From assembly GCA_030612025.1 (NCBI GenBank), contig JAUWOR010000003.1:1-64000 (forward strand): a stretch of DNA of 64,000 nucleotides. The letters run 5' to 3'. The position numbers and the translations under genes were made by a program. The stretch is from Dehalococcoidia bacterium (GTDB taxonomy: Bacteria; Chloroflexota; Dehalococcoidia; GIF9; AB-539-J10). Position 1 is the stretch's first letter, and every line of letters begins with the position of its first letter. The notes below the pieces were generated by a model. It was not told the DNA's origin. It saw only the letters and a program-made list of their open reading frames with translations, and ran no database searches. Shown piece after piece: positions 1 to 64,000 of this stretch.

Positions 1-2004
1 TCCTTCCTGGTAAGCCAGCATATACACTTTGGCTACATCCTCGGGCGTTGCATCGTGAGGGAAATTGACCGTCTTGGATACAGCGCTATCAGTAAATTTT
101 TGGAATGCTGCCTGCATCTTAACGTGCCACTCAGGAGATATATCATGGGCGGTGATAAAGAGCCTCTTTATCTCTTCAGGAACTTCTTTTACGTCTTTTA
201 GCCTCTTTCCTTCAGCTAGCTGCTTCATTAGATCTGGGGAATAGAACCCTCCGCTCTTGGCCGTCTCCTCAAAATAAGGGTTCACCTCTATGAATTCTTC
301 GCCTTCCAAGATATGACGCACGTAGCTTAAGGCGAATAATGGTTCAATGCCGCTGGAGCAATTAGCGATTATGCTCAAGCTGCCAGTAGGAGCAATGGTA
401 GTCCGAGAGGCATTTCGAAAACGAGGACCATCGGGCAGGGCATAAATGCTTTTCTGGAAAGCAGGAAAAACTCCCCTTTCTTGGGCTAGCTCTATCGAGG
501 CTTTATCCGTCTCTTCAGATATGAAATAGGCAATTTCCTCGGCCACAACGAGCCCTTGTTCACTATCATAAGGGATACCAAGCTGAATCAGCATGTCGGC
601 AAAACCCATCACTCCCAGGCCTATTTTCCTGGTAGTTTTGGTCATCTCCGTAATCTCTGACAGGGGGAATTGGTTGACTTCGATAACGTCGTCCAGGAAG
701 CGGACTGACAGCTTGACTGTTTGAGATAGCTTGTCATAGTCAATGTATGGCTGGCCATCTTTATCCGCCACCATATTGGACAAGTTTATGGAGCCTAAAT
801 TACAGGATTCAAAGGGGAGCAGGGGTTGTTCTCCACAGGGGTTAGTGCTTTCTATTTTACCTAATTTGGGTGTGGGGTTATGCCTGTTTATCTCGTCAAT
901 AAATACAATTCCCGGGTCGCCGGTGCGCCACGCCATATCAACTATTTTGTCAAATACCTCTTTGGCATTAAGCTTATCTATCACCTCTCTAGTTCGAGGG
1001 TTCACTAAATTGTAATCGGTGCCTTTTTCCACCGCTTTCATAAACTCATCAGTCACAGCTACAGAAAGGTTAAAATTGGTTAGAGCTTCCGAGTCTTCCT
1101 TAGCTGCGATGAATTTTAAGATGTCGGGATGCTCAATATTTAGTATTGCCATATTGGCTCCGCGGCGCATGCCACCTTGCTTTATGACATCGGTGGTGAC
1201 ATCAAAGGCTCGCATGAAAGAAACAGGGCCACTAGCAATGCCACCCGTAGAACCCACTCTATCACTTGTCGGTCTAAGTCGAGAAAAGGAAAAGCCAGTA
1301 CCTCCGCCACTTTTATGAATCAAAGCGGTATATTTAACCGCATCAAAAATAGACTCCATAGAGTCCTCAATAGGTAAAACAAAGCAAGCTGATAGTTGCC
1401 CCAGTTCGCGGCCGGCATTCATTAATGTAGGTGAGTTAGGTAGAAACTCCAGGTTTTCCATTAGTTGATAAAAAGCCTCTTCATAGAGGGAGACATCCGC
1501 CTTGGGCTCGGCTGAGGCAATATGCCTGGCGACGCGGCGAAATAGCTCTTGTGGGGTCTTCTCAATAACCATCCCCTCCTCATCCTTTATAAAATATCTC
1601 CTTTCCAGAACCCTTAAGGCATTGTCGCTGAATTTAATATCAGCAGCGAGTTGAATCCTTGGCTTGGCTAGAATAACAGGCATTTCTTTAATCTCGGTTT
1701 CCATTTCAGGCTTAACCTCCTCTGGCTTAGCTGGCTCTTCAGCATCCAGGATTTCCTTTACCGCGGTTCGGATTTCAGACTTAGCGAATGGGCGCCTCTC
1801 TCGATGGTATTTTGGCACTAGGTGCTCCATTCCAGGTAAGGTTTGCTGCCGTTCCAAGCGTTCAATCACCTGGGTGGTGAGTTGTTCTATTTTGTTTCTA
1901 TCACGTATACCCATTGACTCAACATCAGCCATTACAGCCCTGAGAATTTCAGTGCGATTAAGAGATCCCCCACTGTTGTTTCTCTTGTGACTGTTATTTG
2001 ACAC
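1..2004 (-). CDS. nrdJ: Class II (adenosylcobalamin-dependent) ribonucleotide reductase, 3' end runs off the window
   Basis: Manual translation of the minus strand: GTG at 2004 after GGAG; motifs FLPNSPTLMNAG, TNPCGEQPLLPFESCNLGSINL, TIAPTGSLSII; frame open to position 1. Confidence 0.9.
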   Translation of the reverse strand, partial: MSNNSHKRNNSGGSLNRTEILRAVMADVESMGIRDRNKIEQLTTQVIERLERQQTLPGMEHLVPKYHRERRPFAKSEIRTAVKEILDAEEPAKPEEVKPEMETEIKEMPVILAKPRIQLAADIKFSDNALRVLERRYFIKDEEGMVIEKTPQELFRRVARHIASAEPKADVSLYEEAFYQLMENLEFLPNSPTLMNAGRELGQLSACFVLPIEDSMESIFDAVKYTALIHKSGGGTGFSFSRLRPTSDRVGSTGGIASGPVSFMRAFDVTTDVIKQGGMRRGANMAILNIEHPDILKFIAAKEDSEALTNFNLSVAVTDEFMKAVEKGTDYNLVNPRTREVIDKLNAKEVFDKIVDMAWRTGDPGIVFIDEINRHNPTPKLGKIESTNPCGEQPLLPFESCNLGSINLSNMVADKDGQPYIDYDKLSQTVKLSVRFLDDVIEVNQFPLSEITEMTKTTRKIGLGVMGFADMLIQLGIPYDSEQGLVVAEEIAYFISEETDKASIELAQERGVFPAFQKSIYALPDGPRFRNASRTTIAPTGSLSIIANCSSGIEPLFALSYVRHILEGEEFIEVNPYFEETAKSGGFYSPDLMKQLAEGKRLKDVKEVPEEIKRLFITAHDISPEWHVKMQAAFQKFTDSAVSKTVNFPHDATPEDVAKVYMLAYQEG

Positions 2005-2009
2005 AATGC

Positions 2010-2025
2010 TCTCCAGATATAGTAT
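2010..2025. promoter_or_regulatory. Possible NrdR box overlapping the nrdJ RBS
   Basis: Minus strand ATACTATATCTGGAGA resembles the NrdR consensus acaCwAtATaTwGtgt (two core mismatches). Confidence 0.45.
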
Positions 2026-2036
2026 TTCGCTTTGCT

Positions 2037-2921
2037 TCATCTATCAAGGAAAGCTAGAGAAATAACATATCTTGCTTCACCTCGACCAAAACCCTTGGAT
2101 TCGACGAGTATATGTTTAATACCAGCATCAAGTCTAAAATCTTTGCGACATTTAACAAGACTGTCGTACTGGTAGGCTTTGTACAAAGTGGAAGTATGCC
2201 TAGCAAGCGTATGTTTTGGCACATAGTTAACCTTAATTCGTGATCTGTTGCCTGGGCCTATATGCCAAGCTAACCGAAGTGCTTTGGACTTAGTTCCTGG
2301 CTGCGGACGCCATAGGAGGGCAATGCAAGGCTCTGTGCTAAGCTCGGCAATCCGAATGGCAGTCGAGCTAATGGAAACTCTGAAGATATTGGCCAACCAT
2401 TCAATCGAGTTAATAGAGACACCAAAACCTGACAAATATTTCTTGAAAACCATCTCTGGCATGAGTAGTTCTGCCGCGGCGACATTACATAGACGTTCTT
2501 TAGCTCTTGCACGAGCTATTGCAGGAGCTTGTGGATTGAACGTTCGAAACTCAACGTCCTCTATACAAAGTTCTATTTTCAGCTCACTAAGTAAGGCGTG
2601 CCCGATTTCGTGGGCGCAGGAGAAGTTTTGCCTAGCCAGGTTGTGCTTTTCGTTCACCTTAATCACGTAACCGTCATGAAATCTCAGCAGGACAGCGCTT
2701 AGTTCTCCAAGATCAGCTTTCACAAATTTTTTAATGCCCTGCAAGGGAGCAAATTCTTCAGGTAAAAACGGTGGTTTCTCATGTCCTCTCTGCATAACCA
2801 ATCGGCTCACAAGCTGTCTAGCTCGTTCAATAATAAGGCTGGTAGCCTGTTCTAAATTCAGAGATACTGGCGATACCTGGCTAGCCATGCCATCACCGAT
2901 TAAATAGTTTGTATCCATCAA
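2037..2921 (-). CDS. ImmA/IrrE family zinc metallo-endopeptidase
   Basis: RQNFSCAHEIGH (HExxH) and ERLCNVAAAELLMP, followed by an HTH-like segment and a C-terminal domain as in IrrE/CapP. Confidence 0.85.
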   Translation of the reverse strand: MMDTNYLIGDGMASQVSPVSLNLEQATSLIIERARQLVSRLVMQRGHEKPPFLPEEFAPLQGIKKFVKADLGELSAVLLRFHDGYVIKVNEKHNLARQNFSCAHEIGHALLSELKIELCIEDVEFRTFNPQAPAIARARAKERLCNVAAAELLMPEMVFKKYLSGFGVSINSIEWLANIFRVSISSTAIRIAELSTEPCIALLWRPQPGTKSKALRLAWHIGPGNRSRIKVNYVPKHTLARHTSTLYKAYQYDSLVKCRKDFRLDAGIKHILVESKGFGRGEARYVISLAFLDR

Positions 2922-2927
2922 CCGCTC

Positions 2928-3260
2928 CTAATCATCCCATAGGTTGCCCTGACGAGGAGGCGTTGCCGGCGGTGGTCTAAGGAGTTCTATACACTCGTCG
3001 TCTGATAGAATATCATCTGTCTCTTCAAAGAACTTTGCCCTGGCACTTTTTAAGCCAAAGACATTAACACAAGCATGCAGAAAATCTGATGGCAGTGGTT
3101 CAGGCTCACCTGTTACCCCTCTCTTGATACGGTCTCTCGGGCATCCTGTTCGATTAGCGAGCGCCTGTGGAGAAATCCTCTGTTCATTCATCCGCCAGCA
3201 GATTCCCTGCCACGTATTTTTTATCCTATTGATCTGGTCTTGTTTGCGCGTTATTCTCAT
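2928..3260 (-). CDS. Small XRE-like helix-turn-helix protein
   Basis: 110 aa, GGAGG RBS, ISPQALANRTGCPRDRIKRGVTG resembles an XRE HTH; lies 6 bp from the peptidase gene. Confidence 0.55.
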   Translation of the reverse strand: MRITRKQDQINRIKNTWQGICWRMNEQRISPQALANRTGCPRDRIKRGVTGEPEPLPSDFLHACVNVFGLKSARAKFFEETDDILSDDECIELLRPPPATPPRQGNLWDD

Positions 3261-3350
3261 TTTCCTCCGCCTAATGTTTTCGTTCCTTCACAATGCTCAG
3301 CCCTGTATTCATCCCGACCACTGAATTCTTGACTGGTTTCCTTATTGACT

Positions 3351-3887
3351 TTAAGCATTTTTATTTTCCCCGAGGCCAATTAAGGAATTCACCGCTTCAG
3401 AAGGCAACAACAGCAACTGATTTGCTGGCGGCGCCAAAATTTCCCCCTCTGCTAGGTTATCCACCGCCACTTTCAGAACACCAATATCAGCAAATTCGCG
3501 GTAAACGCTAGCAAAGCGAATATAGGCTATATGGTCTAACTTCTGCAATCCTTGCATAACCAAATCGCCAATAATGGAGCTAGGAATTTCAGCCTTGCCT
3601 AAGCTATAGAGCTCAGCTTCAATGTTGTCTATGAGCTTATCAATAGCGCCTATGGGTAGAGGACGTTTCTCACAAGCTTTACGGATTCCGGAGGAGAGTT
3701 TATCCCGGCTGAATTCTTCACGCCGACCATCCTTCTTAACCACGAAGATATTACGAGATTGTACGCGCTCGTAAGTGGTGAAGCGAGCACCACAAGAAAG
3801 ACACTTCCTCCGTCGCCTCACCCCTCCATCTAAAGGCCGAGAATCTATCACTCTCGACCCCGTTCCACCACAATAAGGACAATTCAT
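3351..3887 (-). CDS. nrdR: Transcriptional repressor NrdR
   Basis: MNCPYCG...VIDSR...RRRRKCLSCGARFTTYER zinc ribbon plus ATP-cone (YIRFASVY). Confidence 0.97.
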   Translation of the reverse strand: MNCPYCGGTGSRVIDSRPLDGGVRRRRKCLSCGARFTTYERVQSRNIFVVKKDGRREEFSRDKLSSGIRKACEKRPLPIGAIDKLIDNIEAELYSLGKAEIPSSIIGDLVMQGLQKLDHIAYIRFASVYREFADIGVLKVAVDNLAEGEILAPPANQLLLLPSEAVNSLIGLGENKNA

Positions 3888-3926
3888 ACCCTCTCTCCCT
3901 AAAAATTGTATTATAATAAAATTTTA

Positions 3927-3942
3927 TCACTATATGTAGTAA
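3927..3942. promoter_or_regulatory. NrdR box upstream of nrdR
   Basis: TCACTATATGTAGTAA matches the CwAtATaTwG core with one mismatch, about 40 bp upstream of the nrdR start. Confidence 0.6.
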
Positions 3943-3951
3943 AAAGCAAGA

Positions 3952-3994
3952 AAGGAAAAAGGCGGTGAGTTGTAATTACACCGCCTTTTTCCTT
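3952..3994 (-). terminator. Intrinsic terminator after ftsZ (potentially bidirectional)
   Basis: AAGGAAAAAGGCGGTG...CACCGCCTTTTTCCTT perfect inverted repeat with A/T tracts. Confidence 0.8.
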
Positions 3995-4010
3995 AACTTT
4001 GGGTTAGGGT

Positions 4011-5138
4011 TTACTGCCAGGAAATTTTGGACGGCTGTGGGGTGAGTTCTGTCTTACCCCTAATAGTGCTCACTAGCTGAGGGGAGGGGTAGCGCTGACC
4101 GCGGCGCAGGAAAGAAGGGACATCAAGGGTTTCACCAGTTTTTACTAAGCGGCGAAGTTCCTCCAAATTAGGTGCCCCCTTACCATACTGCGTAGTGAAG
4201 CCGGTGGCGATAACAGTGATCTTAACTTCGTTGTCCATCTTAGGATCAAAGACTACCCCAAAGATGATGTTGGCTCTAGGATCAACTGCTTCACTAATGA
4301 CTTGAGCTGCCTCATTACACTCAAAGAGGGTAAGGCTTGAGCCACCAGTAATATTGAACAGCACGCCTTTAGCTCCGCTTACGGAGACATCGAGCAATGG
4401 GCTAGCCAGGGCAGCCTTAGCAGCTTCAGCGGCTCGATTCTGCCCGCTGCCTTTCCCGACAGACATCCATGCTGGACCAGCATCTCTCATCACTGATTTA
4501 ATATCAGCGAAGTCCAGGTTAATTAACCCGGGAACGGTGACAACCTCAGAGATAGACTGCACTCCATGAACAAGAGCATCGTCAGCCAACTTGAAAGCGC
4601 TATCAACGCTTGTCTTAGCATCGCAGAGCTGCAAGAGGCGGTCATTAGGTATAATAATTAGCGTATCCACCTTATCACTTAGCCTAAGTATGCCTTCTTC
4701 AGCTACTTCCATTCGATGCCCCCCTTCAAAACTAAAAGGCTTGGTCACCACGCCGATAGTGAGAGCACCGGCTTCCTTGGCTGCTTGAGCCACAACGGGA
4801 ATGCCGCCAGTGCCTGTGCCACCACCCATACCACAACTGATAAACACCATATCAACTCCCTCGACAATTTCCTCAATTATCTGGCGGCTTTCCTCAGTTG
4901 CCTTGAGCCCTAATTTATGGTCGCCACCTACGCCTAAGCCTTTAGTCAACTTCTCACCTAATTGGATACGAGTGGGCGTCTCAGCCAATGCCAGAGCTTG
5001 GGCATCTGTATTCATCGCTACGAAATCAACACCCCTTATCCCCTCGCGAACCATGCGGTTGATAGCATTACAACCACCTCCGCCAAGACCTATAGCCTTA
5101 ATTCTTGCCGGTGTCGGAGCGAAAATCGTTTTTGCCAT
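4011..5138 (-). CDS. ftsZ: Cell division protein FtsZ
   Basis: GGGTGTG tubulin signature, GLINLDFAD, C-terminal LDVPSFLR. Confidence 0.98.
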   Translation of the reverse strand: MAKTIFAPTPARIKAIGLGGGGCNAINRMVREGIRGVDFVAMNTDAQALALAETPTRIQLGEKLTKGLGVGGDHKLGLKATEESRQIIEEIVEGVDMVFISCGMGGGTGTGGIPVVAQAAKEAGALTIGVVTKPFSFEGGHRMEVAEEGILRLSDKVDTLIIIPNDRLLQLCDAKTSVDSAFKLADDALVHGVQSISEVVTVPGLINLDFADIKSVMRDAGPAWMSVGKGSGQNRAAEAAKAALASPLLDVSVSGAKGVLFNITGGSSLTLFECNEAAQVISEAVDPRANIIFGVVFDPKMDNEVKITVIATGFTTQYGKGAPNLEELRRLVKTGETLDVPSFLRRGQRYPSPQLVSTIRGKTELTPQPSKISWQ

Positions 5139-5179
5139 TTGAACCTCCTTTCTAAGAAAAGATTGAGCCTGTCCATCCT

Positions 5180-6397
5180 TTAGCCACGAAACAGCCTCCT
5201 AAACAAGCTAACAAAACTACCCAAAATACCACCTCTTTTTACTTGCCAGGCCGACCTTTCTTTGTTTCTCGCTTGCCAGAGAATCAGCCCAGTAGTGGTG
5301 GCATAAGCCGAGTCATAGAGAATATCGGTAATGCCGTAAATGCCGGCACCCAAAGGCTGACCTTTCCGCACTGGAAATCGCAATACTGATTTCCCCAGCT
5401 CAGCAAGCCCCGTCAGGTTGGCTGTGCCACCAGTAAGCACTAAGCCACAGGGCGCCAAAGTTCGATAATCAGTGGTAGGCATTTCCAGAAGTATGAGCTC
5501 AAACAATTCCTCCATTCGAGAGCGGATAATGTCGCACAGGTCACGATAAGAGGCGCTATGACCATTCTCTATGCCTACTTCGTCTGTCTTGCCAGTATCC
5601 AGTCCTGGCGTTACATTCCCGTATCCCTTTTTCATTTTTTCCGCTATATTGAAGGGCAAACCTAGACCGATAGCGATATCGCTGGTCGCTTGGTAACCAG
5701 CTACCGGGATAATCGAGGTATGGTAGATACTACCATCCCTGAAGACGGCTATATCTGTAGTGCCACCACCAATGTCAGCCATGATAACACCACTGTCTCT
5801 CTCCTGTCGGGTTAATACTGCCTCGCCGGCAGCCAGGGGCTCCAAAATCAAATCTGCAACCTCGACACCGACACTGCGAACACATTTAACTAGATTTTGC
5901 ACTGAAGACACTGATGCCGTGATAATGTGAGTTTCCACATCTAATCTGGTGCCATGCATACCCACTGGCTGTTTTACTCTTTCTTCGCCATTCAAGGTAT
6001 AATAGCGAGGAATAGCGTGAAGCAGTCTCTTCCCTTCAGGAACAGAAACACTACGGGCCGCAGACAATACTCTTTTAAGATCCTGAGAACGAACTAATCG
6101 GTCATCACGCGGGATAGATACTACTCCTCGATTATTAAGACTAGTTATATGCCTGCCAGTAACCCCGACATAGACAGAGTCTATCCTCATACCACTAATC
6201 CTCTGGGCTTCCCTTACTGAGTCAGTAATGGATGCTTTAGCCTCATCCATGTTGACTACAATGCCTTTGTGCAGGCCATGACTAGGCACAACTCCCACTC
6301 CCAAAACTTCAATGTCGTCTTGTGATCTTACATTAGCTACGATGGTGGCTATCTTAGTCGTACCCACATCAATAGCGGAAACAATTTTCTTTGCCAT
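5180..6397 (-). CDS. ftsA: Cell division protein FtsA
   Basis: IDVGTTKI and DIGGGTTDI actin-like motifs, LTGG, C-terminal amphipathic helix. Confidence 0.97.
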   Translation of the reverse strand: MAKKIVSAIDVGTTKIATIVANVRSQDDIEVLGVGVVPSHGLHKGIVVNMDEAKASITDSVREAQRISGMRIDSVYVGVTGRHITSLNNRGVVSIPRDDRLVRSQDLKRVLSAARSVSVPEGKRLLHAIPRYYTLNGEERVKQPVGMHGTRLDVETHIITASVSSVQNLVKCVRSVGVEVADLILEPLAAGEAVLTRQERDSGVIMADIGGGTTDIAVFRDGSIYHTSIIPVAGYQATSDIAIGLGLPFNIAEKMKKGYGNVTPGLDTGKTDEVGIENGHSASYRDLCDIIRSRMEELFELILLEMPTTDYRTLAPCGLVLTGGTANLTGLAELGKSVLRFPVRKGQPLGAGIYGITDILYDSAYATTTGLILWQARNKERSAWQVKRGGILGSFVSLFRRLFRG

Positions 6398-6431
6398 TTT
6401 TACCTCCTTTGTTACTATAGGTATTCCTTGT

Positions 6432-7370
6432 TTACCTCAGGCATTCAGCCATCCTCAATTTAGCGCTGCGGCTGCGTGGGTTGGATTCTATCTCCAACGA
6501 AGTAGGTTTAATAACCTTCCTTGATATAAGCTTTAAGGTGGCCACATGCCCACAACGACATATTATTGTTCCCGGTGGACATAGGCAACTACTAGCTTCG
6601 CGACGCATAAATTCCTTGACTATGCGGTCTTCCAGGGAGTGATAGCTGATAACTACTAACCGGCCCCGAAAACGAAGGAGATTAATAGTTTGTTCCAGAG
6701 CCACTTTTAGGTTCTCCAACTCTCTATTAACCGCGATGCGAAGTGCCATAAAGGTCCTAGTGGCTGGGTGAATCTTGGCATGCTTGCGGCCAAGAACTTG
6801 CTCTACCACTTGGGCAAGTTGTAGAGTAGATGTAATAGGGCGGCTCGACACAATGTGCTGAGCTATTCGCCGTGAGTGACGCTCCTCCCCATATTCCTTG
6901 ATAACACGGGCTAACTCTTGCTCAGAAAAAGTGTTAACGATATCAGAGGCGGTTAGTCCTTGTCTGGGGTCAAACCTCATATCGAGAGGACCATCGCGCT
7001 GAAAGCTAAAGCCACGCTGGGCTGTATCCAGTTGCATAGAGGAGACGCCAAGGTCAAAAAGAATGCCATCAACTGGATAGAACTCGCATTTGCTGCAGAT
7101 AGCTTCGAGGTTGGCGAAGCTATCGTTAACCAAAGTAACTGCCTCACTATAATCGCCAAATCTAGCTCGGGCTATCCTGATAGCCTCGGGGTCAGCATCA
7201 ATACCTAAAAGCTTTCCCTGGGGTGAAATCCTTTCCAAAATAGCGGCAGCATGTCCACCTAAACCCACAGTACAGTCAACAAAATACCCGCCCGGTTGAG
7301 CTTGTAATCCCTCTACGGCTTCCCTAACCAAAACAGGTACATGGGTTGGCAAAGACGTGGTCACGCTCAT
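6432..7370 (-). CDS. rsmH: 16S rRNA m4C1402 methyltransferase
   Basis: HVPVL, DCTVGLGGH, DLGVSSMQLD, HPATRTF, NPRSRSAKLR. Confidence 0.97.
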   Translation of the reverse strand: MSVTTSLPTHVPVLVREAVEGLQAQPGGYFVDCTVGLGGHAAAILERISPQGKLLGIDADPEAIRIARARFGDYSEAVTLVNDSFANLEAICSKCEFYPVDGILFDLGVSSMQLDTAQRGFSFQRDGPLDMRFDPRQGLTASDIVNTFSEQELARVIKEYGEERHSRRIAQHIVSSRPITSTLQLAQVVEQVLGRKHAKIHPATRTFMALRIAVNRELENLKVALEQTINLLRFRGRLVVISYHSLEDRIVKEFMRREASSCLCPPGTIICRCGHVATLKLISRKVIKPTSLEIESNPRSRSAKLRMAECLR

Positions 7371-7795
7371 TATTGCGCCTCAAAGCCCTCTATAATCTGG
7401 GATGCCTGTTCTTCAGCTGAGGTTTTCTCTGTTTTCCACAACTCCTCATTCCAGAGTTCAACATAATTATTAGCGCCAACAACAATTGCAGCATCACCGA
7501 TCTCAGCATAACTGCGTAAGGGGAAAGGTAATGTTATCCTGCCTTGCTTATCAAAGGAGACACTGAAAGCAGAACCGAAGATAGCACGATTCAGTTTTCT
7601 TAAGTTGGCTGGAGTTACTGCCTTAGCAGCTAGGCTGTCAGCTAACCTTTTCCATTCGGCCGAAGGATAAGCAACGACGCATTTCTCCGTCCCCTTAATT
7701 AGTATTACAGCCTCCCTCATTTCTCGCCTGAATTTTGGCGGTAGCGGTAATCTTCCCTTTTCGTCAACCCTATACTGATATTCACCAAAAAACAT
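7370..7795 (-). CDS. mraZ: Division/cell wall cluster regulator MraZ
   Basis: MFFGEY...VDEKGR and FDKQGR SpoVT/AbrB repeats; upstream of rsmH. Confidence 0.96.
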   Translation of the reverse strand: MFFGEYQYRVDEKGRLPLPPKFRREMREAVILIKGTEKCVVAYPSAEWKRLADSLAAKAVTPANLRKLNRAIFGSAFSVSFDKQGRITLPFPLRSYAEIGDAAIVVGANNYVELWNEELWKTEKTSAEEQASQIIEGFEAQ

Positions 7796-7800
7796 ATTGT

Positions 7801-7852
7801 TCTACCCTATTTCTCCATAAAATCCACCATTTCCCCCCATTTTTCCCCACAC
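7801..7852 (-). promoter_or_regulatory. MraZ-binding direct repeats
   Basis: Minus strand GTGGGGAAAA-ATGGGGGGAA-ATGGTGGATT-TTATGGAGAA: roughly 10-bp periodic TGG repeats directly upstream of mraZ. Confidence 0.65.
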
Positions 7853-8041
7853 TTATAGTAAACTCCTATGCTTATATTTTGTCAAGCCCTTTTGCCCCTT
7901 TTTGTAACTTTTTAGCAATTTTCTTCTGCCGGCCAGAGCTAAAGCTGCTAAAACCGCTAAAGAAAGGAGTGCGGCAACTTTTTTAACTGCCCTCTGTATG
8001 ATAAGATGAGTAACCAAGAAAGTTGTTATTGAGAGGATTCA

Positions 8042-8782
8042 ATGCGCATTGACATATTGTGCCTTTTCCCCGAGATGTTTGCCTCAGCGTTTGACCAAAG
8101 CATTATTAAGCGAGCTAAAGAGAAAGGGATAGTAGATATCGTGACCCATAATATCCGCGACTATACTCACGACAAACACCATACGGCAGATGACTACCCT
8201 TACGGGGGTGGGCCGGGAATGGTGCTCAAGCCTGAGCCTGTCTTCGAGGCAGTGGAAGCAATAAAGCAGCAGCTTAACACCAGCGAAATTCCTATTATTT
8301 TACTCACCCCTCAAGGCAGGCTTTTTAATCAACAAGTCGCCAAGGAATTGGCTCTTTATTCCCACCTTATTTTGATCTGCGGTCATTATGAGGGCATAGA
8401 CGAGAGAGTGCACGAGCATTTAGCTACGGATGAAATTAGCATTGGCGATTATGTGCTTAGCAGTGGCGAACTAGCCGCCATGGTTGTGGTAGATGCCGTA
8501 GTCAGGCTTATACCAGGAGTGCTCGGTTCACCCATGTCAGCAAACAACGATTCCCATAGTGATGGGTTTCTGGAATATCCCCAATACACCAGGCCCCGGG
8601 TATATCGAGGTTGGTCAATACCTTCGATTTTACTCTCAGGAAATCACCGCGAAATTGCTTGCTGGCAGCGCCATCAGGCTATTTTACGAACAGCAAAACA
8701 ACGCCCCGATCTTCTCAAAAAGGCAACTCTCTCAGATAAGGAGAAGGAATGGATATCAGAGAGCTTATTGAACCCAAAATAA
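8042..8782 (+). CDS. trmD: tRNA (guanine-N1)-methyltransferase
   Basis: [38 protein letters not shown]. Confidence 0.97.
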
Positions 8783-9138
8783 ATCCTAACATCCCTCAAA
8801 TTTCCCCTGGCGACACAGTTAAGGTTAGCTTGAGGATTGTGGAGAGGGATAAGGAGCGCCTTCAGCACTTCCAGGGAATGGTGATCAGGATTAGGAAAGG
8901 TGTTGATGGCGGAAGCTTCACTGTAAGACGCGTAATTTACGGCGTTGGAGTAGAACAAACCTTTCCCTTCCAATCTCCTCTGCTGCAAAAGGTAGAGGTG
9001 CTCAGGCATGGTAAAACGCGGCGAGCTAAACTTTATTATATGCGTGGACTTAGCGCTAAGCGAGCTCGACTTAAGGAAAGACAAGAAAAGGTAATCGCGC
9101 AAGCCGTGCCCCAAGAACAGGGAGCAGAACCCCCATAA
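8749..9138 (+). CDS. rplS: 50S ribosomal protein L19
   Basis: [25 protein letters not shown]; follows trmD. Confidence 0.96.
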
Positions 9139-9147
9139 GTATCTTAA

Positions 9148-11580
9148 ATGAGATACGCTGAACTAGCGGTTAATTCTCCCGGAAGCCACTCAACCTTCTG
9201 TTATGCCATCCCACCTCAGCTAGACATTGATGTCGGGCAAGCGGTATGGGTTCCTTTCGGCTCCAGGGTCATCCAAGGCATCGTCGTCGAGCTATCTGAC
9301 CAGCCATCAGTTGAAGTAACTAAAGAAATAGCTGAAACCATTACCGACTACCCTTTACTTTCCCCTAGGCAAATTGAACTCGCCCGCTGGGTAAGCCAGC
9401 ATTATCTTTCCCCTTTGTTCAACTCCATTGCCTTGATGCTCCCCCCTGGCTTTGAGCGCAAGCTTATCACCTATTTTCAATTGATAAAACCTGAGAAAGA
9501 TTTGCCAGCGCTCACTCCAGAGCAAACACAAGCCCTTCATCTCATAAGAGAAAAAGAGAAAAAGAGCTTCAAGGAACTGGAGAGAAAATTTGGCCCGAAG
9601 AAGGCAAAGCAAATCTGCGACCAGCTTCTTCATTACCATTTAGTAATGAAGAGCCAGGAGCCTGAAAAAGCTAAGGTAAAACCAAAATCACTTCCCTATG
9701 TCAAGCTGATAGCTAGCAAGGATGAGATCGAGGATGAAACAGCCCGGCTGAACAAGAGTCGAGCCTATAAACAAGCAGCGGTCCTAGAATTTCTAAGCCA
9801 GCAAACTCAACCCATTGCTGCCAATGAGGTGAGAAAACGCCTTGATTGCTCTCTTGAATCCATTAGAGCTTTGGAACGCCGCCGCTTACTTTCCGTAGAG
9901 TTAGTTAATATCAGGCGTGACCCACTATCCCATCTCAAGCTCAAGCCTAGCCTGCCACCACCTTTCACTTCATCTCAGCAAGCGGCCTGGAAAACAATCG
10001 CAGATAACTGGACCAAGCGGGATGACCATGGCTCACCACCAGTTTTCCTCCTCTTCGGAGTTACCGGCAGCGGCAAAACTGAGATTTACTTGCGAGCCTT
10101 GACTCAGGTTATTGCTATGGGCAAGCGAGGTATTTGCCTCGTCCCCGAGATTGCCCTCACACCACAAACTGTAGAGAGGTTCGCCAGTCGCTTTCCTGGA
10201 CGTGTAGGAATACTTCACAGTGGCCTTTCCTTAGGTGAGCAGTTCGATGAATGGCAACGAATAAAGGAAGGGAAATGCAATGTGGTTATCGGACCAAGAA
10301 GCGCTTTATTTGCCCCCCAGCCTGACCTGGGTCTCATTATAATTGACGAAGAACATGAATGGACATATAAACAAGAGGACAAATCTCCTCGCTACCATGC
10401 TCGGGATGTAGCTCTCAAATTGGCTGAACTCACTGGTGCTGTTGTTATCTTGGGCAGCGCTACACCCGATATTGATAGCTTTCACAAAGCACAACTGGGT
10501 ATTTATCACCTGGTGGAGCTAAAGGAAAGGATTACTCCCCACGGTTATTCACCCCTTCCCAAAGTAAATATAGTAGACATGAAGGGGGAACTTAAAGTTG
10601 GGAATACAAGTTTATTTAGCCGCTCCTTGTTGGCTGCTATGAAGGAAACCTTAGCTCAAGGTGAACAAATAATCCTTTTCCTCAATCGGCGCGGCACAGC
10701 CACTTTTATCCAGTGCCGCAATTGTGGCTTTGTCTTTCGTTGCCCGCGCTGCTCCGTAGCCCTTACTTACCATTCAGCAGAGAAAAAATTAACCTGCCAT
10801 CGCTGCCATTATGCCATTCCAGTGCCTCAAGCTTGTCCTCAGTGCTTCAGTCATGGCCTTAAGTTTCTCGGTATTGGTACTCAGCGAGTAGCAGATGAAG
10901 TAAAACGACTTCTCCCAAAAACAAGCTTGCTCAGGTGGGATAGAGATGTAACTACCAAGAGATATGCTCACGAGAGACTGCTGAGTAGTTTTCGTGACCA
11001 TAAAGCAGATATACTCATTGGCACTCAGATGATAGCCAAAGGACTAGATTTGCCCCAGGTGACCTTAGCCGGGATAATCAGCGCCGATACTGGACTCAAC
11101 CTGCCTGACTTCCGAGCCGGCGAGCGCACCTTCCAGCTTTTATGTCAGGTAGCTGGTAGGGCTGGGCGCGGGTTCAAAGCCGGAAAGGTCATCATCCAGA
11201 CATATTCACCTGAGAACTATGCCATCCAATCTGCTGCCAAACATGATTATGTGGGCTTCTATAATCAGGAAATAGCTTATCGCCGCCAGTATAATTATCC
11301 TCCCTTTAGCCACTTCATCCGCTTGGTATACTACCATACCAATAATGATTTATGTCGCCGAGAGGCAGAGCGAGTAAGGGATACTATTCTGAATGAACAA
11401 GAGAGGAAAGGTATAACCAAGTTGAGTTTAATTGGCCCTATACCCGCCTTTGCCGCCAGGGTCAGGGGCAGATATCGCTGGCAGCTCATCCTGCGAGGCT
11501 CTGACCCGGCTCAGGTTCTACCAAGGATAACTCTGCCCCAAGGCTGGACTGTAGATGTCGCCCCCGTGGGAGTGATATAG
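9148..11580 (+). CDS. priA: Primosomal protein N'
   Basis: GVTGSGKTEIY, DEEH, SATP, Cys-rich zinc region, GTQMIAKGLD. Confidence 0.97.
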   Translation: MRYAELAVNSPGSHSTFCYAIPPQLDIDVGQAVWVPFGSRVIQGIVVELSDQPSVEVTKEIAETITDYPLLSPRQIELARWVSQHYLSPLFNSIALMLPPGFERKLITYFQLIKPEKDLPALTPEQTQALHLIREKEKKSFKELERKFGPKKAKQICDQLLHYHLVMKSQEPEKAKVKPKSLPYVKLIASKDEIEDETARLNKSRAYKQAAVLEFLSQQTQPIAANEVRKRLDCSLESIRALERRRLLSVELVNIRRDPLSHLKLKPSLPPPFTSSQQAAWKTIADNWTKRDDHGSPPVFLLFGVTGSGKTEIYLRALTQVIAMGKRGICLVPEIALTPQTVERFASRFPGRVGILHSGLSLGEQFDEWQRIKEGKCNVVIGPRSALFAPQPDLGLIIIDEEHEWTYKQEDKSPRYHARDVALKLAELTGAVVILGSATPDIDSFHKAQLGIYHLVELKERITPHGYSPLPKVNIVDMKGELKVGNTSLFSRSLLAAMKETLAQGEQIILFLNRRGTATFIQCRNCGFVFRCPRCSVALTYHSAEKKLTCHRCHYAIPVPQACPQCFSHGLKFLGIGTQRVADEVKRLLPKTSLLRWDRDVTTKRYAHERLLSSFRDHKADILIGTQMIAKGLDLPQVTLAGIISADTGLNLPDFRAGERTFQLLCQVAGRAGRGFKAGKVIIQTYSPENYAIQSAAKHDYVGFYNQEIAYRRQYNYPPFSHFIRLVYYHTNNDLCRREAERVRDTILNEQERKGITKLSLIGPIPAFAARVRGRYRWQLILRGSDPAQVLPRITLPQGWTVDVAPVGVI

Positions 11581-11621
11581 TTTTACACAGAGTCACTGAC
11601 TCGCGACAAGCATTTAATCAA

Positions 11622-11756
11622 GAGGCCGTTTAAAAATGTAGTTGCCCAATTTATTGGGCGACTGTGCCTGATTACCTAAGGCAACTACAAAATTTTGGGG
11701 GTGAAACGCCTCTGAGATGGCTGAAATTGAACGGGGAATCAAAATTAAACAGCCTG
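11622..11756 (+). mobile_element. MITE-like element, core type B (GTAG...CTAC REP-like doublet)
   Basis: Ends GAGGCCGTTTAA / TTAAACAGCCTG; near-identical copy at 63487-63620. Confidence 0.75.
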
Positions 11757-11777
11757 GACAAAAATAGAGAGGTGAAT

Positions 11778-12012
11778 ATGGCTTGCATTAGTTCTGACGG
11801 AAAACCCACTGAGTCAGGCACCAGGATGCTAAGGGCACTGCAATCGGGTTTCAGGTCTCCCAAAGAGATTGCTAAGCGGACTAGGCTTCCCCTGTTCAGG
11901 GATGAGGGGCGGGCTTTGTGAACTCATTCAAGCTGGATTAGCCAACCAGAAGGATGATAGCTATGAATTGTCAGCCAGAGGGGGTGAACTGGTAGGCAGC
12001 TTGTCCACTTAG
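11778..12012 (+). pseudogene. Small winged-helix-like protein with a one-base frameshift
   Basis: GAGGTG RBS, MACISSDGKPTESG...RLPLFR; removing one base near 11901 continues as VRGGLCELIQAGLANQKDDSYELSARG to TAG at 12012. Confidence 0.6.
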
Positions 12013-12033
12013 TTAGCTGAAAGGAGAGATTAT

Positions 12034-12324
12034 ATGAGAAAGTCGAGAAGAAACTACATTGTAGACCTCATTATATTCCTGCTAGCCTTGTTTGAAGTTG
12101 CATCTGGCTTTGTCCTATGGCTTGTCTTACCTAGAGGCAGAGGCTATGCAGGAGGCAGAGGTGGAGGATTAGTTACAGAAGCTACCTTCCTGTGGTCCAG
12201 AGATACCTGGCTTGACCTCCACAATTGGGTTGCCGTTGCCCTATTGGTTATAGTGGTGCTACATCTAATTCTGCACTGGAGGTGGATAGTCCATATGACT
12301 AAAACAATCTGGAGGCGAAGCTAA
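12034..12324 (+). CDS. DUF4405-like small membrane (cytochrome b-like) protein
   Basis: Two TM helices, SGFVLW, WLDLHNW...HLILHWRWI. Confidence 0.75.
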   Translation: MRKSRRNYIVDLIIFLLALFEVASGFVLWLVLPRGRGYAGGRGGGLVTEATFLWSRDTWLDLHNWVAVALLVIVVLHLILHWRWIVHMTKTIWRRS

Positions 12325-12519
12325 ACTTAAGAGCCTTCTTAGTCGCATAAGGGACCAGGAGCTATACCATGCTAAGGTATTCAGTGATCTCCTAAGAGAG
12401 GAGCATGGTTCAAATTGATATTGACAGATGCAATCTTGACTTATATGGCTTCACCGATAACCTGTGCTAGAATAAGGGTAGCGTAAGGTATCTAACTGTA
12501 TTTTCAAGGGCAAGTAAGT

Positions 12520-12996
12520 ATGGCAGTTCTGAAGATTCGCACTTTGCCTGACCCGGTATTAAGACGAAAAGCTAAAAGGGTAGCCACTATTGATGGCTCT
12601 ATTCAGAAGCTAATCGATGATATGATTGATACCATGCACGCTGCTCCGGGGGTGGGATTGGCTGCCCCACAAATAGGAGTGTCGCTGCGCGTAGCAGTTA
12701 TTGAACTACCTGGGGAGGAACTTATCACCTTGATTAACCCCGCAATAATTAAGAAGCAAGGTGAACGTATAGTTGCAGAGGCATGTTTATCTGTGCCTGG
12801 CTATCAGGGGGAGATTAAGCGGGCGGTAACAGTTAAGGTCAAGGCACAGGACCGACAAGGCAAAGAAATTCGCCTCAAAGGCGAGGAACTGCTCGCCCAC
12901 GCCTTGGAGCACGAGCTAGACCACCTCAATGGCACTCTATACATTGACCATATAGAAAGTCCCGACAAGCTGTGGAAACTGACTCAGCAGCTATAG
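12520..12996 (+). CDS. def: Peptide deformylase
   Basis: GVGLAAPQIG, EACLSVPG, HELDHLNG. Confidence 0.97.
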   Translation: MAVLKIRTLPDPVLRRKAKRVATIDGSIQKLIDDMIDTMHAAPGVGLAAPQIGVSLRVAVIELPGEELITLINPAIIKKQGERIVAEACLSVPGYQGEIKRAVTVKVKAQDRQGKEIRLKGEELLAHALEHELDHLNGTLYIDHIESPDKLWKLTQQL

Positions 12997-13066
12997 AAGT
13001 TTTGAACTAATCAAAAACTAAGCAGCTCAAGCCTGTAGAGCTTCTGCTCTTGTAATGAACGTCAGG

Positions 13067-13266
13067 TTAGTGCCGAGGATGTTTAGGTTTAACCTTGCGT
13101 CTAAAATAATAAATGCCACAGCCTAGAAGCAATATCCCAATGGCAATGCCAATAATCAATCCCATATTAGGACCAGCTTGTACTTCTTTTTTGCCTGTTG
13201 ATACCAAGAGGCGAATATAGTAATTTACTACCAAAAGGTCTTTATCTTTGGGTGTGATGCTCAGCC
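13067..13266 (-). pseudogene. 3' fragment of a paralog of the 14884-15435 surface protein gene
   Basis: Shares GCCTGTTGATACCAAGAGGCGAATATAGTAATTTACTACCAA with the 15000 region; encodes ...VVNYYIRLLVSTG...CGIYYFRRKVKPKHPRH*; no 5' part. Confidence 0.75.
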
Positions 13267-13419
13267 GTGGAAAGGCTCAATTCGAGGCTTAAGGAGTTTG
13301 CTAAGTTGGACAATCTCAAGGTGAGGGGTTTAGCTAAGATTCAATTGCATGGGACGCTAGCCATGCTAGTGATTCAGACCAGGGTTCTCTGTGAGACATT
13401 AGCAAGTAGGCTTGCGTGA
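13261..13419 (+). pseudogene. C-terminal fragment of a DDE transposase (IS4/IS5/IS1182-like)
   Basis: Translates to AVERLNSRLKEFAKLDNLKVRGLAKIQLHGTLAML, the typical ERxxxxLK...RGxxK..H C-terminal pattern. Confidence 0.65.
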
Positions 13420-13430
13420 ATTAAGGGGTG

Positions 13431-14492
13431 CTAAGTAGAGGGAATGATGTTCATCTCTATTAAGGCATGCAGTCGAGTAATCCTGTCCCGCGTAGTTGCG
13501 TAGTAACGCGAATCGCGGCCACGTTTTGCTAGCTTGGCGCGTTCTGCTAGGTAGCTAACGCGTTCAGCCATTTTTATGCTCAGCGAAGGTTCCGCCTCGT
13601 TCTTCGGAGCACCTCTAGCAGCCAGATATGCCTTCTCAAACCCAGCGTCTCTTAATCGCCGTATGTGATTCAGATAGAGTGTCGGCCCTCTATGCAACAT
13701 AGCTTCTCTTGTGCCTATGAGAACGAAGGCCGTGGCAATGTATCGTCCAAGGTACCCGATGTCTAGCATTTCTTCTCCTTCCGGCCTAGTTGCCACTTGG
13801 TAGACGTAATTCACGAATTTGGTTGCTTCAGCAGCGTGTGATTCTTCTGGGTATCTGGTCTCGATACGGGCACCGAAGTCGCGGATTTCTTGTAGAACCA
13901 CCCGAGTGAACAACCCATTTTCATCCAGTACATCAAAGACTCTGCAAAAGTCATCGAGCCCAGGTGTTTCTCTAGCGCGCACAGGCACTACCTCATTATA
14001 CAGGTACTGTAAAGCACTGTAGTGTTTCAGATAGTTCAGGAACTTGCGTGTCGCGGTAATACTAATGCCCTCATTCATAGCGATGTCCAAATAAGGCCGA
14101 GCTTGTGGGACCACTCCGAGTGGGCAAAAGGCTATCATAGCGTGGGTAAGATTCCGGTCTCCACTACCACGGTCTTTGATGCAGACAATGACTGTTTTCT
14201 TATTTGGGTCCAATTCTGCGCGGTCAATTTCTTTAATGAAATTGAGGGTCATATTATACGGCATAGAGCCCTTGACTTCTGTATCGATGGAGCGAGCAAA
14301 ACTGCTGACTTGCCCTTGGAGCTTCAACTTGATGCTACGGTGCCTTATGCCTTTGGATGACCAAGAAAAAAGCCCCAGAAACCATCCACCAACCCTCTCG
14401 GCTTTCTCAGGATTGGTCACAACAAAGATGAACACTAAGAGAAGCAATCCCCAAGGCCCCCACTCCCTAATAATCTGCAGGGCTTCAATCAT
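13431..14492 (-). CDS. Hypothetical protein with N-terminal membrane anchor
   Basis: 353-aa ORF, hydrophobic N-terminus, GGAGG RBS, overlaps the stop of the upstream gene. Confidence 0.75.
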   Translation of the reverse strand: MIEALQIIREWGPWGLLLLVFIFVVTNPEKAERVGGWFLGLFSWSSKGIRHRSIKLKLQGQVSSFARSIDTEVKGSMPYNMTLNFIKEIDRAELDPNKKTVIVCIKDRGSGDRNLTHAMIAFCPLGVVPQARPYLDIAMNEGISITATRKFLNYLKHYSALQYLYNEVVPVRARETPGLDDFCRVFDVLDENGLFTRVVLQEIRDFGARIETRYPEESHAAEATKFVNYVYQVATRPEGEEMLDIGYLGRYIATAFVLIGTREAMLHRGPTLYLNHIRRLRDAGFEKAYLAARGAPKNEAEPSLSIKMAERVSYLAERAKLAKRGRDSRYYATTRDRITRLHALIEMNIIPST

Positions 14493-14727
14493 CTCGTGGC
14501 GGCACCTCCGGCCTAGTTAGCGCATAAACACACGGCGTAGAATCACAAACTAATATTACGTTATCTTTTTCTGGAATAATCGCTCCCAAATTGTCCAAGT
14601 CAACCCTGCGACCACACTTAGCACAACTCAACTCACCTAAAAGCAGTGGCTCGAGTATACCTAAGTTGCCGAGTAGTTCCTTGAGCTGTGAGTCCCAAAC
14701 AGTCTTTACTTCAATTCGCTTCCGCAT
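14485..14727 (-). CDS. Small four-cysteine (zinc-finger-like) hypothetical protein
   Basis: 80 aa, CAKC...CDSTPC; translationally coupled to 13431-14492. Confidence 0.7.
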   Translation of the reverse strand: MRKRIEVKTVWDSQLKELLGNLGILEPLLLGELSCAKCGRRVDLDNLGAIIPEKDNVILVCDSTPCVYALTRPEVPPRDD

Positions 14728-14883
14728 ATTCCACCATCCTAGTTAGTTTATAATTCTCAGATTCATAGTTCCTTTAACATAAGTTTAAACGAGCTTCAGG
14801 CGTTTCGCAACTGCCTTAAGTGGTGAAACGACTGAAACCTATGGAACTCCTGCTCCTATAAAGTGTCTTTCGTTGCATCTGAG

Positions 14884-15435
14884 TTATTTGGTCTTAGCCT
14901 TGCGCCTGAAGTAATAAATGCCACAGGCCAAGAGCAATACACCAGCGACAATCCCGACAATCAATGCTATATTTGGGCCACCCTTTACTTCCTCGCCTGT
15001 TGATACCAAGAGGCGAATATAGTAATTTACTACCAATAATTCCTTCTCCTCCGGCGTGATACTCAACCATATCTCCCAATCCTTACCGGCCCACTTTTGC
15101 TGTGACGGAATAGCTACTTTTACCCTTACCTCAGCTTCAGAGTTGGCTTGTACCTCAACTTGGTGAGGGAAGCTGACCCAGCTACTATTAGGAAACTCAG
15201 CCCTTCCTTGCCTTCTTTCCGATTCCTCAGGGTTATGAGTAGTTAAGATAAAAGTATGACTTGTATTGTCCTTATTATCGATAGTGAGGTTAAATTCAGC
15301 CGCCTCGCCTGGAGGTAAATTATCTATTTTTACCTCAACTGGGGAGACGCTGAAACTCCAGGCCATGACAAAAGAGGGCAAAAAGATGGCTGATAAAGCT
15401 ACAATAAGACAAATGTATTTTATCTGACGCGCCAT
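14884..15435 (-). CDS. Secreted beta-sandwich protein with C-terminal membrane anchor
   Basis: Signal peptide, SVSPVEVKI beta-rich domain, C-terminal TM plus basic tail RRKAKTK. Confidence 0.75.
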   Translation of the reverse strand: MARQIKYICLIVALSAIFLPSFVMAWSFSVSPVEVKIDNLPPGEAAEFNLTIDNKDNTSHTFILTTHNPEESERRQGRAEFPNSSWVSFPHQVEVQANSEAEVRVKVAIPSQQKWAGKDWEIWLSITPEEKELLVVNYYIRLLVSTGEEVKGGPNIALIVGIVAGVLLLACGIYYFRRKAKTK

Positions 15436-16010
15436 CAGGCAATCACAGTGCTTATGGTGATATGCGTTTCCATTTGTCTATCACCGTAGAAATGGCCGGT
15501 ACTGGTATCGGCTAGAGGGGTTAGCGATTTAAGCCCAAATTGCTTCTGGTCGCCATTACCGATAAGGGTTAAAGGGCCTCCGTCGTCGCCATTGGGCTTT
15601 ATATGTTTCATAACAGTTGGCGCTTCAGTGATGGGAGTATAACTATCCGCTTTATCACCTGCTATGTGATACAACAATGCATATTTTCTCACCGCCGTGG
15701 TACCATCGCTAGTTAATTCCCACGTGTATGCATCGGGATAATCAACCCACACAGCAGCTTCGCCTTTAATATAAATATCTACCACGCAATTGCCTTCATT
15801 GTTTATAGTGCACCAGGTTGGATTTGTCAGACACTCTGTATTTGGCTCCACATCTCCTATATTCCACTCTGTTGGTTCCAGTGTAATTTCTACGTACTTA
15901 TCAGTAAGCACGGTAATGGTTACAGTGCTATCATCCGCGGCTAGTGCCGATAAACAAGGAATTAAAGCCAGGATAATAGCTAGTGCCATGCTTACAATTC
16001 GCCTATTCAT
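15435..16010 (-). CDS. Secreted surface protein (paralog of 16080-16640)
   Basis: Signal peptide RIVSMALAIILALIP; shared W.IG.V.PNTE, WCT..N.GNC, KQFGLK, METHI.IS. Confidence 0.75.
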   Translation of the reverse strand: MNRRIVSMALAIILALIPCLSALAADDSTVTITVLTDKYVEITLEPTEWNIGDVEPNTECLTNPTWCTINNEGNCVVDIYIKGEAAVWVDYPDAYTWELTSDGTTAVRKYALLYHIAGDKADSYTPITEAPTVMKHIKPNGDDGGPLTLIGNGDQKQFGLKSLTPLADTSTGHFYGDRQMETHITISTVIA

Positions 16011-16079
16011 CTGTCCTACCAGTTTCCTCAGAACTTTTTCACAAATTTAGCCAAAACAGGCATCTAGTTCGCTACAGCG

Positions 16080-16640
16080 TTAGGCAGCCACGCCACTTAT
16101 GATAATATGGGTTTCCATTTCCCCACCACCGTAGAAATAATTCTCGTAGTCAGGCGAGGGAGTTTTCAGTTTCAGCCCAAATTGCTTCTTATTCCCCTCC
16201 CCCATTCCAAGGCCAGAGTAAAATTCGCTTCCTATTCCGCTTTCATCCTTGCTGATGAGCACGTAGCTGACTTGATCTGCTTTCTCATACCATAGTACAT
16301 ATACTTGCGTGCCGTTACTCCCATCGTCACTAAGTGTCCACTTATACACGCTAGGGCTCTCAGTCCACACAGCGTCGTCACCTTCAATGTAAGTATTCAG
16401 CATGCAATTGCCCCTATTAGTCATAGTGCACCAAGTTTTTTCTGGATTTGTTTTATACTCCGTGTTTGGCCCTACTTGTCCTATTTCCCAGCTTGTGGGG
16501 TTCAATTCGATTTCTAGCACTGTCTTAGTGGTCGCGGTGATAGTTATAGTTCCAGTGCTACTCTCCTCAGCTATCGCCAGCAAAGAAGGGATTAAAGCCA
16601 AGATAATGGCTAAGGCAACGCTTACAATCCGCCCGCTCAT
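16080..16640 (-). CDS. Secreted surface protein (paralog of 15435-16010)
   Basis: Same signal peptide and motifs as its neighbour. Confidence 0.75.
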   Translation of the reverse strand: MSGRIVSVALAIILALIPSLLAIAEESSTGTITITATTKTVLEIELNPTSWEIGQVGPNTEYKTNPEKTWCTMTNRGNCMLNTYIEGDDAVWTESPSVYKWTLSDDGSNGTQVYVLWYEKADQVSYVLISKDESGIGSEFYSGLGMGEGNKKQFGLKLKTPSPDYENYFYGGGEMETHIIISGVAA

Positions 16641-16744
16641 CTTCCCTTCCTACTAACCATAATAGATTATTGCCTGCCGATTAGTCAAGGACTTTAGTAC
16701 TAAAAAGACAAAAACTTGAAAAGAGAAAAACTATCACGCTTAGT

Positions 16745-16774
16745 TTGACCATCTTTGCTAGCCAATGGTAAACT
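16745..16774 (+). promoter_or_regulatory. Sigma70-type promoter of tRNA-Met
   Basis: TTGACC-18 nt-TAAACT with extended TG, 7 nt before the tRNA. Confidence 0.6.
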
Positions 16775-16781
16775 ACCTTTA

Positions 16782-16853
<72 letters not shown>

Positions 16854-16920
16854 CTTTTATACTTGCGCCACAGATTTTACGCGGAGGGCAGCGACTACCC
16901 CTCTTAAGAGGAGAAGCGGA

Positions 16921-17364
16921 TTGGCAATAGAAATACATTCTGTGACAAAAGGCAAGCGCTCTGAACTTCTTATGATGGCTTTACTACTTGAAAACGGATT
17001 CAGTGTGTTTCAAGCCTTGGCTGACATAAAAGGCGTTGATTGCGGGGTGGTAGGCAGAGACAACCACTTCTACCCTATACAGATAAAGAGCAGAGCTGAG
17101 TTTACCCTAGGAGACTTAGTGGAGGTTCGTCACTTTCAGAGTGATATGTTTATCATCATCTACGATGTGAAAACCCGAAATTATTGGGTAATACCTGCGG
17201 ATGAATACAAAAGTATGTCATCTCAACGAGTTCTGGAAAACGGGAAAGTGGGCTACCGCCTTACGCTGACTAAGAAAAACGAGAAACGGTTGGAAAACTA
17301 CAAAGGAGAAAAGGGCATACAGGTTCTCAAAAGCAAGGTATACTCACAAGTCAGCCAGCCTTGA
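16921..17364 (+). CDS. PD-(D/E)XK-type nuclease-like protein
   Basis: GKRSE...GVDC...PIQIKSR (D...QxK catalytic pattern); GAGGAG RBS. Confidence 0.65.
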   Translation: MAIEIHSVTKGKRSELLMMALLLENGFSVFQALADIKGVDCGVVGRDNHFYPIQIKSRAEFTLGDLVEVRHFQSDMFIIIYDVKTRNYWVIPADEYKSMSSQRVLENGKVGYRLTLTKKNEKRLENYKGEKGIQVLKSKVYSQVSQP

Positions 17365-17455
17365 CACTGTCAGACGCCACGCATTCTCCCCAGAGCCAAG
17401 TAAATCACCTTCCGCAGAGCCTGCTAAGCAGTTTAATAGTAAGTGGTAATTCCCT

Positions 17456-17494
17456 AGCCTTTGGTCACTGGTTCAAATCCAGTCGCTACCACTT
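17456..17494 (+). repeat. Degenerate copy of tRNA-Met 3' end (att-like site 1)
   Basis: AGCCTTTGGTCACTGGTTCAAATCCAGTCGCTACCACTT, three mismatches to 16818-16856. Confidence 0.9.
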
Positions 17495-17564
17495 ATTCTA
17501 ATTTAACAATGCCATTTAGACTACTTGTTTCATAGATAAATCAAATATACCCTGACGGCTTAGA

Positions 17565-18113
17565 TCATCCGTAGGAAAGCCATTCCTCTTTATCGCTAAG
17601 GATATCGTAAACGCCTGTAGCGATCCCAGCAAGGGAATAGTCGATTCTATTTATTAGCTCTGGTAACTGTTTAAGATAGATGGCAGCAAAGTCTATTTCA
17701 ATAGGATTTCCATCTCTATCTACGGGATATCGAAAGGTTTGCGAATTCGGGTCTAGTTCTCCTAGGATATTTATGTAACTTCCCAAATTATCATATAGAT
17801 CTTCAAACTCCCTCCTTTGTTCCTCAGTAAGATTAGGTTCAATATTCGTATCCATTGCTTGCACGATACTCCTACAGTCTTGCCATAGTCGATTAATATC
17901 ATGCCCGAGTGGGAATCTCCTTCTTTCGCCTAAATACCTTCTACCGTTTATAATTATCTCTTTCAACTGCAATTCGATATAGTGCCTATATAGAAACATT
18001 ACTGGATAGACAAGAACATTTTGTCTTCCCTTCTCAAGGGCATATCGTAGTAGTATGTCGCCTGCTTCTTTATATCCAATTATGTGCTCTCCCCAATTTA
18101 TCGGTGACATCAC
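17565..18113 (-). CDS. HEPN-like hypothetical protein
   Basis: FLYRHYIELQLK...GHDI...DPNSQTFRYP pattern resembles HEPN-fold proteins. Confidence 0.55.
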   Translation of the reverse strand: MMSPINWGEHIIGYKEAGDILLRYALEKGRQNVLVYPVMFLYRHYIELQLKEIIINGRRYLGERRRFPLGHDINRLWQDCRSIVQAMDTNIEPNLTEEQRREFEDLYDNLGSYINILGELDPNSQTFRYPVDRDGNPIEIDFAAIYLKQLPELINRIDYSLAGIATGVYDILSDKEEWLSYG

Positions 18114-18182
18114 TCACCTACTTTAATAATTAAACTTAACTTATAGTATTGTCATACTTCAAACATCTACGTACTATGAATT

Positions 18183-18740
18183 TCACCCTTCCAGTAAGAA
18201 ACCTACTTGTCGCAATGCCTTTAGTGTGACGATAACAGGATCATCTATATAGGTGTTAGATTTAGAAGCTTCAATTAAGTGCCTCATGACCGTTTTTAAG
18301 TCATATACTTTAACCTGAACTTCGTTCAAGTACTGAATGATTGAATCCTCATCTGATTTATTAAACTTCCCAACAAAAAGGCAGAATTGTATCTGTCCAG
18401 ATGAGTATCCATATTTCTTTTTTACATCTTCAACTATTGCTTTACGTATTTCAGGCTCATTGAATATTTTATACCGATCGAAGTATGTCTTTTTACTGGC
18501 ATCTGCTATCCCTTTAAAACCCTGTCGATTTACACCACTAGAGCCAAAGAAAGACTTAACAGAACCTAACAATAATGAATTAGATTTTGCTCCAGCGATA
18601 TCGACTTCATAGCCGTGTGTTTGATACTCTGGATATTTAGCCTTTTTTGTTCTTATTCTTACAGGGAATTTTACATTGGTTGTCACGATATAACCCTGAG
18701 ATTCAAGGTACACTTTTACAATATGCTCAAAAGCTTCCAT
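18183..18740 (-). CDS. Restriction-endonuclease-fold (PD-(D/E)XK) hypothetical protein
   Basis: FEHIVKVYLESQGY...EVDIAG...GSVKS. Confidence 0.6.
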   Translation of the reverse strand: MEAFEHIVKVYLESQGYIVTTNVKFPVRIRTKKAKYPEYQTHGYEVDIAGAKSNSLLLGSVKSFFGSSGVNRQGFKGIADASKKTYFDRYKIFNEPEIRKAIVEDVKKKYGYSSGQIQFCLFVGKFNKSDEDSIIQYLNEVQVKVYDLKTVMRHLIEASKSNTYIDDPVIVTLKALRQVGFLLEG

Positions 18741-18975
18741 AACTTCACTCCGCTATTAATTTATTGACTCTCTATAGATCTTAACCACTCAGTAGTAACT
18801 TCACATACTTACCTTGCCACATTATGTGGATTTTACTCTTGCGTATTCACACAATCAATGGACACAGCGTCTTGACCTTAGTCAGATCGACTACTATCGT
18901 AGTATGACTATGATTGAGAAACTGGAAAGGATGAGTTATTAATGAATGTCGCTATTAAATATCTAGTTAAGGCTG

Positions 18976-19023
18976 GGACTCATAAGCCTTTGGTCGCTGG
19001 TTCAAATCCAGCCGCTGCCACTT
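18976..19023 (+). repeat. Perfect 48-bp copy of tRNA-Met 3' half (att-like site 2)
   Basis: Identical to 16809-16856: GGACTCATAAGCC...GCCGCTGCCACTT. Confidence 0.95.
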
Positions 19024-19130
19024 CTTGTTCTAAGGTTGTCATCGTAGCAAGCTCAAATATGAAATCACCTCTAAGATATTGACATGGCCTTGTGAACTTC
19101 TTGCGTGGATCGACAAAAATCCCTTCAAGC

Positions 19131-19186
19131 CCAGAATTATCTCTCGGTGTGGTCCAGTCCATCCAGAATGTCGGTGAGAAATTTCC
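19131..19186 (+). repeat. Bipartite intergenic repeat, copy 1
   Basis: CCAGAATTATC-29 nt-TCGGTGAGAAATTTCC. Confidence 0.7.
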
Positions 19187-19247
19187 TATGCAAATTAGCT
19201 TGGACTGCTAGACCTTAGCAGCCTTATTTCTAAGACCACTCCAGTAA

Positions 19248-20030
19248 TTACCCAGGACTCTCCCATACTTGAGCTGCTGGTTTTCTCCAACGAAGCCATA
19301 GGGCCCACGCCGTTACCAGCACTGCCACCACGGCAACATAGATTTCCACGTGAACGACGGTAAAGAGCCCCGCATGCAACAAAACAGCGCTATAGTTTAA
19401 TAAGCCATGCAGGCAGGAGGCTATCAGGTAGAACTGCCATCCCCAACCCTTCGCTAGACCATAGCCGGCCAGTGCGGAAAAAGCAGTATGAGCGGCTACA
19501 GCAAAAAACCGCTCCCAAAATCCAGCCAGTGCCATGACGCCGCCAGTTTGCACTGCCTCCCAGGTCCACCCTGAGGCAAAGATAGTATTGTGTGCCCACT
19601 GCGCTTCAAAGATGCCGAATCCAGCTCCAGCCACAGCGCCGATAGCCAATCCCAGTTTAGGGTCAATACTCCTGCCACTACGCCACCAGCAGGTAACCAC
19701 CGGCACCAGCTTTGCCCCTTCCTGAACCAGCCCACTGAGGAGTATTTGTGGTATCCCGGCAAGCAGAATCCAGCTCAATAGAACTTCCTCACTCCAGAAG
19801 TGATTCAGTGCTTGACCCGTCCAAATCTGTAAGGGAATTTGAATAAAGCTAACAGCAGCCAGAGTCAGAATGGCACTGCCTACGAGAACCGCCCAGAGCC
19901 AGGGTTTCCTAAAGAGCGGTGGCCGGTAACCAGCCAGCCAAATTGCACCGAAGGCTACAGCCAGACCAATCCCCAAGGCGCTCGGATTTTGGAAGAAAGA
20001 GACGAAAAAACTAATCATAAACTCAGTCAT
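19248..20030 (-). CDS. PrsW-family glutamic-type intramembrane protease
   Basis: Multi-TM; QEGAK, GFGIFE, AAHTAFSA, LHGLLN motifs. Confidence 0.8.
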   Translation of the reverse strand: MTEFMISFFVSFFQNPSALGIGLAVAFGAIWLAGYRPPLFRKPWLWAVLVGSAILTLAAVSFIQIPLQIWTGQALNHFWSEEVLLSWILLAGIPQILLSGLVQEGAKLVPVVTCWWRSGRSIDPKLGLAIGAVAGAGFGIFEAQWAHNTIFASGWTWEAVQTGGVMALAGFWERFFAVAAHTAFSALAGYGLAKGWGWQFYLIASCLHGLLNYSAVLLHAGLFTVVHVEIYVAVVAVLVTAWALWLRWRKPAAQVWESPG

Positions 20031-20149
20031 GAACTCCTCCTACTTTTTAAATTGGTTTCTATCCAACTCACACTCATTATATCTCCATGCGAAATAAAAA
20101 GGTATGCCCATTAAACTAGAAGGCTCAATCATGCGCTAAGGCCAAGCTG

Positions 20150-20207
20150 CTAGAATTATCCCCCGTGTGGGGGTGCTTTTCTGTCACAACATCGGTGAGA
20201 AATTTCC
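20150..20207 (+). repeat. Bipartite intergenic repeat, copy 2
   Basis: CTAGAATTATC-31 nt-TCGGTGAGAAATTTCC. Confidence 0.7.
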
Positions 20208-20316
20208 AATGGAAATTTGAGGCGATTACCTTTGGATAGTCTCATACTTTTAAAGTCATCGTGATAGTAATAGTATAATAGTATTACATTTACTCGCTTA
20301 AGCTACGCAATGATTT

Positions 20317-21441
20317 GTGATGGATGACTTAGCTATTGATTATCCATACCTAGCACGCTTCTGCAATGAGGAGAGTGTCGATATAGTGTCATATACTCGC
20401 ACTCATCAAAGTTTGATATTGAAAGACATAGTTGCTGATTCTATTCCAATGAAACTAAGACGTAGTTATGATGCTCGTAAATCTATCCTTAATCAATATC
20501 TTGAACTGGCATATAGGCACAACATATTAGACCTGGATCGTAGAAGCAGGCTAAAGGGTAAGGATAGCATACGGTTCTGGTCATTAATTAATGAACTAAA
20601 GGCAGCAGCATGGTTCGAGGGGCAAGGATTGGTGATAGACTTTGACCCCTCAAGTCTTGGTGGTGGTAAGGGAGAATTTGAAGCCTTCTCTCGGCAAGGC
20701 GAAGTGTTCGTTGAGGTAAAAACCTTGTTTGGAGACAAAGAGATGCTTGGCCAATATAGTCTATTGTCTAGGCTGGCGGACTATCTGGAAAAGATAGGAT
20801 TACCAATCTCAACGATAGAGTTAATTAGCTACCCCCGTAATTTTTGTGAGGACGATTTAGACAAACTTTTGACCCGAATTGGTTTGCATCTTTTGCGATT
20901 CGTACCAGCAATTAAAAGAGGCGAATCAAAAGTGAGTCGTTATAATAGTAGGAAAGGCTTGGTTATCGAGTTTGAATTATTGCCTGGAACATCTGAGGTT
21001 GAGCAAATAGCATATGGCGGCTTTATTGATATAGAAGATAGTCTCAAATCTAAGTTAGGGATGTCAGTTAGAGGATGGGATCCCAAACTTCAACTTTCAA
21101 CGAAAGATATCCCTTCCATTGTCATAATATGCGACCAGGGTAGCTGGAGTGACCCTATAATTGAGGGAATACTATATGGAAACAGGTTAGGTACTCTAGG
21201 CAGCACAGGAACTGTATGGTATGAAAGAAAGAGAGATGGAAGGTGGGATAATACGTATCCGAGCCGCCTGAGTGCAGTTGGTATATTCAAAAGTTCTTTG
21301 GATATATTTCCCTCCAGTGTGGATATGTACTTGTGTCCTAATCCACTCTATCCTTTGCCTCGATCGCTAATGAGCGACACCAATATTCGTTGGTGGCAAT
21401 TAGGTAAAGACAAGGTATCAATTACTGAAGTTAGCGCTTGA
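20317..21441 (+). CDS. Hypothetical protein, restriction-endonuclease-like fold
   Basis: FWSLINELKAAAWF...GEFEA...VFVEVK, C-terminal LSAVG...NP. Confidence 0.65.
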   Translation: MMDDLAIDYPYLARFCNEESVDIVSYTRTHQSLILKDIVADSIPMKLRRSYDARKSILNQYLELAYRHNILDLDRRSRLKGKDSIRFWSLINELKAAAWFEGQGLVIDFDPSSLGGGKGEFEAFSRQGEVFVEVKTLFGDKEMLGQYSLLSRLADYLEKIGLPISTIELISYPRNFCEDDLDKLLTRIGLHLLRFVPAIKRGESKVSRYNSRKGLVIEFELLPGTSEVEQIAYGGFIDIEDSLKSKLGMSVRGWDPKLQLSTKDIPSIVIICDQGSWSDPIIEGILYGNRLGTLGSTGTVWYERKRDGRWDNTYPSRLSAVGIFKSSLDIFPSSVDMYLCPNPLYPLPRSLMSDTNIRWWQLGKDKVSITEVSA

Positions 21442-21445
21442 ATTT

Positions 21446-21497
21446 CTAGGATTATCCCCACGGTGGCTTGGATCCTGCCGCAAGGTCGGTGAGAAAT
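21446..21497 (+). repeat. Bipartite intergenic repeat, copy 3
   Basis: CTAGGATTATC-29 nt-TCGGTGAGAAAT, starting 5 bp after the stop of 20317-21441. Confidence 0.65.
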
Positions 21498-21660
21498 CTG
21501 CTACAAAAGATGCTCCCAATATGCCCCCAAAGAAATTGGACGGAGTAAAACTAACCAAGACTGCCTCAAAATAGCCATTCCCCTTATGCTGTCTTCTAGT
21601 TGAGGTTGATTGGGAACAGAATTGATTTGAGGGTCACATCTCAATCAGCTTACTCCTGTT

Positions 21661-22143
21661 TCAGGGCAGGTAAGTTATCTTGGAAGGTGGTTTTCCATGT
21701 ACTTCAAACTCTATTCCGGCTTCTTTGAACAAGTCCTTGAAAGAGTCGTCAGCATAGCTGCCAAAGGTTACGAGGCGCTTTATTCTAGCATTCACCAGCA
21801 TCTTGGCACAGAGTATGCATGGTGGATGCGTAGCATAGACCGTGGTGCCAGTAAGGTCAACGCCGTGGAGCGCTGCTTGTATGATTACGTTTTGCTCCGC
21901 GTGAATTCCTCGGCATATTTCATGCCTGGTTCCAGTTTCTATATGCATCTCGTCTCTGAGGCAACCGAGCTCAAGGCAATCTTTAAGCCCTGAAGGAGCG
22001 CCATTATAGCCCGTGGATAGTATGTGCTTGTCTCTCACTGCCACAGCACCTACATGGTGCCGCCGACATGTGGAACGTTCTGCTACCACAGTAGCTATCT
22101 TGAGAAAATATTCATCGAGCTCCGGCCTGGTTACTTTTTTCAC
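21661..22143 (-). CDS. dCMP deaminase (ComEB-like)
   Basis: RSTC, TGYNGAP, HAEQN, PCILC zinc deaminase motifs. Confidence 0.92.
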   Translation of the reverse strand: MKKVTRPELDEYFLKIATVVAERSTCRRHHVGAVAVRDKHILSTGYNGAPSGLKDCLELGCLRDEMHIETGTRHEICRGIHAEQNVIIQAALHGVDLTGTTVYATHPPCILCAKMLVNARIKRLVTFGSYADDSFKDLFKEAGIEFEVHGKPPSKITYLP

Positions 22144-22147
22144 TTTT

Positions 22148-22690
22148 TCACTCCAACGTGGATAGAACTCGTTCCGCTTCCCTCTCCAACTCTTCCAAAG
22201 AAGCTTCGTTTACTATGGTAAAGTCAGCCATGGCAATTGGCCCACCCTTGTTGGTATTCTCTATCTCCGCTTTATCTCGACTGGCCGCTTGCTCAACCGT
22301 CAAAGGCCGTTTTGCTCTATTCCCGAGCCTTGCATGCCTGGTAGCAGGCGAGGCCCAGACAGCAACTGTAGTGAACCCTTCACCATAGCATTCCTTCAAT
22401 AAAGTGTGCTCCTCCCAGGAGTAAAGTCCATCCACCACGACGCCTGACGATTTCAGTGAGGTTTCAATCCTGGGTAGGTTCAACTTGGCGTATGCGGCCA
22501 TCCCGTGTTCCTTTCTCAATTGCTCCCTGATGTAACGTTCGTTCTTCTCATTCAGTTCAAGTCCCCGCTTCTTGATTTCTTCCTCTGTAATATCTCCAAA
22601 CCGAACTTTCCTAAAGCCATTCTTCTCAAATACCCTGGCTACCTCCGATTTGCCCGCACCTGCCATACCAACAATTGCTACCACTTTCAT
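22148..22690 (-). CDS. P-loop nucleotide kinase (dephospho-CoA/adenylate kinase-like)
   Basis: GMAGAGKS Walker A, VVVDGL, RD...E, IAMADFTIVN. Confidence 0.85.
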   Translation of the reverse strand: MKVVAIVGMAGAGKSEVARVFEKNGFRKVRFGDITEEEIKKRGLELNEKNERYIREQLRKEHGMAAYAKLNLPRIETSLKSSGVVVDGLYSWEEHTLLKECYGEGFTTVAVWASPATRHARLGNRAKRPLTVEQAASRDKAEIENTNKGGPIAMADFTIVNEASLEELEREAERVLSTLE

Positions 22691-22775
22691 TGCTTGTGTG
22701 TATTTAATAAGTGCATTGCCGGGGTGCTTTTATTAACCACATTGCCGCCACTATTATAGGGGAAAATCCCAGTCT

Positions 22776-23000
22776 GTGGCAAAGAGTCCTTCCGACAAAG
22801 CAAGGCTCGCACCACATATGCTCAGGTACCACTTGTCCACTTATTGTCTACGCAATGGTGCTGAAGTTAAGCTTATCCCTAAGATATTGGGGCATAGCTT
22901 AGTTGGTATCACACTTGATGTCTACCGGACAGTGACAGAGGGAGAGGTTAAGGCGGAGCATACAAGGTTCGGGCGGTTGGCTGATAGCAGGTTGTATTAA
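22776..23000 (+). pseudogene. C-terminal remnant of a tyrosine recombinase/integrase
   Basis: PHMLRYH...LRNGA...ILGHS...TLDVY corresponds to the HxxR...LGH...Y box II; no N-terminal part. Confidence 0.8.
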
Positions 23001-23050
23001 GTTAATAAAGCACTAGGGTAATCGCCATTGAACAGTGATATTTGCCGTCG

Positions 23051-23340
23051 TCACTTTCTGGTCGATGGCTTCACGATGTTGGCTTGGCAAATCCATAAGC
23101 CCCGTCTTAAGATGCGCCAGCCGCTTTAATGCTTTCTTGTGCTCTGATTTCGGCAGAACTACAAAGGCTCGGCCACTGCCACCAGCGAGTTGACGAAGAG
23201 CCTTCGGGATCTCAGCGGCAGATGACTTGACTTCCGCACTCCCATACTTGCCTTTTACATCAGGGCTTTTACCTGGGAGTATACCTACCACCGAGTTTCC
23301 TTGCCACTAACTTGGCAGTCCTATCGTGAGAATTAGCCAT
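23051..23340 (-). pseudogene. Small PD-(D/E)XK-like protein with two frameshifts
   Basis: GGAGG RBS, MANSHDRTAKLVARKLGGRYTP/GKSPDVKGKYGSAEVKSS...GLMD/CQANIVKPSTRK*. Confidence 0.55.
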
Positions 23341-23384
23341 TACTATACCTCCCGTTGCAGATACAAATAGTCATTCCAGTAATC

Positions 23385-24380
23385 TTAAAGTCTTAAAGAC
23401 TGTGCATAACAATATGAGATAGTTTCACCTGTTTCCGTAGTTTGATAACCTTCTTCCTGATGTGAATACGCTGATATGTCGCTAGCGTTATAGTCTTTGA
23501 AATATTCCTTAACCAATGCCAGAATGCGCAATTCACTTTCAGAAAAAATGTTTAGGTTTGGTTCCTTCTTTGTTATGAATTTCTCGCCCGTAAAGTATGG
23601 ATAGTCTATTTCCTCAACCTCGAGAGCACCTTGTCGGATAAGGATGGGATAATACAAATCGTAGTTATTTGGAGCTGGACCAAACGGGATGTGCGCGTAT
23701 TGAACTCCAGTAATCGAGACTGTGTATTCTTTGAAGTGCTTGAAATCAGCATAGAATAGGAGTTTATTCAATTTCGTTTTTAACTCCCCACCCTTGCAAA
23801 GGTATAGGATTGCATTGAAGAAGTTATCTCTCTCAAAGCTCCTAAAACCGGTGTACTCATCAGGCTCCTGGTCTTGAAAAGTTGAAATGACAAAGCGTTC
23901 TAGGGAGCTGACTTTGAGCTCCGAAGTTTGTTCTAATGCCTTGAGTACCGTTTTTTGCTTATCCTCAGATAATGCACTCATAGGGCTAGTCACAAGCCTT
24001 CGCAGGTTTTCGGCATCCATAGCCAACCGAAGCAATCTATCGTGAGTTTCATCCTGAAGCTTCCCAGTTTCATATCTACTTATCGTTGCTCCACCAAGAC
24101 CCAACAGGTTTGCTAGGTCACTTTGAGTCAGGTGATACTTACGGCGGAAGTTACGAATTTCCTCGGGCTGAAGCATATTATGCTTGGAGCGGTAAAGGCG
24201 ATAGGCCTTTTCAAAAGGATCGCTCGTTGAATCAGGGACCCAAAATTCCTCCCCGCACTCCAAACATTTATAGTACTCCATTTCAACCGTTATAGGTTCA
24301 TTCCGAATTGTCAGTTGTTTCTCCTCTTTAATCAATTCTAGCTTATCAGTATTATCGCAAACTGGACAACTTAATTTCAT
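23385..24380 (-). CDS. MqsA-like antitoxin (zinc finger + XRE HTH) fused to SocA/DUF4065 domain
   Basis: CPVC...CLEC, LTQSDLANLLGLGGATISRYETG, KLNKLLFYADF...ITG..Y...PFGP. Confidence 0.88.
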   Translation of the reverse strand: MKLSCPVCDNTDKLELIKEEKQLTIRNEPITVEMEYYKCLECGEEFWVPDSTSDPFEKAYRLYRSKHNMLQPEEIRNFRRKYHLTQSDLANLLGLGGATISRYETGKLQDETHDRLLRLAMDAENLRRLVTSPMSALSEDKQKTVLKALEQTSELKVSSLERFVISTFQDQEPDEYTGFRSFERDNFFNAILYLCKGGELKTKLNKLLFYADFKHFKEYTVSITGVQYAHIPFGPAPNNYDLYYPILIRQGALEVEEIDYPYFTGEKFITKKEPNLNIFSESELRILALVKEYFKDYNASDISAYSHQEEGYQTTETGETISYCYAQSLRL

Positions 24381-24405
24381 TCTACCTCCTTATTTGCTTC
24401 CTTTT

Positions 24406-24786
24406 TTATGTTTTATCTCGGAAATAATATTTTAGTGGTTTCTCAGCTACGTGAAAAGATAGAATCCGAACCATCCGGCCATGCTGATCGCCAGATAGCT
24501 TGAGTTTAATATATATTTCTTTTCCCCGAATAATTTTTCCGAATATCCAAACATCGCCTCTAATTCTTGGGTCTTTAGTTGGGCCGGAGCAGTAATCCAA
24601 AACCGATAAGGACAGAATCTCCTTTTTGACATCTTCCCGAGTCATCTCCAGCTCAGTCAAGGTATTAACATTCTTTTTACGTGCAGTTGAAAAACTCCAC
24701 CTCCACCTATCCTGATAGCTGTTTTGTATCGCATACTTTGCCTCCAATAGAAAGCTTCTAACTGCTGATTGCTTGCCTGCACACAA
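24406..24786 (-). CDS. MqsR-like toxin
   Basis: RKKN..TL..L, DYCSGP, VWIFGK...EIYIKLK...LSFH; upstream of an MqsA-like gene. Confidence 0.8.
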   Translation of the reverse strand: MCAGKQSAVRSFLLEAKYAIQNSYQDRWRWSFSTARKKNVNTLTELEMTREDVKKEILSLSVLDYCSGPTKDPRIRGDVWIFGKIIRGKEIYIKLKLSGDQHGRMVRILSFHVAEKPLKYYFRDKT

Positions 24787-24878
24787 TATACAATACCTCC
24801 TGATTCCAAATTAGGGCTCATTTTCTTTACCTCCTTTTCATTTATGCTTTGCTAGGCGATGGTCAACACATATTAGAT

Positions 24879-24907
24879 ATTTTATATCATATGATAAACT
24901 AAGTCAA
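24879..24907 (-). promoter_or_regulatory. TA operon promoter with palindromic operator
   Basis: Minus strand TTGACT-17 nt-TAAAAT; perfect palindrome TATCATATGATA (24885-24896) in the spacer. Confidence 0.55.
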
Positions 24908-25091
24908 GACATTGGTGGCAGATTTATCATTTGATAAGGACTTCTTGGCCAGCCCAGCTATACGCGGTTGCCCAAAAAGCCTTATGGACCACTTTCTGGG
25001 GCTTCCCTGCATCTGTGTAACACGGACGAGAAGTTCCCTCACCTCTGTGGCGGGTGTAAATCTAGCTGTTATGTTTCTGAAGGGAGTTATT

Positions 25092-25130
25092 AGCCTTTGG
25101 TCGTTGGTTCAAGTCCAATCCTTACTGCCA
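25092..25130 (+). repeat. Degenerate copy of tRNA-Met 3' end (att-like site 3)
   Basis: AGCCTTTGGTCGTTGGTTCAAGTCCAATCCTTACTGCCA. Confidence 0.75.
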
Positions 25131-25140
25131 AGAATTAAGA

Positions 25141-25175
25141 AGGCAGGCTGACAAATCTAGCCTGCCCTTTTGTTT
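25141..25175 (+). terminator. Intrinsic terminator after att-like site 3
   Basis: GGCAGGCT-loop-AGCCTGCC followed by CTTTTGTTT. Confidence 0.7.
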
Positions 25176-25292
25176 GTGCCACGCGAACTTTAGGATTCCA
25201 TCTGGATGAAAGCAAGGTGATAAGGCAAAATTTACCTCCAGCAAGCTGCCTAAGATTCCACGCCTACCTCAGTCTCTGCTGGTGGAGCAAAT

Positions 25293-25496
25293 CTAACTGC
25301 GCTCACCTCCACGTCCCTCTGTTACTAAAGGAATGAGGAAAACCACACAGGCAATGAGGAAGATAATACTGCCTACGAGGTTCAGCATGTTATGAGCTTC
25401 CACACTAGAAGCTATGAAGAAACCGGCGCACACTAGGAAAAGAGTCCAGCCTAAGATCCCGAACTTCCTTTCCCGATTACTTTGGTCATTAGACAT
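25293..25496 (-). CDS. Small two-TM membrane protein
   Basis: GGAGG RBS, GWTLFLVCAGFFIASS...GSIIFLIACVVFLIP. Confidence 0.7.
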   Translation of the reverse strand: MSNDQSNRERKFGILGWTLFLVCAGFFIASSVEAHNMLNLVGSIIFLIACVVFLIPLVTEGRGGERS

Positions 25497-25587
25497 TTCA
25501 CTACCTCCCTGAAAGCTGGCAATTGGGGGAATAGTATCACATCCTAAATCCGTGATTTAAGCATGGTAGCTCAACATCAGCCATCCG

Positions 25588-25630
25588 ATAATCCCTTGGT
25601 CGCTGGTTGAAATCCAGCCGTTGCTACTTT
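25588..25630 (+). repeat. Degenerate copy of tRNA-Met 3' half (att-like site 4)
   Basis: ATAATCCCTTGGTCGCTGGTTGAAATCCAGCCGTTGCTACTTT versus ATAAGCCTTTGGTCGCTGGTTCAAATCCAGCCGCTGCCACTTT. Confidence 0.85.
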
Positions 25631-25712
25631 CAAAGCTAACAAGGCAGCTCCTGACAAGAGGACTCCACTAAATCCGCATCTGTCCTTCGCACTTAATCTA
25701 TTTTCAGTTTCC

Positions 25713-25775
25713 CTATTTCTTCTTTTCCTTGGGCTTCTTGGATTTTTTCACATTTTTTCTTCCCTTAGTTCCCAT
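25713..25775 (-). CDS. 20-aa lysine-rich microprotein
   Basis: GAGGTG RBS then MGTKGRKNVKKSKKPKEKKK*. Confidence 0.45.
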   Translation of the reverse strand: MGTKGRKNVKKSKKPKEKKK

Positions 25776-25942
25776 CTCTTTCACCTCTCTTTTTTAATAC
25801 TTTCTTATATATATCTTCTAATTTTTGCCATTTGTATTCTGCAGAGGACAAATGACATGCCTTGAACTATGGTTCTTTACGAGCGATTCTCTAATGCCAT
25901 TTTAACAGGGGATACTTAGTGGTGCAAAGGCGAACTCCTCCT

Positions 25943-26113
25943 GGCATTGCGAGGCACAGAGTGCCGAAGCAATCTTGGAGAAAGAAGTTGTTTGAGATTG
26001 CTTTGCTTCGCTCGCAATGACAAAGGGAAAACTCATAATGACAGCAAGCGAAGGGCTCCCTCAGAATGACAAGAGGCAGAGGGCGCAGAAGGACAAGAAA
26101 CGAGGGGCTCATG
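25943..26113. repeat. Cluster of TGTCA-type palindromic repeats
   Basis: CATTGCGAGG...GAAGCAATCT / GAGATTGCTT...CTCGCAATGACA plus tandem AATGACA units, directly after mutM. Confidence 0.8.
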
Positions 26114-26114
26114 G

Positions 26115-26948
26115 TCAGGGTGATAAAAGGGGTATCTGGGTTGTCACAGGCTGGCAATTAGGACAGAAGTAGGTGCCTCGGTTTCGCACCAGAATCCGCT
26201 CGATGGGGGTGTGGCAAACAGGACAAGGCTCACCACCTCGATGAGCAACCTGAAAATGGAAATGGGCTGTGCCTATTTGGCCGCCGGGGCGGACGTAAGT
26301 GTCAACGCTGGCTCCCTTGTTGCCTATGGCTGACAGAAGAACTTCACGGATAGAGCGATATAAGCTTTGAATTTCGTGAGCTGCTAAAGCGCCTGCTTTC
26401 CTCAAAGGGTGGATTTTGGCAGCAAAGAGGGCTTCATCAGCATACATATTGCCAATTCCAGCGATGAGATTCTGGTCAATGAGCGCTGCTTTTATCGGAA
26501 TGTGATGTTTCTTTAATAGCTTGGCCAAAACCTCGGGAGTGAAACTTTCGCTCAAAGGCTCAGGGCCTAATTTACCCACCACAGTATCAACATTTTCTAC
26601 CAGCCGCATTACCCCAAATCGGCGCAAGTCGCTAAACACAAGTCTGTTTCTATTAGAAAAGTGAAAAACAGCCCTGGCGTAGCGGTCAATTCCCTTGGGA
26701 TTTAATAGCAAAACACCGGTCATCCTGAAGTGCATGATTAGCGCTTGATTAGCCAGGTTAAAGATAAGATATTTTCCTCGGCGCTCAAGGCTTTGTATTG
26801 TTTGCCCAATTAACTTACGGCGAAATTCCTCAGCGGAACTATCGGGCACTAACGCAGTATCAAAGATAGTAACTTGAGTGAAACTCTGCCCAACTATCCA
26901 GGGCAAAAGCTCGGTCTTGATTGTCTCTACTTCAGGTAATTCAGGCAT
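26115..26948 (-). CDS. mutM: Formamidopyrimidine-DNA glycosylase
   Basis: MPELPEVET, RRGKYL, GIGNMYADE, C-terminal zinc finger. Confidence 0.98.
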   Translation of the reverse strand: MPELPEVETIKTELLPWIVGQSFTQVTIFDTALVPDSSAEEFRRKLIGQTIQSLERRGKYLIFNLANQALIMHFRMTGVLLLNPKGIDRYARAVFHFSNRNRLVFSDLRRFGVMRLVENVDTVVGKLGPEPLSESFTPEVLAKLLKKHHIPIKAALIDQNLIAGIGNMYADEALFAAKIHPLRKAGALAAHEIQSLYRSIREVLLSAIGNKGASVDTYVRPGGQIGTAHFHFQVAHRGGEPCPVCHTPIERILVRNRGTYFCPNCQPVTTQIPLLSP

Positions 26949-26979
26949 TTTTCTCTAGGTTAGCGTAAGGAAACAAAGC

Positions 26980-27007
26980 TTGCAAGCTCAATGTGCCATG
27001 CTATAAT
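26980..27007 (+). promoter_or_regulatory. Promoter upstream of nfnAB
   Basis: TTGCAA-16 nt-TATAAT with extended TG. Confidence 0.55.
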
Positions 27008-27019
27008 ACAAAGATTTTA

Positions 27020-27199
27020 GCGGGTGTTTAAAAATGTAGTGCGAGGCTTTTAGCCCTGTGTAGTAGCGAAGATTACTACACGGGGTAGCCTCGTGCACGA
27101 CCCTAAAGGGTCGCACTACGAAAATCTTGGGGGGTGAAGATTATTAAAACTGAATGAGGCAAATCTAGTTTTGAATCTGCGGCAAAATTAAACAGCCTC
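27020..27199 (+). mobile_element. MITE-like element, core type A
   Basis: Ends GCGGGTGTTTAA / TTAAACAGCCTC; copies at 38227-38403 and 56131-56309. Confidence 0.8.
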
Positions 27200-27221
27200 G
27201 TTTTATAATAGGAGGTTAGAA

Positions 27222-28061
27222 ATGTATCGGATTTTAGCCCGAGAAGACCTTGCTCCAAATATTCATCTATTTAAGATTGGGGCACCATCAGTAGCCAAGA
27301 AGGCTCAGCCGGGGCAATTTGTCGTTGTCAGAAGTGATGAAAAGGGGGAACGCATTCCACTAACCATCGCCGATTGGAACAAGAAAGAGGGAAATGTGAC
27401 TATTGTTTTCATGGAGGTAGGCACTACTACCAAGAAATTAGCTTTGCTTAATGCTGGTGATAACATTCTTGATTTTGTCGGGCCGTTAGGTCGCCCCACG
27501 GAGATCGAAAAGTTTGGCACCGTGGTTTGCGTCGCTGGAGGAGTCGGCGCCGCTCCCATGTTTCCCATCGCCAGAGCTCTGAAAGCTCAGGAAAATGAAA
27601 TCATCTCCATTCTAGGTGCCCGAAACAAGGAGCTTCTCTTCTGGGAAGAGCGGCTGCATAGTGTCAGCGATGAACTGATAGTGACCACCGATGATGGCTC
27701 ATATAAGCGCAAAGGTGTGGTTACTGAGCCACTCAAGGAATTGCTTGATAACAAGAAAATAGATCGCGTAATCTCTATCGGACCAGCTATTATGATGAAG
27801 TTTTGTTCTCTAACTACCAAGCCATTTGGTATCAAGACAATGGTAAGTCTTAACCCTATAATGGTTGATGGCACTGGGATGTGTGGCTGCTGCCGTGTAT
27901 CTGTGGGCGGTGAGACTAAGTTTGCTTGCGTTGATGGACCGGATTTCGATGGACATGAGGTTGACTGGGATTTGCTTATGCATCGTCTGCGCACCTATCT
28001 AGATGAGGAAAAAGAATCTTTAAGGCTTTGGGAGGAAAGGAACAAAGCCTTCATAAGCTAA
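27222..28061 (+). CDS. nfnA: NADH-dependent ferredoxin:NADP oxidoreductase small subunit
   Basis: PGQFV, GERIPLTI, GPLG, MVDGTGMCGCCRV...CVDGPDF. Confidence 0.9.
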   Translation: MYRILAREDLAPNIHLFKIGAPSVAKKAQPGQFVVVRSDEKGERIPLTIADWNKKEGNVTIVFMEVGTTTKKLALLNAGDNILDFVGPLGRPTEIEKFGTVVCVAGGVGAAPMFPIARALKAQENEIISILGARNKELLFWEERLHSVSDELIVTTDDGSYKRKGVVTEPLKELLDNKKIDRVISIGPAIMMKFCSLTTKPFGIKTMVSLNPIMVDGTGMCGCCRVSVGGETKFACVDGPDFDGHEVDWDLLMHRLRTYLDEEKESLRLWEERNKAFIS

Positions 28062-28074
28062 GGAGACGAAAATT

Positions 28075-29484
28075 ATGGCGGAAAAGAAAAAGATAAATCT
28101 AAATCGGGTGCCTATACCAAAGCAGGAGCCCTTGATAAGAAGAGGGAATTTTAATGAAGTAGCCTTAGGCTATACTGAAGAGCAAGCCATCGAGGAGGCA
28201 AGTCGCTGCATTGAATGTAAAAAAACAGGTTGCAAAGTTGGCTGCCCGGTGGATGTAGATATCCCCGAATTCATAAAAGCAATACAAGATGGTGATATGC
28301 CCGAGGCAGTAAGAATACTTAAGAGTAAGAACAGCCTTCCCGGCATTTGCGGTCGTGTTTGCCCTCAGGAGACACAATGTGAGATGACTTGCAACCTAGC
28401 CAAAAAGGGCGCTCCCATCGCTATTGGTAGACTAGAGCGGTACGTAGCTGATTGGGAAAGAGCTCACCTTGAAGTTATTGAACGACAGAAGGAGCGGGTA
28501 AAATCTAATGGTAGGAAGATAGCTGTTGTTGGCTCTGGACCGGCCGGGTTAACCTGCGCTGCCGACCTGGCTAAGCTAGGGTATGAAGTTACTATCCTTG
28601 AGGCACTTCATGTAGCTGGCGGCGTGCTGATGTATGGAATTCCTGAATTTAGATTGCCTAAAGTCATTGTCCAGGGTGAAGTTGATTATGTAAAGTCCCT
28701 GGGCATAGAAATTAGGTTTGACCAGGTGATAGGCAAAATAGCTACTGTGGATGAGATTCTGGAAGATGGTTACGCTGCTGTTTTTTTAGCTCCTGGGGCT
28801 GGAGCACCAATGTTTCTAAACATTCCCGGCGAGAACTTCAGCAACATTTATTCCGCTAACGAATTTCTTACTCGAACAAATCTGATGAAGGCTTATCTCT
28901 TCCCCGAGTATGATACTCCAATAAAAGTGGGGAGAAAGGTAGCGGTCTTCGGCGGAGGAAATGTCGCTATGGATGCTTCCAGATGCGCCCTCAGGCTTGG
29001 GGCTGGGGAAGTATATATCATTTATCGCCGTTCTAAAGTAGAGATGCCAGCCAGGGCTGAGGAGAGGGAGAATGCTGAGGAAGAAGGGATTATTTTCAAG
29101 CTTCTAACCAATCCCAAGAGATTTATCGGCGATGAACAGGGTAGGGTCAAGGCAGTAGAGTGTTATGAAATGGAGCTTGGTGAACCTGATGAAAGTGGTC
29201 GGCGGCGACCAATTCGAAAACCGGGCACTGAATTCATCATTGACATTGACACGGCAATTGTTGCTCTGGGCACCAGACCAAACCCGATCATCCCCTCAAC
29301 GACTAAAGGGCTCGAACTCACCAGATGGGGCACGATAAAAACTGATGAGGTTACAGGTAGGACCAGCAAGGATAGGGTCTGGTGTGGCGGTGATATAGCT
29401 ACTGGAGCAGCTACAGTTATCAGTGCTATGGGAGCTGGCAAGCGAGCTGCCGCCGATATTGATGTTTATCTATCCTCTTCTTAA
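28075..29484 (+). CDS. nfnB: NfnB / GltD-like large subunit
   Basis: EASRCIEC, CGRVCPQETQCE, GSGPAGL, YGIPEFRLP, GGGNVAMD; paired with nfnA. Confidence 0.9.
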   Translation: MAEKKKINLNRVPIPKQEPLIRRGNFNEVALGYTEEQAIEEASRCIECKKTGCKVGCPVDVDIPEFIKAIQDGDMPEAVRILKSKNSLPGICGRVCPQETQCEMTCNLAKKGAPIAIGRLERYVADWERAHLEVIERQKERVKSNGRKIAVVGSGPAGLTCAADLAKLGYEVTILEALHVAGGVLMYGIPEFRLPKVIVQGEVDYVKSLGIEIRFDQVIGKIATVDEILEDGYAAVFLAPGAGAPMFLNIPGENFSNIYSANEFLTRTNLMKAYLFPEYDTPIKVGRKVAVFGGGNVAMDASRCALRLGAGEVYIIYRRSKVEMPARAEERENAEEEGIIFKLLTNPKRFIGDEQGRVKAVECYEMELGEPDESGRRRPIRKPGTEFIIDIDTAIVALGTRPNPIIPSTTKGLELTRWGTIKTDEVTGRTSKDRVWCGGDIATGAATVISAMGAGKRAAADIDVYLSSS

Positions 29485-29858
29485 TATTCGATAAATTTCT
29501 TGCGGAAGTGAGTTAAATCTAGCTTCTCTTCTTTGGGGTCGATCCTGATATTCCAAACTTGCATCTCTCTTGCTCCCAGAATCAGGTCGATTTCTTCCCC
29601 ACTTTCATCATTCCCGATCTCCTCTATGACATAGGCCAAAAAATAGAGATAATCCCCTTGAATCTCACCTGGAACAAAGCAAACCTGGGAAATCTTCCTT
29701 ACACTTCCACCAAGACTCACATTAAAAGCCTTAGGGAGGAACCTGGGGCAAAGCTCTTGAGCAGCTTTCCCAGCAATGTAATTATGCACTGCTCCGGTAT
29801 CAAACAGGGCATGTAAAGGTTTATTAGCGGCTGTAATAGTATCGTACACCCTTCCCAT
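29481..29858 (-). CDS. Single-domain retropepsin-like aspartic protease
   Basis: ALFDTGA catalytic motif and DLILG. Confidence 0.8.
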   Translation of the reverse strand: MGRVYDTITAANKPLHALFDTGAVHNYIAGKAAQELCPRFLPKAFNVSLGGSVRKISQVCFVPGEIQGDYLYFLAYVIEEIGNDESGEEIDLILGAREMQVWNIRIDPKEEKLDLTHFRKKFIEY

Positions 29859-29867
29859 TTACCTTGA

Positions 29868-32780
29868 TTATACCATCTCAGCCCAGTTTTTGCCCAGCTT
29901 AATATCTATTTTTAAAGGCACACAAAGCTTTATAGCTTGGGACATTAGCCCAGCCACTAAGGATTTCATCTCCTCCATTTCCTCTTGAGGTACTTCGAAA
30001 ACCAGTTCATCGTGAATTTGCAAAAGCATCTTGCTTTTTAGCTTTCGCCTTTTCATTTCTCGATGTATATTAATCATAGCAACCTTGATAATGTCAGCGG
30101 AGGTACCTTGCACCGGGGCGTTTATAGCCATACGCTCCGCAGCTTCCCTTACTTGCCGATTGGGGGAATTGATTTCGGGTATGAACCGCCTCCTTCCCAG
30201 CACCGTTTGCACATAACCCAGTTTCCTCGCCTGTTCTTTGGTTGCTTCAATGTACTCTCTTACCCTGGGATACCTGTCAAAATATAAGGCGATAAATTGG
30301 CCTGCTTCCTCTCGGCTAAGCTCGGTGGCTTGCTCCAATCCATAATCGCTCATGCCATAGATGACACCGAAGTTCACTGTCTTAGCAGCTCGGCGCATCT
30401 CAGCGGTCACCTCTGCTATTGAGATATCGAAGAGCTTGGAGGCAGTCATGGCATGGATATCTTCATCGCCGACAAAGGCAGCAATAAGGCCGGGGTCCTG
30501 GGAGAGATGAGCTAGGGCTCTGAGGTCAATCTGGGAGTAATCAGCGCTTAATAGGTACACCCCTGACGGAGCAATGATAGCTTGCCTTATTTTCTTACCT
30601 CTTTCCCCTCTCACAGGGATATTTTGCAGGTTTGGCTCACTGGAGGAAAGTCGCCCTGTAGCCGTGCCTGTTTGATTAAAATTGGTATGCACCCTACCTG
30701 TCTGAGGATTAATAAGCGCCGGCAAAGCATCAATATATGTTGATTTAAGTTTGCCAAGTTGGCGATATTGCAACACAAGCTCGATTATGGGATGGAGACC
30801 CCTCAATCCCTCAAGCACTGAAGCCTCGGTGGAGTAACCGCTTTTTGTTTTGCGAGAGCGAGGTAGATTAAGCTCCTCAAACAGTACCTTGCCCAACTGC
30901 TTGGGTGAATTGATATTAAATTGATGCCCCACGCTGTTATAAATTTCTGCCTCTAGTTTTAGCATTTCCTGACCTAACTCAAGAGACATCTTACGAAGCA
31001 AGTTAGTATCTAAAGTAATACCATTTCTCTCCATAGCTACCAGCACAGGAACCAAAGGCATCTCCACTTCCCTAAAGAGTTGCCACAATCCTTGCCGACA
31101 TAGCTCCTCCTTTAAATTATCCCTTAAACCCCAGGTGATGTTGGCATTGGCGCAGGCGTAATCGGCAACTTGTTTCACCCCCAGCGTGGCTAAAGAAACC
31201 TGCTTTTTTCCGGTGCCAATCAAGTCGGTGATTTGCGCCATTTCCAGGCCCAGTTTATTAAAAGCAATTGCTTTAAGACTCAGGTTTTTTTCACCGATAA
31301 GGTAAGCGGCAATCATCAGGTCGAAATCCAAGTTTTCCAGCTCCACTCCGTAATTAGCTAGTACAGCCATATCATGCTTAGCGTTATAAGCAATTTTGCC
31401 TATGTTTGTATTCTCTAAGATTGGCTTTAGTCCAGCTATAACTTGAGCTAGCAGTAGTGGCTCAGGAATTTCATTGAGAGCCCTTCGATTGTTTTCATTC
31501 TGAGGGAGCGAAGCGACCGAAGAATCTCGCTCAGGATAAACTCCGCGAAGCAATCTCAAAGGTATATAAAATGCTTTTCCAGAAGCTGGCGATACAGCTA
31601 TTCCCACCAGCTCTGCCGTCAAGCCCTCACCCTTAATCCCTCTCTTGTAAGGAAAAGAAACTTCATTATATGAGGGAGAAGAGGTAAGGGTAGTTTCAAG
31701 GTCGAGGACTATTTCGCTTGCTGCTTCCAGTTGACTTATAAGCTTGGCTAAGGCTGCCTCACTGCGCACTACTTGATAAATGCCTCTCTGACAGCTGTCA
31801 GCTGTCAGCTGATAACTGTCTTGTGGCAGTCGGGGGAGTAAGTTAATAAACTCAAGCTCCCGGAAAAGTTCCACTACCTCACTCCGGTCATAAGTGCTCA
31901 CATGACAGGCTTCCAAATTCAAGTTGACAGGAACATCCTTAACTATGGTAACTAACTCCTTACTCTGGAAAGCCTGGGATTGATATTCACGTAGCATTGC
32001 TCGTAACTTGCTCGGCATTACATTTTCAATATTGTCATAGATTCCCTCGAGGCTGCCAAACTGCCGAATTAATTTCGTAGCTGTTTTCTCGCCAATTCCT
32101 GGTACGCCGGGAATATTATCCGAAACATCACCAACCAAGGCTTTAAAATCAGTAATCTGCTCAGGCCTTATGCCATATTTTTGCTTAACTGCCTCCTCAT
32201 CATAAAGGACAGTATCACTAAGGGTTCGCCTTGGCATGAGGGCTTTTATCTCCGGCAACACAAGTTGGAGCACGTCATTGTCACCAGTGACGATGATAGT
32301 TTCACTACCCTGTTCACTAGCCTGCTTGCCTAAGGTGCCCAGAACATCGTCAGCCTCAAAGCCGTCAATTTCAAAGATAGGAATGTGAAAAGCATCTACT
32401 AGCTGATGAACCCGCTTTATCTGACTTTTCAGTTCCTCTGGTGCCTTGGGACGCTGTGCTTTATACTCCTCGAACATCTCATGTCTGAAAGTTGGAGCTG
32501 GGCGGTCAAAAGCCACCGCCCAATAAGTGGGCTTGAATTCGGCGAGCACCTTGAGCAAGGTGTTGGCAAAGCCATAAACAGCATTTACCATCTCCCCGGT
32601 TTTAGATACCGTCAGTGGAGGCAAAGCATGAAAGGCACGATGCACTAAAGCATTGCCATCAAAAAGCAACAGCAAGGGTTTTTCTTTCTCGTTCTTTGTC
32701 ATTCTGAGCCCTTCACTTCTTGCCATTCCGAGCAACTCCCTGTCATTCTGAGGGAGCGAAGCGACCGAAGAATCTCCCAT
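29868..32780 (-). CDS. polA: DNA polymerase I (with repeat-derived insertions)
   Basis: DGNALVHRAFHA, EADDVLGTL, TGRLSSSEPNLQNIP, ADYSQI, KTVNFGVIYG, QIHDEL; start placed at ATG 32780 after GAGGAGG. Confidence 0.97.
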   Translation of the reverse strand: MGDSSVASLPQNDRELLGMARSEGLRMTKNEKEKPLLLLFDGNALVHRAFHALPPLTVSKTGEMVNAVYGFANTLLKVLAEFKPTYWAVAFDRPAPTFRHEMFEEYKAQRPKAPEELKSQIKRVHQLVDAFHIPIFEIDGFEADDVLGTLGKQASEQGSETIIVTGDNDVLQLVLPEIKALMPRRTLSDTVLYDEEAVKQKYGIRPEQITDFKALVGDVSDNIPGVPGIGEKTATKLIRQFGSLEGIYDNIENVMPSKLRAMLREYQSQAFQSKELVTIVKDVPVNLNLEACHVSTYDRSEVVELFRELEFINLLPRLPQDSYQLTADSCQRGIYQVVRSEAALAKLISQLEAASEIVLDLETTLTSSPSYNEVSFPYKRGIKGEGLTAELVGIAVSPASGKAFYIPLRLLRGVYPERDSSVASLPQNENNRRALNEIPEPLLLAQVIAGLKPILENTNIGKIAYNAKHDMAVLANYGVELENLDFDLMIAAYLIGEKNLSLKAIAFNKLGLEMAQITDLIGTGKKQVSLATLGVKQVADYACANANITWGLRDNLKEELCRQGLWQLFREVEMPLVPVLVAMERNGITLDTNLLRKMSLELGQEMLKLEAEIYNSVGHQFNINSPKQLGKVLFEELNLPRSRKTKSGYSTEASVLEGLRGLHPIIELVLQYRQLGKLKSTYIDALPALINPQTGRVHTNFNQTGTATGRLSSSEPNLQNIPVRGERGKKIRQAIIAPSGVYLLSADYSQIDLRALAHLSQDPGLIAAFVGDEDIHAMTASKLFDISIAEVTAEMRRAAKTVNFGVIYGMSDYGLEQATELSREEAGQFIALYFDRYPRVREYIEATKEQARKLGYVQTVLGRRRFIPEINSPNRQVREAAERMAINAPVQGTSADIIKVAMINIHREMKRRKLKSKMLLQIHDELVFEVPQEEMEEMKSLVAGLMSQAIKLCVPLKIDIKLGKNWAEMV

Positions 32781-32833
32781 AGACTTCCTCCTCAACAATT
32801 ATAGCATTTCTCCTCATTGCGGACTCTCCCTCC

Positions 32834-32919
32834 TGTCATTGCGAGGAGCATAAGCGACGAAGCAATCTCTAGGAAATACTCCACCACCGAGATTGCCACG
32901 CCTTCGGCTCGCAATGACA
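32834..32919. repeat. TGTCA-type inverted repeat pair
   Basis: TGTCATTGCGAG...GCAATCTC / GAGATTGC...CTCGCAATGACA. Confidence 0.85.
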
Positions 32920-32982
32920 GATAGGACTTGATAAACGACCTCTCTATTATGCTACTTAACAGGCATGATATACTAAAGTCAT

Positions 32983-33918
32983 ATGAAGAGAGATTTGCTC
33001 TCGGTGTCCGACCTCAGCCGTGCGGAGATTGAGCAGCTCATAGAGCAGGCCTTAATTATGAAGCGGGGGGATACGCTGTGTCTCCTCTCAGGGAAAACCC
33101 TGGCTCTTCTCTTCGAGAAGCCTTCCTTGCGCACCAGGGTTAGCTTCGACCTAGCCATACATCAGTTAGGCGGGCACGCTATCTACCTGTCTCCAGGCGA
33201 GGTAGGCTTGGGCAGGCGAGAGGCGATTCCCGACGTAGCGCGGGTGCTCAGTCGCTATGTTGATGGTATTGTTGCCCGCACCTTTTCTCATCAGACTTTG
33301 CTCATTCTAGCCGAGCATTCCTCTGTGTCGGTAATTAATGCTCTCTCCGATTTGGAACATCCATGTCAGGTACTTTCTGACCTCCTCACCATATATGAAA
33401 AGAAAGGCAGGCTTGCCGGTTTGACTTTGGCTTTCATCGGCGATGGCAATAATGTAGCTCACAGCTTACTACTTGCTGCCTCACTTACAGGAATGAATTT
33501 CCATATTGCCTCCCCGCCGGGTTATGAAATTAAGAAAGAGGTATTGAATCAAAGCCGAGAACTTGCCGCTTCCAGTGGTAGCCAAATTGAGCTAACGGCC
33601 GAGCCTGGTGAGGCAGCCAAAGACGCCGACATAGTATATACTGATGTGTGGACTAGCATGGGACAGGAAGCCGAAGCAGAGAAACGGCGTCTTGCCTTTT
33701 CTGGCTATCAGGTAGATGAGAAGCTATTATCTTTAGCTAAAGGGGATGCTTTATTTATGCACCCTTTGCCAGCCCATCATGGTGAGGAAATCTCCGCCCA
33801 GCTACTAGATAGCCCCCAATCAGTGGTCTTTGACCAGGCAGCAAACAGGCTTCATCTGCAAAAGGCATTACTGGCTAAGATGCTCCCATCAACCCATCCA
33901 GGAGCAATAAGTAAATGA
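32983..33918 (+). CDS. argF: Ornithine carbamoyltransferase
   Basis: FEKPSLRTR, HPCQ, GDGNNV, YTDVWTSMG, FMHPLP. Confidence 0.96.
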   Translation: MKRDLLSVSDLSRAEIEQLIEQALIMKRGDTLCLLSGKTLALLFEKPSLRTRVSFDLAIHQLGGHAIYLSPGEVGLGRREAIPDVARVLSRYVDGIVARTFSHQTLLILAEHSSVSVINALSDLEHPCQVLSDLLTIYEKKGRLAGLTLAFIGDGNNVAHSLLLAASLTGMNFHIASPPGYEIKKEVLNQSRELAASSGSQIELTAEPGEAAKDADIVYTDVWTSMGQEAEAEKRRLAFSGYQVDEKLLSLAKGDALFMHPLPAHHGEEISAQLLDSPQSVVFDQAANRLHLQKALLAKMLPSTHPGAISK

Positions 33919-35258
33919 CAAAACCAATCATAGCTATTGTAGGCCGGACTAATGTAGGTAAGTCCACCTTGCTCAACCGCTTGGCGGGCAAGCGCCTAGC
34001 TGTCGTTGCCGATTTACCGGGAACTACTCGGGATCGCGTTCTTGCTCCTGTTTCATGGCAGGGGAGAGAGCTAACTATGGTTGATAGCGGTGGCTGGCAA
34101 GCAAAGCCACAGACGACTTTAGATGAAATGGTTAAGCAGCAAGTGGAAGCAGCCATCAGCCATGCAAACGTCATTATTTTCCTTACCGATGCTAAGGAGG
34201 GGCTTATTCCCGCGGATGAAGAAATAGCCGATATATTGCGTGCTGCCAACAAGCCCGCAGTGTTAGCGGTAAATAAGGCAGATTCTGTAAAGCAAGGGGA
34301 TTCGGTGGCTGATTTTTATCGATTAGGTATCGGTACACCCGTAGCTATTAGTGCCTATCATAACCGAGGGATAGACGAGCTTATGGATGCTGTGCTAGCC
34401 TTTCTCCCCCCATCAACCGCCAGCTTTGTAGAGCCAGAAGAGGCTAAACTAGCTATTGTGGGACGCCCCAACGTAGGAAAGTCAACATTGCTGAATGCAC
34501 TGCTCGGCAATGAGAGGGCCATTGTCCATGAGGCTCCAGGGACTACTCGTGATACTCTTGATGCTATGGTCCGTTGGGATGATAAGAAGGTATTACTCAT
34601 TGATACTGCGGGTATTAAACGACGCGGCAAGGTTGGCGCTGGCGTTAACTACTACAGCCTGATTCGCGCCGTTCAAGCTATTAACCGATGCGATGTTACC
34701 TTATTACTAATCGATGCTGGTGAATTTATCACCGCCCAGGATATGCATATCGCTGGCTATATTATAGAAGTTGGCAAGGGTATGGTGTTAGTGGTTAATA
34801 AATGGGACCTCGTTCCTCAGGAACAGAGACAGCAATTCAAGCAGTATATGAAAAAGCGGCTTAGGTTTATGCCTTATGTGCCTGATCTTTACATCTCCGC
34901 CAAGTTAGGGCACAATATTGATAGAATCTTACCCCAAGCTTGGCAGGTATGGCAGGAAAGGCAGAAGCGTTTACCGAACTCAGCAGTTAACATGGTTATT
35001 AAACAAGCAGTAGACAGTCATCCCCCGCCTCGTATGGGCTCTAAACGATTGCACATCGCCCAAGCTTATCAAGACGAATCCAGACCTTCAGCTTTCGTGC
35101 TACAAGTTAATGACCCACATTTAGTCCACTTTTCCTACCAGAGGTACTTGGAGAATAAACTTCGCCATAGCTTTGGTTTTTGCGGCTCCCCTTTGCACCT
35201 GATTTTCATCAGGGCTAACAGTAAAAGGAGTAGAAGGACAAAGGTGGTGAAAACATGA
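33915..35258 (+). CDS. der: Ribosome biogenesis GTPase Der
   Basis: Two GTPase domains (GRTNVGKS, GRPNVGKS, GTTRD). Confidence 0.96.
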   Translation: MTKPIIAIVGRTNVGKSTLLNRLAGKRLAVVADLPGTTRDRVLAPVSWQGRELTMVDSGGWQAKPQTTLDEMVKQQVEAAISHANVIIFLTDAKEGLIPADEEIADILRAANKPAVLAVNKADSVKQGDSVADFYRLGIGTPVAISAYHNRGIDELMDAVLAFLPPSTASFVEPEEAKLAIVGRPNVGKSTLLNALLGNERAIVHEAPGTTRDTLDAMVRWDDKKVLLIDTAGIKRRGKVGAGVNYYSLIRAVQAINRCDVTLLLIDAGEFITAQDMHIAGYIIEVGKGMVLVVNKWDLVPQEQRQQFKQYMKKRLRFMPYVPDLYISAKLGHNIDRILPQAWQVWQERQKRLPNSAVNMVIKQAVDSHPPPRMGSKRLHIAQAYQDESRPSAFVLQVNDPHLVHFSYQRYLENKLRHSFGFCGSPLHLIFIRANSKRSRRTKVVKT

Positions 35259-35890
35259 TAACTGCTAAATTCATTGCTGTGGTGGTCATTGCATATCTTC
35301 TTGGCTCCATTCCCTTTGGCTTGATCATAGGCAAACTTAAAAAAGGTGTTGATGTCAGAAAATATGGAAGTGGCAAGACTGGCGCCACTAATGTAATGCG
35401 CACCGTAGGGACCAAGTTTGGCATTTTAACCATAGTTCTTGATGTGGCTAAAGCTGCTGGAGCAGTGGTGCTAGCTGGAGTAATTATAGACAGCGGCGCC
35501 TTGACCATCGGCGGCATACCCCTCCACCAGATGGCTCAAGTCATGGCTGGCCTAGCAGCAGTGGCAGGGCATAACTGGCCTATATTTGCTAAATTTAAAG
35601 GTGGCCGCGGCGTGACTGCTTATTTTGGCACATTGCTTGCTATCTATCCTCCGGCAGCTATATTTGGAGTCGAAGTTCTAGCTATATCGGCATTGCGTAG
35701 CCGGCACATGTCCTTAGGCTCTATACTTGGAGCCCTAGCCGCTTGGTGTTTATTGATACCCTTAACTATTAATTATAATTCTCCCCCCGTTTATCTAGCT
35801 TATGGCTTAGCAGGTATAGCCTTGCTTGTCTACCAGCACCGCGGCAACATAAGCCGCTTACAGCTGGGCACAGAACGCCGATTATGGTGA
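35255..35890 (+). CDS. plsY: Glycerol-3-phosphate acyltransferase
   Basis: YLLGSIP, GSGKTGATN, GHNWP..KFKGGRG, HRGNI.RL..GTE. Confidence 0.95.
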   Translation: MITAKFIAVVVIAYLLGSIPFGLIIGKLKKGVDVRKYGSGKTGATNVMRTVGTKFGILTIVLDVAKAAGAVVLAGVIIDSGALTIGGIPLHQMAQVMAGLAAVAGHNWPIFAKFKGGRGVTAYFGTLLAIYPPAAIFGVEVLAISALRSRHMSLGSILGALAAWCLLIPLTINYNSPPVYLAYGLAGIALLVYQHRGNISRLQLGTERRLW

Positions 35891-35912
35891 AGAAAAAAGC
35901 TAGCCTTAAACC

Positions 35913-36899
35913 ATGCCTAAAACTACCATTATAGGCAATACTACCTGGGGTAACACTTTAGCTTCTTTGCTAAGTGATAAGGGGATAGCGGTAAAGCTAT
36001 GGGCGCGCAGCAAAGCCGAGGTTGAGGGGCTGAATCAGAAAACACGTAGCTACTCCCCTACCAGCCATATTGAAGAGGCTTTAGACAGGGCTGATCTGGT
36101 AATTTGGGCCGTTCCTTCACAAAAACTGAGGCAAAATGTTATTCAGGCTAAGAATTACTTAACCAATTCAATGCTATTGATGAGCGCTGCTAAGGGGTTA
36201 GAGGAGGATAGCGGTAAGAGGATGTCTCAAGTAATGGCAGAGGAAATTGCCCCCGCTTTAAGAAAGCAGATTTGCGTTCTTTCCGGTCCCAATTTGGCCA
36301 AAGAAATTGCTCAAGGCCTGCCTGCTGCCTCGGTAATCGCGGCACAGGATATAACTGTGGCTGAGAGAGCACGAGACCTGATGAATTCGCCTAAATTCCT
36401 TCTGTTCACTACCGATGATGTTATCGGGGTAGAGTTAGGTGGAGCTCTGAAAAATATCGTAGCTTTAGGCGCCGGGATGATCGATGGGTTGGGCCTGGGT
36501 GACAATGCTAAGGCTGCCTTCATCACTTGGAGCTGGACCGAAGTTATTTCCCTCGGGGTAGCCTTGGGAGCTAAGGTTAGCACTTTTTACGGTTTAGCTG
36601 GTTTAGGCGACTTAATAGCCACTTGTGCTAGCGCCTTGAGTCGCAATCACTACGTTGGTTACGAATTAGCTAAAGGGCGATCCTTGAAAAAAATATCTGC
36701 TTCTATGACACAGGTTGCCGAGGGGGTTTACACTGCCATGGCAGTTCATCAAATAATACGGAAGTTGACTTTGGAAACCCCTATTATCAATCTTATTTAT
36801 CAAGTCCTTTTTGAAAACTTGCCAGCAACTGAGGCACTGGCTGATTTCGGTGAGCTAACAAAGAGCCACGATCAACCCTCGTTAAATGCCTTAAGGTAA
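35913..36899 (+). CDS. gpsA: NAD(P)H-dependent glycerol-3-phosphate dehydrogenase
   Basis: [31 protein letters not shown]. Confidence 0.95.
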
Positions 36900-37964
36900 T
36901 TTGGCTTGGGGTAATATCTTAGCTAACTCTTCGAAAAGGCGTCGTTGCTTCCCATCTAAATGTTGCGGAGTAACTACCACAACTTTGACCAATTGATCAC
37001 CCTTCCCCCTAGCGTTAAGTTGCGGCACTCCCTTGCCTTTAAGGCGAAAAATCCTTCCATTCTGTGTGCCTGGTGGTATCCTTAGGCTTGCCTTCCCATC
37101 TAAAGAGGGCACTTCTATCTCATCACCTAGGGTAGCCTGAGCAAAATTAATGGGTAACTCACAAAGAATATCGCTCCCGTCTCTACAAAACAACTTATGT
37201 GGCCTCACTGAAAGGTCAATGTAGAGAGCGCCAGGCGCTCCTCCATACAAGCCAGCATCCCCCTCGCCATCGAGGTGCACTTGATAACCATCATCCACAC
37301 CGGCAGGAATATCCACCGTTAGCTTGCGTTTTACCTTTACTCGCCCCTTTCCACAGCATTGGGAGCAGGGGTGGGGGATTATAATGCCGCTGCCTTTACA
37401 ACGGGGGCAGGTGGTAATGTGGCTGAAGCGGCCAAAAATACTCTGCTGAACTTTTCTCACCTGTCCTGTCCCACGACACTCAGGGCAAGTTTGAGGATTC
37501 GTCCCTGGCTGGCTACCAATGCCCTGGCATGAAGGACAGTTCTCAATACGCTGTATTTCAACTTCTTTCTGACAGCCAAAGACTGCTTCCTCAAAAGAAA
37601 GAGTGAGGTGGGTTTGCAGACTATCCCCCCTTTGTGGAGCACGCTGGGCAGTCCTACCAAACGGACTCCCACCAAAACCACCGAAAAAGGATTCGAAAAT
37701 ATCACCTAGCCCACCAAAATCAGGAAACCCATGCCATTCTTCCGTAGCTACTCGACCATAGCGGTCGTAACTACTCCTTTTCTCCGGGTCAGAAAGGATC
37801 TGGTAAGCCTCATTTATTTCCTTAAATTTATCTTCTGCCCCAGGGTTTTTATTGTGGTCGGGATGATACTGAAAAGCCAGCTTGCGAAACGTCCTCTTGA
37901 TTTCCTCATCACTGGCGTTCCGCGGCACGCCCAACACTTCATAGTAATCTCGCTTTATCGCCAT
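36891..37964 (-). CDS. dnaJ: Chaperone DnaJ
   Basis: J-domain HPD, four CxxCxGxG repeats. Confidence 0.97.
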
Positions 37965-38226
37965 AGTTAGTTAACCCCAATCTTTTAGTATAGACCTTAA
38001 ACTGCCCTGTTGACAACTTTTATACGCAAGTATACGCAGATTGCCAAACTATCGAAACTTTACCCGTTTATTCTTATGAGCATGAAAGGCATATTTTGGG
38101 GACTATAGCCAGGATTTTGAAACAGCTCACTGAATTGCTAAAGTCTGAGAGTGGGGCTCTCAGTTAATCATTTCTTCTTTAGTCGCCGTCTTTCTATCGC
38201 TATCTACATCACTTCCCTCCTTTCTA

Positions 38227-38403
38227 GAGGCTGTTTAATTTTGCCTCAGATTGAAAACTAGACTTGCCTCATCCAGTTTTAATAACCTTCACCCCATGAT
38301 TCTCGTAATGCGCCCCTTTAGGGTCGTGCACGAGGCTACCCTGTGTAGTAATCTTCGCTACTACACAGGGCTAAAGCCTCGCACTACATTTCTAAACACC
38401 TTC
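38227..38403 (-). mobile_element. MITE-like element, core type A (reverse orientation)
   Basis: Reverse complement of 27020-27199 with few mismatches. Confidence 0.8.
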
Positions 38404-38530
38404 TTCTATTTTCCTGGGTAGCCCTGCTCGCACAGCTAATAAACATTATACTGAGCCCTTAAAAATGTTTATAATATAAAAGGGATGGAAGAAATTAAGC
38501 GAGATAAAGTATATCAGGAGGAATAGAACC

Positions 38531-40963
38531 ATGACACCGGAGAAATTTACCGAGCAAGCTCAAGAGGTCTTAGCGGCATCACAGGAGTTAGTTCGACGCT
38601 ATCACCACAATCAATGGGATGTGGAACATGTCCTATTAGCTTTGCTGGAGCAACAAGGGGGGGTAACTATAGACATATTACGAGAACTAGGTGTGGATGT
38701 TGAGGCAATGAAAAGGCGAGTGGAGGCGACGCTGCAAAGCTACCCCACGGTAGCTTATGAGGGAACGCAAATTTATGCTACACCACGAATTTCCCAGCTT
38801 ATGCAGAATGCTCGCCAGGAGGCTGACAGGCTTAAGGATGAGTTCATCAGCACGGAACATCTGCTCATTGCCATTGCTGCCGAAGGCAGGGGCGAAGCCA
38901 CGGCAATCCTAGCCGAATTTGGCCTCAACCAAGAAAGGATTTACCAAGCTTTGCGCAAAATTCGCGGTGCCCATCGGGTTACTGACCAACATGCGGAAAG
39001 CAAATATCGCTCTCTGGAAAAATATGGACATGACCTCACCGAGCTAGCTCGTCAAGGTAAACTCGACCCAGTAATTGGCCGGGAGAAGGAAGTCAAGCGT
39101 GTAATACAGATACTCTCACGCCGCACCAAGAATAACCCTGTGCTTATTGGTGACGCCGGCGTAGGCAAGACAGCCATCGCGGAGGGTTTAGCCCAGAAGA
39201 TTGTCGCTGGGGATGCCCCCGACTCCCTCAAAGAGAAAAGGGTGGTTGCCTTGGATATGGGAGCTTTAGTGGCAGGGAGCAAATTCCGAGGGGAATTTGA
39301 AGAGAGGCTAAAAGCGGTCTTAGACGAAGTCCGTCAGGCGAGTGGAGAAGTCATTCTGTTTATTGACGAGCTTCATACCGTAGTAGGAGCCGGGGCTGCT
39401 GAGGGAGCAATTGATGCCAGCAATATGCTTAAGCCAGCGTTGGCTCGTGGTGAACTTCAATGTATCGGAGCTACCACTCTTGATGAATATCGAAAACGCA
39501 TTGAGAAGGACGCAGCATTGGCAAGGAGGTTCCAGCCTGTCTTCATTGGCGAACCCAGTGTAGAAACAACCATAGAGATGCTTCGAGGACTTCGCCCTAG
39601 ATATGAAGCCCATCATAAGATAAAAATCGATGATTTAGCTCTAGTAGCTGCGGCCAAGCTAAGCCAGAGATATATCTCCGATAGATTCTTGCCTGATAAG
39701 GCCGTTGACCTAATCGATGAAGCCGCCAGCAAACTACGCATTGACATGGAAAGTGCCCCAGAGGAAGTTAAAAAACTAGACCGGGAGATAAAGCATTTGC
39801 GTGATGAGGAAGAAGCTGCTTCACAACGGAGAGCCTACCAAAGGGCAGCGGAGCTGAAAGCAAAAAGATTGAGGTTAGAACAGGAATACAATAATGCCAA
39901 ACTTCAGTGGCAGCAGGAAGGGAAAATTGACGGTGTGGTGGACGAGGAGGATGTTGCTCAGCTAGTTTCCCAATGGACAGGCATCCCGGTCTCTCGAATG
40001 CTTGAAAGTGAAAGTGACAAATTGGTTCACATGGAAGAGGGGCTTCACCAGAGGATAGTGGACCAGGAGGAGGCGGTGGCAGCCATTTCCGAAGCTATCC
40101 GACGGGGCCGAGCCGGACTTAAGGATCCTAAGCGCCCCATTGGTAGTTTTATTTTTCTCGGTCCCACTGGCGTAGGCAAGACAGAGCTAGCTCGAGCTTT
40201 GGCACAATTCCTCTTCGACGATGAAGAGGCCATGGTGAGATTGGACATGTCAGAATATATGGAAAAACATACCGTATCTCGCCTCATTGGCGCACCACCT
40301 GGCTATGTAGGGTATGAAGAAGGTGGTCAGTTAACTGAGGCGGTGAGGCGTCGCCCTTACCGAGTCATTCTCTTCGATGAGGTGGAGAAGGCACATACTG
40401 AGGTATTTAACATACTATTGCAGCTACTAGAGGACGGCCGGCTTACCGATGGGCATGGCAGAACCGTGGATTTCAAAAACACAGTGGTGATTATGACCAG
40501 CAACTTGGGCACCGAGGAATTCCAGCGCCAGGCTATTGGCTTCCACCATAGGGACGAAGCAGATGAACAAAGAATGAGGAAAACCATAGAAAGTGCTTTG
40601 AAGCAAACTTTCCGCCCTGAATTGCTTAATAGAATAGACGATGTCATTATATTTCATCCTTTGACCGAGGAGAACTTGAAGAGCATTGTTGACTTGCTCG
40701 TTCGAGAGGTAGAGCAGAGGTTGGCTGAACGGAATATCAAGATCGAGATCGGTCCTGAAGCCAAAGCTTGGCTGGTAAAAAGAGGCTATGACCCAGTATA
40801 TGGGGCTCGCCCCCTACGTCGGGCTATCCAGAGATATGTGGAAAATCCACTATCAACCAAGATATTAAAGGGTGAGTCTAAGGAGGGAGACACCATAGCT
40901 ATCGGTGTAGAAGGAGATAACCTAAGCTTTACCACTACAAAATCTGCCGAGGCAAGGATATAA
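38531..40963 (+). CDS. Clp AAA+ chaperone (ClpB/ClpC family)
   Basis: Clp-N repeats, [27 protein letters not shown]; short middle domain. Confidence 0.93.
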
Positions 40964-40972
40964 TACTAGACC

Positions 40973-41542
40973 GTGAAATTGAAACCCACCAAGCGGGAGG
41001 CCATCGTAGGGGGCTTATCCCTAACAATTACTATAGCACTCTGTGTTCTTATTATTCAGCATCGAGGTTATCTGGGTGAGATAAGGCGCTGGGGTTATCT
41101 TGGTTGCTTTATCATCAACACGCTTGCTAGCGGGACCCTAGCTGTCCCTGGATTTGGTATCTTAGTTACATTCACTTTAGGCGGGGTGTTAAATCCGGCA
41201 ATAGTGGGCGCTGTAGCTGGAATTGGCGAAACTATAGGTGCTGTGGGTGCTTATTTCACTGGCTACGGTGGCAGGGGGTTATTGCGAGATAACAACAGCG
41301 CTCTTTATACTCGCTTTACCAATATACTACACCGCCATGGTTCTAAGAGTGTTTTCCTTATGGCATCAGTTGTCAATCCCATTTATTATCCCTTCGCTGT
41401 GTTTATGGGCATGCTTCGCTTTGGTCTAACCAGGTTTTTCCTCTTGACTTGGGCCGGGAGGACAATCAAAAGCATGGTTCTGGCTTACCTGGGATACTTT
41501 GGCTTACGGTCTATATTGCAGTGGCTGGGGCTAAGTTTCTAG
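40973..41542 (+). CDS. VTT/DedA-family membrane protein
   Basis: Hydrophobic; GETIGAVGAYFTGYGG, GRTIK. Confidence 0.8.
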   Translation: MKLKPTKREAIVGGLSLTITIALCVLIIQHRGYLGEIRRWGYLGCFIINTLASGTLAVPGFGILVTFTLGGVLNPAIVGAVAGIGETIGAVGAYFTGYGGRGLLRDNNSALYTRFTNILHRHGSKSVFLMASVVNPIYYPFAVFMGMLRFGLTRFFLLTWAGRTIKSMVLAYLGYFGLRSILQWLGLSF

Positions 41543-41582
41543 CTTGAGTTTTCTAAGATTTCTTGCTATAGTTTTTAAAAGT

Positions 41583-41658
41583 GGGGCTGTAGCTCAATTG
41601 GGAGAGCGTTTGACTGGCAGTCAAAAGGTAGTGGGTTCGAATCCCATCAGCTCCACCA
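41583..41658 (+). tRNA. tRNA-Ala(GGC)
   Basis: Full 76-nt cloverleaf, G3-U70 pair, TTTGA-CTGGCAG-TCAAA anticodon arm, encoded CCA. Confidence 0.97.
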
Positions 41659-41900
41659 TGATAGAAAGCAGGTAGAATTCCTCTCCGCTCCTCGAGAATT
41701 TCATCAGGTGGTAGAGGCATTATATATGTGAGAACCATTTCTTTTTTACCCTCACCTCTTTTGCGAAACTACAGTAATGGTATCCAGAGCGTCTGATATT
41801 CTGCGACAGATGCCTGAGCTCGTTCAGATAGATGGGCGACACTTTAAAGTATAAGGGGATCTTTCGCTTTATGGTTGAGACACAGACTGGCTAGCTTTTG

Positions 41901-42079
41901 TGTCATTGCGAGCGAAGCGAAGCAATCCCACAAAAAAGAAACCAAATAGGAGATTGCTTCGGCACTGAAATGCCTCGTAATGACAGCCGTCCTTTGTCAC
42001 CCTGAACGAAGTGAAGGGGCTGTGAGATTCTTCGCCTTCGGCTCAGAATGACAATAGGGAGCGGCTCCTCGCAATGACA
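41901..42079. repeat. Cluster of TGTCA-type palindromic repeats
   Basis: TGTCATTGCGAGCGAAGCGAAGCAATC...CTCGTAATGACA, TGTCACCCTGA...CTCAGAATGACA, CTCGCAATGACA. Confidence 0.85.
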
Positions 42080-42161
42080 AGGAAGTCAAGTGTCGCTAAT
42101 CTTATGGAACGAGTACAAAGGCCTTTAATTTACCTTAAAATTAGGTTAAACTTCTACCGAT

Positions 42162-44606
42162 ATGGCTCTGAAATATAACCCTCAAGAAATCGAGAAGAAA
42201 TGGCAGGAGAAATGGGCTGCTGACCGCATCTATGAGGTCAAAGAAGATAGCAGTCAGCCAAAATTTTACGCTCTGACCATGTTCCCCTATACCTCAGGAG
42301 ACCTCCACATTGGGCATTGGTACGCTATGGCTCCTTCAGATGTCCATGCCAGATTTAAGAGAATGCAGGGATATGATGTGCTTCATCCCATGGGTTTTGA
42401 TGCTTTCGGACTACCTGCAGAGAATGCCGCCATTAGTCACGGTATCCACCCTTATGACTGGACAATGGCGAATATAGAGCATATGCGACGCCAGCTCAAG
42501 AGCATGGGGGCAATCTACGACTGGGATCGAGAGGTAGTTAGCTGCCTCCCTGAGTATTATAAGTGGACGCAGTGGTTTTTCCTGAAACTTTATCACGCTG
42601 GTCTGGCTTACCGCGCTAAGGCACCAGTCAATTGGTGTCCTAAGTGTCAGACAGTGTTGGCTAATGAACAGGTGGTAGGGGAAGGATTTTGCGAGCGTTG
42701 TGGCAGCCAGGTGACTAAAAAGGATCTGGAGCAGTGGTTTTTCCGGATCACCAGATATGCTGAGGAACTCCTCGACTTCAGCCACATAGATTGGCCAGAG
42801 CGCATAAAGACAATGCAGAGAAACTGGATTGGCAAAAGCGAGGGCGCCGAGGTTTCCTTTGGCTTAGAGCACGAGGATATAGAGCAAAAAGAGATAAGCG
42901 TGTTTACCACTCGCCCTGATACTATCTTTGGGGTAACTTTTTTCCTTCTGGCGCCAGAGCATCCTCTAGTTCCCAAATTGACTACCCCGGAGTATAAGGC
43001 TAAGGTAGAAGAGTATATTGCCTGGTGTAGGCAGCAGACGGAGTACGAACGGACGGCTTTGGGCAAGGAGAAAACGGGAACCTTTTTGGGAAGCTATGTT
43101 ATCAACAGGTTAAACGGGGAGAAAGTGCCTATCTGGATTACTGATTACGTCTTGCCAACTTATGGTACCGGAGCAGTAATGGGGGTTCCAGCTCATGATG
43201 AGAGAGATCTTGAGTTTGCTAAGAAGTTTAATCTCCCTGTACGAACAGTTATTGCTCCTCCAGGTTGGTCAGGCGAGGAACTAGCAGAGGCATATACTGA
43301 GCCAGGCACAATGGTAAATTCTGGGGAGTTTAACGGCTTACCTAGCGAACAGGGATATGAGCGGATTTGTAATTTGATAGAGAGAAAAGGTTGGGGTAAA
43401 AAAGCCGTTACTTACCGCCTTCGGGATTGGCTTATCTCCAGGCAGAGGTACTGGGGGGCGCCAATACCGATAGTCTATTGTGATAAGTGCGGCATAGTCC
43501 CTGTACCTGAGAAGAGCCTCCCTGTTTTGCTCCCTCCTAATGCTGAGTTTAGGCCCACTGGCGAGTCTCCTTTGAAATATTGCCAGTCATTTGTTAATAC
43601 CACCTGTCCTAAATGTTTTCGACCGGCACGACGGGAGATCGATACTATGGATACCTTTATGTGCTCTAACTGGTATTTTTTGAGGTATACCAGCCCAAAA
43701 ATTGATAATGCCCCCTTTGAGGCTAAAAAGGTGAAGTATTGGCTGCCTGTGGATTTGTATACTGGTGGCGCTGAGCATGCTGTTATGCATCTCCTCTACT
43801 CCCGCTTTTTCATTAAAACCATAAGGGATATAGGCTTGGTTGACTTTGATGAGCCATTTACCCGCCTGTTTAATCAAGGAACGATAATTTACCGCGGGGG
43901 TAAGATGAGTAAATCTAAAGGCAATGTAATTGCTCCGGATGAATATGTGGCTGAATTAGGGGCTGATGCTGTTCGTGGTTACCTTATGTTTATCGGCCCC
44001 TGGGAGTTGGGAGGAGAATGGAGCGATAGCGGTATTGTAGGCATAAGCCGCTGGCTAAACAGGGTGTGGAGCTTAATAGAAACAGGCTACGCCAGTCAGG
44101 ATGTTGTGCCAAAGGCAGAGAAAGGGCTCCACCACGTTATTCATAAGACAATTAAAAAGGTAACCAAAGATCTGGAAAAGTTTCACTTTAATACCATGCT
44201 GGCTAGCCTCATGGAGTTTACTAATTATTTATCTAAGGTGCAGGAAGCAAAGAATATATCAATTTCGCTTTGGCAGGAAGCCATTACATATTTGCTGCTT
44301 CTCCTCGCTCCTACCGCCCCCCATCTTGCTGAGGAGCTATGGGCTAGGACAGGGCATCCTTACAGCATTCACAATCAATCTTGGCCAAGGTGGGATGAAG
44401 AGATGGCTAAGGAAGAGGAGATCACCCTCGTCATCCAGATAAACGGCAAATTACGGGATAAACTAATTGTGCCTGCTTCTATCACTGAGATTGAAGCCAA
44501 GGAACTAGCACTGGAACGGGAGCGAGTAAAGGCCTACACTAACAACAAGAAGATTGCTAATATCATTTACGTCCCTAAGAGGGTGATAAATATTGTCGCC
44601 AAGTGA
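42162..44606 (+). CDS. leuS: Leucine--tRNA ligase
   Basis: MFPYTSGDLHIGH, DWLISRQRYWG, KMSKSKGN. Confidence 0.98.
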   Translation: MALKYNPQEIEKKWQEKWAADRIYEVKEDSSQPKFYALTMFPYTSGDLHIGHWYAMAPSDVHARFKRMQGYDVLHPMGFDAFGLPAENAAISHGIHPYDWTMANIEHMRRQLKSMGAIYDWDREVVSCLPEYYKWTQWFFLKLYHAGLAYRAKAPVNWCPKCQTVLANEQVVGEGFCERCGSQVTKKDLEQWFFRITRYAEELLDFSHIDWPERIKTMQRNWIGKSEGAEVSFGLEHEDIEQKEISVFTTRPDTIFGVTFFLLAPEHPLVPKLTTPEYKAKVEEYIAWCRQQTEYERTALGKEKTGTFLGSYVINRLNGEKVPIWITDYVLPTYGTGAVMGVPAHDERDLEFAKKFNLPVRTVIAPPGWSGEELAEAYTEPGTMVNSGEFNGLPSEQGYERICNLIERKGWGKKAVTYRLRDWLISRQRYWGAPIPIVYCDKCGIVPVPEKSLPVLLPPNAEFRPTGESPLKYCQSFVNTTCPKCFRPARREIDTMDTFMCSNWYFLRYTSPKIDNAPFEAKKVKYWLPVDLYTGGAEHAVMHLLYSRFFIKTIRDIGLVDFDEPFTRLFNQGTIIYRGGKMSKSKGNVIAPDEYVAELGADAVRGYLMFIGPWELGGEWSDSGIVGISRWLNRVWSLIETGYASQDVVPKAEKGLHHVIHKTIKKVTKDLEKFHFNTMLASLMEFTNYLSKVQEAKNISISLWQEAITYLLLLLAPTAPHLAEELWARTGHPYSIHNQSWPRWDEEMAKEEEITLVIQINGKLRDKLIVPASITEIEAKELALERERVKAYTNNKKIANIIYVPKRVINIVAK

Positions 44607-44609
44607 GAA

Positions 44610-45437
44610 ATGGAAATGCGCATAGCTTTTATTGGCGGTGGGACTATGGGGGAGGCGATGATAGGATGCCTTCTTAACAAAAATATTGCTATGCCCGCCA
44701 ATATTATAGTTAGTGATATGAGGCAATCACGACGAGAACTACTAAGTCGAGAATATGGAGTGAGCACCTTAGCTGATAATAGAAAGGCAATAGAAGGTGC
44801 TGACTTGATTATCCTGGCCGTGAAGCCCCAGGACCTAGCTCAGGCAATGGAGGAAATAAAAAAACCCGCGCCACAGCAAGTTGTATTATCCATCATAGCT
44901 GGTGCCAGCTTGTCTACTTTACAGCATGGCTTGAAGCACCCTGGCATTATCAGGGCTATGCCTAATATGCCAGGGCAAATTGGTGAGGGAATGACCGTAT
45001 GGACAGCAACTACAGAAGTTAGCCAAAAACAGAGGGAGATGGCTCAATCTGTCCTCGGTGCTTTGGGCGAGCAAATTTACGTTGCTGATGAGAAATACCT
45101 AGACATGGCTACAGCCTTAAGCGGAAGTGGTCCGGCTTACGTGTTTCTTTTCATCGAGGCACTTATTGATGCCGGTGTCCATATCGGCTTGCCACGCAAT
45201 ATAGCCGAGAAATTAGTGATGCAAACCATAGTAGGCTCTACTCATACAGTTCAAAAGACAGACAAACACCCTGCTGAGTTGAGAAGCATGGTTACTTCAC
45301 CAGGAGGAACCACTGCAGAGGCTCTTCTTCAATTAGAAAAAGGGAGCTTTCGTTCTCTCCTTCTTGAGGCTGTTGCCGCCGCTTATAACAAGGCTAAACA
45401 TCTTTCTGTTTCCTCTTCCTCGATGGGAGAGGGCTAG
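44610..45437 (+). CDS. proC: Pyrroline-5-carboxylate reductase
   Basis: FIGGGTMG, AVKPQ, RAMPN, SGSGPAY, VTSPGGTT. Confidence 0.97.
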   Translation: MEMRIAFIGGGTMGEAMIGCLLNKNIAMPANIIVSDMRQSRRELLSREYGVSTLADNRKAIEGADLIILAVKPQDLAQAMEEIKKPAPQQVVLSIIAGASLSTLQHGLKHPGIIRAMPNMPGQIGEGMTVWTATTEVSQKQREMAQSVLGALGEQIYVADEKYLDMATALSGSGPAYVFLFIEALIDAGVHIGLPRNIAEKLVMQTIVGSTHTVQKTDKHPAELRSMVTSPGGTTAEALLQLEKGSFRSLLLEAVAAAYNKAKHLSVSSSSMGEG

Positions 45438-45447
45438 GGTGAGGGTG
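45412..45447. repeat. CCCTC...GGGTGAGGG-type hairpin repeat at the proC junction
   Basis: CCTCTTCCTCGATGGGAGAGGGCTAGGGTGAGGGTG; similar copy at 52995-53030. Confidence 0.7.
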
Positions 45448-46371
45448 AAATTGGATCCGCTTTTTGAATATCGCCATTGTCCTAATTGCGGACAGAATGA
45501 TTTTATTGTGCTCTTCGACTCTAATATGAAACAGGACGATTTCCAAGAAGGAATAGAGAGTGTATACATGTTACCGGGAGACAAGTATGGAAGGCATGTT
45601 AAATGCCGGAATTGTCATCTAATATATGTAAATCCCATTGAAAAAGGAAGCAAAATCAACGAGGACTACTCTCAAAGGAAAAGTGTCGATGCCTCTATTA
45701 TTCGGGAGAGTCGTTTACGTGCTACTAAATCGCAAGTAGAATTAATTAAAAGGTATAAGAAGGGCACAAATCTTTTAGATATAGGTTGTGGTGAAGGTTT
45801 TTTCCTATGTAATGCCTCTAAGGCTGGGTACGTTGCTAAAGGGATTGAATTATCCCAAGATGCCGCAGCATATGCCAAAAGCGAATTCGGCTTAGATGTA
45901 GAAACAAAACCTTTGGAAGAACTACAACTTCCAGAAAATCACTTTGATGTGGTTACTCTATGGGTGGTTCTAGAGCATGTTCCGCACCCACTTACAATCC
46001 TTAAAGAAGTTCACAGGATACTCAAGCCTGGGGGGCTGCTAGCAGTGTCAACTCCAAATATCGGGAGCGTGCTAGCAAAAACCCTGGGCAAAAGATGGTG
46101 GGAGATAAGGAGAGTTCATATCAACCAATTTACCACGAAAAGCCTTATGGATATCCTCAAGAATGCCGAATTCAAAAACATATCTTCTGTCTGTTATAAG
46201 GAATTTATAAGTTTACTCTATCTATTTATACCGATACTAAAATACTTAAAGCTATATGAGAAGGTAAAAACTTCCCTTTTACCTGACTCTGTTTTAGGCA
46301 GGATTATGAATAAGATAATGCTGGTATATCCCTCAAAACTTAATTATTCCGCAGTGATTGCTTTCAAATAG
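45445..46371 (+). CDS. Class I SAM-dependent methyltransferase with N-terminal zinc ribbon
   Basis: CPNC...CRNC, LLDIGCGEG, VLEHVPHP, LKPGG; likely GTG start at 45445. Confidence 0.88.
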   Translation: MKLDPLFEYRHCPNCGQNDFIVLFDSNMKQDDFQEGIESVYMLPGDKYGRHVKCRNCHLIYVNPIEKGSKINEDYSQRKSVDASIIRESRLRATKSQVELIKRYKKGTNLLDIGCGEGFFLCNASKAGYVAKGIELSQDAAAYAKSEFGLDVETKPLEELQLPENHFDVVTLWVVLEHVPHPLTILKEVHRILKPGGLLAVSTPNIGSVLAKTLGKRWWEIRRVHINQFTTKSLMDILKNAEFKNISSVCYKEFISLLYLFIPILKYLKLYEKVKTSLLPDSVLGRIMNKIMLVYPSKLNYSAVIAFK

Positions 46372-46382
46372 GAGGTTGATAA

Positions 46383-47384
46383 ATGACAAATTTTTCTCCA
46401 TTACAAGGGATTAAGCTTGCCAAAAGGGGGATTTATAACTATATAACCAGCCGTCCTTTAGTAGTTTCCTACGAGCTAACACTTTCTTGTAATTGCAACT
46501 GCCGGCATTGTGAGTTGGGCGGAATAATAAAGAACGAGATGCAACTTCAACCAGATGATTATGCTAACTTAACTCGACTCATAAAGCCGCCAGTAGTGCA
46601 AATCTCTGGTGGTGAACCACTTTTGCGTAAGGATATAGTAGCTATAGTTAAGGCTATCAAGCAATCTGATGGGCTACCGTACTTGATACTCGTTACCAAT
46701 GGGGTGCTACTAAACGAGAGTCACTATTTACAACTGCATGAAGCTGGAGTGAACCAACTTTCAGTATCACTTGACTTCCCTGATGAGCGCCATGATGAAT
46801 TTCGGCGGCACCGAGGTTTGTATGAACACTTGGAACAAACACTTCCTAAGCTGGCAAAGTTTGGTTACCGAGATATCATCTTGAACACTGCTATAACTCA
46901 AGCCAATTTGAAAGATGTATTGCCTTTGGCAAAAAAGGCTATGGACTGGAATATATCCATATCATACAGCGCATATACCGCACTGCGAACAGGCAACAAA
47001 GATTACTGCATCGATAGCGAAGAGGATTTGAACATTTTACGCCAGACGATTAGCGAACTTATAGAATTGAAAAAGCAAACCAGCCATGTAATCAACTCTA
47101 AAGCTATACTTTTAGATACTTTAAGGTATTTTGAGCGAGGTTATATGCCCAATTGTAAGGCTGGTAAGAGATTCTTTGTCGTGATGCCTGATGGGGGTTT
47201 TGTTCCTTGCTCACATCGCGGTAATAAATATTCTACTCAAAAAGAGATGATAGAGGATTTTTCTCAGGCAAACCAATGTAGCGCTTGCTATGATGCTATA
47301 AGGTCTTATAGCGAACGATCGCTCTCGGGACAACTAAAAGATGTCCCAGGATACAGCAAACAACTTTTCGCCCGAAATGCTTGA
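46383..47384 (+). CDS. Radical SAM protein with SPASM/twitch-like C-terminus
   Basis: CNCNCRHC (CxxxCxxC), SGGEPL, CKAG...PDG..VPC. Confidence 0.9.
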   Translation: MTNFSPLQGIKLAKRGIYNYITSRPLVVSYELTLSCNCNCRHCELGGIIKNEMQLQPDDYANLTRLIKPPVVQISGGEPLLRKDIVAIVKAIKQSDGLPYLILVTNGVLLNESHYLQLHEAGVNQLSVSLDFPDERHDEFRRHRGLYEHLEQTLPKLAKFGYRDIILNTAITQANLKDVLPLAKKAMDWNISISYSAYTALRTGNKDYCIDSEEDLNILRQTISELIELKKQTSHVINSKAILLDTLRYFERGYMPNCKAGKRFFVVMPDGGFVPCSHRGNKYSTQKEMIEDFSQANQCSACYDAIRSYSERSLSGQLKDVPGYSKQLFARNA

Positions 47385-47395
47385 CAGGTTTTATC

Positions 47396-47662
47396 CTAAG
47401 TAACAGCCGGTGTCTCGCCCGGATATAGCTTACGCCATTTCTCCAGAAGCTGCTCGCGTGTTTCCTTATGATCAGGATCGAGAATGCAACAATCCACAGG
47501 GCAAACCTCAACACATTTAGATGATTCAAACCAGCCGACACACTCAGTGCATTTATTGGGGTCAATAATGTAAATTGTCTCCCCCTCGCTAATTGCTTCA
47601 TTTTTACATTCTGGCAGGCAAGCGCCACAAGCAATACACTCATCAGTAATTTTATACGCCAT
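47396..47662 (-). CDS. YfhL-type 2[4Fe-4S] ferredoxin
   Basis: CIACGACLPEC and CTECVG...CVEVCPVDC. Confidence 0.93.
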   Translation of the reverse strand: MAYKITDECIACGACLPECKNEAISEGETIYIIDPNKCTECVGWFESSKCVEVCPVDCCILDPDHKETREQLLEKWRKLYPGETPAVT

Positions 47663-47706
47663 CTTTACATGACCTCCTTAAAATTTTATTTGCTTTATTT
47701 TAACAC

Positions 47707-48216
47707 CTAGCCTTCCCTTTTTGAACCCCCAGGAATCCTTACTGAGAACTTTTCCCTCAGCGCAGTACCAACATGGTCAGGGACCATGCCTCGAAGGCAA
47801 CCTCCTAGCTTAGCTACTTCTTTAATCAGGCTAGAGCTAAGGAATTGATATTCAGAACTTGTCATTAAACAAATTAGCTCGATATCCGGGGCCAGCTTTT
47901 TATTCATCAGCGCCATTTCAAATTCTCGTTCAAAATCAGAACTCGCCCTCAATCCCCGAATCATAACTGTCCCCCCCACCTCATGAATAAAATCGACAGC
48001 AAGCCCATTAAAAGATTTAACACATACATTAGGCAAATCAGCTACCGCCTTTTCTACCATATCCATCCTTTCTTCCGGGGAGAAAAGTAGCTGTTTACTA
48101 GGCTGATCATAGATGCCGATAATTAACTTATCAAAAACGGCTAAGGCACGGTTGATAATGTCAAGGTGCCCGTTGGTAAGGGGGTCGAAGGTTCCAGGAT
48201 AGACCGCTATCGTCAT
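47707..48216 (-). CDS. coaD: Phosphopantetheine adenylyltransferase
   Basis: YPGTFDPLTNGH, RGLR...DFERE, SSSLIKE. Confidence 0.97.
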   Translation of the reverse strand: MTIAVYPGTFDPLTNGHLDIINRALAVFDKLIIGIYDQPSKQLLFSPEERMDMVEKAVADLPNVCVKSFNGLAVDFIHEVGGTVMIRGLRASSDFEREFEMALMNKKLAPDIELICLMTSSEYQFLSSSLIKEVAKLGGCLRGMVPDHVGTALREKFSVRIPGGSKREG

Positions 48217-48219
48217 AGC

Positions 48220-48768
48220 TTAACCCTCCCTTTGGTAAACGGAAATAAAGGTATCACCATAGTGACGTTGTTTAGCTAGATGTAATCCATCATAATCAGA
48301 ACTTAGTGGAAAGCGATTTGCATGACAAACTGCGATAGCAGTGTTTTCTCCTAATAATCTTGAGCTAGCTATAGTTGCCAAGAAATTACTCACAGTAGCG
48401 TCTGAGTAAGGGGGATCCATAAAGATGATATCATAACTATTACTAAGAAAAGTAACTGCCTTACTGGCGCTACAGCAATAAATATGGGCTTTGTCTAATA
48501 GCCTCGCCCTATCCAAATTGTATTTAATAATGTCACAGCATTTTCTACTCCGGTCAACAAAATCGGCCCACTCCGCCTGGCGGCTTAAAGCTTCTATCCC
48601 CAGAGCACCGCTGCCGGCATATAAATCGAGAACGCGATCCCAACAACTAGCAGTATTCTCCAAAATAGAGAACATAGCTTCCTTCACTACACTGGTTGTG
48701 GGGCGAATCAACTGCCTCGGGGGAGTTTTTAGCAAAGTTCCCTTAGCTTTACCACCAATAACTCGCAT
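48220..48768 (-). CDS. rsmD: 16S rRNA m2G966 methyltransferase
   Basis: MRVIGGKAKG, RPT, DLYAGSGALGIEALSR, DPPY. Confidence 0.95.
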   Translation of the reverse strand: MRVIGGKAKGTLLKTPPRQLIRPTTSVVKEAMFSILENTASCWDRVLDLYAGSGALGIEALSRQAEWADFVDRSRKCCDIIKYNLDRARLLDKAHIYCCSASKAVTFLSNSYDIIFMDPPYSDATVSNFLATIASSRLLGENTAIAVCHANRFPLSSDYDGLHLAKQRHYGDTFISVYQREG

Positions 48769-48911
48769 TTTTTAGCCTTTGATAAACCTTCAATATTTTA
48801 TTATAATTTAGCCATTGTTTCAACCGCTCTACGTAGTTTGACTATAAAGGGTGGCATAATTTATAATGGGCTTAAAATTAAGTAACAGACATTGGATCTG
48901 GAGAGTCGAAT

Positions 48912-51365
48912 ATGAGTGTTGGTTTTGAAAGGTTTTCCGAAGGAGCTCGTAGGGTGCTAATGCGTGCCCAAGAGGAGGCCAGGCGTCTAGGCCACAGTTA
49001 CATTGATACCGAACATATATTGTTGGGAGTAATAGCGGATGAATCAGGAATAGGGGCTAAAGTTCTAACCAATCTAGGTGTCTCACTGAATAAAGTGCAA
49101 GCAGCGGTGGAGTTTGTAGTTGGGAAGGGCGGGAAACAAACCAGTGGAGAAGTTAGCCTCGCTCCTCGGGCTAAGAGAATTATTGAACTTGCTGTTGATG
49201 AAGCACGCCGTTTTAATTCTAACTACATAGGCACTGAACACCTTCTACTCGGGTTACTGCGTGGAAGCGAAGGAGTGGCCAGTAATGTTTTAGAGAGTTT
49301 CGGCATTACTCTGGAGCAGGCACGTGATGAAGTCAATCGCGTTATGAGGCATGAAGCAATACATGCTCGTACTACTCGTAGTGCTACACGCACACCAACA
49401 CTGGATCAACTTGGAACAGACCTAACTGCCTTAGCCCGAGCGGATAAGCTTGACCCCGTTATTGGACGCACCAAGGAAATTGAGAGAGTAACTCAAATAC
49501 TAAGCCGCCGTACTAAAAACAACCCAGCACTTATAGGTGAACCAGGCGTGGGCAAGACAGCTATTGTTGAAGGGCTAGCTCAGCGCATAGTAGCTGGAGA
49601 TGTCCCTGAGGTATTACAGGGTAAAAGAATAGTCGCCTTAGATGTAGGTGCACTGGTAGCCGGAACAAAGTATCGTGGCGAATTTGAAGAGAGGCTGAAG
49701 AAAGTTATTGCCGAGGAGAAAGCTGCTGGCAATTGCATCTTATTTATCGATGAAATGCAGACTATTGTAGGTGCCGGAGCCGCTGAGGGTGCTGTCGACG
49801 CTTCTAGCATCTTAAAACCTTCGCTGTCACGTGGTGAAATACAATGTATTGGTGCTACCACCCTGAACGATTACCGCAAACATGTAGAGAAAGACCCGGC
49901 TTTGGAACGGAGGTTTCAGACTGTCTTGGTAGCTGAACCCACTGTAGAAGAGACTCTGGAAATTTTGCGAGGTATCAAACATAGGTACGAAGAATTCCAC
50001 CGCCTAATTATAAGTGATGAAGCCTTGCAGGCAGCAGCTTCTTTGGCCGCCAGGTATATACCCGATCGCTTTTTGCCTGATAAGGCTATTGATTTAGTAG
50101 ATGAGTCTAGCTCTCGGGTGCGCATCAAGCATGGTAGCGCCCCCATTGGTTTAACTGAGACGAGACAAGCTCTAGAAAGCGTACACAAAGAGAAAGAGTC
50201 CGCCCTCGCCGCTCAACAGTATGAATATTCCGCTGAGCTGCGTGACCGCGAGCTCCAGCTAATAGAAAAGGTTAGCATGATGGAAAAAGAATGGCAAGTT
50301 AAGCAGGAGCTGGGCAAACCCACAGTTACTGCGGACAACATTGCCGAAGTGACTAGCATGTGGACTGGAGTCCCGGTGGTGAGATTGACTACTGATGAAA
50401 CTAGCCGCCTTCTTCAAATGGAGGAGGCTTTGCACCGTCGCATCATTGGCCAGGATGAAGCTATAAACACCATGGCCAAAGCGGTGAGAAGAGCTCGAGC
50501 TGGCTTGAAAGACACTCGACGTCCAATCGGTGCCTTCATATTTTTAGGCCCTACCGGAGTGGGTAAAACCGAGTTAGTCAAAGCCCTAGCCGAATTCATG
50601 TTTGGCAGTGAAGATGCTTTAATCAGGCTTGACATGTCGGAGTTTATGGAACGTCATACCGTGGCTCGTCTGGTTGGAGCACCTCCTGGCTATATCGGCT
50701 ATGAAGAAGGTGGTCAATTAACTGAGGCAGTAAGACGCAAATCTTACTGTTGTATTCTTCTCGATGAAATTGAAAAGGCACATTACGATGTATTCAATAT
50801 GCTGCTCCAGATTTTCGATGACGGGCATTTAACTGATGCCAAGGGGCGTCGCGTTGATTTCCGCAATAGCATCATAGTTATGACTAGTAACATCGGCGCC
50901 GAGCTTATTAAGCGTGATATGAGCATCGGTTTCGCCACTCATATTGATAGCAAAGAAAAACAGCAAGGGGAATATGAAAAGATGAAGGAGAAGGTGCTTG
51001 GGGCAATGAAGAAAACTTTCCGCCCTGAGTTCCTCAACCGCATTGATGCCACGGTTGTCTTTCACGCCTTAACTAAAGAACATATCCGCCAGATTGTTGA
51101 CTTACTGCTCAATCAAGTTGCCACCTCGCTTAAAGAGAAGAATGTAACTTTAGAAATCACCGATGCCGCTAAGGATTTTCTCGGCAGTAAAGGCTATGAC
51201 CCTGTTTTTGGAGCGCGCCCCCTGCGCCGCGTAATTCAGAATTTGGTCGAAGATCCTCTTTCCGAGGCTTTCCTACGGGGCGAATTCTTGCCCGGAGATA
51301 CTGTGGTGGTGGACTGCGATGGTGAGAAAATTGTAATGAAGTCACTAGTTAAGGAAGCTGTGTAG
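48912..51365 (+). CDS. clpC: ATP-dependent Clp protease ATP-binding subunit
   Basis: Clp-[23 protein letters not shown]-like middle domain, IGF loop; upstream of radA. Confidence 0.93.
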
Positions 51366-51367
51366 AA

Positions 51368-51589
51368 ATGGCACAAGAGGTAATTGAAGCACCGCTACCG
51401 GGGAAAATATTGCAAGTCAATGTTACTGTCGGTAATACTGTTGAGGAAGGCGGAGTAATTTGCACTATAGAGGCCATGAAGATGGAAAACCCTATATTGT
51501 CTCCAGTAAAAGGCTCGGTCATAGAAGTAGCAGTTTCACCAGAGCAGATAGTTAAGACTGGAGAAAAGATAGCCGTTATTGAGTATTAA
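51368..51589 (+). CDS. Biotin/lipoyl carrier domain protein
   Basis: APLPGKI...EAMKMEN. Confidence 0.9.
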   Translation: MAQEVIEAPLPGKILQVNVTVGNTVEEGGVICTIEAMKMENPILSPVKGSVIEVAVSPEQIVKTGEKIAVIEY

Positions 51590-51607
51590 CTATCTTAGCT
51601 AAATAAT

Positions 51608-53020
51608 TTGAAACCTGTTCGGGGTAAATCCAAAAGTATTTTTGTTTGTCAGCAATGTGGTAAGGAAAGTGCCAAGTGGCTAGGGCGATGTCCTAATTGC
51701 CAAGCATGGAATAGTTTTGTAGAGACTACGGTTACTCTTTCTCGCGCTTCCCCTCATTGGCTTCCCACCAGGGAAAATAGACCCCAAGAGCTTTCTCAAG
51801 TAGAGAGGGGCTCATTTCCTCGCTTTCACCTCGGCTTGGCCGAGATGGATCGGGTTCTCGGAGGCGGTTTAGTTCCTGGCTCTTTAGTACTCATTGGTGG
51901 AGAGCCAGGAATAGGTAAGTCTACGCTTCTACTTCAAGCTTCAGCCATGGTAGCTGAGAATAACAAGCCTGTAGCCTATGTTTCTGGAGAGGAATCTATT
52001 AATCAAGTCAAACTTAGAGCTGAGAGGTTAGGCATGGCTGGCAAAGGGCTTTTTATTCTTTCCCAAACCAATCTCCCCGCCGTCTTAGGGTGGCTAGAAG
52101 AGCTCTCACCTAGCTTAGTTGTCATTGATTCCATTCAAACTATGTATCTGGAAAATATATCTGGAACGCCTGGTAGCATTACCCAAATACGTGAATGCAC
52201 ACTAGAACTAATGTATTGGGCAAAGCAAAATAATGTGTCGGCATTTATCGCTGGGCATGTGACTAAAGAGGGGGCTATTGCTGGTCCTGGAGCGCTGGAG
52301 CATATTGTTGACGTAGTGCTTTACCTCGAGGGTGAACCATTTAGTAGCTATCGAGTGCTACGAAGTGTAAAAAATCGCTTTGGCTCCACCAACGAGGTAG
52401 GTATCTTTGAGATGAGCCATAACGGGCTAGTAGAGGTAAGTAACCCATCTCAAGTTTTCTTATCTAAATATAGCGATGCCGCTATTGGCTCAGTTGTTGT
52501 GCCAACGCTTGAGGGAAGTCGTCCCTTACTGGTGGAGATTCAAGCTTTGACTACCCCCGCCAGTTTCGGTCCACCAAGGCGCATTGCTAATGGCATCGAT
52601 TTTAATCGTCTTCTCCTGATTAGTGCTGTGCTCACTAAACGTGCTGGGATAAGGCTTTCTAACCAGGATATTATAGTTAACGTCACTGGCGGGCTGAAGG
52701 TCAATGAGCCAGCGGTTGATTTAGGAATCGCCTCAGCTATCGCCTCCAGCTTTCACGATAGTAAACCACTTCCAAAGTTAGTCGTTCTGGGAGAAGTAGG
52801 TTTAAATGGAGAGCTCAGGGCTGTGCCACAGATAGAGAGGCGAGTTAGCGAAGCTATCAGATTAGGTTTTAAATCTTGTCTCATGCCCAAACTTCCACCC
52901 CAGCTTTCTCTTGACTACGCCGATATCCAATTAATCCAGGCTAGCTCTGTAGTAGAAGCTCTGAGGCTAGGACTTAGTAGGCGAGGACACAGTGCCTCTC
53001 CCTTGAAGGGAGAGGATTAA
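51608..53020 (+). CDS. radA: DNA repair protein RadA/Sms
   Basis: C4 zinc finger, GEPGIGKS, KNRFG, Lon-like C-terminus. Confidence 0.97.
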   Translation: MKPVRGKSKSIFVCQQCGKESAKWLGRCPNCQAWNSFVETTVTLSRASPHWLPTRENRPQELSQVERGSFPRFHLGLAEMDRVLGGGLVPGSLVLIGGEPGIGKSTLLLQASAMVAENNKPVAYVSGEESINQVKLRAERLGMAGKGLFILSQTNLPAVLGWLEELSPSLVVIDSIQTMYLENISGTPGSITQIRECTLELMYWAKQNNVSAFIAGHVTKEGAIAGPGALEHIVDVVLYLEGEPFSSYRVLRSVKNRFGSTNEVGIFEMSHNGLVEVSNPSQVFLSKYSDAAIGSVVVPTLEGSRPLLVEIQALTTPASFGPPRRIANGIDFNRLLLISAVLTKRAGIRLSNQDIIVNVTGGLKVNEPAVDLGIASAIASSFHDSKPLPKLVVLGEVGLNGELRAVPQIERRVSEAIRLGFKSCLMPKLPPQLSLDYADIQLIQASSVVEALRLGLSRRGHSASPLKGED

Positions 53021-53065
53021 GGTGAGGGTGACGAAATGTCATTGCGAGCGCAGCGAAGCAATCTC
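52995..53065. repeat. Tandem of a CCCTC-type hairpin repeat and a TGTCA-type repeat at the radA-ispD junction
   Basis: CCTCTCCCTTGAAGGGAGAGGATTAAGGTGAGGGTG then ATGTCATTGCGAGCGCAGCGAAGCAATCTC. Confidence 0.75.
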
Positions 53066-53764
53066 AAAGTAGGAGCTATCATAGTTGCCGCTGGTAGCGG
53101 TGAGCGGATAGATAACATAGATAAAATCTTTGTCCCCCTCGGGGGCAAACCTCTACTAGCCTGGTCAGTGGATACTTGCCAGCGATGTGACTTAGTTCAA
53201 CAAATAGTCATCACTTTGAATAATAATAACTTTGAGTTGGGTCAAAAGTTAATGAAAGAAAGAGCTTGGTCTAAGGCTACTATATGCCTCGGTGGTCTGC
53301 GGCGACAAGATTCAGTGAAGGAAGGACTACGCAAGCTGAAGGACTGTGATTGGGTTATAATTCATGATGGAGCCCGCCCTTTTTTGACCTTGGATTTAAT
53401 TCAGAATGGCTTGAAGGCAGCTATGGAAACTGGGGCTGCTATAGCTGCAGTACCTGTTAAAGACACTATAAAGGTTGCCAATAGCAATGGGGCGATTAGA
53501 AAAACACTTCAGCGTGACGAATTATGGGCAGCACAAACTCCGCAGATATTCCGCTTTGGCATGATAACCGAAGCCTACCAGAAGGTTACAAATGAGGTTA
53601 CCGATGATGCCACTATGGTAGAGCGCTTAGGATACAAAGTGAAACTTTACCTGGGCGCTTATAATAATATAAAAGTAACTACACCTGAGGATTTGGCACT
53701 GGCGGAGATCATTGCTCAAAATATCTCAACCTTGCCCCTGCCAATATTAAAAAGCAGAATCTAA
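53036..53764 (+). CDS. ispD: 2-C-methyl-D-erythritol 4-phosphate cytidylyltransferase
   Basis: AAGSGER, RQDSV, IHDGARP, AQTPQ, NIKVTTPEDL. Confidence 0.96.
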   Translation: MSLRAQRSNLKVGAIIVAAGSGERIDNIDKIFVPLGGKPLLAWSVDTCQRCDLVQQIVITLNNNNFELGQKLMKERAWSKATICLGGLRRQDSVKEGLRKLKDCDWVIIHDGARPFLTLDLIQNGLKAAMETGAAIAAVPVKDTIKVANSNGAIRKTLQRDELWAAQTPQIFRFGMITEAYQKVTNEVTDDATMVERLGYKVKLYLGAYNNIKVTTPEDLALAEIIAQNISTLPLPILKSRI

Positions 53765-53917
53765 CAAAATAGCTGAATGTTTAAAGAGTGATAACCCTTG
53801 ACATGACAGCTTAGCTACCACTAATATCCTTTAGTGAGCAGTATCAATTTTGCAACTAGCGCTAAACCAAAATCAAGTTTCCTCGTTATCTATATCGACA
53901 GGCTAAAATAAGGAGGG

Positions 53918-54361
53918 ATGGAAATGAAATCAAAGCTAACCTTAGTATTTATTATTACTGCCATCTCAACATTGCTGTTTGCTTGCTCCCCAGTCTCAAA
54001 GCAAGTATCTGTAGAGGCTTCCTGTGATGACTTTATCAAGCTCCCCCCTGAGGAACGTGCTATTAGCAAAGAAATCGAAGTTCCTGTTGATAGCTCATTT
54101 ACAGTAACTTTGTGCTCTAACCCGACAACAGGCTTTAAGTGGGAGTCGGCACAAATTAGTGACCAAGCTGTGTTACAGCTGGTAGACCACAAATTCGTGC
54201 CTCCTGAAAAAACTGGTGTTGAGGGAGCTCCTGGTCAGGAAGTATGGACATTCAAGGTGCTAGAGAAAGGCACAAGCGTTATATCTATGGAATATAGCCG
54301 CCCTTGGGAAGGTGGTGAGAAGGGAGCTTGGACATTCAACCTAACCGTAGTTGTTAAATAG
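53918..54361 (+). CDS. Chagasin/I42-family protease inhibitor lipoprotein
   Basis: Lipobox LFAC, SNPTTGFKW, GAPG, YSRPWE. Confidence 0.9.
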   Translation: MEMKSKLTLVFIITAISTLLFACSPVSKQVSVEASCDDFIKLPPEERAISKEIEVPVDSSFTVTLCSNPTTGFKWESAQISDQAVLQLVDHKFVPPEKTGVEGAPGQEVWTFKVLEKGTSVISMEYSRPWEGGEKGAWTFNLTVVVK

Positions 54362-54556
54362 AGTACCACAGAGATAACAGCACGTATCGCCTACCCACAA
54401 GGTAACAGAAGCTTTGACTTGTTCAATATGCTTAGCGAGTGGGAAAACCGAGAAGCTATCTTACAAAGTTTAGGTGTATACTAATAATGACTTTGGGGGA
54501 TATAGGTGGCTTTCTGCACAGACATAGCATGTTTTGAGCATAGCGAAGGGTCTCGA

Positions 54557-55054
54557 ATGGAAAGAGAGTTAAGAGTTGGCATTGGCTATGATAGCCACCC
54601 TTTAGCTCCAGGGCGCAAGCTAGTTTTGGGAGGTATTGATATTCCCTATGATAAAGGGTTGCTGGGGTGGAGCGATGCTGACGTGGCAACTCATGCCATA
54701 ATAGACGCTTTATGTGGCGCCGCTGACCTTGGTGATATCGGCACTCAATTTCCCCCCGAGGAGCCAGAACACGAAGGCGTCTCCAGTTTAACTTTACTGA
54801 ATAGAATTCATGAACTAGTTAAAGCAAAAGGCTTCAGCGTAGCTAATATTGACACTACTATTATTGCCCAGCGTCCTAGACTTACACCTTTTATCCCTGA
54901 GATGCGAAAACGCATTAGCCAAGCTTTGGGTATTGAACCACCCCGGGTGACAATCAAGGCCACCACCACCGATGGTTTAGGCTTTATCGGCCGGGAAGAG
55001 GGAATAGCTGCTCAATCTGTAGCTTTAATTCAGAAGGAAAGCTCAGAAAACTAG
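54557..55054 (+). CDS. ispF: 2-C-methyl-D-erythritol 2,4-cyclodiphosphate synthase
   Basis: RVGIGYDSH, SDADV, GDIG..FP, KATT..GLGFIGR. Confidence 0.95.
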   Translation: MERELRVGIGYDSHPLAPGRKLVLGGIDIPYDKGLLGWSDADVATHAIIDALCGAADLGDIGTQFPPEEPEHEGVSSLTLLNRIHELVKAKGFSVANIDTTIIAQRPRLTPFIPEMRKRISQALGIEPPRVTIKATTTDGLGFIGREEGIAAQSVALIQKESSEN

Positions 55055-55323
55055 GTTACCACCATGTCATAACTTGGTTTATTTTCTTTCCAGTAGATTA
55101 CAAATTTAACTGTTTTTCCCTGCATTAAGTGCTTTTCGCTTTCCCGACGGAGTTTTCTAAAATCCATCGATTCCAGAAAGGCCTTAAGAAGCTCGATTCT
55201 CTGTTGTAGTTCTTTATCTTCTTGCTCATCTTCCATAAACTTGTTTACCGAACTCCAGTATTCCTCTTTGGCTACAGTTTCTATGCAATGGGAAAGGCTG
55301 GGGAAAAGCTCTACACAAACCAT
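55051..55323 (-). CDS. Hypothetical protein
   Basis: 90-aa ORF with natural composition, convergent with ispF. Confidence 0.6.
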   Translation of the reverse strand: MVCVELFPSLSHCIETVAKEEYWSSVNKFMEDEQEDKELQQRIELLKAFLESMDFRKLRRESEKHLMQGKTVKFVIYWKENKPSYDMVVT

Positions 55324-55362
55324 ATCCTAATTTGTATCACCACCTGAGAATATTTTCAAAAT

Positions 55363-55414
55363 TTGACAATTTTGAGCCTGGTTGTTAGACTTATTATTGA
55401 CATATGTTCATAAT
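55363..55414 (+). promoter_or_regulatory. Promoter and palindromic operator upstream of DUF134 operon
   Basis: TTGACA-17 nt-TAGACT (extended TG), followed by near-perfect palindrome ATTATTGACATATGTTCATAAT (55393-55414). Confidence 0.65.
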
Positions 55415-55440
55415 TACTAGCGAAAATGAGGTGATTTTCG

Positions 55441-55914
55441 ATGTCTAGACCAGTGAAGTTGCGATATGTTGCTCAGCTACCGAGCACGGGCTTCTTTAGA
55501 CCGATGGGGATTCCTGGGGCTAGTTTACAAGAGGTTCGTCTTTCGCTTGAGGAAGCTGAATCTATCCGCCTCAAGGATTTAGAGGGATTGGAGCAGGAGG
55601 AATGTGCTGAAAGCATGCATATTTCCAGACCGACTTTCCATCGCATACTGGAGTTAGCTCGAAGAAAACTGGCCGATGCCTTAACCAATGGCAAAGCAAT
55701 TCAAATCGAAGGGGGTAACTTTGGATTGCCTCAAAGCCGCTTTAAGTGTAACAACGACGGACACGAATGGAATGTGCCCTTTGAGACTCTAGCGCGCCGG
55801 CTTCCCTTATCTTGCCCGGCGTGCTCCAGCGCGAATATCCAGCCCATGCCTTTACCCCCATTTGGTTGGGGCAGAGGGCGTGGCAGGGGATTTCGCCGTG
55901 GCAGATGGCGCTAA
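55441..55914 (+). CDS. DUF134 (UPF0251) DNA-binding protein with C-terminal zinc ribbon and RG tail
   Basis: MSRPVK...F.P, EE.ESIRLKDLEGLEQEECA..M.ISRPTF, IEGG. Confidence 0.9.
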   Translation: MSRPVKLRYVAQLPSTGFFRPMGIPGASLQEVRLSLEEAESIRLKDLEGLEQEECAESMHISRPTFHRILELARRKLADALTNGKAIQIEGGNFGLPQSRFKCNNDGHEWNVPFETLARRLPLSCPACSSANIQPMPLPPFGWGRGRGRGFRRGRWR

Positions 55915-55943
55915 GAAAATAAAAGGAAAGGAGGTGAAAGAAG

Positions 55944-56105
55944 ATGCCATTTGGAAGAGGTTGGTTTGGCTGGGGAGGTGGTTGGGGTAGAGGATTTGGC
56001 AGGGGTTGGCTTGGGTATGGCATGCCCTACGGTTATCCTTATGGAGGATATGGGTCAGGTTACCCCTACTATGGTTACGGTGCAGCACCGCCCTATGGCT
56101 ACTAG
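55944..56105 (+). CDS. 53-aa Gly/Tyr/Trp-rich microprotein (not in the ORF track)
   Basis: AAGGAGGTG RBS; MPFGRGWFGWGGGWGRGFGRGWLGYGMPYGYPYGGYGSGYPYYGYGAAPPYGY*. Confidence 0.75.
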   Translation: MPFGRGWFGWGGGWGRGFGRGWLGYGMPYGYPYGGYGSGYPYYGYGAAPPYGY

Positions 56106-56130
56106 CCATGGTAAGAGTGTATAGCAAAGT

Positions 56131-56309
56131 GAGGGTGTTTAAAAATGTAGTGCGCGGCTTTAGCCCTGTGTAGTAGCGAAGATTACTACACGGGGTAGCC
56201 TCGGGCACGACCCTAAAGGGTCGCACTACGAGGATCTTGGGGGTGAATGGCTATTAAAACTGGGTGAGGCAAATCTAGTTTTGAATCTGAGGCAAAATTA
56301 AACGGCCTC
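56131..56309 (+). mobile_element. MITE-like element, core type A
   Basis: GAGGGTGTTTAA...TTAAACGGCCTC; near-identical to 27020-27199. Confidence 0.8.
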
Positions 56310-56333
56310 AAAGTAGAAAAGAGGTGATTGAGA

Positions 56334-56597
56334 ATGCCGTTTGGAGATGGAACTGGACCAATGGGACTGGGGCCAATGACGGGAAGAGCAGCAGGTTTCT
56401 GCGCTGGCTTTGCTAGATCTGGATTTACCAACCCTATTCCGGGGAGGCGGTTTGGCTTTGGTTGGGGGATGCCTTACGGGTATCCCTATGCTGGCGGGCA
56501 TGGAGGAGCCACTCCTTATATGGGATATGGCTATCCCTACTATGGCAGGGGCTATATTCCGTCCTACGGATACCCTTATGGATACCCACCACGCTGA
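56334..56597 (+). CDS. DUF5320-like Gly/Tyr-rich protein
   Basis: MPFGDGTGPMGLGPMTGRAAGFCAG signature; GAGGTG RBS. Confidence 0.85.
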   Translation: MPFGDGTGPMGLGPMTGRAAGFCAGFARSGFTNPIPGRRFGFGWGMPYGYPYAGGHGGATPYMGYGYPYYGRGYIPSYGYPYGYPPR

Positions 56598-56644
56598 GCT
56601 AATTAACCTGGAAGAATAAGAAATTTTTTAAAGGAGGTGATAAA

Positions 56645-56842
56645 ATGTGGCCTTGGTTTGGATGGAATCCCTCGGGATATGGAATGCCTTATGGATATCC
56701 CTATGGAGGATATGGTTATGGTTATTCGCCTTGGGGAGCTATGCCTAAGGAAGAAGAGCTAAGAATGCTTGAAGAGCAAGAAAAATGGTTGACAAGCGAA
56801 TTGGACGGAGTGAGGAAGAGGCTGGAGGAGCTTCGCAAATAA
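56645..56842 (+). CDS. Gly/Tyr-rich microprotein with C-terminal coiled coil
   Basis: GMPYGYPYGG repeat plus EEELRMLEEQEKWLTSELDGVRKRLEEL; strong RBS. Confidence 0.8.
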   Translation: MWPWFGWNPSGYGMPYGYPYGGYGYGYSPWGAMPKEEELRMLEEQEKWLTSELDGVRKRLEELRK

Positions 56843-56890
56843 AGAAAAGGGACTGGTGTATAATATCTAAATTAGGAAAGGAGGTGAACT

Positions 56891-57325
56891 ATGCCAGGAT
56901 TTGATGGAACAGGACCCCGTGGGATGGGTCCAATGACAGGAGGAGGAAGGGGCTTTTGCAGTCCTTGGGGTATAGGGCGAGGATATGGCTTTGGAAGAGG
57001 GTATGGGTTTGGACGAGGATACGGGTTTAGAATGGGGATGCCTTATCCTATGGCTGGTCAATGGTCAGGGGCGCCAGCTCCAGGAGCTTATGGTAGCCCC
57101 GCGGCTATGCCCTATGGATATCCTTATGGAGGTAACCCCTATGCCGGAGGTATGCCATATGGTGGCTACAGTGGAGCACCTATGGGAACAGCATCAGGAG
57201 CAGACCCTTACGCTCCACAGATGACTCGAGAGCAGGAGCTTGATTTCCTGAGAAACCAAGCTGAAGGGATAAAAGGGCAACTGGAGCAAATTGATGCTAG
57301 AATAAAAGAGCTAGAGATAGAGTAA
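56891..57325 (+). CDS. DUF5320-like protein
   Basis: MPGFDGTGPRGMGPMTGGGRGFC, GRGYGF repeats, C-terminal EQELDFLRNQAE...IKELE coiled coil. Confidence 0.88.
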   Translation: MPGFDGTGPRGMGPMTGGGRGFCSPWGIGRGYGFGRGYGFGRGYGFRMGMPYPMAGQWSGAPAPGAYGSPAAMPYGYPYGGNPYAGGMPYGGYSGAPMGTASGADPYAPQMTREQELDFLRNQAEGIKGQLEQIDARIKELEIE

Positions 57326-57343
57326 GCAAAAAGGAGGTGCATC

Positions 57344-57919
57344 GTGAAAATCGCCATTTCAGCGACTGGCCCTAGCTTAGATGCTGAGGTAGACCCTCGC
57401 TTTGGTCGTTGCCAATACTTTATCATTGTTGACCCACAAACCATGCAGTATGAGGCCTTGGAGAATCCTAATATTCAAGCTGCAGGTGGTGCCGGTATTA
57501 GCACAGCTCAGATGATTGCCAACAAAGGAGTGGAAGTAGTTCTTACTGGCAATTGTGGGCCAAATGCTTACCAGACATTATCCGCCGCAGGTCTTCAGGT
57601 GATCAGCGGCGTGGCCGGTAGGATAAGAGACGCTGTTGAAGCCTACAAAGCAGGCAGCCTTCAACCAAGTGCCCAGCCTAGTGTAAGTGCTCACTACGGC
57701 ATGGGAATGGGCATGGGCCGTGGTATGGGTATGGGCAGAGGTATGGGAATGGGCCGTGGCATGGGTATGGGTACGGGGATGACACCTATGGCAGGGCCAG
57801 CACCTCAAGCGATGAGCCCGGAGCAGGAAGTAGAAATGCTTAAAAATCAAGCACAGACGCTAGGACAGCAATTAAGCGAGATCCAGCGCCGCCTTGAGGA
57901 GCTAGGGAAAGGGAAGTAA
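57344..57919 (+). CDS. NifB/NifX-family metal-cluster binding protein with GMGRG repeats and coiled-coil tail
   Basis: DPRFGRCQYF, GGAGI, TGNCGPNA. Confidence 0.9.
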   Translation: MKIAISATGPSLDAEVDPRFGRCQYFIIVDPQTMQYEALENPNIQAAGGAGISTAQMIANKGVEVVLTGNCGPNAYQTLSAAGLQVISGVAGRIRDAVEAYKAGSLQPSAQPSVSAHYGMGMGMGRGMGMGRGMGMGRGMGMGTGMTPMAGPAPQAMSPEQEVEMLKNQAQTLGQQLSEIQRRLEELGKGK

Positions 57920-57929
57920 GGAGTATACT

Positions 57930-58154
57930 GTGCCCATCTATGAGTATCAATGCACCCAGTGCGGACAAAAATTTGAGGTTCGTCAAGACCTTGGTGAGGG
58001 GGGCTCTAATTTGAACTGTCCTAAATGCCATGCCCCAAATCCTACAAGGCTCTTTTCCTCATTCTTCAGCCCCGGCTCCAGCGCACTCAAGCCTTCAGGA
58101 ATAAGTTGTCCCACTTGCAGCTCTGGAGTCTGCGGACTCCCGCCAATGGAGTAA
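57930..58154 (+). CDS. FmdB-family zinc ribbon protein
   Basis: MPIYEYQCTQCG..FE...CPKC. Confidence 0.88.
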   Translation: MPIYEYQCTQCGQKFEVRQDLGEGGSNLNCPKCHAPNPTRLFSSFFSPGSSALKPSGISCPTCSSGVCGLPPME

Positions 58155-58184
58155 GACAAAAACGATTCTTAGTGGAGGTGATTT

Positions 58185-58415
58185 ATGCCTAGAGGAGATG
58201 GCACAGGTCCTTTTGGTCAAGGAGCGGGAACAGGTAGAGGATTGGGGCGTGGCATGGGCAAAGGGATGGGTAGAATGGGAGGAAGTCGTCCTGGGGCAGG
58301 CCCAAGTGGAAGCTGTCTTTGCCCCAGTTGTGGGACGAGGGTTCCCCACGAGGCAGGCGTTCCCTGCTATAACTTAAGTTGCCCCAAGTGTGGCGCAAAG
58401 ATGATTAGAGAATGA
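58185..58415 (+). CDS. DUF5320-like Gly-rich protein with C-terminal zinc ribbon
   Basis: MPRGDGTGP...GAGPSGSCLCPSCG...GVPC...CPKCG. Confidence 0.82.
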   Translation: MPRGDGTGPFGQGAGTGRGLGRGMGKGMGRMGGSRPGAGPSGSCLCPSCGTRVPHEAGVPCYNLSCPKCGAKMIRE

Positions 58416-59272
58416 TAATTTCTGTTGCCAGTGGCAAAGGCGGCACAGGAAAGACACTGGTGGCTACCAGCTTAGCTCTTTCCCTTAAGGGTAGGAGTAA
58501 GGTGCAGCTACTAGATTGTGATGTAGAGGAACCCAATGTCCATATTTTTCTCCGCTCAACTACGAACCAAAGCCAACCTGTGTTCCTCCCCATCCCCAAA
58601 GTAGATGAGACAAAATGCACCTATTGTGGCAAATGCGCTGAGGTATGCGCCTATAACGCCATTGCGGTAGTCAAGCAAAAGGTACTTGTTTTCCCTGAGC
58701 TATGTCATGGCTGTGGAGCGTGCTCTTATCTATGCCCCGAGTCTGCTATTACCGAAGAAGGGAGAGAAATAGGAGTAGTGGAAACAGGCAGCTTAGGAAA
58801 TATGGAGTTTATTCAAGGGAGACTCACCATTGGCGAACCAATGGCTCCGCCTATAATTAGAGAAGTGAAGAAGCACATTGACCCTACCAAAGAGGTCATC
58901 ATTGATGTCTCTCCAGGAACCTCATGTCCGGTAATAGAAGCAGTTAAGGACAGTGATTTCTGTCTCCTTGTGACTGAGCCCACACCTTTTGGCTTGAATG
59001 ACCTTTCACTGGCAGTGGAAGTAACGAGAAAATTGGGCATTTCATGCGGAGTAGTAATCAATCGTGTTGGGGTTGGGGATGAGAAGGTCGAGAGCTACTG
59101 CTATGAGCAAGGAATACCCGTCTTGCTGAAAATTCCTTTAGATAGAAAAATTGCCACACTCTACTCCAAAGGAATTTGCTTGATAGAGGGGATACCTAGG
59201 TGGCGCAAGGCCTTCCTCAGGCTTTTTCAAGACATCAAAGAAATAGTCACAGCTAGTCAGGTAACGAAATGA
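58412..59272 (+). CDS. MinD-superfamily P-loop ATPase with inserted ferredoxin domain
   Basis: SGKGGTGKT, DCDVEEPN, CTYCGKC, CHGCGAC, PGTSCP, VTEPT. Confidence 0.92.
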   Translation: MIISVASGKGGTGKTLVATSLALSLKGRSKVQLLDCDVEEPNVHIFLRSTTNQSQPVFLPIPKVDETKCTYCGKCAEVCAYNAIAVVKQKVLVFPELCHGCGACSYLCPESAITEEGREIGVVETGSLGNMEFIQGRLTIGEPMAPPIIREVKKHIDPTKEVIIDVSPGTSCPVIEAVKDSDFCLLVTEPTPFGLNDLSLAVEVTRKLGISCGVVINRVGVGDEKVESYCYEQGIPVLLKIPLDRKIATLYSKGICLIEGIPRWRKAFLRLFQDIKEIVTASQVTK

Positions 59273-59469
59273 CATGTTGGCAGGAAGTCGCCATAGACGG
59301 TGAAACACTCGTCAAAAGGATAACAGATATGTATGAAGAGCTTGGTTTCGAAGTTCGCCTTGAAGAACTTAAACCAGAGGAAGTGGAGCAATGCACTAAG
59401 TGCTACTAGGAAAGAGGTGAGAGAATTTACCGAGTCTATATACGACGCAAGCGAGAGGATAATAGCTAG
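59269..59469 (+). pseudogene. Small CxxC protein with an internal in-frame TAG
   Basis: MTCWQEV...MYEELGFEVRLEE...CTKCY*ERGERIYRVYIRRK; coupled to both neighbouring genes. Confidence 0.6.
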
Positions 59470-60327
59470 ATGAAAGAAGTAGTGGTTCTCAGCGGTAAAG
59501 GAGGGACGGGAAAGACAAGTATAGCAGCTTCCTTCGCTGCTTTAGCTCAAAGCAAGGTATTGGTTGATTGTGATGTGGATGCTGCTGACCTTCACCTTCT
59601 CCTCGAGCCACAAATTAAAGAGGAAAACGAGTTCTGGAGCGGGCAAGTTGCCTTTATTGGTAAAGAAAAATGCACTGAATGTGGACTTTGCCAGGAAGTG
59701 TGCCGCTTTGGAGCGATAAAAGATTACGTAGTTGATGAGATTTCCTGTGAAGGTTGTGAGCTATGTTCTCAAATTTGCCCTGTTGATGCTATCACCATGA
59801 GACCTTGCATGGCTGGGCATTGGTTTATTTCTGACACACGCTATGGTGCTCTCGTCCACGCCAGGTTAGGAATTGCTGAGGAAAACTCCGGTAAGTTAGT
59901 GACTTTAGTTCGGAACAATGCTAGACTCATAGCTGAGAAAGGAGAGCTCGATTATATCATCAGCGATGGTCCACCGGGCATTGGCTGTCCAGTCATTGCT
60001 TCTCTATCCGGAGCAAATTTAGCTCTTTTAGTAACCGAGCCAACATTATCAGGAATCCACGACCTTGAACGTGTAATTGGCGTCTGCCGCCACTTCGGCA
60101 TTCCTGCCCTGATTTGCATAAATAAATATGACATTAACGAAGAGAATTCCTGCCGCATTGAAAATTACTGTCATAAAGAAGGGATAGAGGTAGCTTCAAA
60201 GATTCCCTTCGATAATGTAGTAACCGAGGCAATTGTCCGCGGGATGCCCGTAGTGGAATATTCCAAAGGCAAGATTACTCAGGAGATAGGGTCACTATGG
60301 CAGCGCCTCACACGGACACTGAAGTAA
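59470..60327 (+). CDS. MinD-superfamily P-loop ATPase with inserted ferredoxin domain (second paralog)
   Basis: SGKGGTGKT, DCDVDAADL, CTECGLC, ENSGKLV, DGPPGIGCP. Confidence 0.92.
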   Translation: MKEVVVLSGKGGTGKTSIAASFAALAQSKVLVDCDVDAADLHLLLEPQIKEENEFWSGQVAFIGKEKCTECGLCQEVCRFGAIKDYVVDEISCEGCELCSQICPVDAITMRPCMAGHWFISDTRYGALVHARLGIAEENSGKLVTLVRNNARLIAEKGELDYIISDGPPGIGCPVIASLSGANLALLVTEPTLSGIHDLERVIGVCRHFGIPALICINKYDINEENSCRIENYCHKEGIEVASKIPFDNVVTEAIVRGMPVVEYSKGKITQEIGSLWQRLTRTLK

Positions 60328-60347
60328 CGAAATGTTAAGGAGGTAAA

Positions 60348-61694
60348 ATGAAAAAGTCTGATGTAGTAGTTATTGGAGGCAGCGCTGGGGGAATACCAGC
60401 AGCGATAAGTTGCCGCAGGCGGTACCCAGAAAAGAGCGTGCTTTTAATTCGCAAAGAGGAGCAAGTATTAATCCCCTGTGGCTTGCCGTATATTTTTGGA
60501 ACTGTAGGTAGTCCTGAGAAAAACCTGATTCCTGATGCAATGCTTAAGAACAATGGCATCGAGCTTATTATTGGCGAAGTAGAGGAAATAGATAGGGATA
60601 AGAAGGTGGTTTCCATAGCTGACTGTTTCCCCATCAGCTATGATAAGCTTGTTTTGGCTACTGGTTCCTCGCCTGTGATTTTGCCTCTCCCTGGTGTAGA
60701 CAAGGAGAACGTCTTTTCCGCAATAAAGGATGTTGCCTATTTGAATAACATGTTAGATAAGGTCAATCAAGCTAAGGATATTATAATAATTGGCGGTGGC
60801 TTTATTGGTGTAGAATTCGCTGACGAGTGCAAGAAAAACCGCGATAATAGCGTCACCATTATAGAGATACTCCCCCATTGCTTACAGCTAGCCCTCGATG
60901 AAGAATTCTGCATTGAGGCTGAGAGGGGGCTTGCAGAGAGGGGGATCAAACTTCTCACTAATAAAAGAGTGGAGGCTATCCTTGGTAATAAGCAGGTTAG
61001 CGCTGTCAGATTAGCTGACGGTCAGGAGCGAAAGGCTGACATGGTTATCATGGGGGTAGGGGCAAGACCAAATACCGAATTGGCTGAAAAGGCTGGACTT
61101 CAAATAGGCCCAACGAGAGCCATTGCCGTTGACCGATTTATGCGTACTATTACCGACCCAAATATATTTGCTTGTGGTGACTGCGCTGAAAAATATGCCT
61201 ACCTTAGCGGTAAGCCGAGCCGTATCATGCTTGCCTCTATTGCCGGAGCCGAGGGGCGCATAGTCGGAGCTAATCTCTTTGATACCCGTTATCGCAATTG
61301 TGGTGAAATTGGCGTCTTCTCTACCATTATTGGTGAACAGGCATTTGGCTGTGCTGGTTTAATCGAGGGAATGGCAAGGCAGGAAGGCTACGATGTAGTA
61401 ACTGGCGAAGCAACAGCACCCGATAGACACCCGGGCCTCATGCCAGGAGCGACTTCCACAAAAGTAAAGCTGATATTTTCCAAGGATAATGGCTTACTCC
61501 TTGGTGGTGAAGTCTCAGGTGGCAGGGGTACAGGTGAGTTAACCAATATCATTAGTGCCTGCATTCAGAATGACATGACTGCTTACGAGGTTTCTCTGTT
61601 TCAAATGGGTACCCACCCTGCTCTAACCGCATCGCCAATGGTCTATCAATTGGTGAACGCTGCAGAGCTTGGGGTCAAGGCGATAGCAAAATAA
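60348..61694 (+). CDS. FAD-dependent pyridine nucleotide-disulfide oxidoreductase (CoA-disulfide reductase/NADH oxidase-like)
   Basis: GGSAGG, IPCGLPY single redox Cys, GGGFIGVE, ACGDCA. Confidence 0.9.
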   Translation: MKKSDVVVIGGSAGGIPAAISCRRRYPEKSVLLIRKEEQVLIPCGLPYIFGTVGSPEKNLIPDAMLKNNGIELIIGEVEEIDRDKKVVSIADCFPISYDKLVLATGSSPVILPLPGVDKENVFSAIKDVAYLNNMLDKVNQAKDIIIIGGGFIGVEFADECKKNRDNSVTIIEILPHCLQLALDEEFCIEAERGLAERGIKLLTNKRVEAILGNKQVSAVRLADGQERKADMVIMGVGARPNTELAEKAGLQIGPTRAIAVDRFMRTITDPNIFACGDCAEKYAYLSGKPSRIMLASIAGAEGRIVGANLFDTRYRNCGEIGVFSTIIGEQAFGCAGLIEGMARQEGYDVVTGEATAPDRHPGLMPGATSTKVKLIFSKDNGLLLGGEVSGGRGTGELTNIISACIQNDMTAYEVSLFQMGTHPALTASPMVYQLVNAAELGVKAIAK

Positions 61695-61716
61695 TACCCA
61701 ATGAAGGAGAAAAGCA

Positions 61717-61956
61717 ATGCCAATTTATGAATATAAATGCTTGGACTGTGGAGAAACCTCAGAAGTATTCCTTCGCAGTCCTGATAGCGAAAGTGTTAAA
61801 TGCCCGGTCTGCGGCAGTAAGAACCTGGAGAGACTTTTGTCAGCTTCCTACGCTATAAGGATGAGTAGCTCTACACCAGGTAGAACTTGCTGCGGCAGAG
61901 CGGAGCGCTGTGAGACGCCTCCTTGCTCCACTGAGGGGGTTTGCCGTAGAGATTAA
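61717..61956 (+). CDS. FmdB-family zinc ribbon protein
   Basis: MPIYEYKCLDCG...CPVCGS, Cys-rich tail. Confidence 0.88.
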   Translation: MPIYEYKCLDCGETSEVFLRSPDSESVKCPVCGSKNLERLLSASYAIRMSSSTPGRTCCGRAERCETPPCSTEGVCRRD

Positions 61957-61993
61957 GTGGAGAGTAGCTACAGCGCCAAAGGAGGACAAAAAG

Positions 61994-62332
61994 TTGAGGT
62001 ATGCAGTGCCTATAGTAGATGGCAAAGTGGCTATGCATTTTGGCCATTGCAGCCATTTTGCTTTTTTTGATGTGGATGAGACGAGAAATGTAATTATAAG
62101 AAAGGAGATAGTAGCTTCACCAGGACATGAACCTGGACTCCTTCCCGCCTGGCTTGCCGAGGAAGGAATTTCCGTTGTTATAGCTAGCGGCATGGGCTCC
62201 AGAGCTCAAAGTCTCTTTAGAGAGAACCGCATTGAGGTTGTTATTAATGCCTTGGAAGATGACCCTGAGAAGGCTGTTTGGGATTATATAAAGGGTACAC
62301 TGGCAGTAGGCGAGGATATATGTGACCATTAG
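61994..62332 (+). CDS. NifB/NifX-family protein
   Basis: HFGHCSHF, PGHEPGLLP, SGMG.RA, C-terminal CDH; TTG start after AAGGAGG. Confidence 0.88.
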   Translation: MRYAVPIVDGKVAMHFGHCSHFAFFDVDETRNVIIRKEIVASPGHEPGLLPAWLAEEGISVVIASGMGSRAQSLFRENRIEVVINALEDDPEKAVWDYIKGTLAVGEDICDH

Positions 62333-62350
62333 AGTAAAAGGAGGTTATTA

Positions 62351-63358
62351 ATGAGCTTAGAGGCAGAAGAACAGATCCAACACAAGTTGGAACAAGTGCT
62401 TGTCCCTGGAGTGATGCGTAGCTTGGTGCAAATGAACTTGGTGCGAAGCATTGAAGTTAAGGATGGCAAAGCGAAAATCACTCTGGCTTCGACTGCTATA
62501 CCTTCCGAAAGTCATGATTGGCTAAGGGGGAAAGTGGTCACAACGATTCGTGAACTGCCTGAAGTGAACGAGGTCGCTATTGATCTTGTAGAAGCCAAGC
62601 CTAAGGAGCTTAACCAAATTGACCGTATAATAGCGGTGATGAGCGGCAAAGGAGGAGTAGGCAAATCTCTGGTAGCTAGCTTGTTAGCTGCTTCTTTTGC
62701 CCGAGAAGGCAAGGATGTTGGCATACTTGATGCTGACATCACCGGTCCCAGCATTCCTAAAATGTTTGGTTTGAATGTTCGTCCCAGTGGCAGTGAGACA
62801 GGCATTTTACCTATATCATCGAGGTCTGGAATTGAGGTCATGTCTATGAACCTTCTATTGCCCAGCGAAGATGAAGCTGTTATCTGGCGAGGTCCTCTCA
62901 TGTCTAAGGCTATCACACAATTCTGGGAGGAGGTGCTTTGGGGAAAGCTTGACTATCTCGTGATAGACCTGCCACCTGGCACTGGAGACGCCCCATTAAC
63001 AGTAATGCAAACGGTACCGCTCTCCGGGGTAATCGATGTCTTTACTCCTCAGGACTTAACCACAATGATAGTAAGGAAGGCAGTCAAAATGGCGAGGAAA
63101 TTGAATGTTCATGTGCTGGGTGTGATAGAAAACATGAGCTATCTGTTGTTACCGGAAACAGGAAAGAAACTGGAAGTTTTTGGTCGGAGCAAAGGGGAAG
63201 AGATGGCTAAGGCTTCTCAAGCTCCTTTACTGGGAAAGTTGCCCATAGACCCAGAGCTAGCCAGGCTATGTGATCAAGGCGAAATTGAAAGGTATAGTTC
63301 AGATGCCCTATCTGAAATCTTTGCTAGTTTAGTTACTGTTCTGAATGAGAGAAAGTAA
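62351..63358 (+). CDS. Mrp/NBP35 Fe-S carrier ATPase with N-terminal DUF59-like domain
   Basis: SGKGGVGKS, DADITGPSIP, IWRGP, DLPPGTGD, ENMS. Confidence 0.93.
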   Translation: MSLEAEEQIQHKLEQVLVPGVMRSLVQMNLVRSIEVKDGKAKITLASTAIPSESHDWLRGKVVTTIRELPEVNEVAIDLVEAKPKELNQIDRIIAVMSGKGGVGKSLVASLLAASFAREGKDVGILDADITGPSIPKMFGLNVRPSGSETGILPISSRSGIEVMSMNLLLPSEDEAVIWRGPLMSKAITQFWEEVLWGKLDYLVIDLPPGTGDAPLTVMQTVPLSGVIDVFTPQDLTTMIVRKAVKMARKLNVHVLGVIENMSYLLLPETGKKLEVFGRSKGEEMAKASQAPLLGKLPIDPELARLCDQGEIERYSSDALSEIFASLVTVLNERK

Positions 63359-63364
63359 TTCACC

Positions 63365-63465
63365 CGTCACCCTGACCCTGAACAAAGTGAAGGGGAAGGG
63401 TCTTGAGATTCTTCGCCGAGCCTGTCCTGAGCGTTGTGAGATTCTTCGCTACGCTCAGAATGACA
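63365..63465. repeat. Nested TGTCA-type repeats
   Basis: GTCACCCTGA...GAAGGGTCT, GAGATTCTTCG twice, CTCAGAATGACA. Confidence 0.75.
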
Positions 63466-63486
63466 CACAGCAAGAAGAAGCTTTTC

Positions 63487-63620
63487 GAGGGTGTTTAAAA
63501 ACGTAGTTGCCCAATTTATTGGGCGACTGTGCCTGATAAATCAGGCAACTACAAAAATTTGGGGGTGAAACACCTCTGCGATAGCTGAAATTGAACAGGG
63601 AATCAAAATTAAACAGCCTG
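63487..63620 (+). mobile_element. MITE-like element, core type B
   Basis: Near-identical to 11622-11756. Confidence 0.75.
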
Positions 63621-63643
63621 GTTTCCCTGAAGGAGGTGAGAAG

Positions 63644-64000
63644 ATGGCACTGGAATTTGATGACTCCTTTAAAGAGCTAGAGGAGTCTGTTATGGAGGAT
63701 ATGCGGAGGATCTACTCCGAGAAGGTGATCGCCAATTTTCTTAACCCAAGAAATTTGGGCCAGATCCAAGCTCCTGATGGATTTGGGAGAGTAACCGGCC
63801 CTTGTGGGGATACCATGGAGATATATCTTAAGACGAAAAATGGTAAGGTTACAAATGCCACCTTCTGGACTGATGGCTGTGGCCCCAGTATTGCCTCTGG
63901 CAGCATGACCACCGAGCTAATTAAGGGAAGGAGCATCGCCGAGGCTCGAAAAATCACCCATGATGATATTCTAAACGCCCTAGGAGGGCTCCCTGAGGAG
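63644..64000 (+). CDS. NifU/IscU-type Fe-S scaffold protein (runs off the window)
   Basis: AAGGAGGTG RBS; YSEKVI..FLNPRNLG...TGPCGDTM...TDGCGPSIASGSM. Confidence 0.88.
   Translation, partial: MALEFDDSFKELEESVMEDMRRIYSEKVIANFLNPRNLGQIQAPDGFGRVTGPCGDTMEIYLKTKNGKVTNATFWTDGCGPSIASGSMTTELIKGRSIAEARKITHDDILNALGGLPEE

Follow-up and report, generated by a model that had tools for sequence, protein, structure and literature searches.

A conserved repeat in tRNA-Met islands looks like the exchange site of a small gene-cassette system in one family of uncultured sediment bacteria

To our knowledge, few systems beyond integrons and the dif modules of Acinetobacter move single genes as cassettes, and we know of no such system in this lineage of small-genome sediment bacteria; a literature search for one in this lineage found nothing. 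The sites of dif modules are 28-bp XerC-spacer-XerD sequences in alternating orientation. Excerpts of two accounts describe the Acinetobacter modules as small, with one or a few genes and short sites, and as shuffled between replicons; the same excerpts give them no dedicated recombinase and assume that host XerC/XerD act (PMC6449649, PMC13141974). The ssrA islands of Dehalococcoides, in an excerpt of their description, are tandem elements between direct att-core repeats with extra conserved bases around them; their repeat is the ssrA 3' end (20 bp), they hold many genes and the serine recombinase DsiB, and many elements have no integration module, so that mobilisation in trans was proposed (PMC3146451).

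The window (the whole stretch of DNA analysed, 64,000 nt) carried three direct repeat copies on the plus strand, with 29, 31 and 29 nt between ATTATC and the 12-mer TCGGTGAGAAAT; both the starts (Table 1) and these gaps agree with a preliminary description of the locus. Exact TCGGTGAGAAAT was found three times in the window and three times in the whole 1,400,681-base genome, at the same three places, and allowing one mismatch added only three sites, all unrelated. Because about 0.008 exact occurrences are expected per 64 kb on both strands (our own arithmetic), chance was ruled out for these copies. The two arms of the bipartite unit first proposed were real, but its extent was drawn too short: the conserved unit measures ~70-75 nt and consists of CTAGAATTATCC, a core of 29-34 nt, TCGGTGAGAAAT and TTCCTAYGGAAAT, with conservation continuing beyond the 12-mer as YTSCWAYRGAAAT. 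Likewise, the core does vary as claimed, but it is semi-conserved, CCCCCGTGTGGGTGCAGTTGAGCCGCAAC being common to many copies. Eighteen distinct copies aligned across ~75 columns with invariant positions in both arms, and the sequence upstream of CTAG was unrelated between copies. By inspection, the sole dyad in the consensus lies in the right arm (GAAA followed by TTTC with no spacer). A second profile matched copy 1 at 19123-19201 (58.1 bits). Copy 3 begins 4 nt past the TGA at 21439-21441, and coding was excluded for the repeat because its indels are not multiples of 3 and stop codons occur. The non-coding right flank followed the last repeat copy in 8 loci regardless of the next gene, and bears a hairpin with a variable loop (GCTCCCAAT ... 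ATTGGACGGAGT).

Table 1. Positions of the repeat copies, modules and tRNA-Met island features in the window
Feature	Coordinates	Strand	Details
Intact tRNA-Met (CAT) gene, head of tandem island array	16782..16854	+	ARAGORN; Rfam tRNA 70.4 bits
tRNA-Met 3' fragment, 81% to gene, island boundary	17447..17494	+	repeat family D1, blastn
tRNA-Met 3' fragment, 48 nt, 100% identical to gene, last boundary before array	18976..19023	+	repeat family D1, blastn
Spacer, tRNA fragment to copy 1	19024..19130	+	5' part homologous to L047 and L042 spacers
Repeat copy 1	19131..19201	+	left arm CCAGAATTATC, core, TCGGTGAGAAAT at 19171-19182, then TTCCTATGCAAAT
Module 1, unique part	19183..20149	.	single gene, PrsW-family, 19248-20030 (-)
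Repeat copy 2	20150..20221	+	12-mer 20192-20203; 68.9 bits (second profile)
Module 2, unique part	20204..21445	.	single gene 20317-21441 (+), 374 aa, no family
Repeat copy 3	21446..21518	+	12-mer 21486-21497; 65.3 bits (second profile)
Conserved non-coding right flank	21498..21628	+	alignments, blastn
C-terminal tyrosine recombinase remnant, 74 aa	22776..23000	+	Phage_integrase E 6.2e-7, profile positions 125-169 of 172
tRNA-Met 3' fragment, 71%	25083..25130	+	repeat family D1
tRNA-Met 3' fragment, 79%, last island boundary in view	25582..25629	+	repeat family D1, blastn

We then searched for copies elsewhere. A fourth, diverged copy was present on contig C8 of the same genome (60311-60383; first profile 30.4 bits, second profile 54.7 bits). 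It stands in a 3,463-bp insertion that G002 and G004 lack, flanked by tRNA-Met and a Xer-like gene; a search for a flanking repeat that would account for this insertion found none. Among the family-level genomes searched by profile (n=119), matches were found in 12 genomes and in 6 of the family's 20 genera, a patchy spread, and 9 metagenome contigs also matched; true copies scored at least 38 bits and chance pattern matches at most 16.7 bits. Order-wide, the strict pattern matched 13 of 202 genomes (the reversed-pattern control gave 5 matches), and rescoring left G000, G002, G003 and G085 as real. From the other nine genomes, 8 loci of 7 genomes were rescored at 8.3 bits or less, most of them looking like coding sequence; the G073 locus (L010) and the second G163 locus (L018) had no profile match up to E 10. 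A relaxed pattern gave no match outside G000 in a class-level sample of 400 further genomes, and in viral contigs the two-arm pattern gave none and the right arm alone one chance match. A contig scan with the right arm TCRRGTGAGAAAT, which fits the C8 variant only, returned 7 matches, all at most 11.6 bits by profile. None of the outcomes that the preliminary description had named as counting against it was seen: further copies exist, their placement is non-random, they are not coding, and they do not stand upstream of one conserved gene.

The repeat array sits inside a tRNA-Met island array, as first reported. In 14 of 25 loci the first copy of the array lay 66-171 nt past a tRNA-Met gene or 3' fragment on the same strand, and these loci involve two different tRNA-Met genes. 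Derivation of the repeat from the tRNA-Met 3' half (about 16 of 31 positions alike by eye) was considered and dropped, because profile searches of the own genome, the first listed to E 100, scored no tRNA gene and because no tRNA-like Rfam match fell on the copies.

The earlier observation of one gene between successive copies was borne out for ORFs of at least 80 aa in the window, and all 7 firm inter-site intervals (1015-1422 nt) contained one such ORF, in either orientation, the cargo including PrsW and two unknowns. The minus-strand gene of module 1 encodes a PrsW-family membrane protease (Pfam PrsW-protease, PF13367, E 2.1e-9), in line with its first annotation as PrsW. The label 'nuclease-like' for the plus-strand gene of module 2 is unsupported, since no Pfam, NCBIfam or PADLOC match was obtained; its Atlas neighbours were all without a name. 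One-sided modules carry an MFS transporter, an Rce1-like protein and an SRPBCC protein. Arrays were short (at most 3 sites), and all copies were direct in every array.

The contexts compared, drawn mostly from metagenome contigs or MAGs, showed that the repeat forms the borders of modules which differ between relatives through gain, loss and reordering, the junctions falling at the right arm. The 374-aa module is missing from two congeners, G003 and G002, with the junction inside the 12-mer: G003 fuses the left flank and core of copy 2 to the right flank of copy 3, which places the crossover within the 12-mer, and G002 does likewise (L051 adds no independent case, as it duplicates the G002 contig record). 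Homology of the PrsW module starts at window 19167-19175 in four independent contexts (G002, L042, L043 and L047) and stops at 20203-20207. Its left neighbours are of five kinds (a tRNA fragment with spacer, a NucS-like gene, a 393-aa module, a 111-aa ORF and the 374-aa module) and its right neighbours of three. L047 swaps the module order of the window and runs tRNA-Met, site, 374-aa gene, site, PrsW. The core moved with the left neighbour and not with the right: a core of the copy 2 type followed PrsW whichever of three right neighbours came next, and one of the copy 3 type followed the 374-aa gene ahead of two. In L044 and L054, the cores linked to MFS are unlike in their 3' halves. 'Empty' platforms, consisting of tRNA-Met or a fragment, spacer, one site and flank, were found in G042 and G027. 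Contigs of sediment runs from other studies skip modules at the sites, joining 20163 to 21481, 20171 to 21477 and 19142 to 20195, and one sediment-run contig passes from 20164 through a site and back to 19174, as a circular or tandem PrsW module would. In G006, homology to the window is lost precisely where copy 2 starts on its left, the next element being a tRNA fragment; the left edge therefore acts as a junction as well.

What is directly observed is a site family with sharp borders, where it is placed, and this gain, loss and reordering. Because the repeat is the exact border of modules that are present, absent or reordered, it looks like a cassette docking site, and we put at about even the chance that it is an att-like recombination site of single-gene modules nested in tRNA-Met islands. 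Each module would then be a single gene with its own site copy (left arm, core, 12-mer) at one end, and exchange would occur within or beside the invariant block TCGGTGAGAAAT, so that a junction keeps the core of the upstream module and continues into the start TTCCTAYGGAAAT of the next module or into the conserved platform flank. We infer that a site-specific recombinase performs this exchange. However, the 12-mer is also the longest block of identity between copies, and homologous or microhomology-mediated exchange would put breakpoints there too; because of this coincidence, breakpoint position alone is no proof of site-specific cutting.

Such exchange is central to the strongest competing explanation, in which the repeat is not the crossover site but an attP arm or accessory sequence of tRNA-Met islands, to which an integrase arm domain, excisionase or bending protein would bind, both the internal copies and the shuffling having come about by homologous recombination between such repeats after tandem accretion and deletions. 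The position of first copies 66-171 nt behind two different tRNA-Met genes or their fragments fits this proposal, as do the homologous spacers of the window, L047 and L042 and the G006 unit of tRNA-Met, spacer, site and PrsW, which ends at a tRNA fragment like a mini-island. It is also favoured by G099, where at two loci an intact, divergently transcribed integrase lies across the tRNA fragment from the repeat. However, neither tRNA fragment nor spacer accompanies copies 2 and 3 or four further internal copies, and the tRNA distance where present is loose for an arm site. The upstream flanks of these internal copies are module-specific up to CTAG, so that repeated deletions to one exact base would be needed. 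Moreover, identity of 12-25 nt, the length of the blocks here, is a poor substrate for RecA-type exchange. On balance we regard an arm or accessory sequence as unlikely, though less so than the explanations that follow.

The repeat could instead be a cis element that rides with hot-spot genes, the rearrangements being incidental; it might act as terminator, insulator, small RNA or regulator site. Copy 2 contains a GC hairpin followed by a T-rich run, the right-arm dyad could suit a dimeric DNA-binding protein, and the repeat adjoins a PrsW gene in several genera. Against this, no Rfam match fell on the copies at the gathering threshold or up to E 10 (18900-21700), the window as a whole giving two tRNAs only at the gathering threshold. 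Fold z-scores of the three copies on both strands ranged from -2.44 to +1.28, with no structure in common. The RNAalifold covariation term was unfavourable on both strands. Arm positions are nearly invariant across the 18 copies, which makes covariation uninformative there. Counts of promoter-like and terminator-like matches were within those of shuffles, and the genes next to the copies face either way and come from unrelated families. A structured RNA in the last copy and its flank received no support on either strand. We give a cis element a small chance. An artefact, through similarity by chance or through chimeric assembly of metagenomes at a short repeat, is highly improbable: the evidence comes mostly from MAGs and metagenome contigs, and in run X4 the unitigs are interrupted at the right arm of copy 3, but exact copies of the 12-mer number three within 2.4 kb and the sequence is absent from the rest of the genome, the same junction types recur in separate assemblies and studies, and the identical blocks are shorter than usual assembler word lengths.

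If the repeat is a recombination site, the likeliest candidate catalyst would be a tyrosine recombinase that works in trans; it might be an island integrase of the kind seen in G099 or come from the two Xer-like proteins of the host. This genome, 95.6% complete, yielded no dedicated recombinase: its three PF00589 matches were Xer-like proteins of 289 aa (on C16) and 312 aa (on C8), both intact, and the 74-aa remnant, and a search for serine recombinases found none. The 312-aa protein scored 195.6 bits for XerC and 186.4 bits for XerD, both under the equivalog cut-offs. A search for a link between the remnant and the site found only 36% identity to one intact G099 integrase, which adjoins a tRNA fragment and the motif. 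The two motif-adjacent G099 integrases, encoded at L090:7754-8773 and L091:839-2023, share 25% identity with each other, so the idea that one integrase clade serves the repeat is unsupported by the two cases in hand. The array here is probably a fossil, or dependent on such a helper in trans.

If recombinogenic, the repeat would provide a defined, short and testable att sequence, would allow the flexible gene pool of uncultured organisms to be catalogued straight from metagenomes, and might serve as a compact recombination tool; if it is merely an island arm sequence, it would still be a useful marker of tRNA-Met island ends in the family. We tentatively propose, with somewhat less confidence than in the att-like site itself, a second kind of cassette system, unrelated in sequence to attC, in which Xer-like tyrosine recombinases, whether host Xer proteins or island integrases, would act in trans on a ~75 bp att site to capture, excise and reorder single genes beside tRNA-Met in streamlined genomes.

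Compared with known systems, the repeat is neither an integron attC nor a canonical dif-like site, as the preliminary description had stated. Under its consensus, attC carries RYYYAAC / GTTRRRY core sites at the ends; these boxes were absent from the 18-copy alignment, which has CTAGAATTATC at one end and GGTGAGAAATTTCCTA at the other, and the sole GTTGAGC/GCAAC pair, within the core, has just 3 nt between its halves and lacks conservation. When the genome was scanned for a canonical dif-like site, nothing convincing emerged (best dyad 6/11 among 63 pattern matches). Like dif modules, the modules here are small, bounded by short sites and shuffled, with no dedicated recombinase found, and the intact tyrosine recombinases are Xer-like only; in contrast, the repeat is ~75 nt long, all copies are direct, and inspection found no 11-6-11 dyad. 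As in the excerpted account of integrons and CALINs, modules mostly hold a single gene, each has a site copy with a variable centre at one end, crossover at one site edge lets the next module supply the last bases of the site, and arrays occur without a nearby integrase (PMC4889954). However, attC crossover falls between G and TT whereas the junctions here map to TCGGTGAGAAAT, and the repeat arrays have genes in both orientations, at most 3 sites beside a tRNA-Met att core and no IntI that we could find: against the NCBIfam integron-integrase cut-off of 265 bits, the C8 protein scored 63.7 and the G099 integrases 49.4 and 63.6. Single-strand folds of the three copies showed no consistency, and the near-invariant arms offer no covariation by which to judge an attC-like hairpin. 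Unlike the ssrA islands, the internal repeat is not tRNA-derived, each module holds one gene in 1.0-1.4 kb, and serine recombinases are absent. The likeness to tandem accretion and cis-mobilizable elements is that the window itself holds an array of tRNA-Met fragments, that direct repeats bound the elements, and that filled, empty and permuted arrays occur among relatives.

The three direct repeat copies of the preliminary description were recovered at its positions with gaps of 29, 31 and 29 nt, and the right-arm 12-mer TCGGTGAGAAAT has only three exact matches in the genome (1.4 Mb, 19 contigs, 95.6% complete), all of them in the window at these copies. An alignment of 18 distinct copies (this genome, relatives, metagenome contigs) showed that the unit had been correctly located but drawn too small: its consensus is about 75 nt long (nTnCTAGAATTATCCCCCGTGTGGGTGCAnTTnnGnCGCAACGTCGGTGAGAAATTTCCTATGGAAATTG), both arms contain invariant positions, the core described as variable is actually semi-conserved, and the flanks 5' of CTAG are unrelated among copies. 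Two invariant bases form the centre of a GAAA|TTTC dyad in the right arm. Profile scores separated true copies (at least 38 bits) from chance pattern matches (at most 16.7 bits), and a fourth, diverged copy in the same genome (C8:60311-60383) scored 30.4 bits with the first profile and 54.7 bits with the second.

Features of the window around the repeat
Feature	Position	Strand	Remark
Paralogous ORFs, 191 and 186 aa	15435-16640	-	adjacent, just upstream of tRNA-Met
Intact tRNA-Met	16782-16854		
tRNA-Met 3' fragments (n=4)	17447, 18976, 25083, 25582		
Repeat copies 1, 2, 3	19131, 20150, 21446	+	
PrsW-family protease ORF	19248-20030	-	Pfam, E 2.1e-9
374-aa ORF	20317-21441	+	unmatched in Pfam, NCBIfam, PADLOC
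Right-flank hairpin	21528-21562		
dCMP deaminase and AAA-kinase pair	21661-22690		after the flank
Tyrosine-recombinase remnant	22776-23000		C-terminal
MqsR-like toxin (126 aa) and fused MqsA/HTH/SocA-Panacea antitoxin (331 aa)	23385-24786		inside island

Within the family, a sequence-only covariance model detected the repeat in 12 of 119 genomes, spread over 6 of 20 genera. A strict pattern located no real copy in the order's remaining 83 genomes, a class-level sample of 400 additional genomes gave zero matches to a relaxed pattern, and viral contigs held no copies. A metagenome scan returned 19 loci, 9 of them genuine, including one (L051) that is the same record as the contig of the relative G002.

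A single ORF of at least 80 aa, in either orientation, occupied each of the seven firm intervals between sites, which measure 1015-1422 nt from one start to the next; in an eighth, in the relative G099, the second copy is weak (13.8 bits). Pfam upheld the PrsW gene between copies 1 and 2, while the 'nuclease-like' label for the ORF between copies 2 and 3 found no support, since this ORF has no family match and only unnamed protein-atlas neighbours.

In the congener G003, the left flank and core of copy 2 are followed, directly after TCGGTGAGAAAT, by the right flank of copy 3, indicating that the 374-aa module is absent there and that the crossover lies inside the 12-mer; G002 has the same junction. 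Sequence homologous to the window's PrsW module begins at 19167-19175 in four contexts (G002 and the loci L042, L043 and L047) and stops at 20203-20207. The left neighbour of the PrsW module is a tRNA fragment plus spacer in the window, G003, G001, G004 and G006, a NucS-like candidate defence gene in G002, a 393-aa module in L042, a 111-aa ORF in L043 and the 374-aa module in L047. On its right the PrsW module adjoins the 374-aa module in the window, a conserved flank in G002, G003, L039, L043 and L056, and, in G006, 87 nt that lead to a tRNA fragment. Locus L047 (tRNA-Met, site, 374-aa gene, site, PrsW) reverses the window order. Core type tracked the left and not the right neighbour, as expected where exchange occurs right of the core, except that the MFS-linked cores of L044 and L054 agree with this rule in their 5' half only. 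The G002 defence candidate (L025 9748-10842) encodes a NucS-like nuclease domain and matched PADLOC family PDC-S11 (E 5.5e-151); a tRNA-Ser gene lies in the same island (L025 8032-8107, minus).

Assembled Logan contigs from sediment runs of other studies, which record the presence of joints and not their frequencies, contained joins across modules (20163 to 21481, 20171 to 21477 and 19142 to 20195), all at sites and each with a different core. One contig (run X5, depth 6.3) led from 20164 into a repeat whose core is new and from there returned to 19174. This joint has the form expected of a circular or tandem PrsW module and could be either, the two being inseparable in the contig. Another contig, of 1415 nt, terminates at 21504, slightly beyond the copy 3 right arm.

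We give even odds to the repeat being an att-like site of circular single-gene modules. A circular module with one site would recombine with a resident site, strand exchange taking place within the invariant GAGAAAT / GAAA|TTTC block or next to it; the inserted module would be preceded by the resident left arm and core, and would bring its own left arm and core up against the resident right side. Such a scheme would yield direct repeats, left-linked cores, a conserved 13 nt at every module start, empty platforms and module permutations.

The intact tRNA-Met and its four 3' fragments are the signature of tandem islands, delimiting segments of 0.5 to 6.1 kb (16782-25629). In 14 of 25 loci the first copy in view lies 66-171 nt past a same-strand tRNA-Met gene or fragment, among them loci that follow a second, distinct tRNA-Met gene (G000 C8, where G000 is the genome itself, G003 C121 and G099 C7); two loci have their nearest fragment at 766 and 4854 nt, and in nine none is in view, a module preceding the copy in four of these. 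This strong association, together with the mini-island of G006, favours the main alternative, in which the repeat belongs to the arms of att sites in tRNA-Met islands and shuffling reflects homologous exchange between copies; the left borders of internal copies are, however, sharp and spacer-less, and we consider this explanation unlikely. Since the longest identity tract coincides with the crossover block, breakpoint position alone does not discriminate between this alternative and an att-like site.

Several further observations concern these islands and their surroundings. Contig C3 of G099 carries six tRNA-Met fragments in 8 kb (L090). The diverged copy on C8 (G000:C8:60109-64847; L027 8110-12848) lies 123 nt downstream of the second tRNA-Met gene, within a 3,463-bp insertion that is absent from G002 and G004 and for which no flanking repeat was found; in those two genomes a 312-aa Xer-like recombinase gene directly follows that tRNA-Met. 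The 191/186-aa paralogues, also paired in G002, share DNA blocks 74-81% identical, spaced 618-645 nt. The relative G042 carries the same MqsR/MqsA-type pair in opposite orientation, adjoining the kinase gene (L093 3186-4576).

The last copy is followed, in 8 loci and independently of the next gene, by a flank that is conserved, non-coding and about 130 nt long, and G042 and G027 contain empty platforms (tRNA-Met or fragment, spacer, single site, flank). Within the flank lies a hairpin (GCTCCCAAT ... ATTGGACGGAGT), and its loop differs among loci in both length and sequence; one both-sided change in the relative G085 preserves a pair. In G085 the dCMP deaminase/AAA-kinase pair lies 6.3 kb away, inverted relative to the repeat, amid genes of ordinary housekeeping type, which shows that this pair is not permanently tied to the platform.

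For att-like exchange, the catalyst could be an island integrase in trans or the host Xer-like pair. The C-terminal recombinase remnant was confirmed and is 36% identical to one of two intact tyrosine recombinases in G099 (339 and 394 aa), which are generic Xer-like proteins with 25% mutual identity; as seen from the site, both lie beyond the tRNA fragment and are transcribed divergently. The window's own genome encodes only two Xer-like recombinases, and a search of it for serine recombinases found none.

Tests of other readings were negative: the copies have no common fold, promoter-like and terminator-like sites are not in excess, and stop codons with indels not in multiples of three rule out coding sequence. 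No Rfam family fits the repeat, and the last copy with its flank showed no covariation on either strand. Narrow word searching of the literature found no published description of the motif or system.

In its working mode the system resembles integron arrays and dif modules, but the repeat lacks the defining sequence features of both: the 18-copy alignment contains neither attC boxes nor the 11-6-11 dyad of dif-like sites, as the preliminary description had held. It also resembles the tandem accretion of Dehalococcoides ssrA islands, which are reported to have 20-bp ssrA repeats set among additional conserved bases, often no integration module, and a serine-type integrase (PMC3146451); compared with that account, the present system differs in site, module size and recombinase type.
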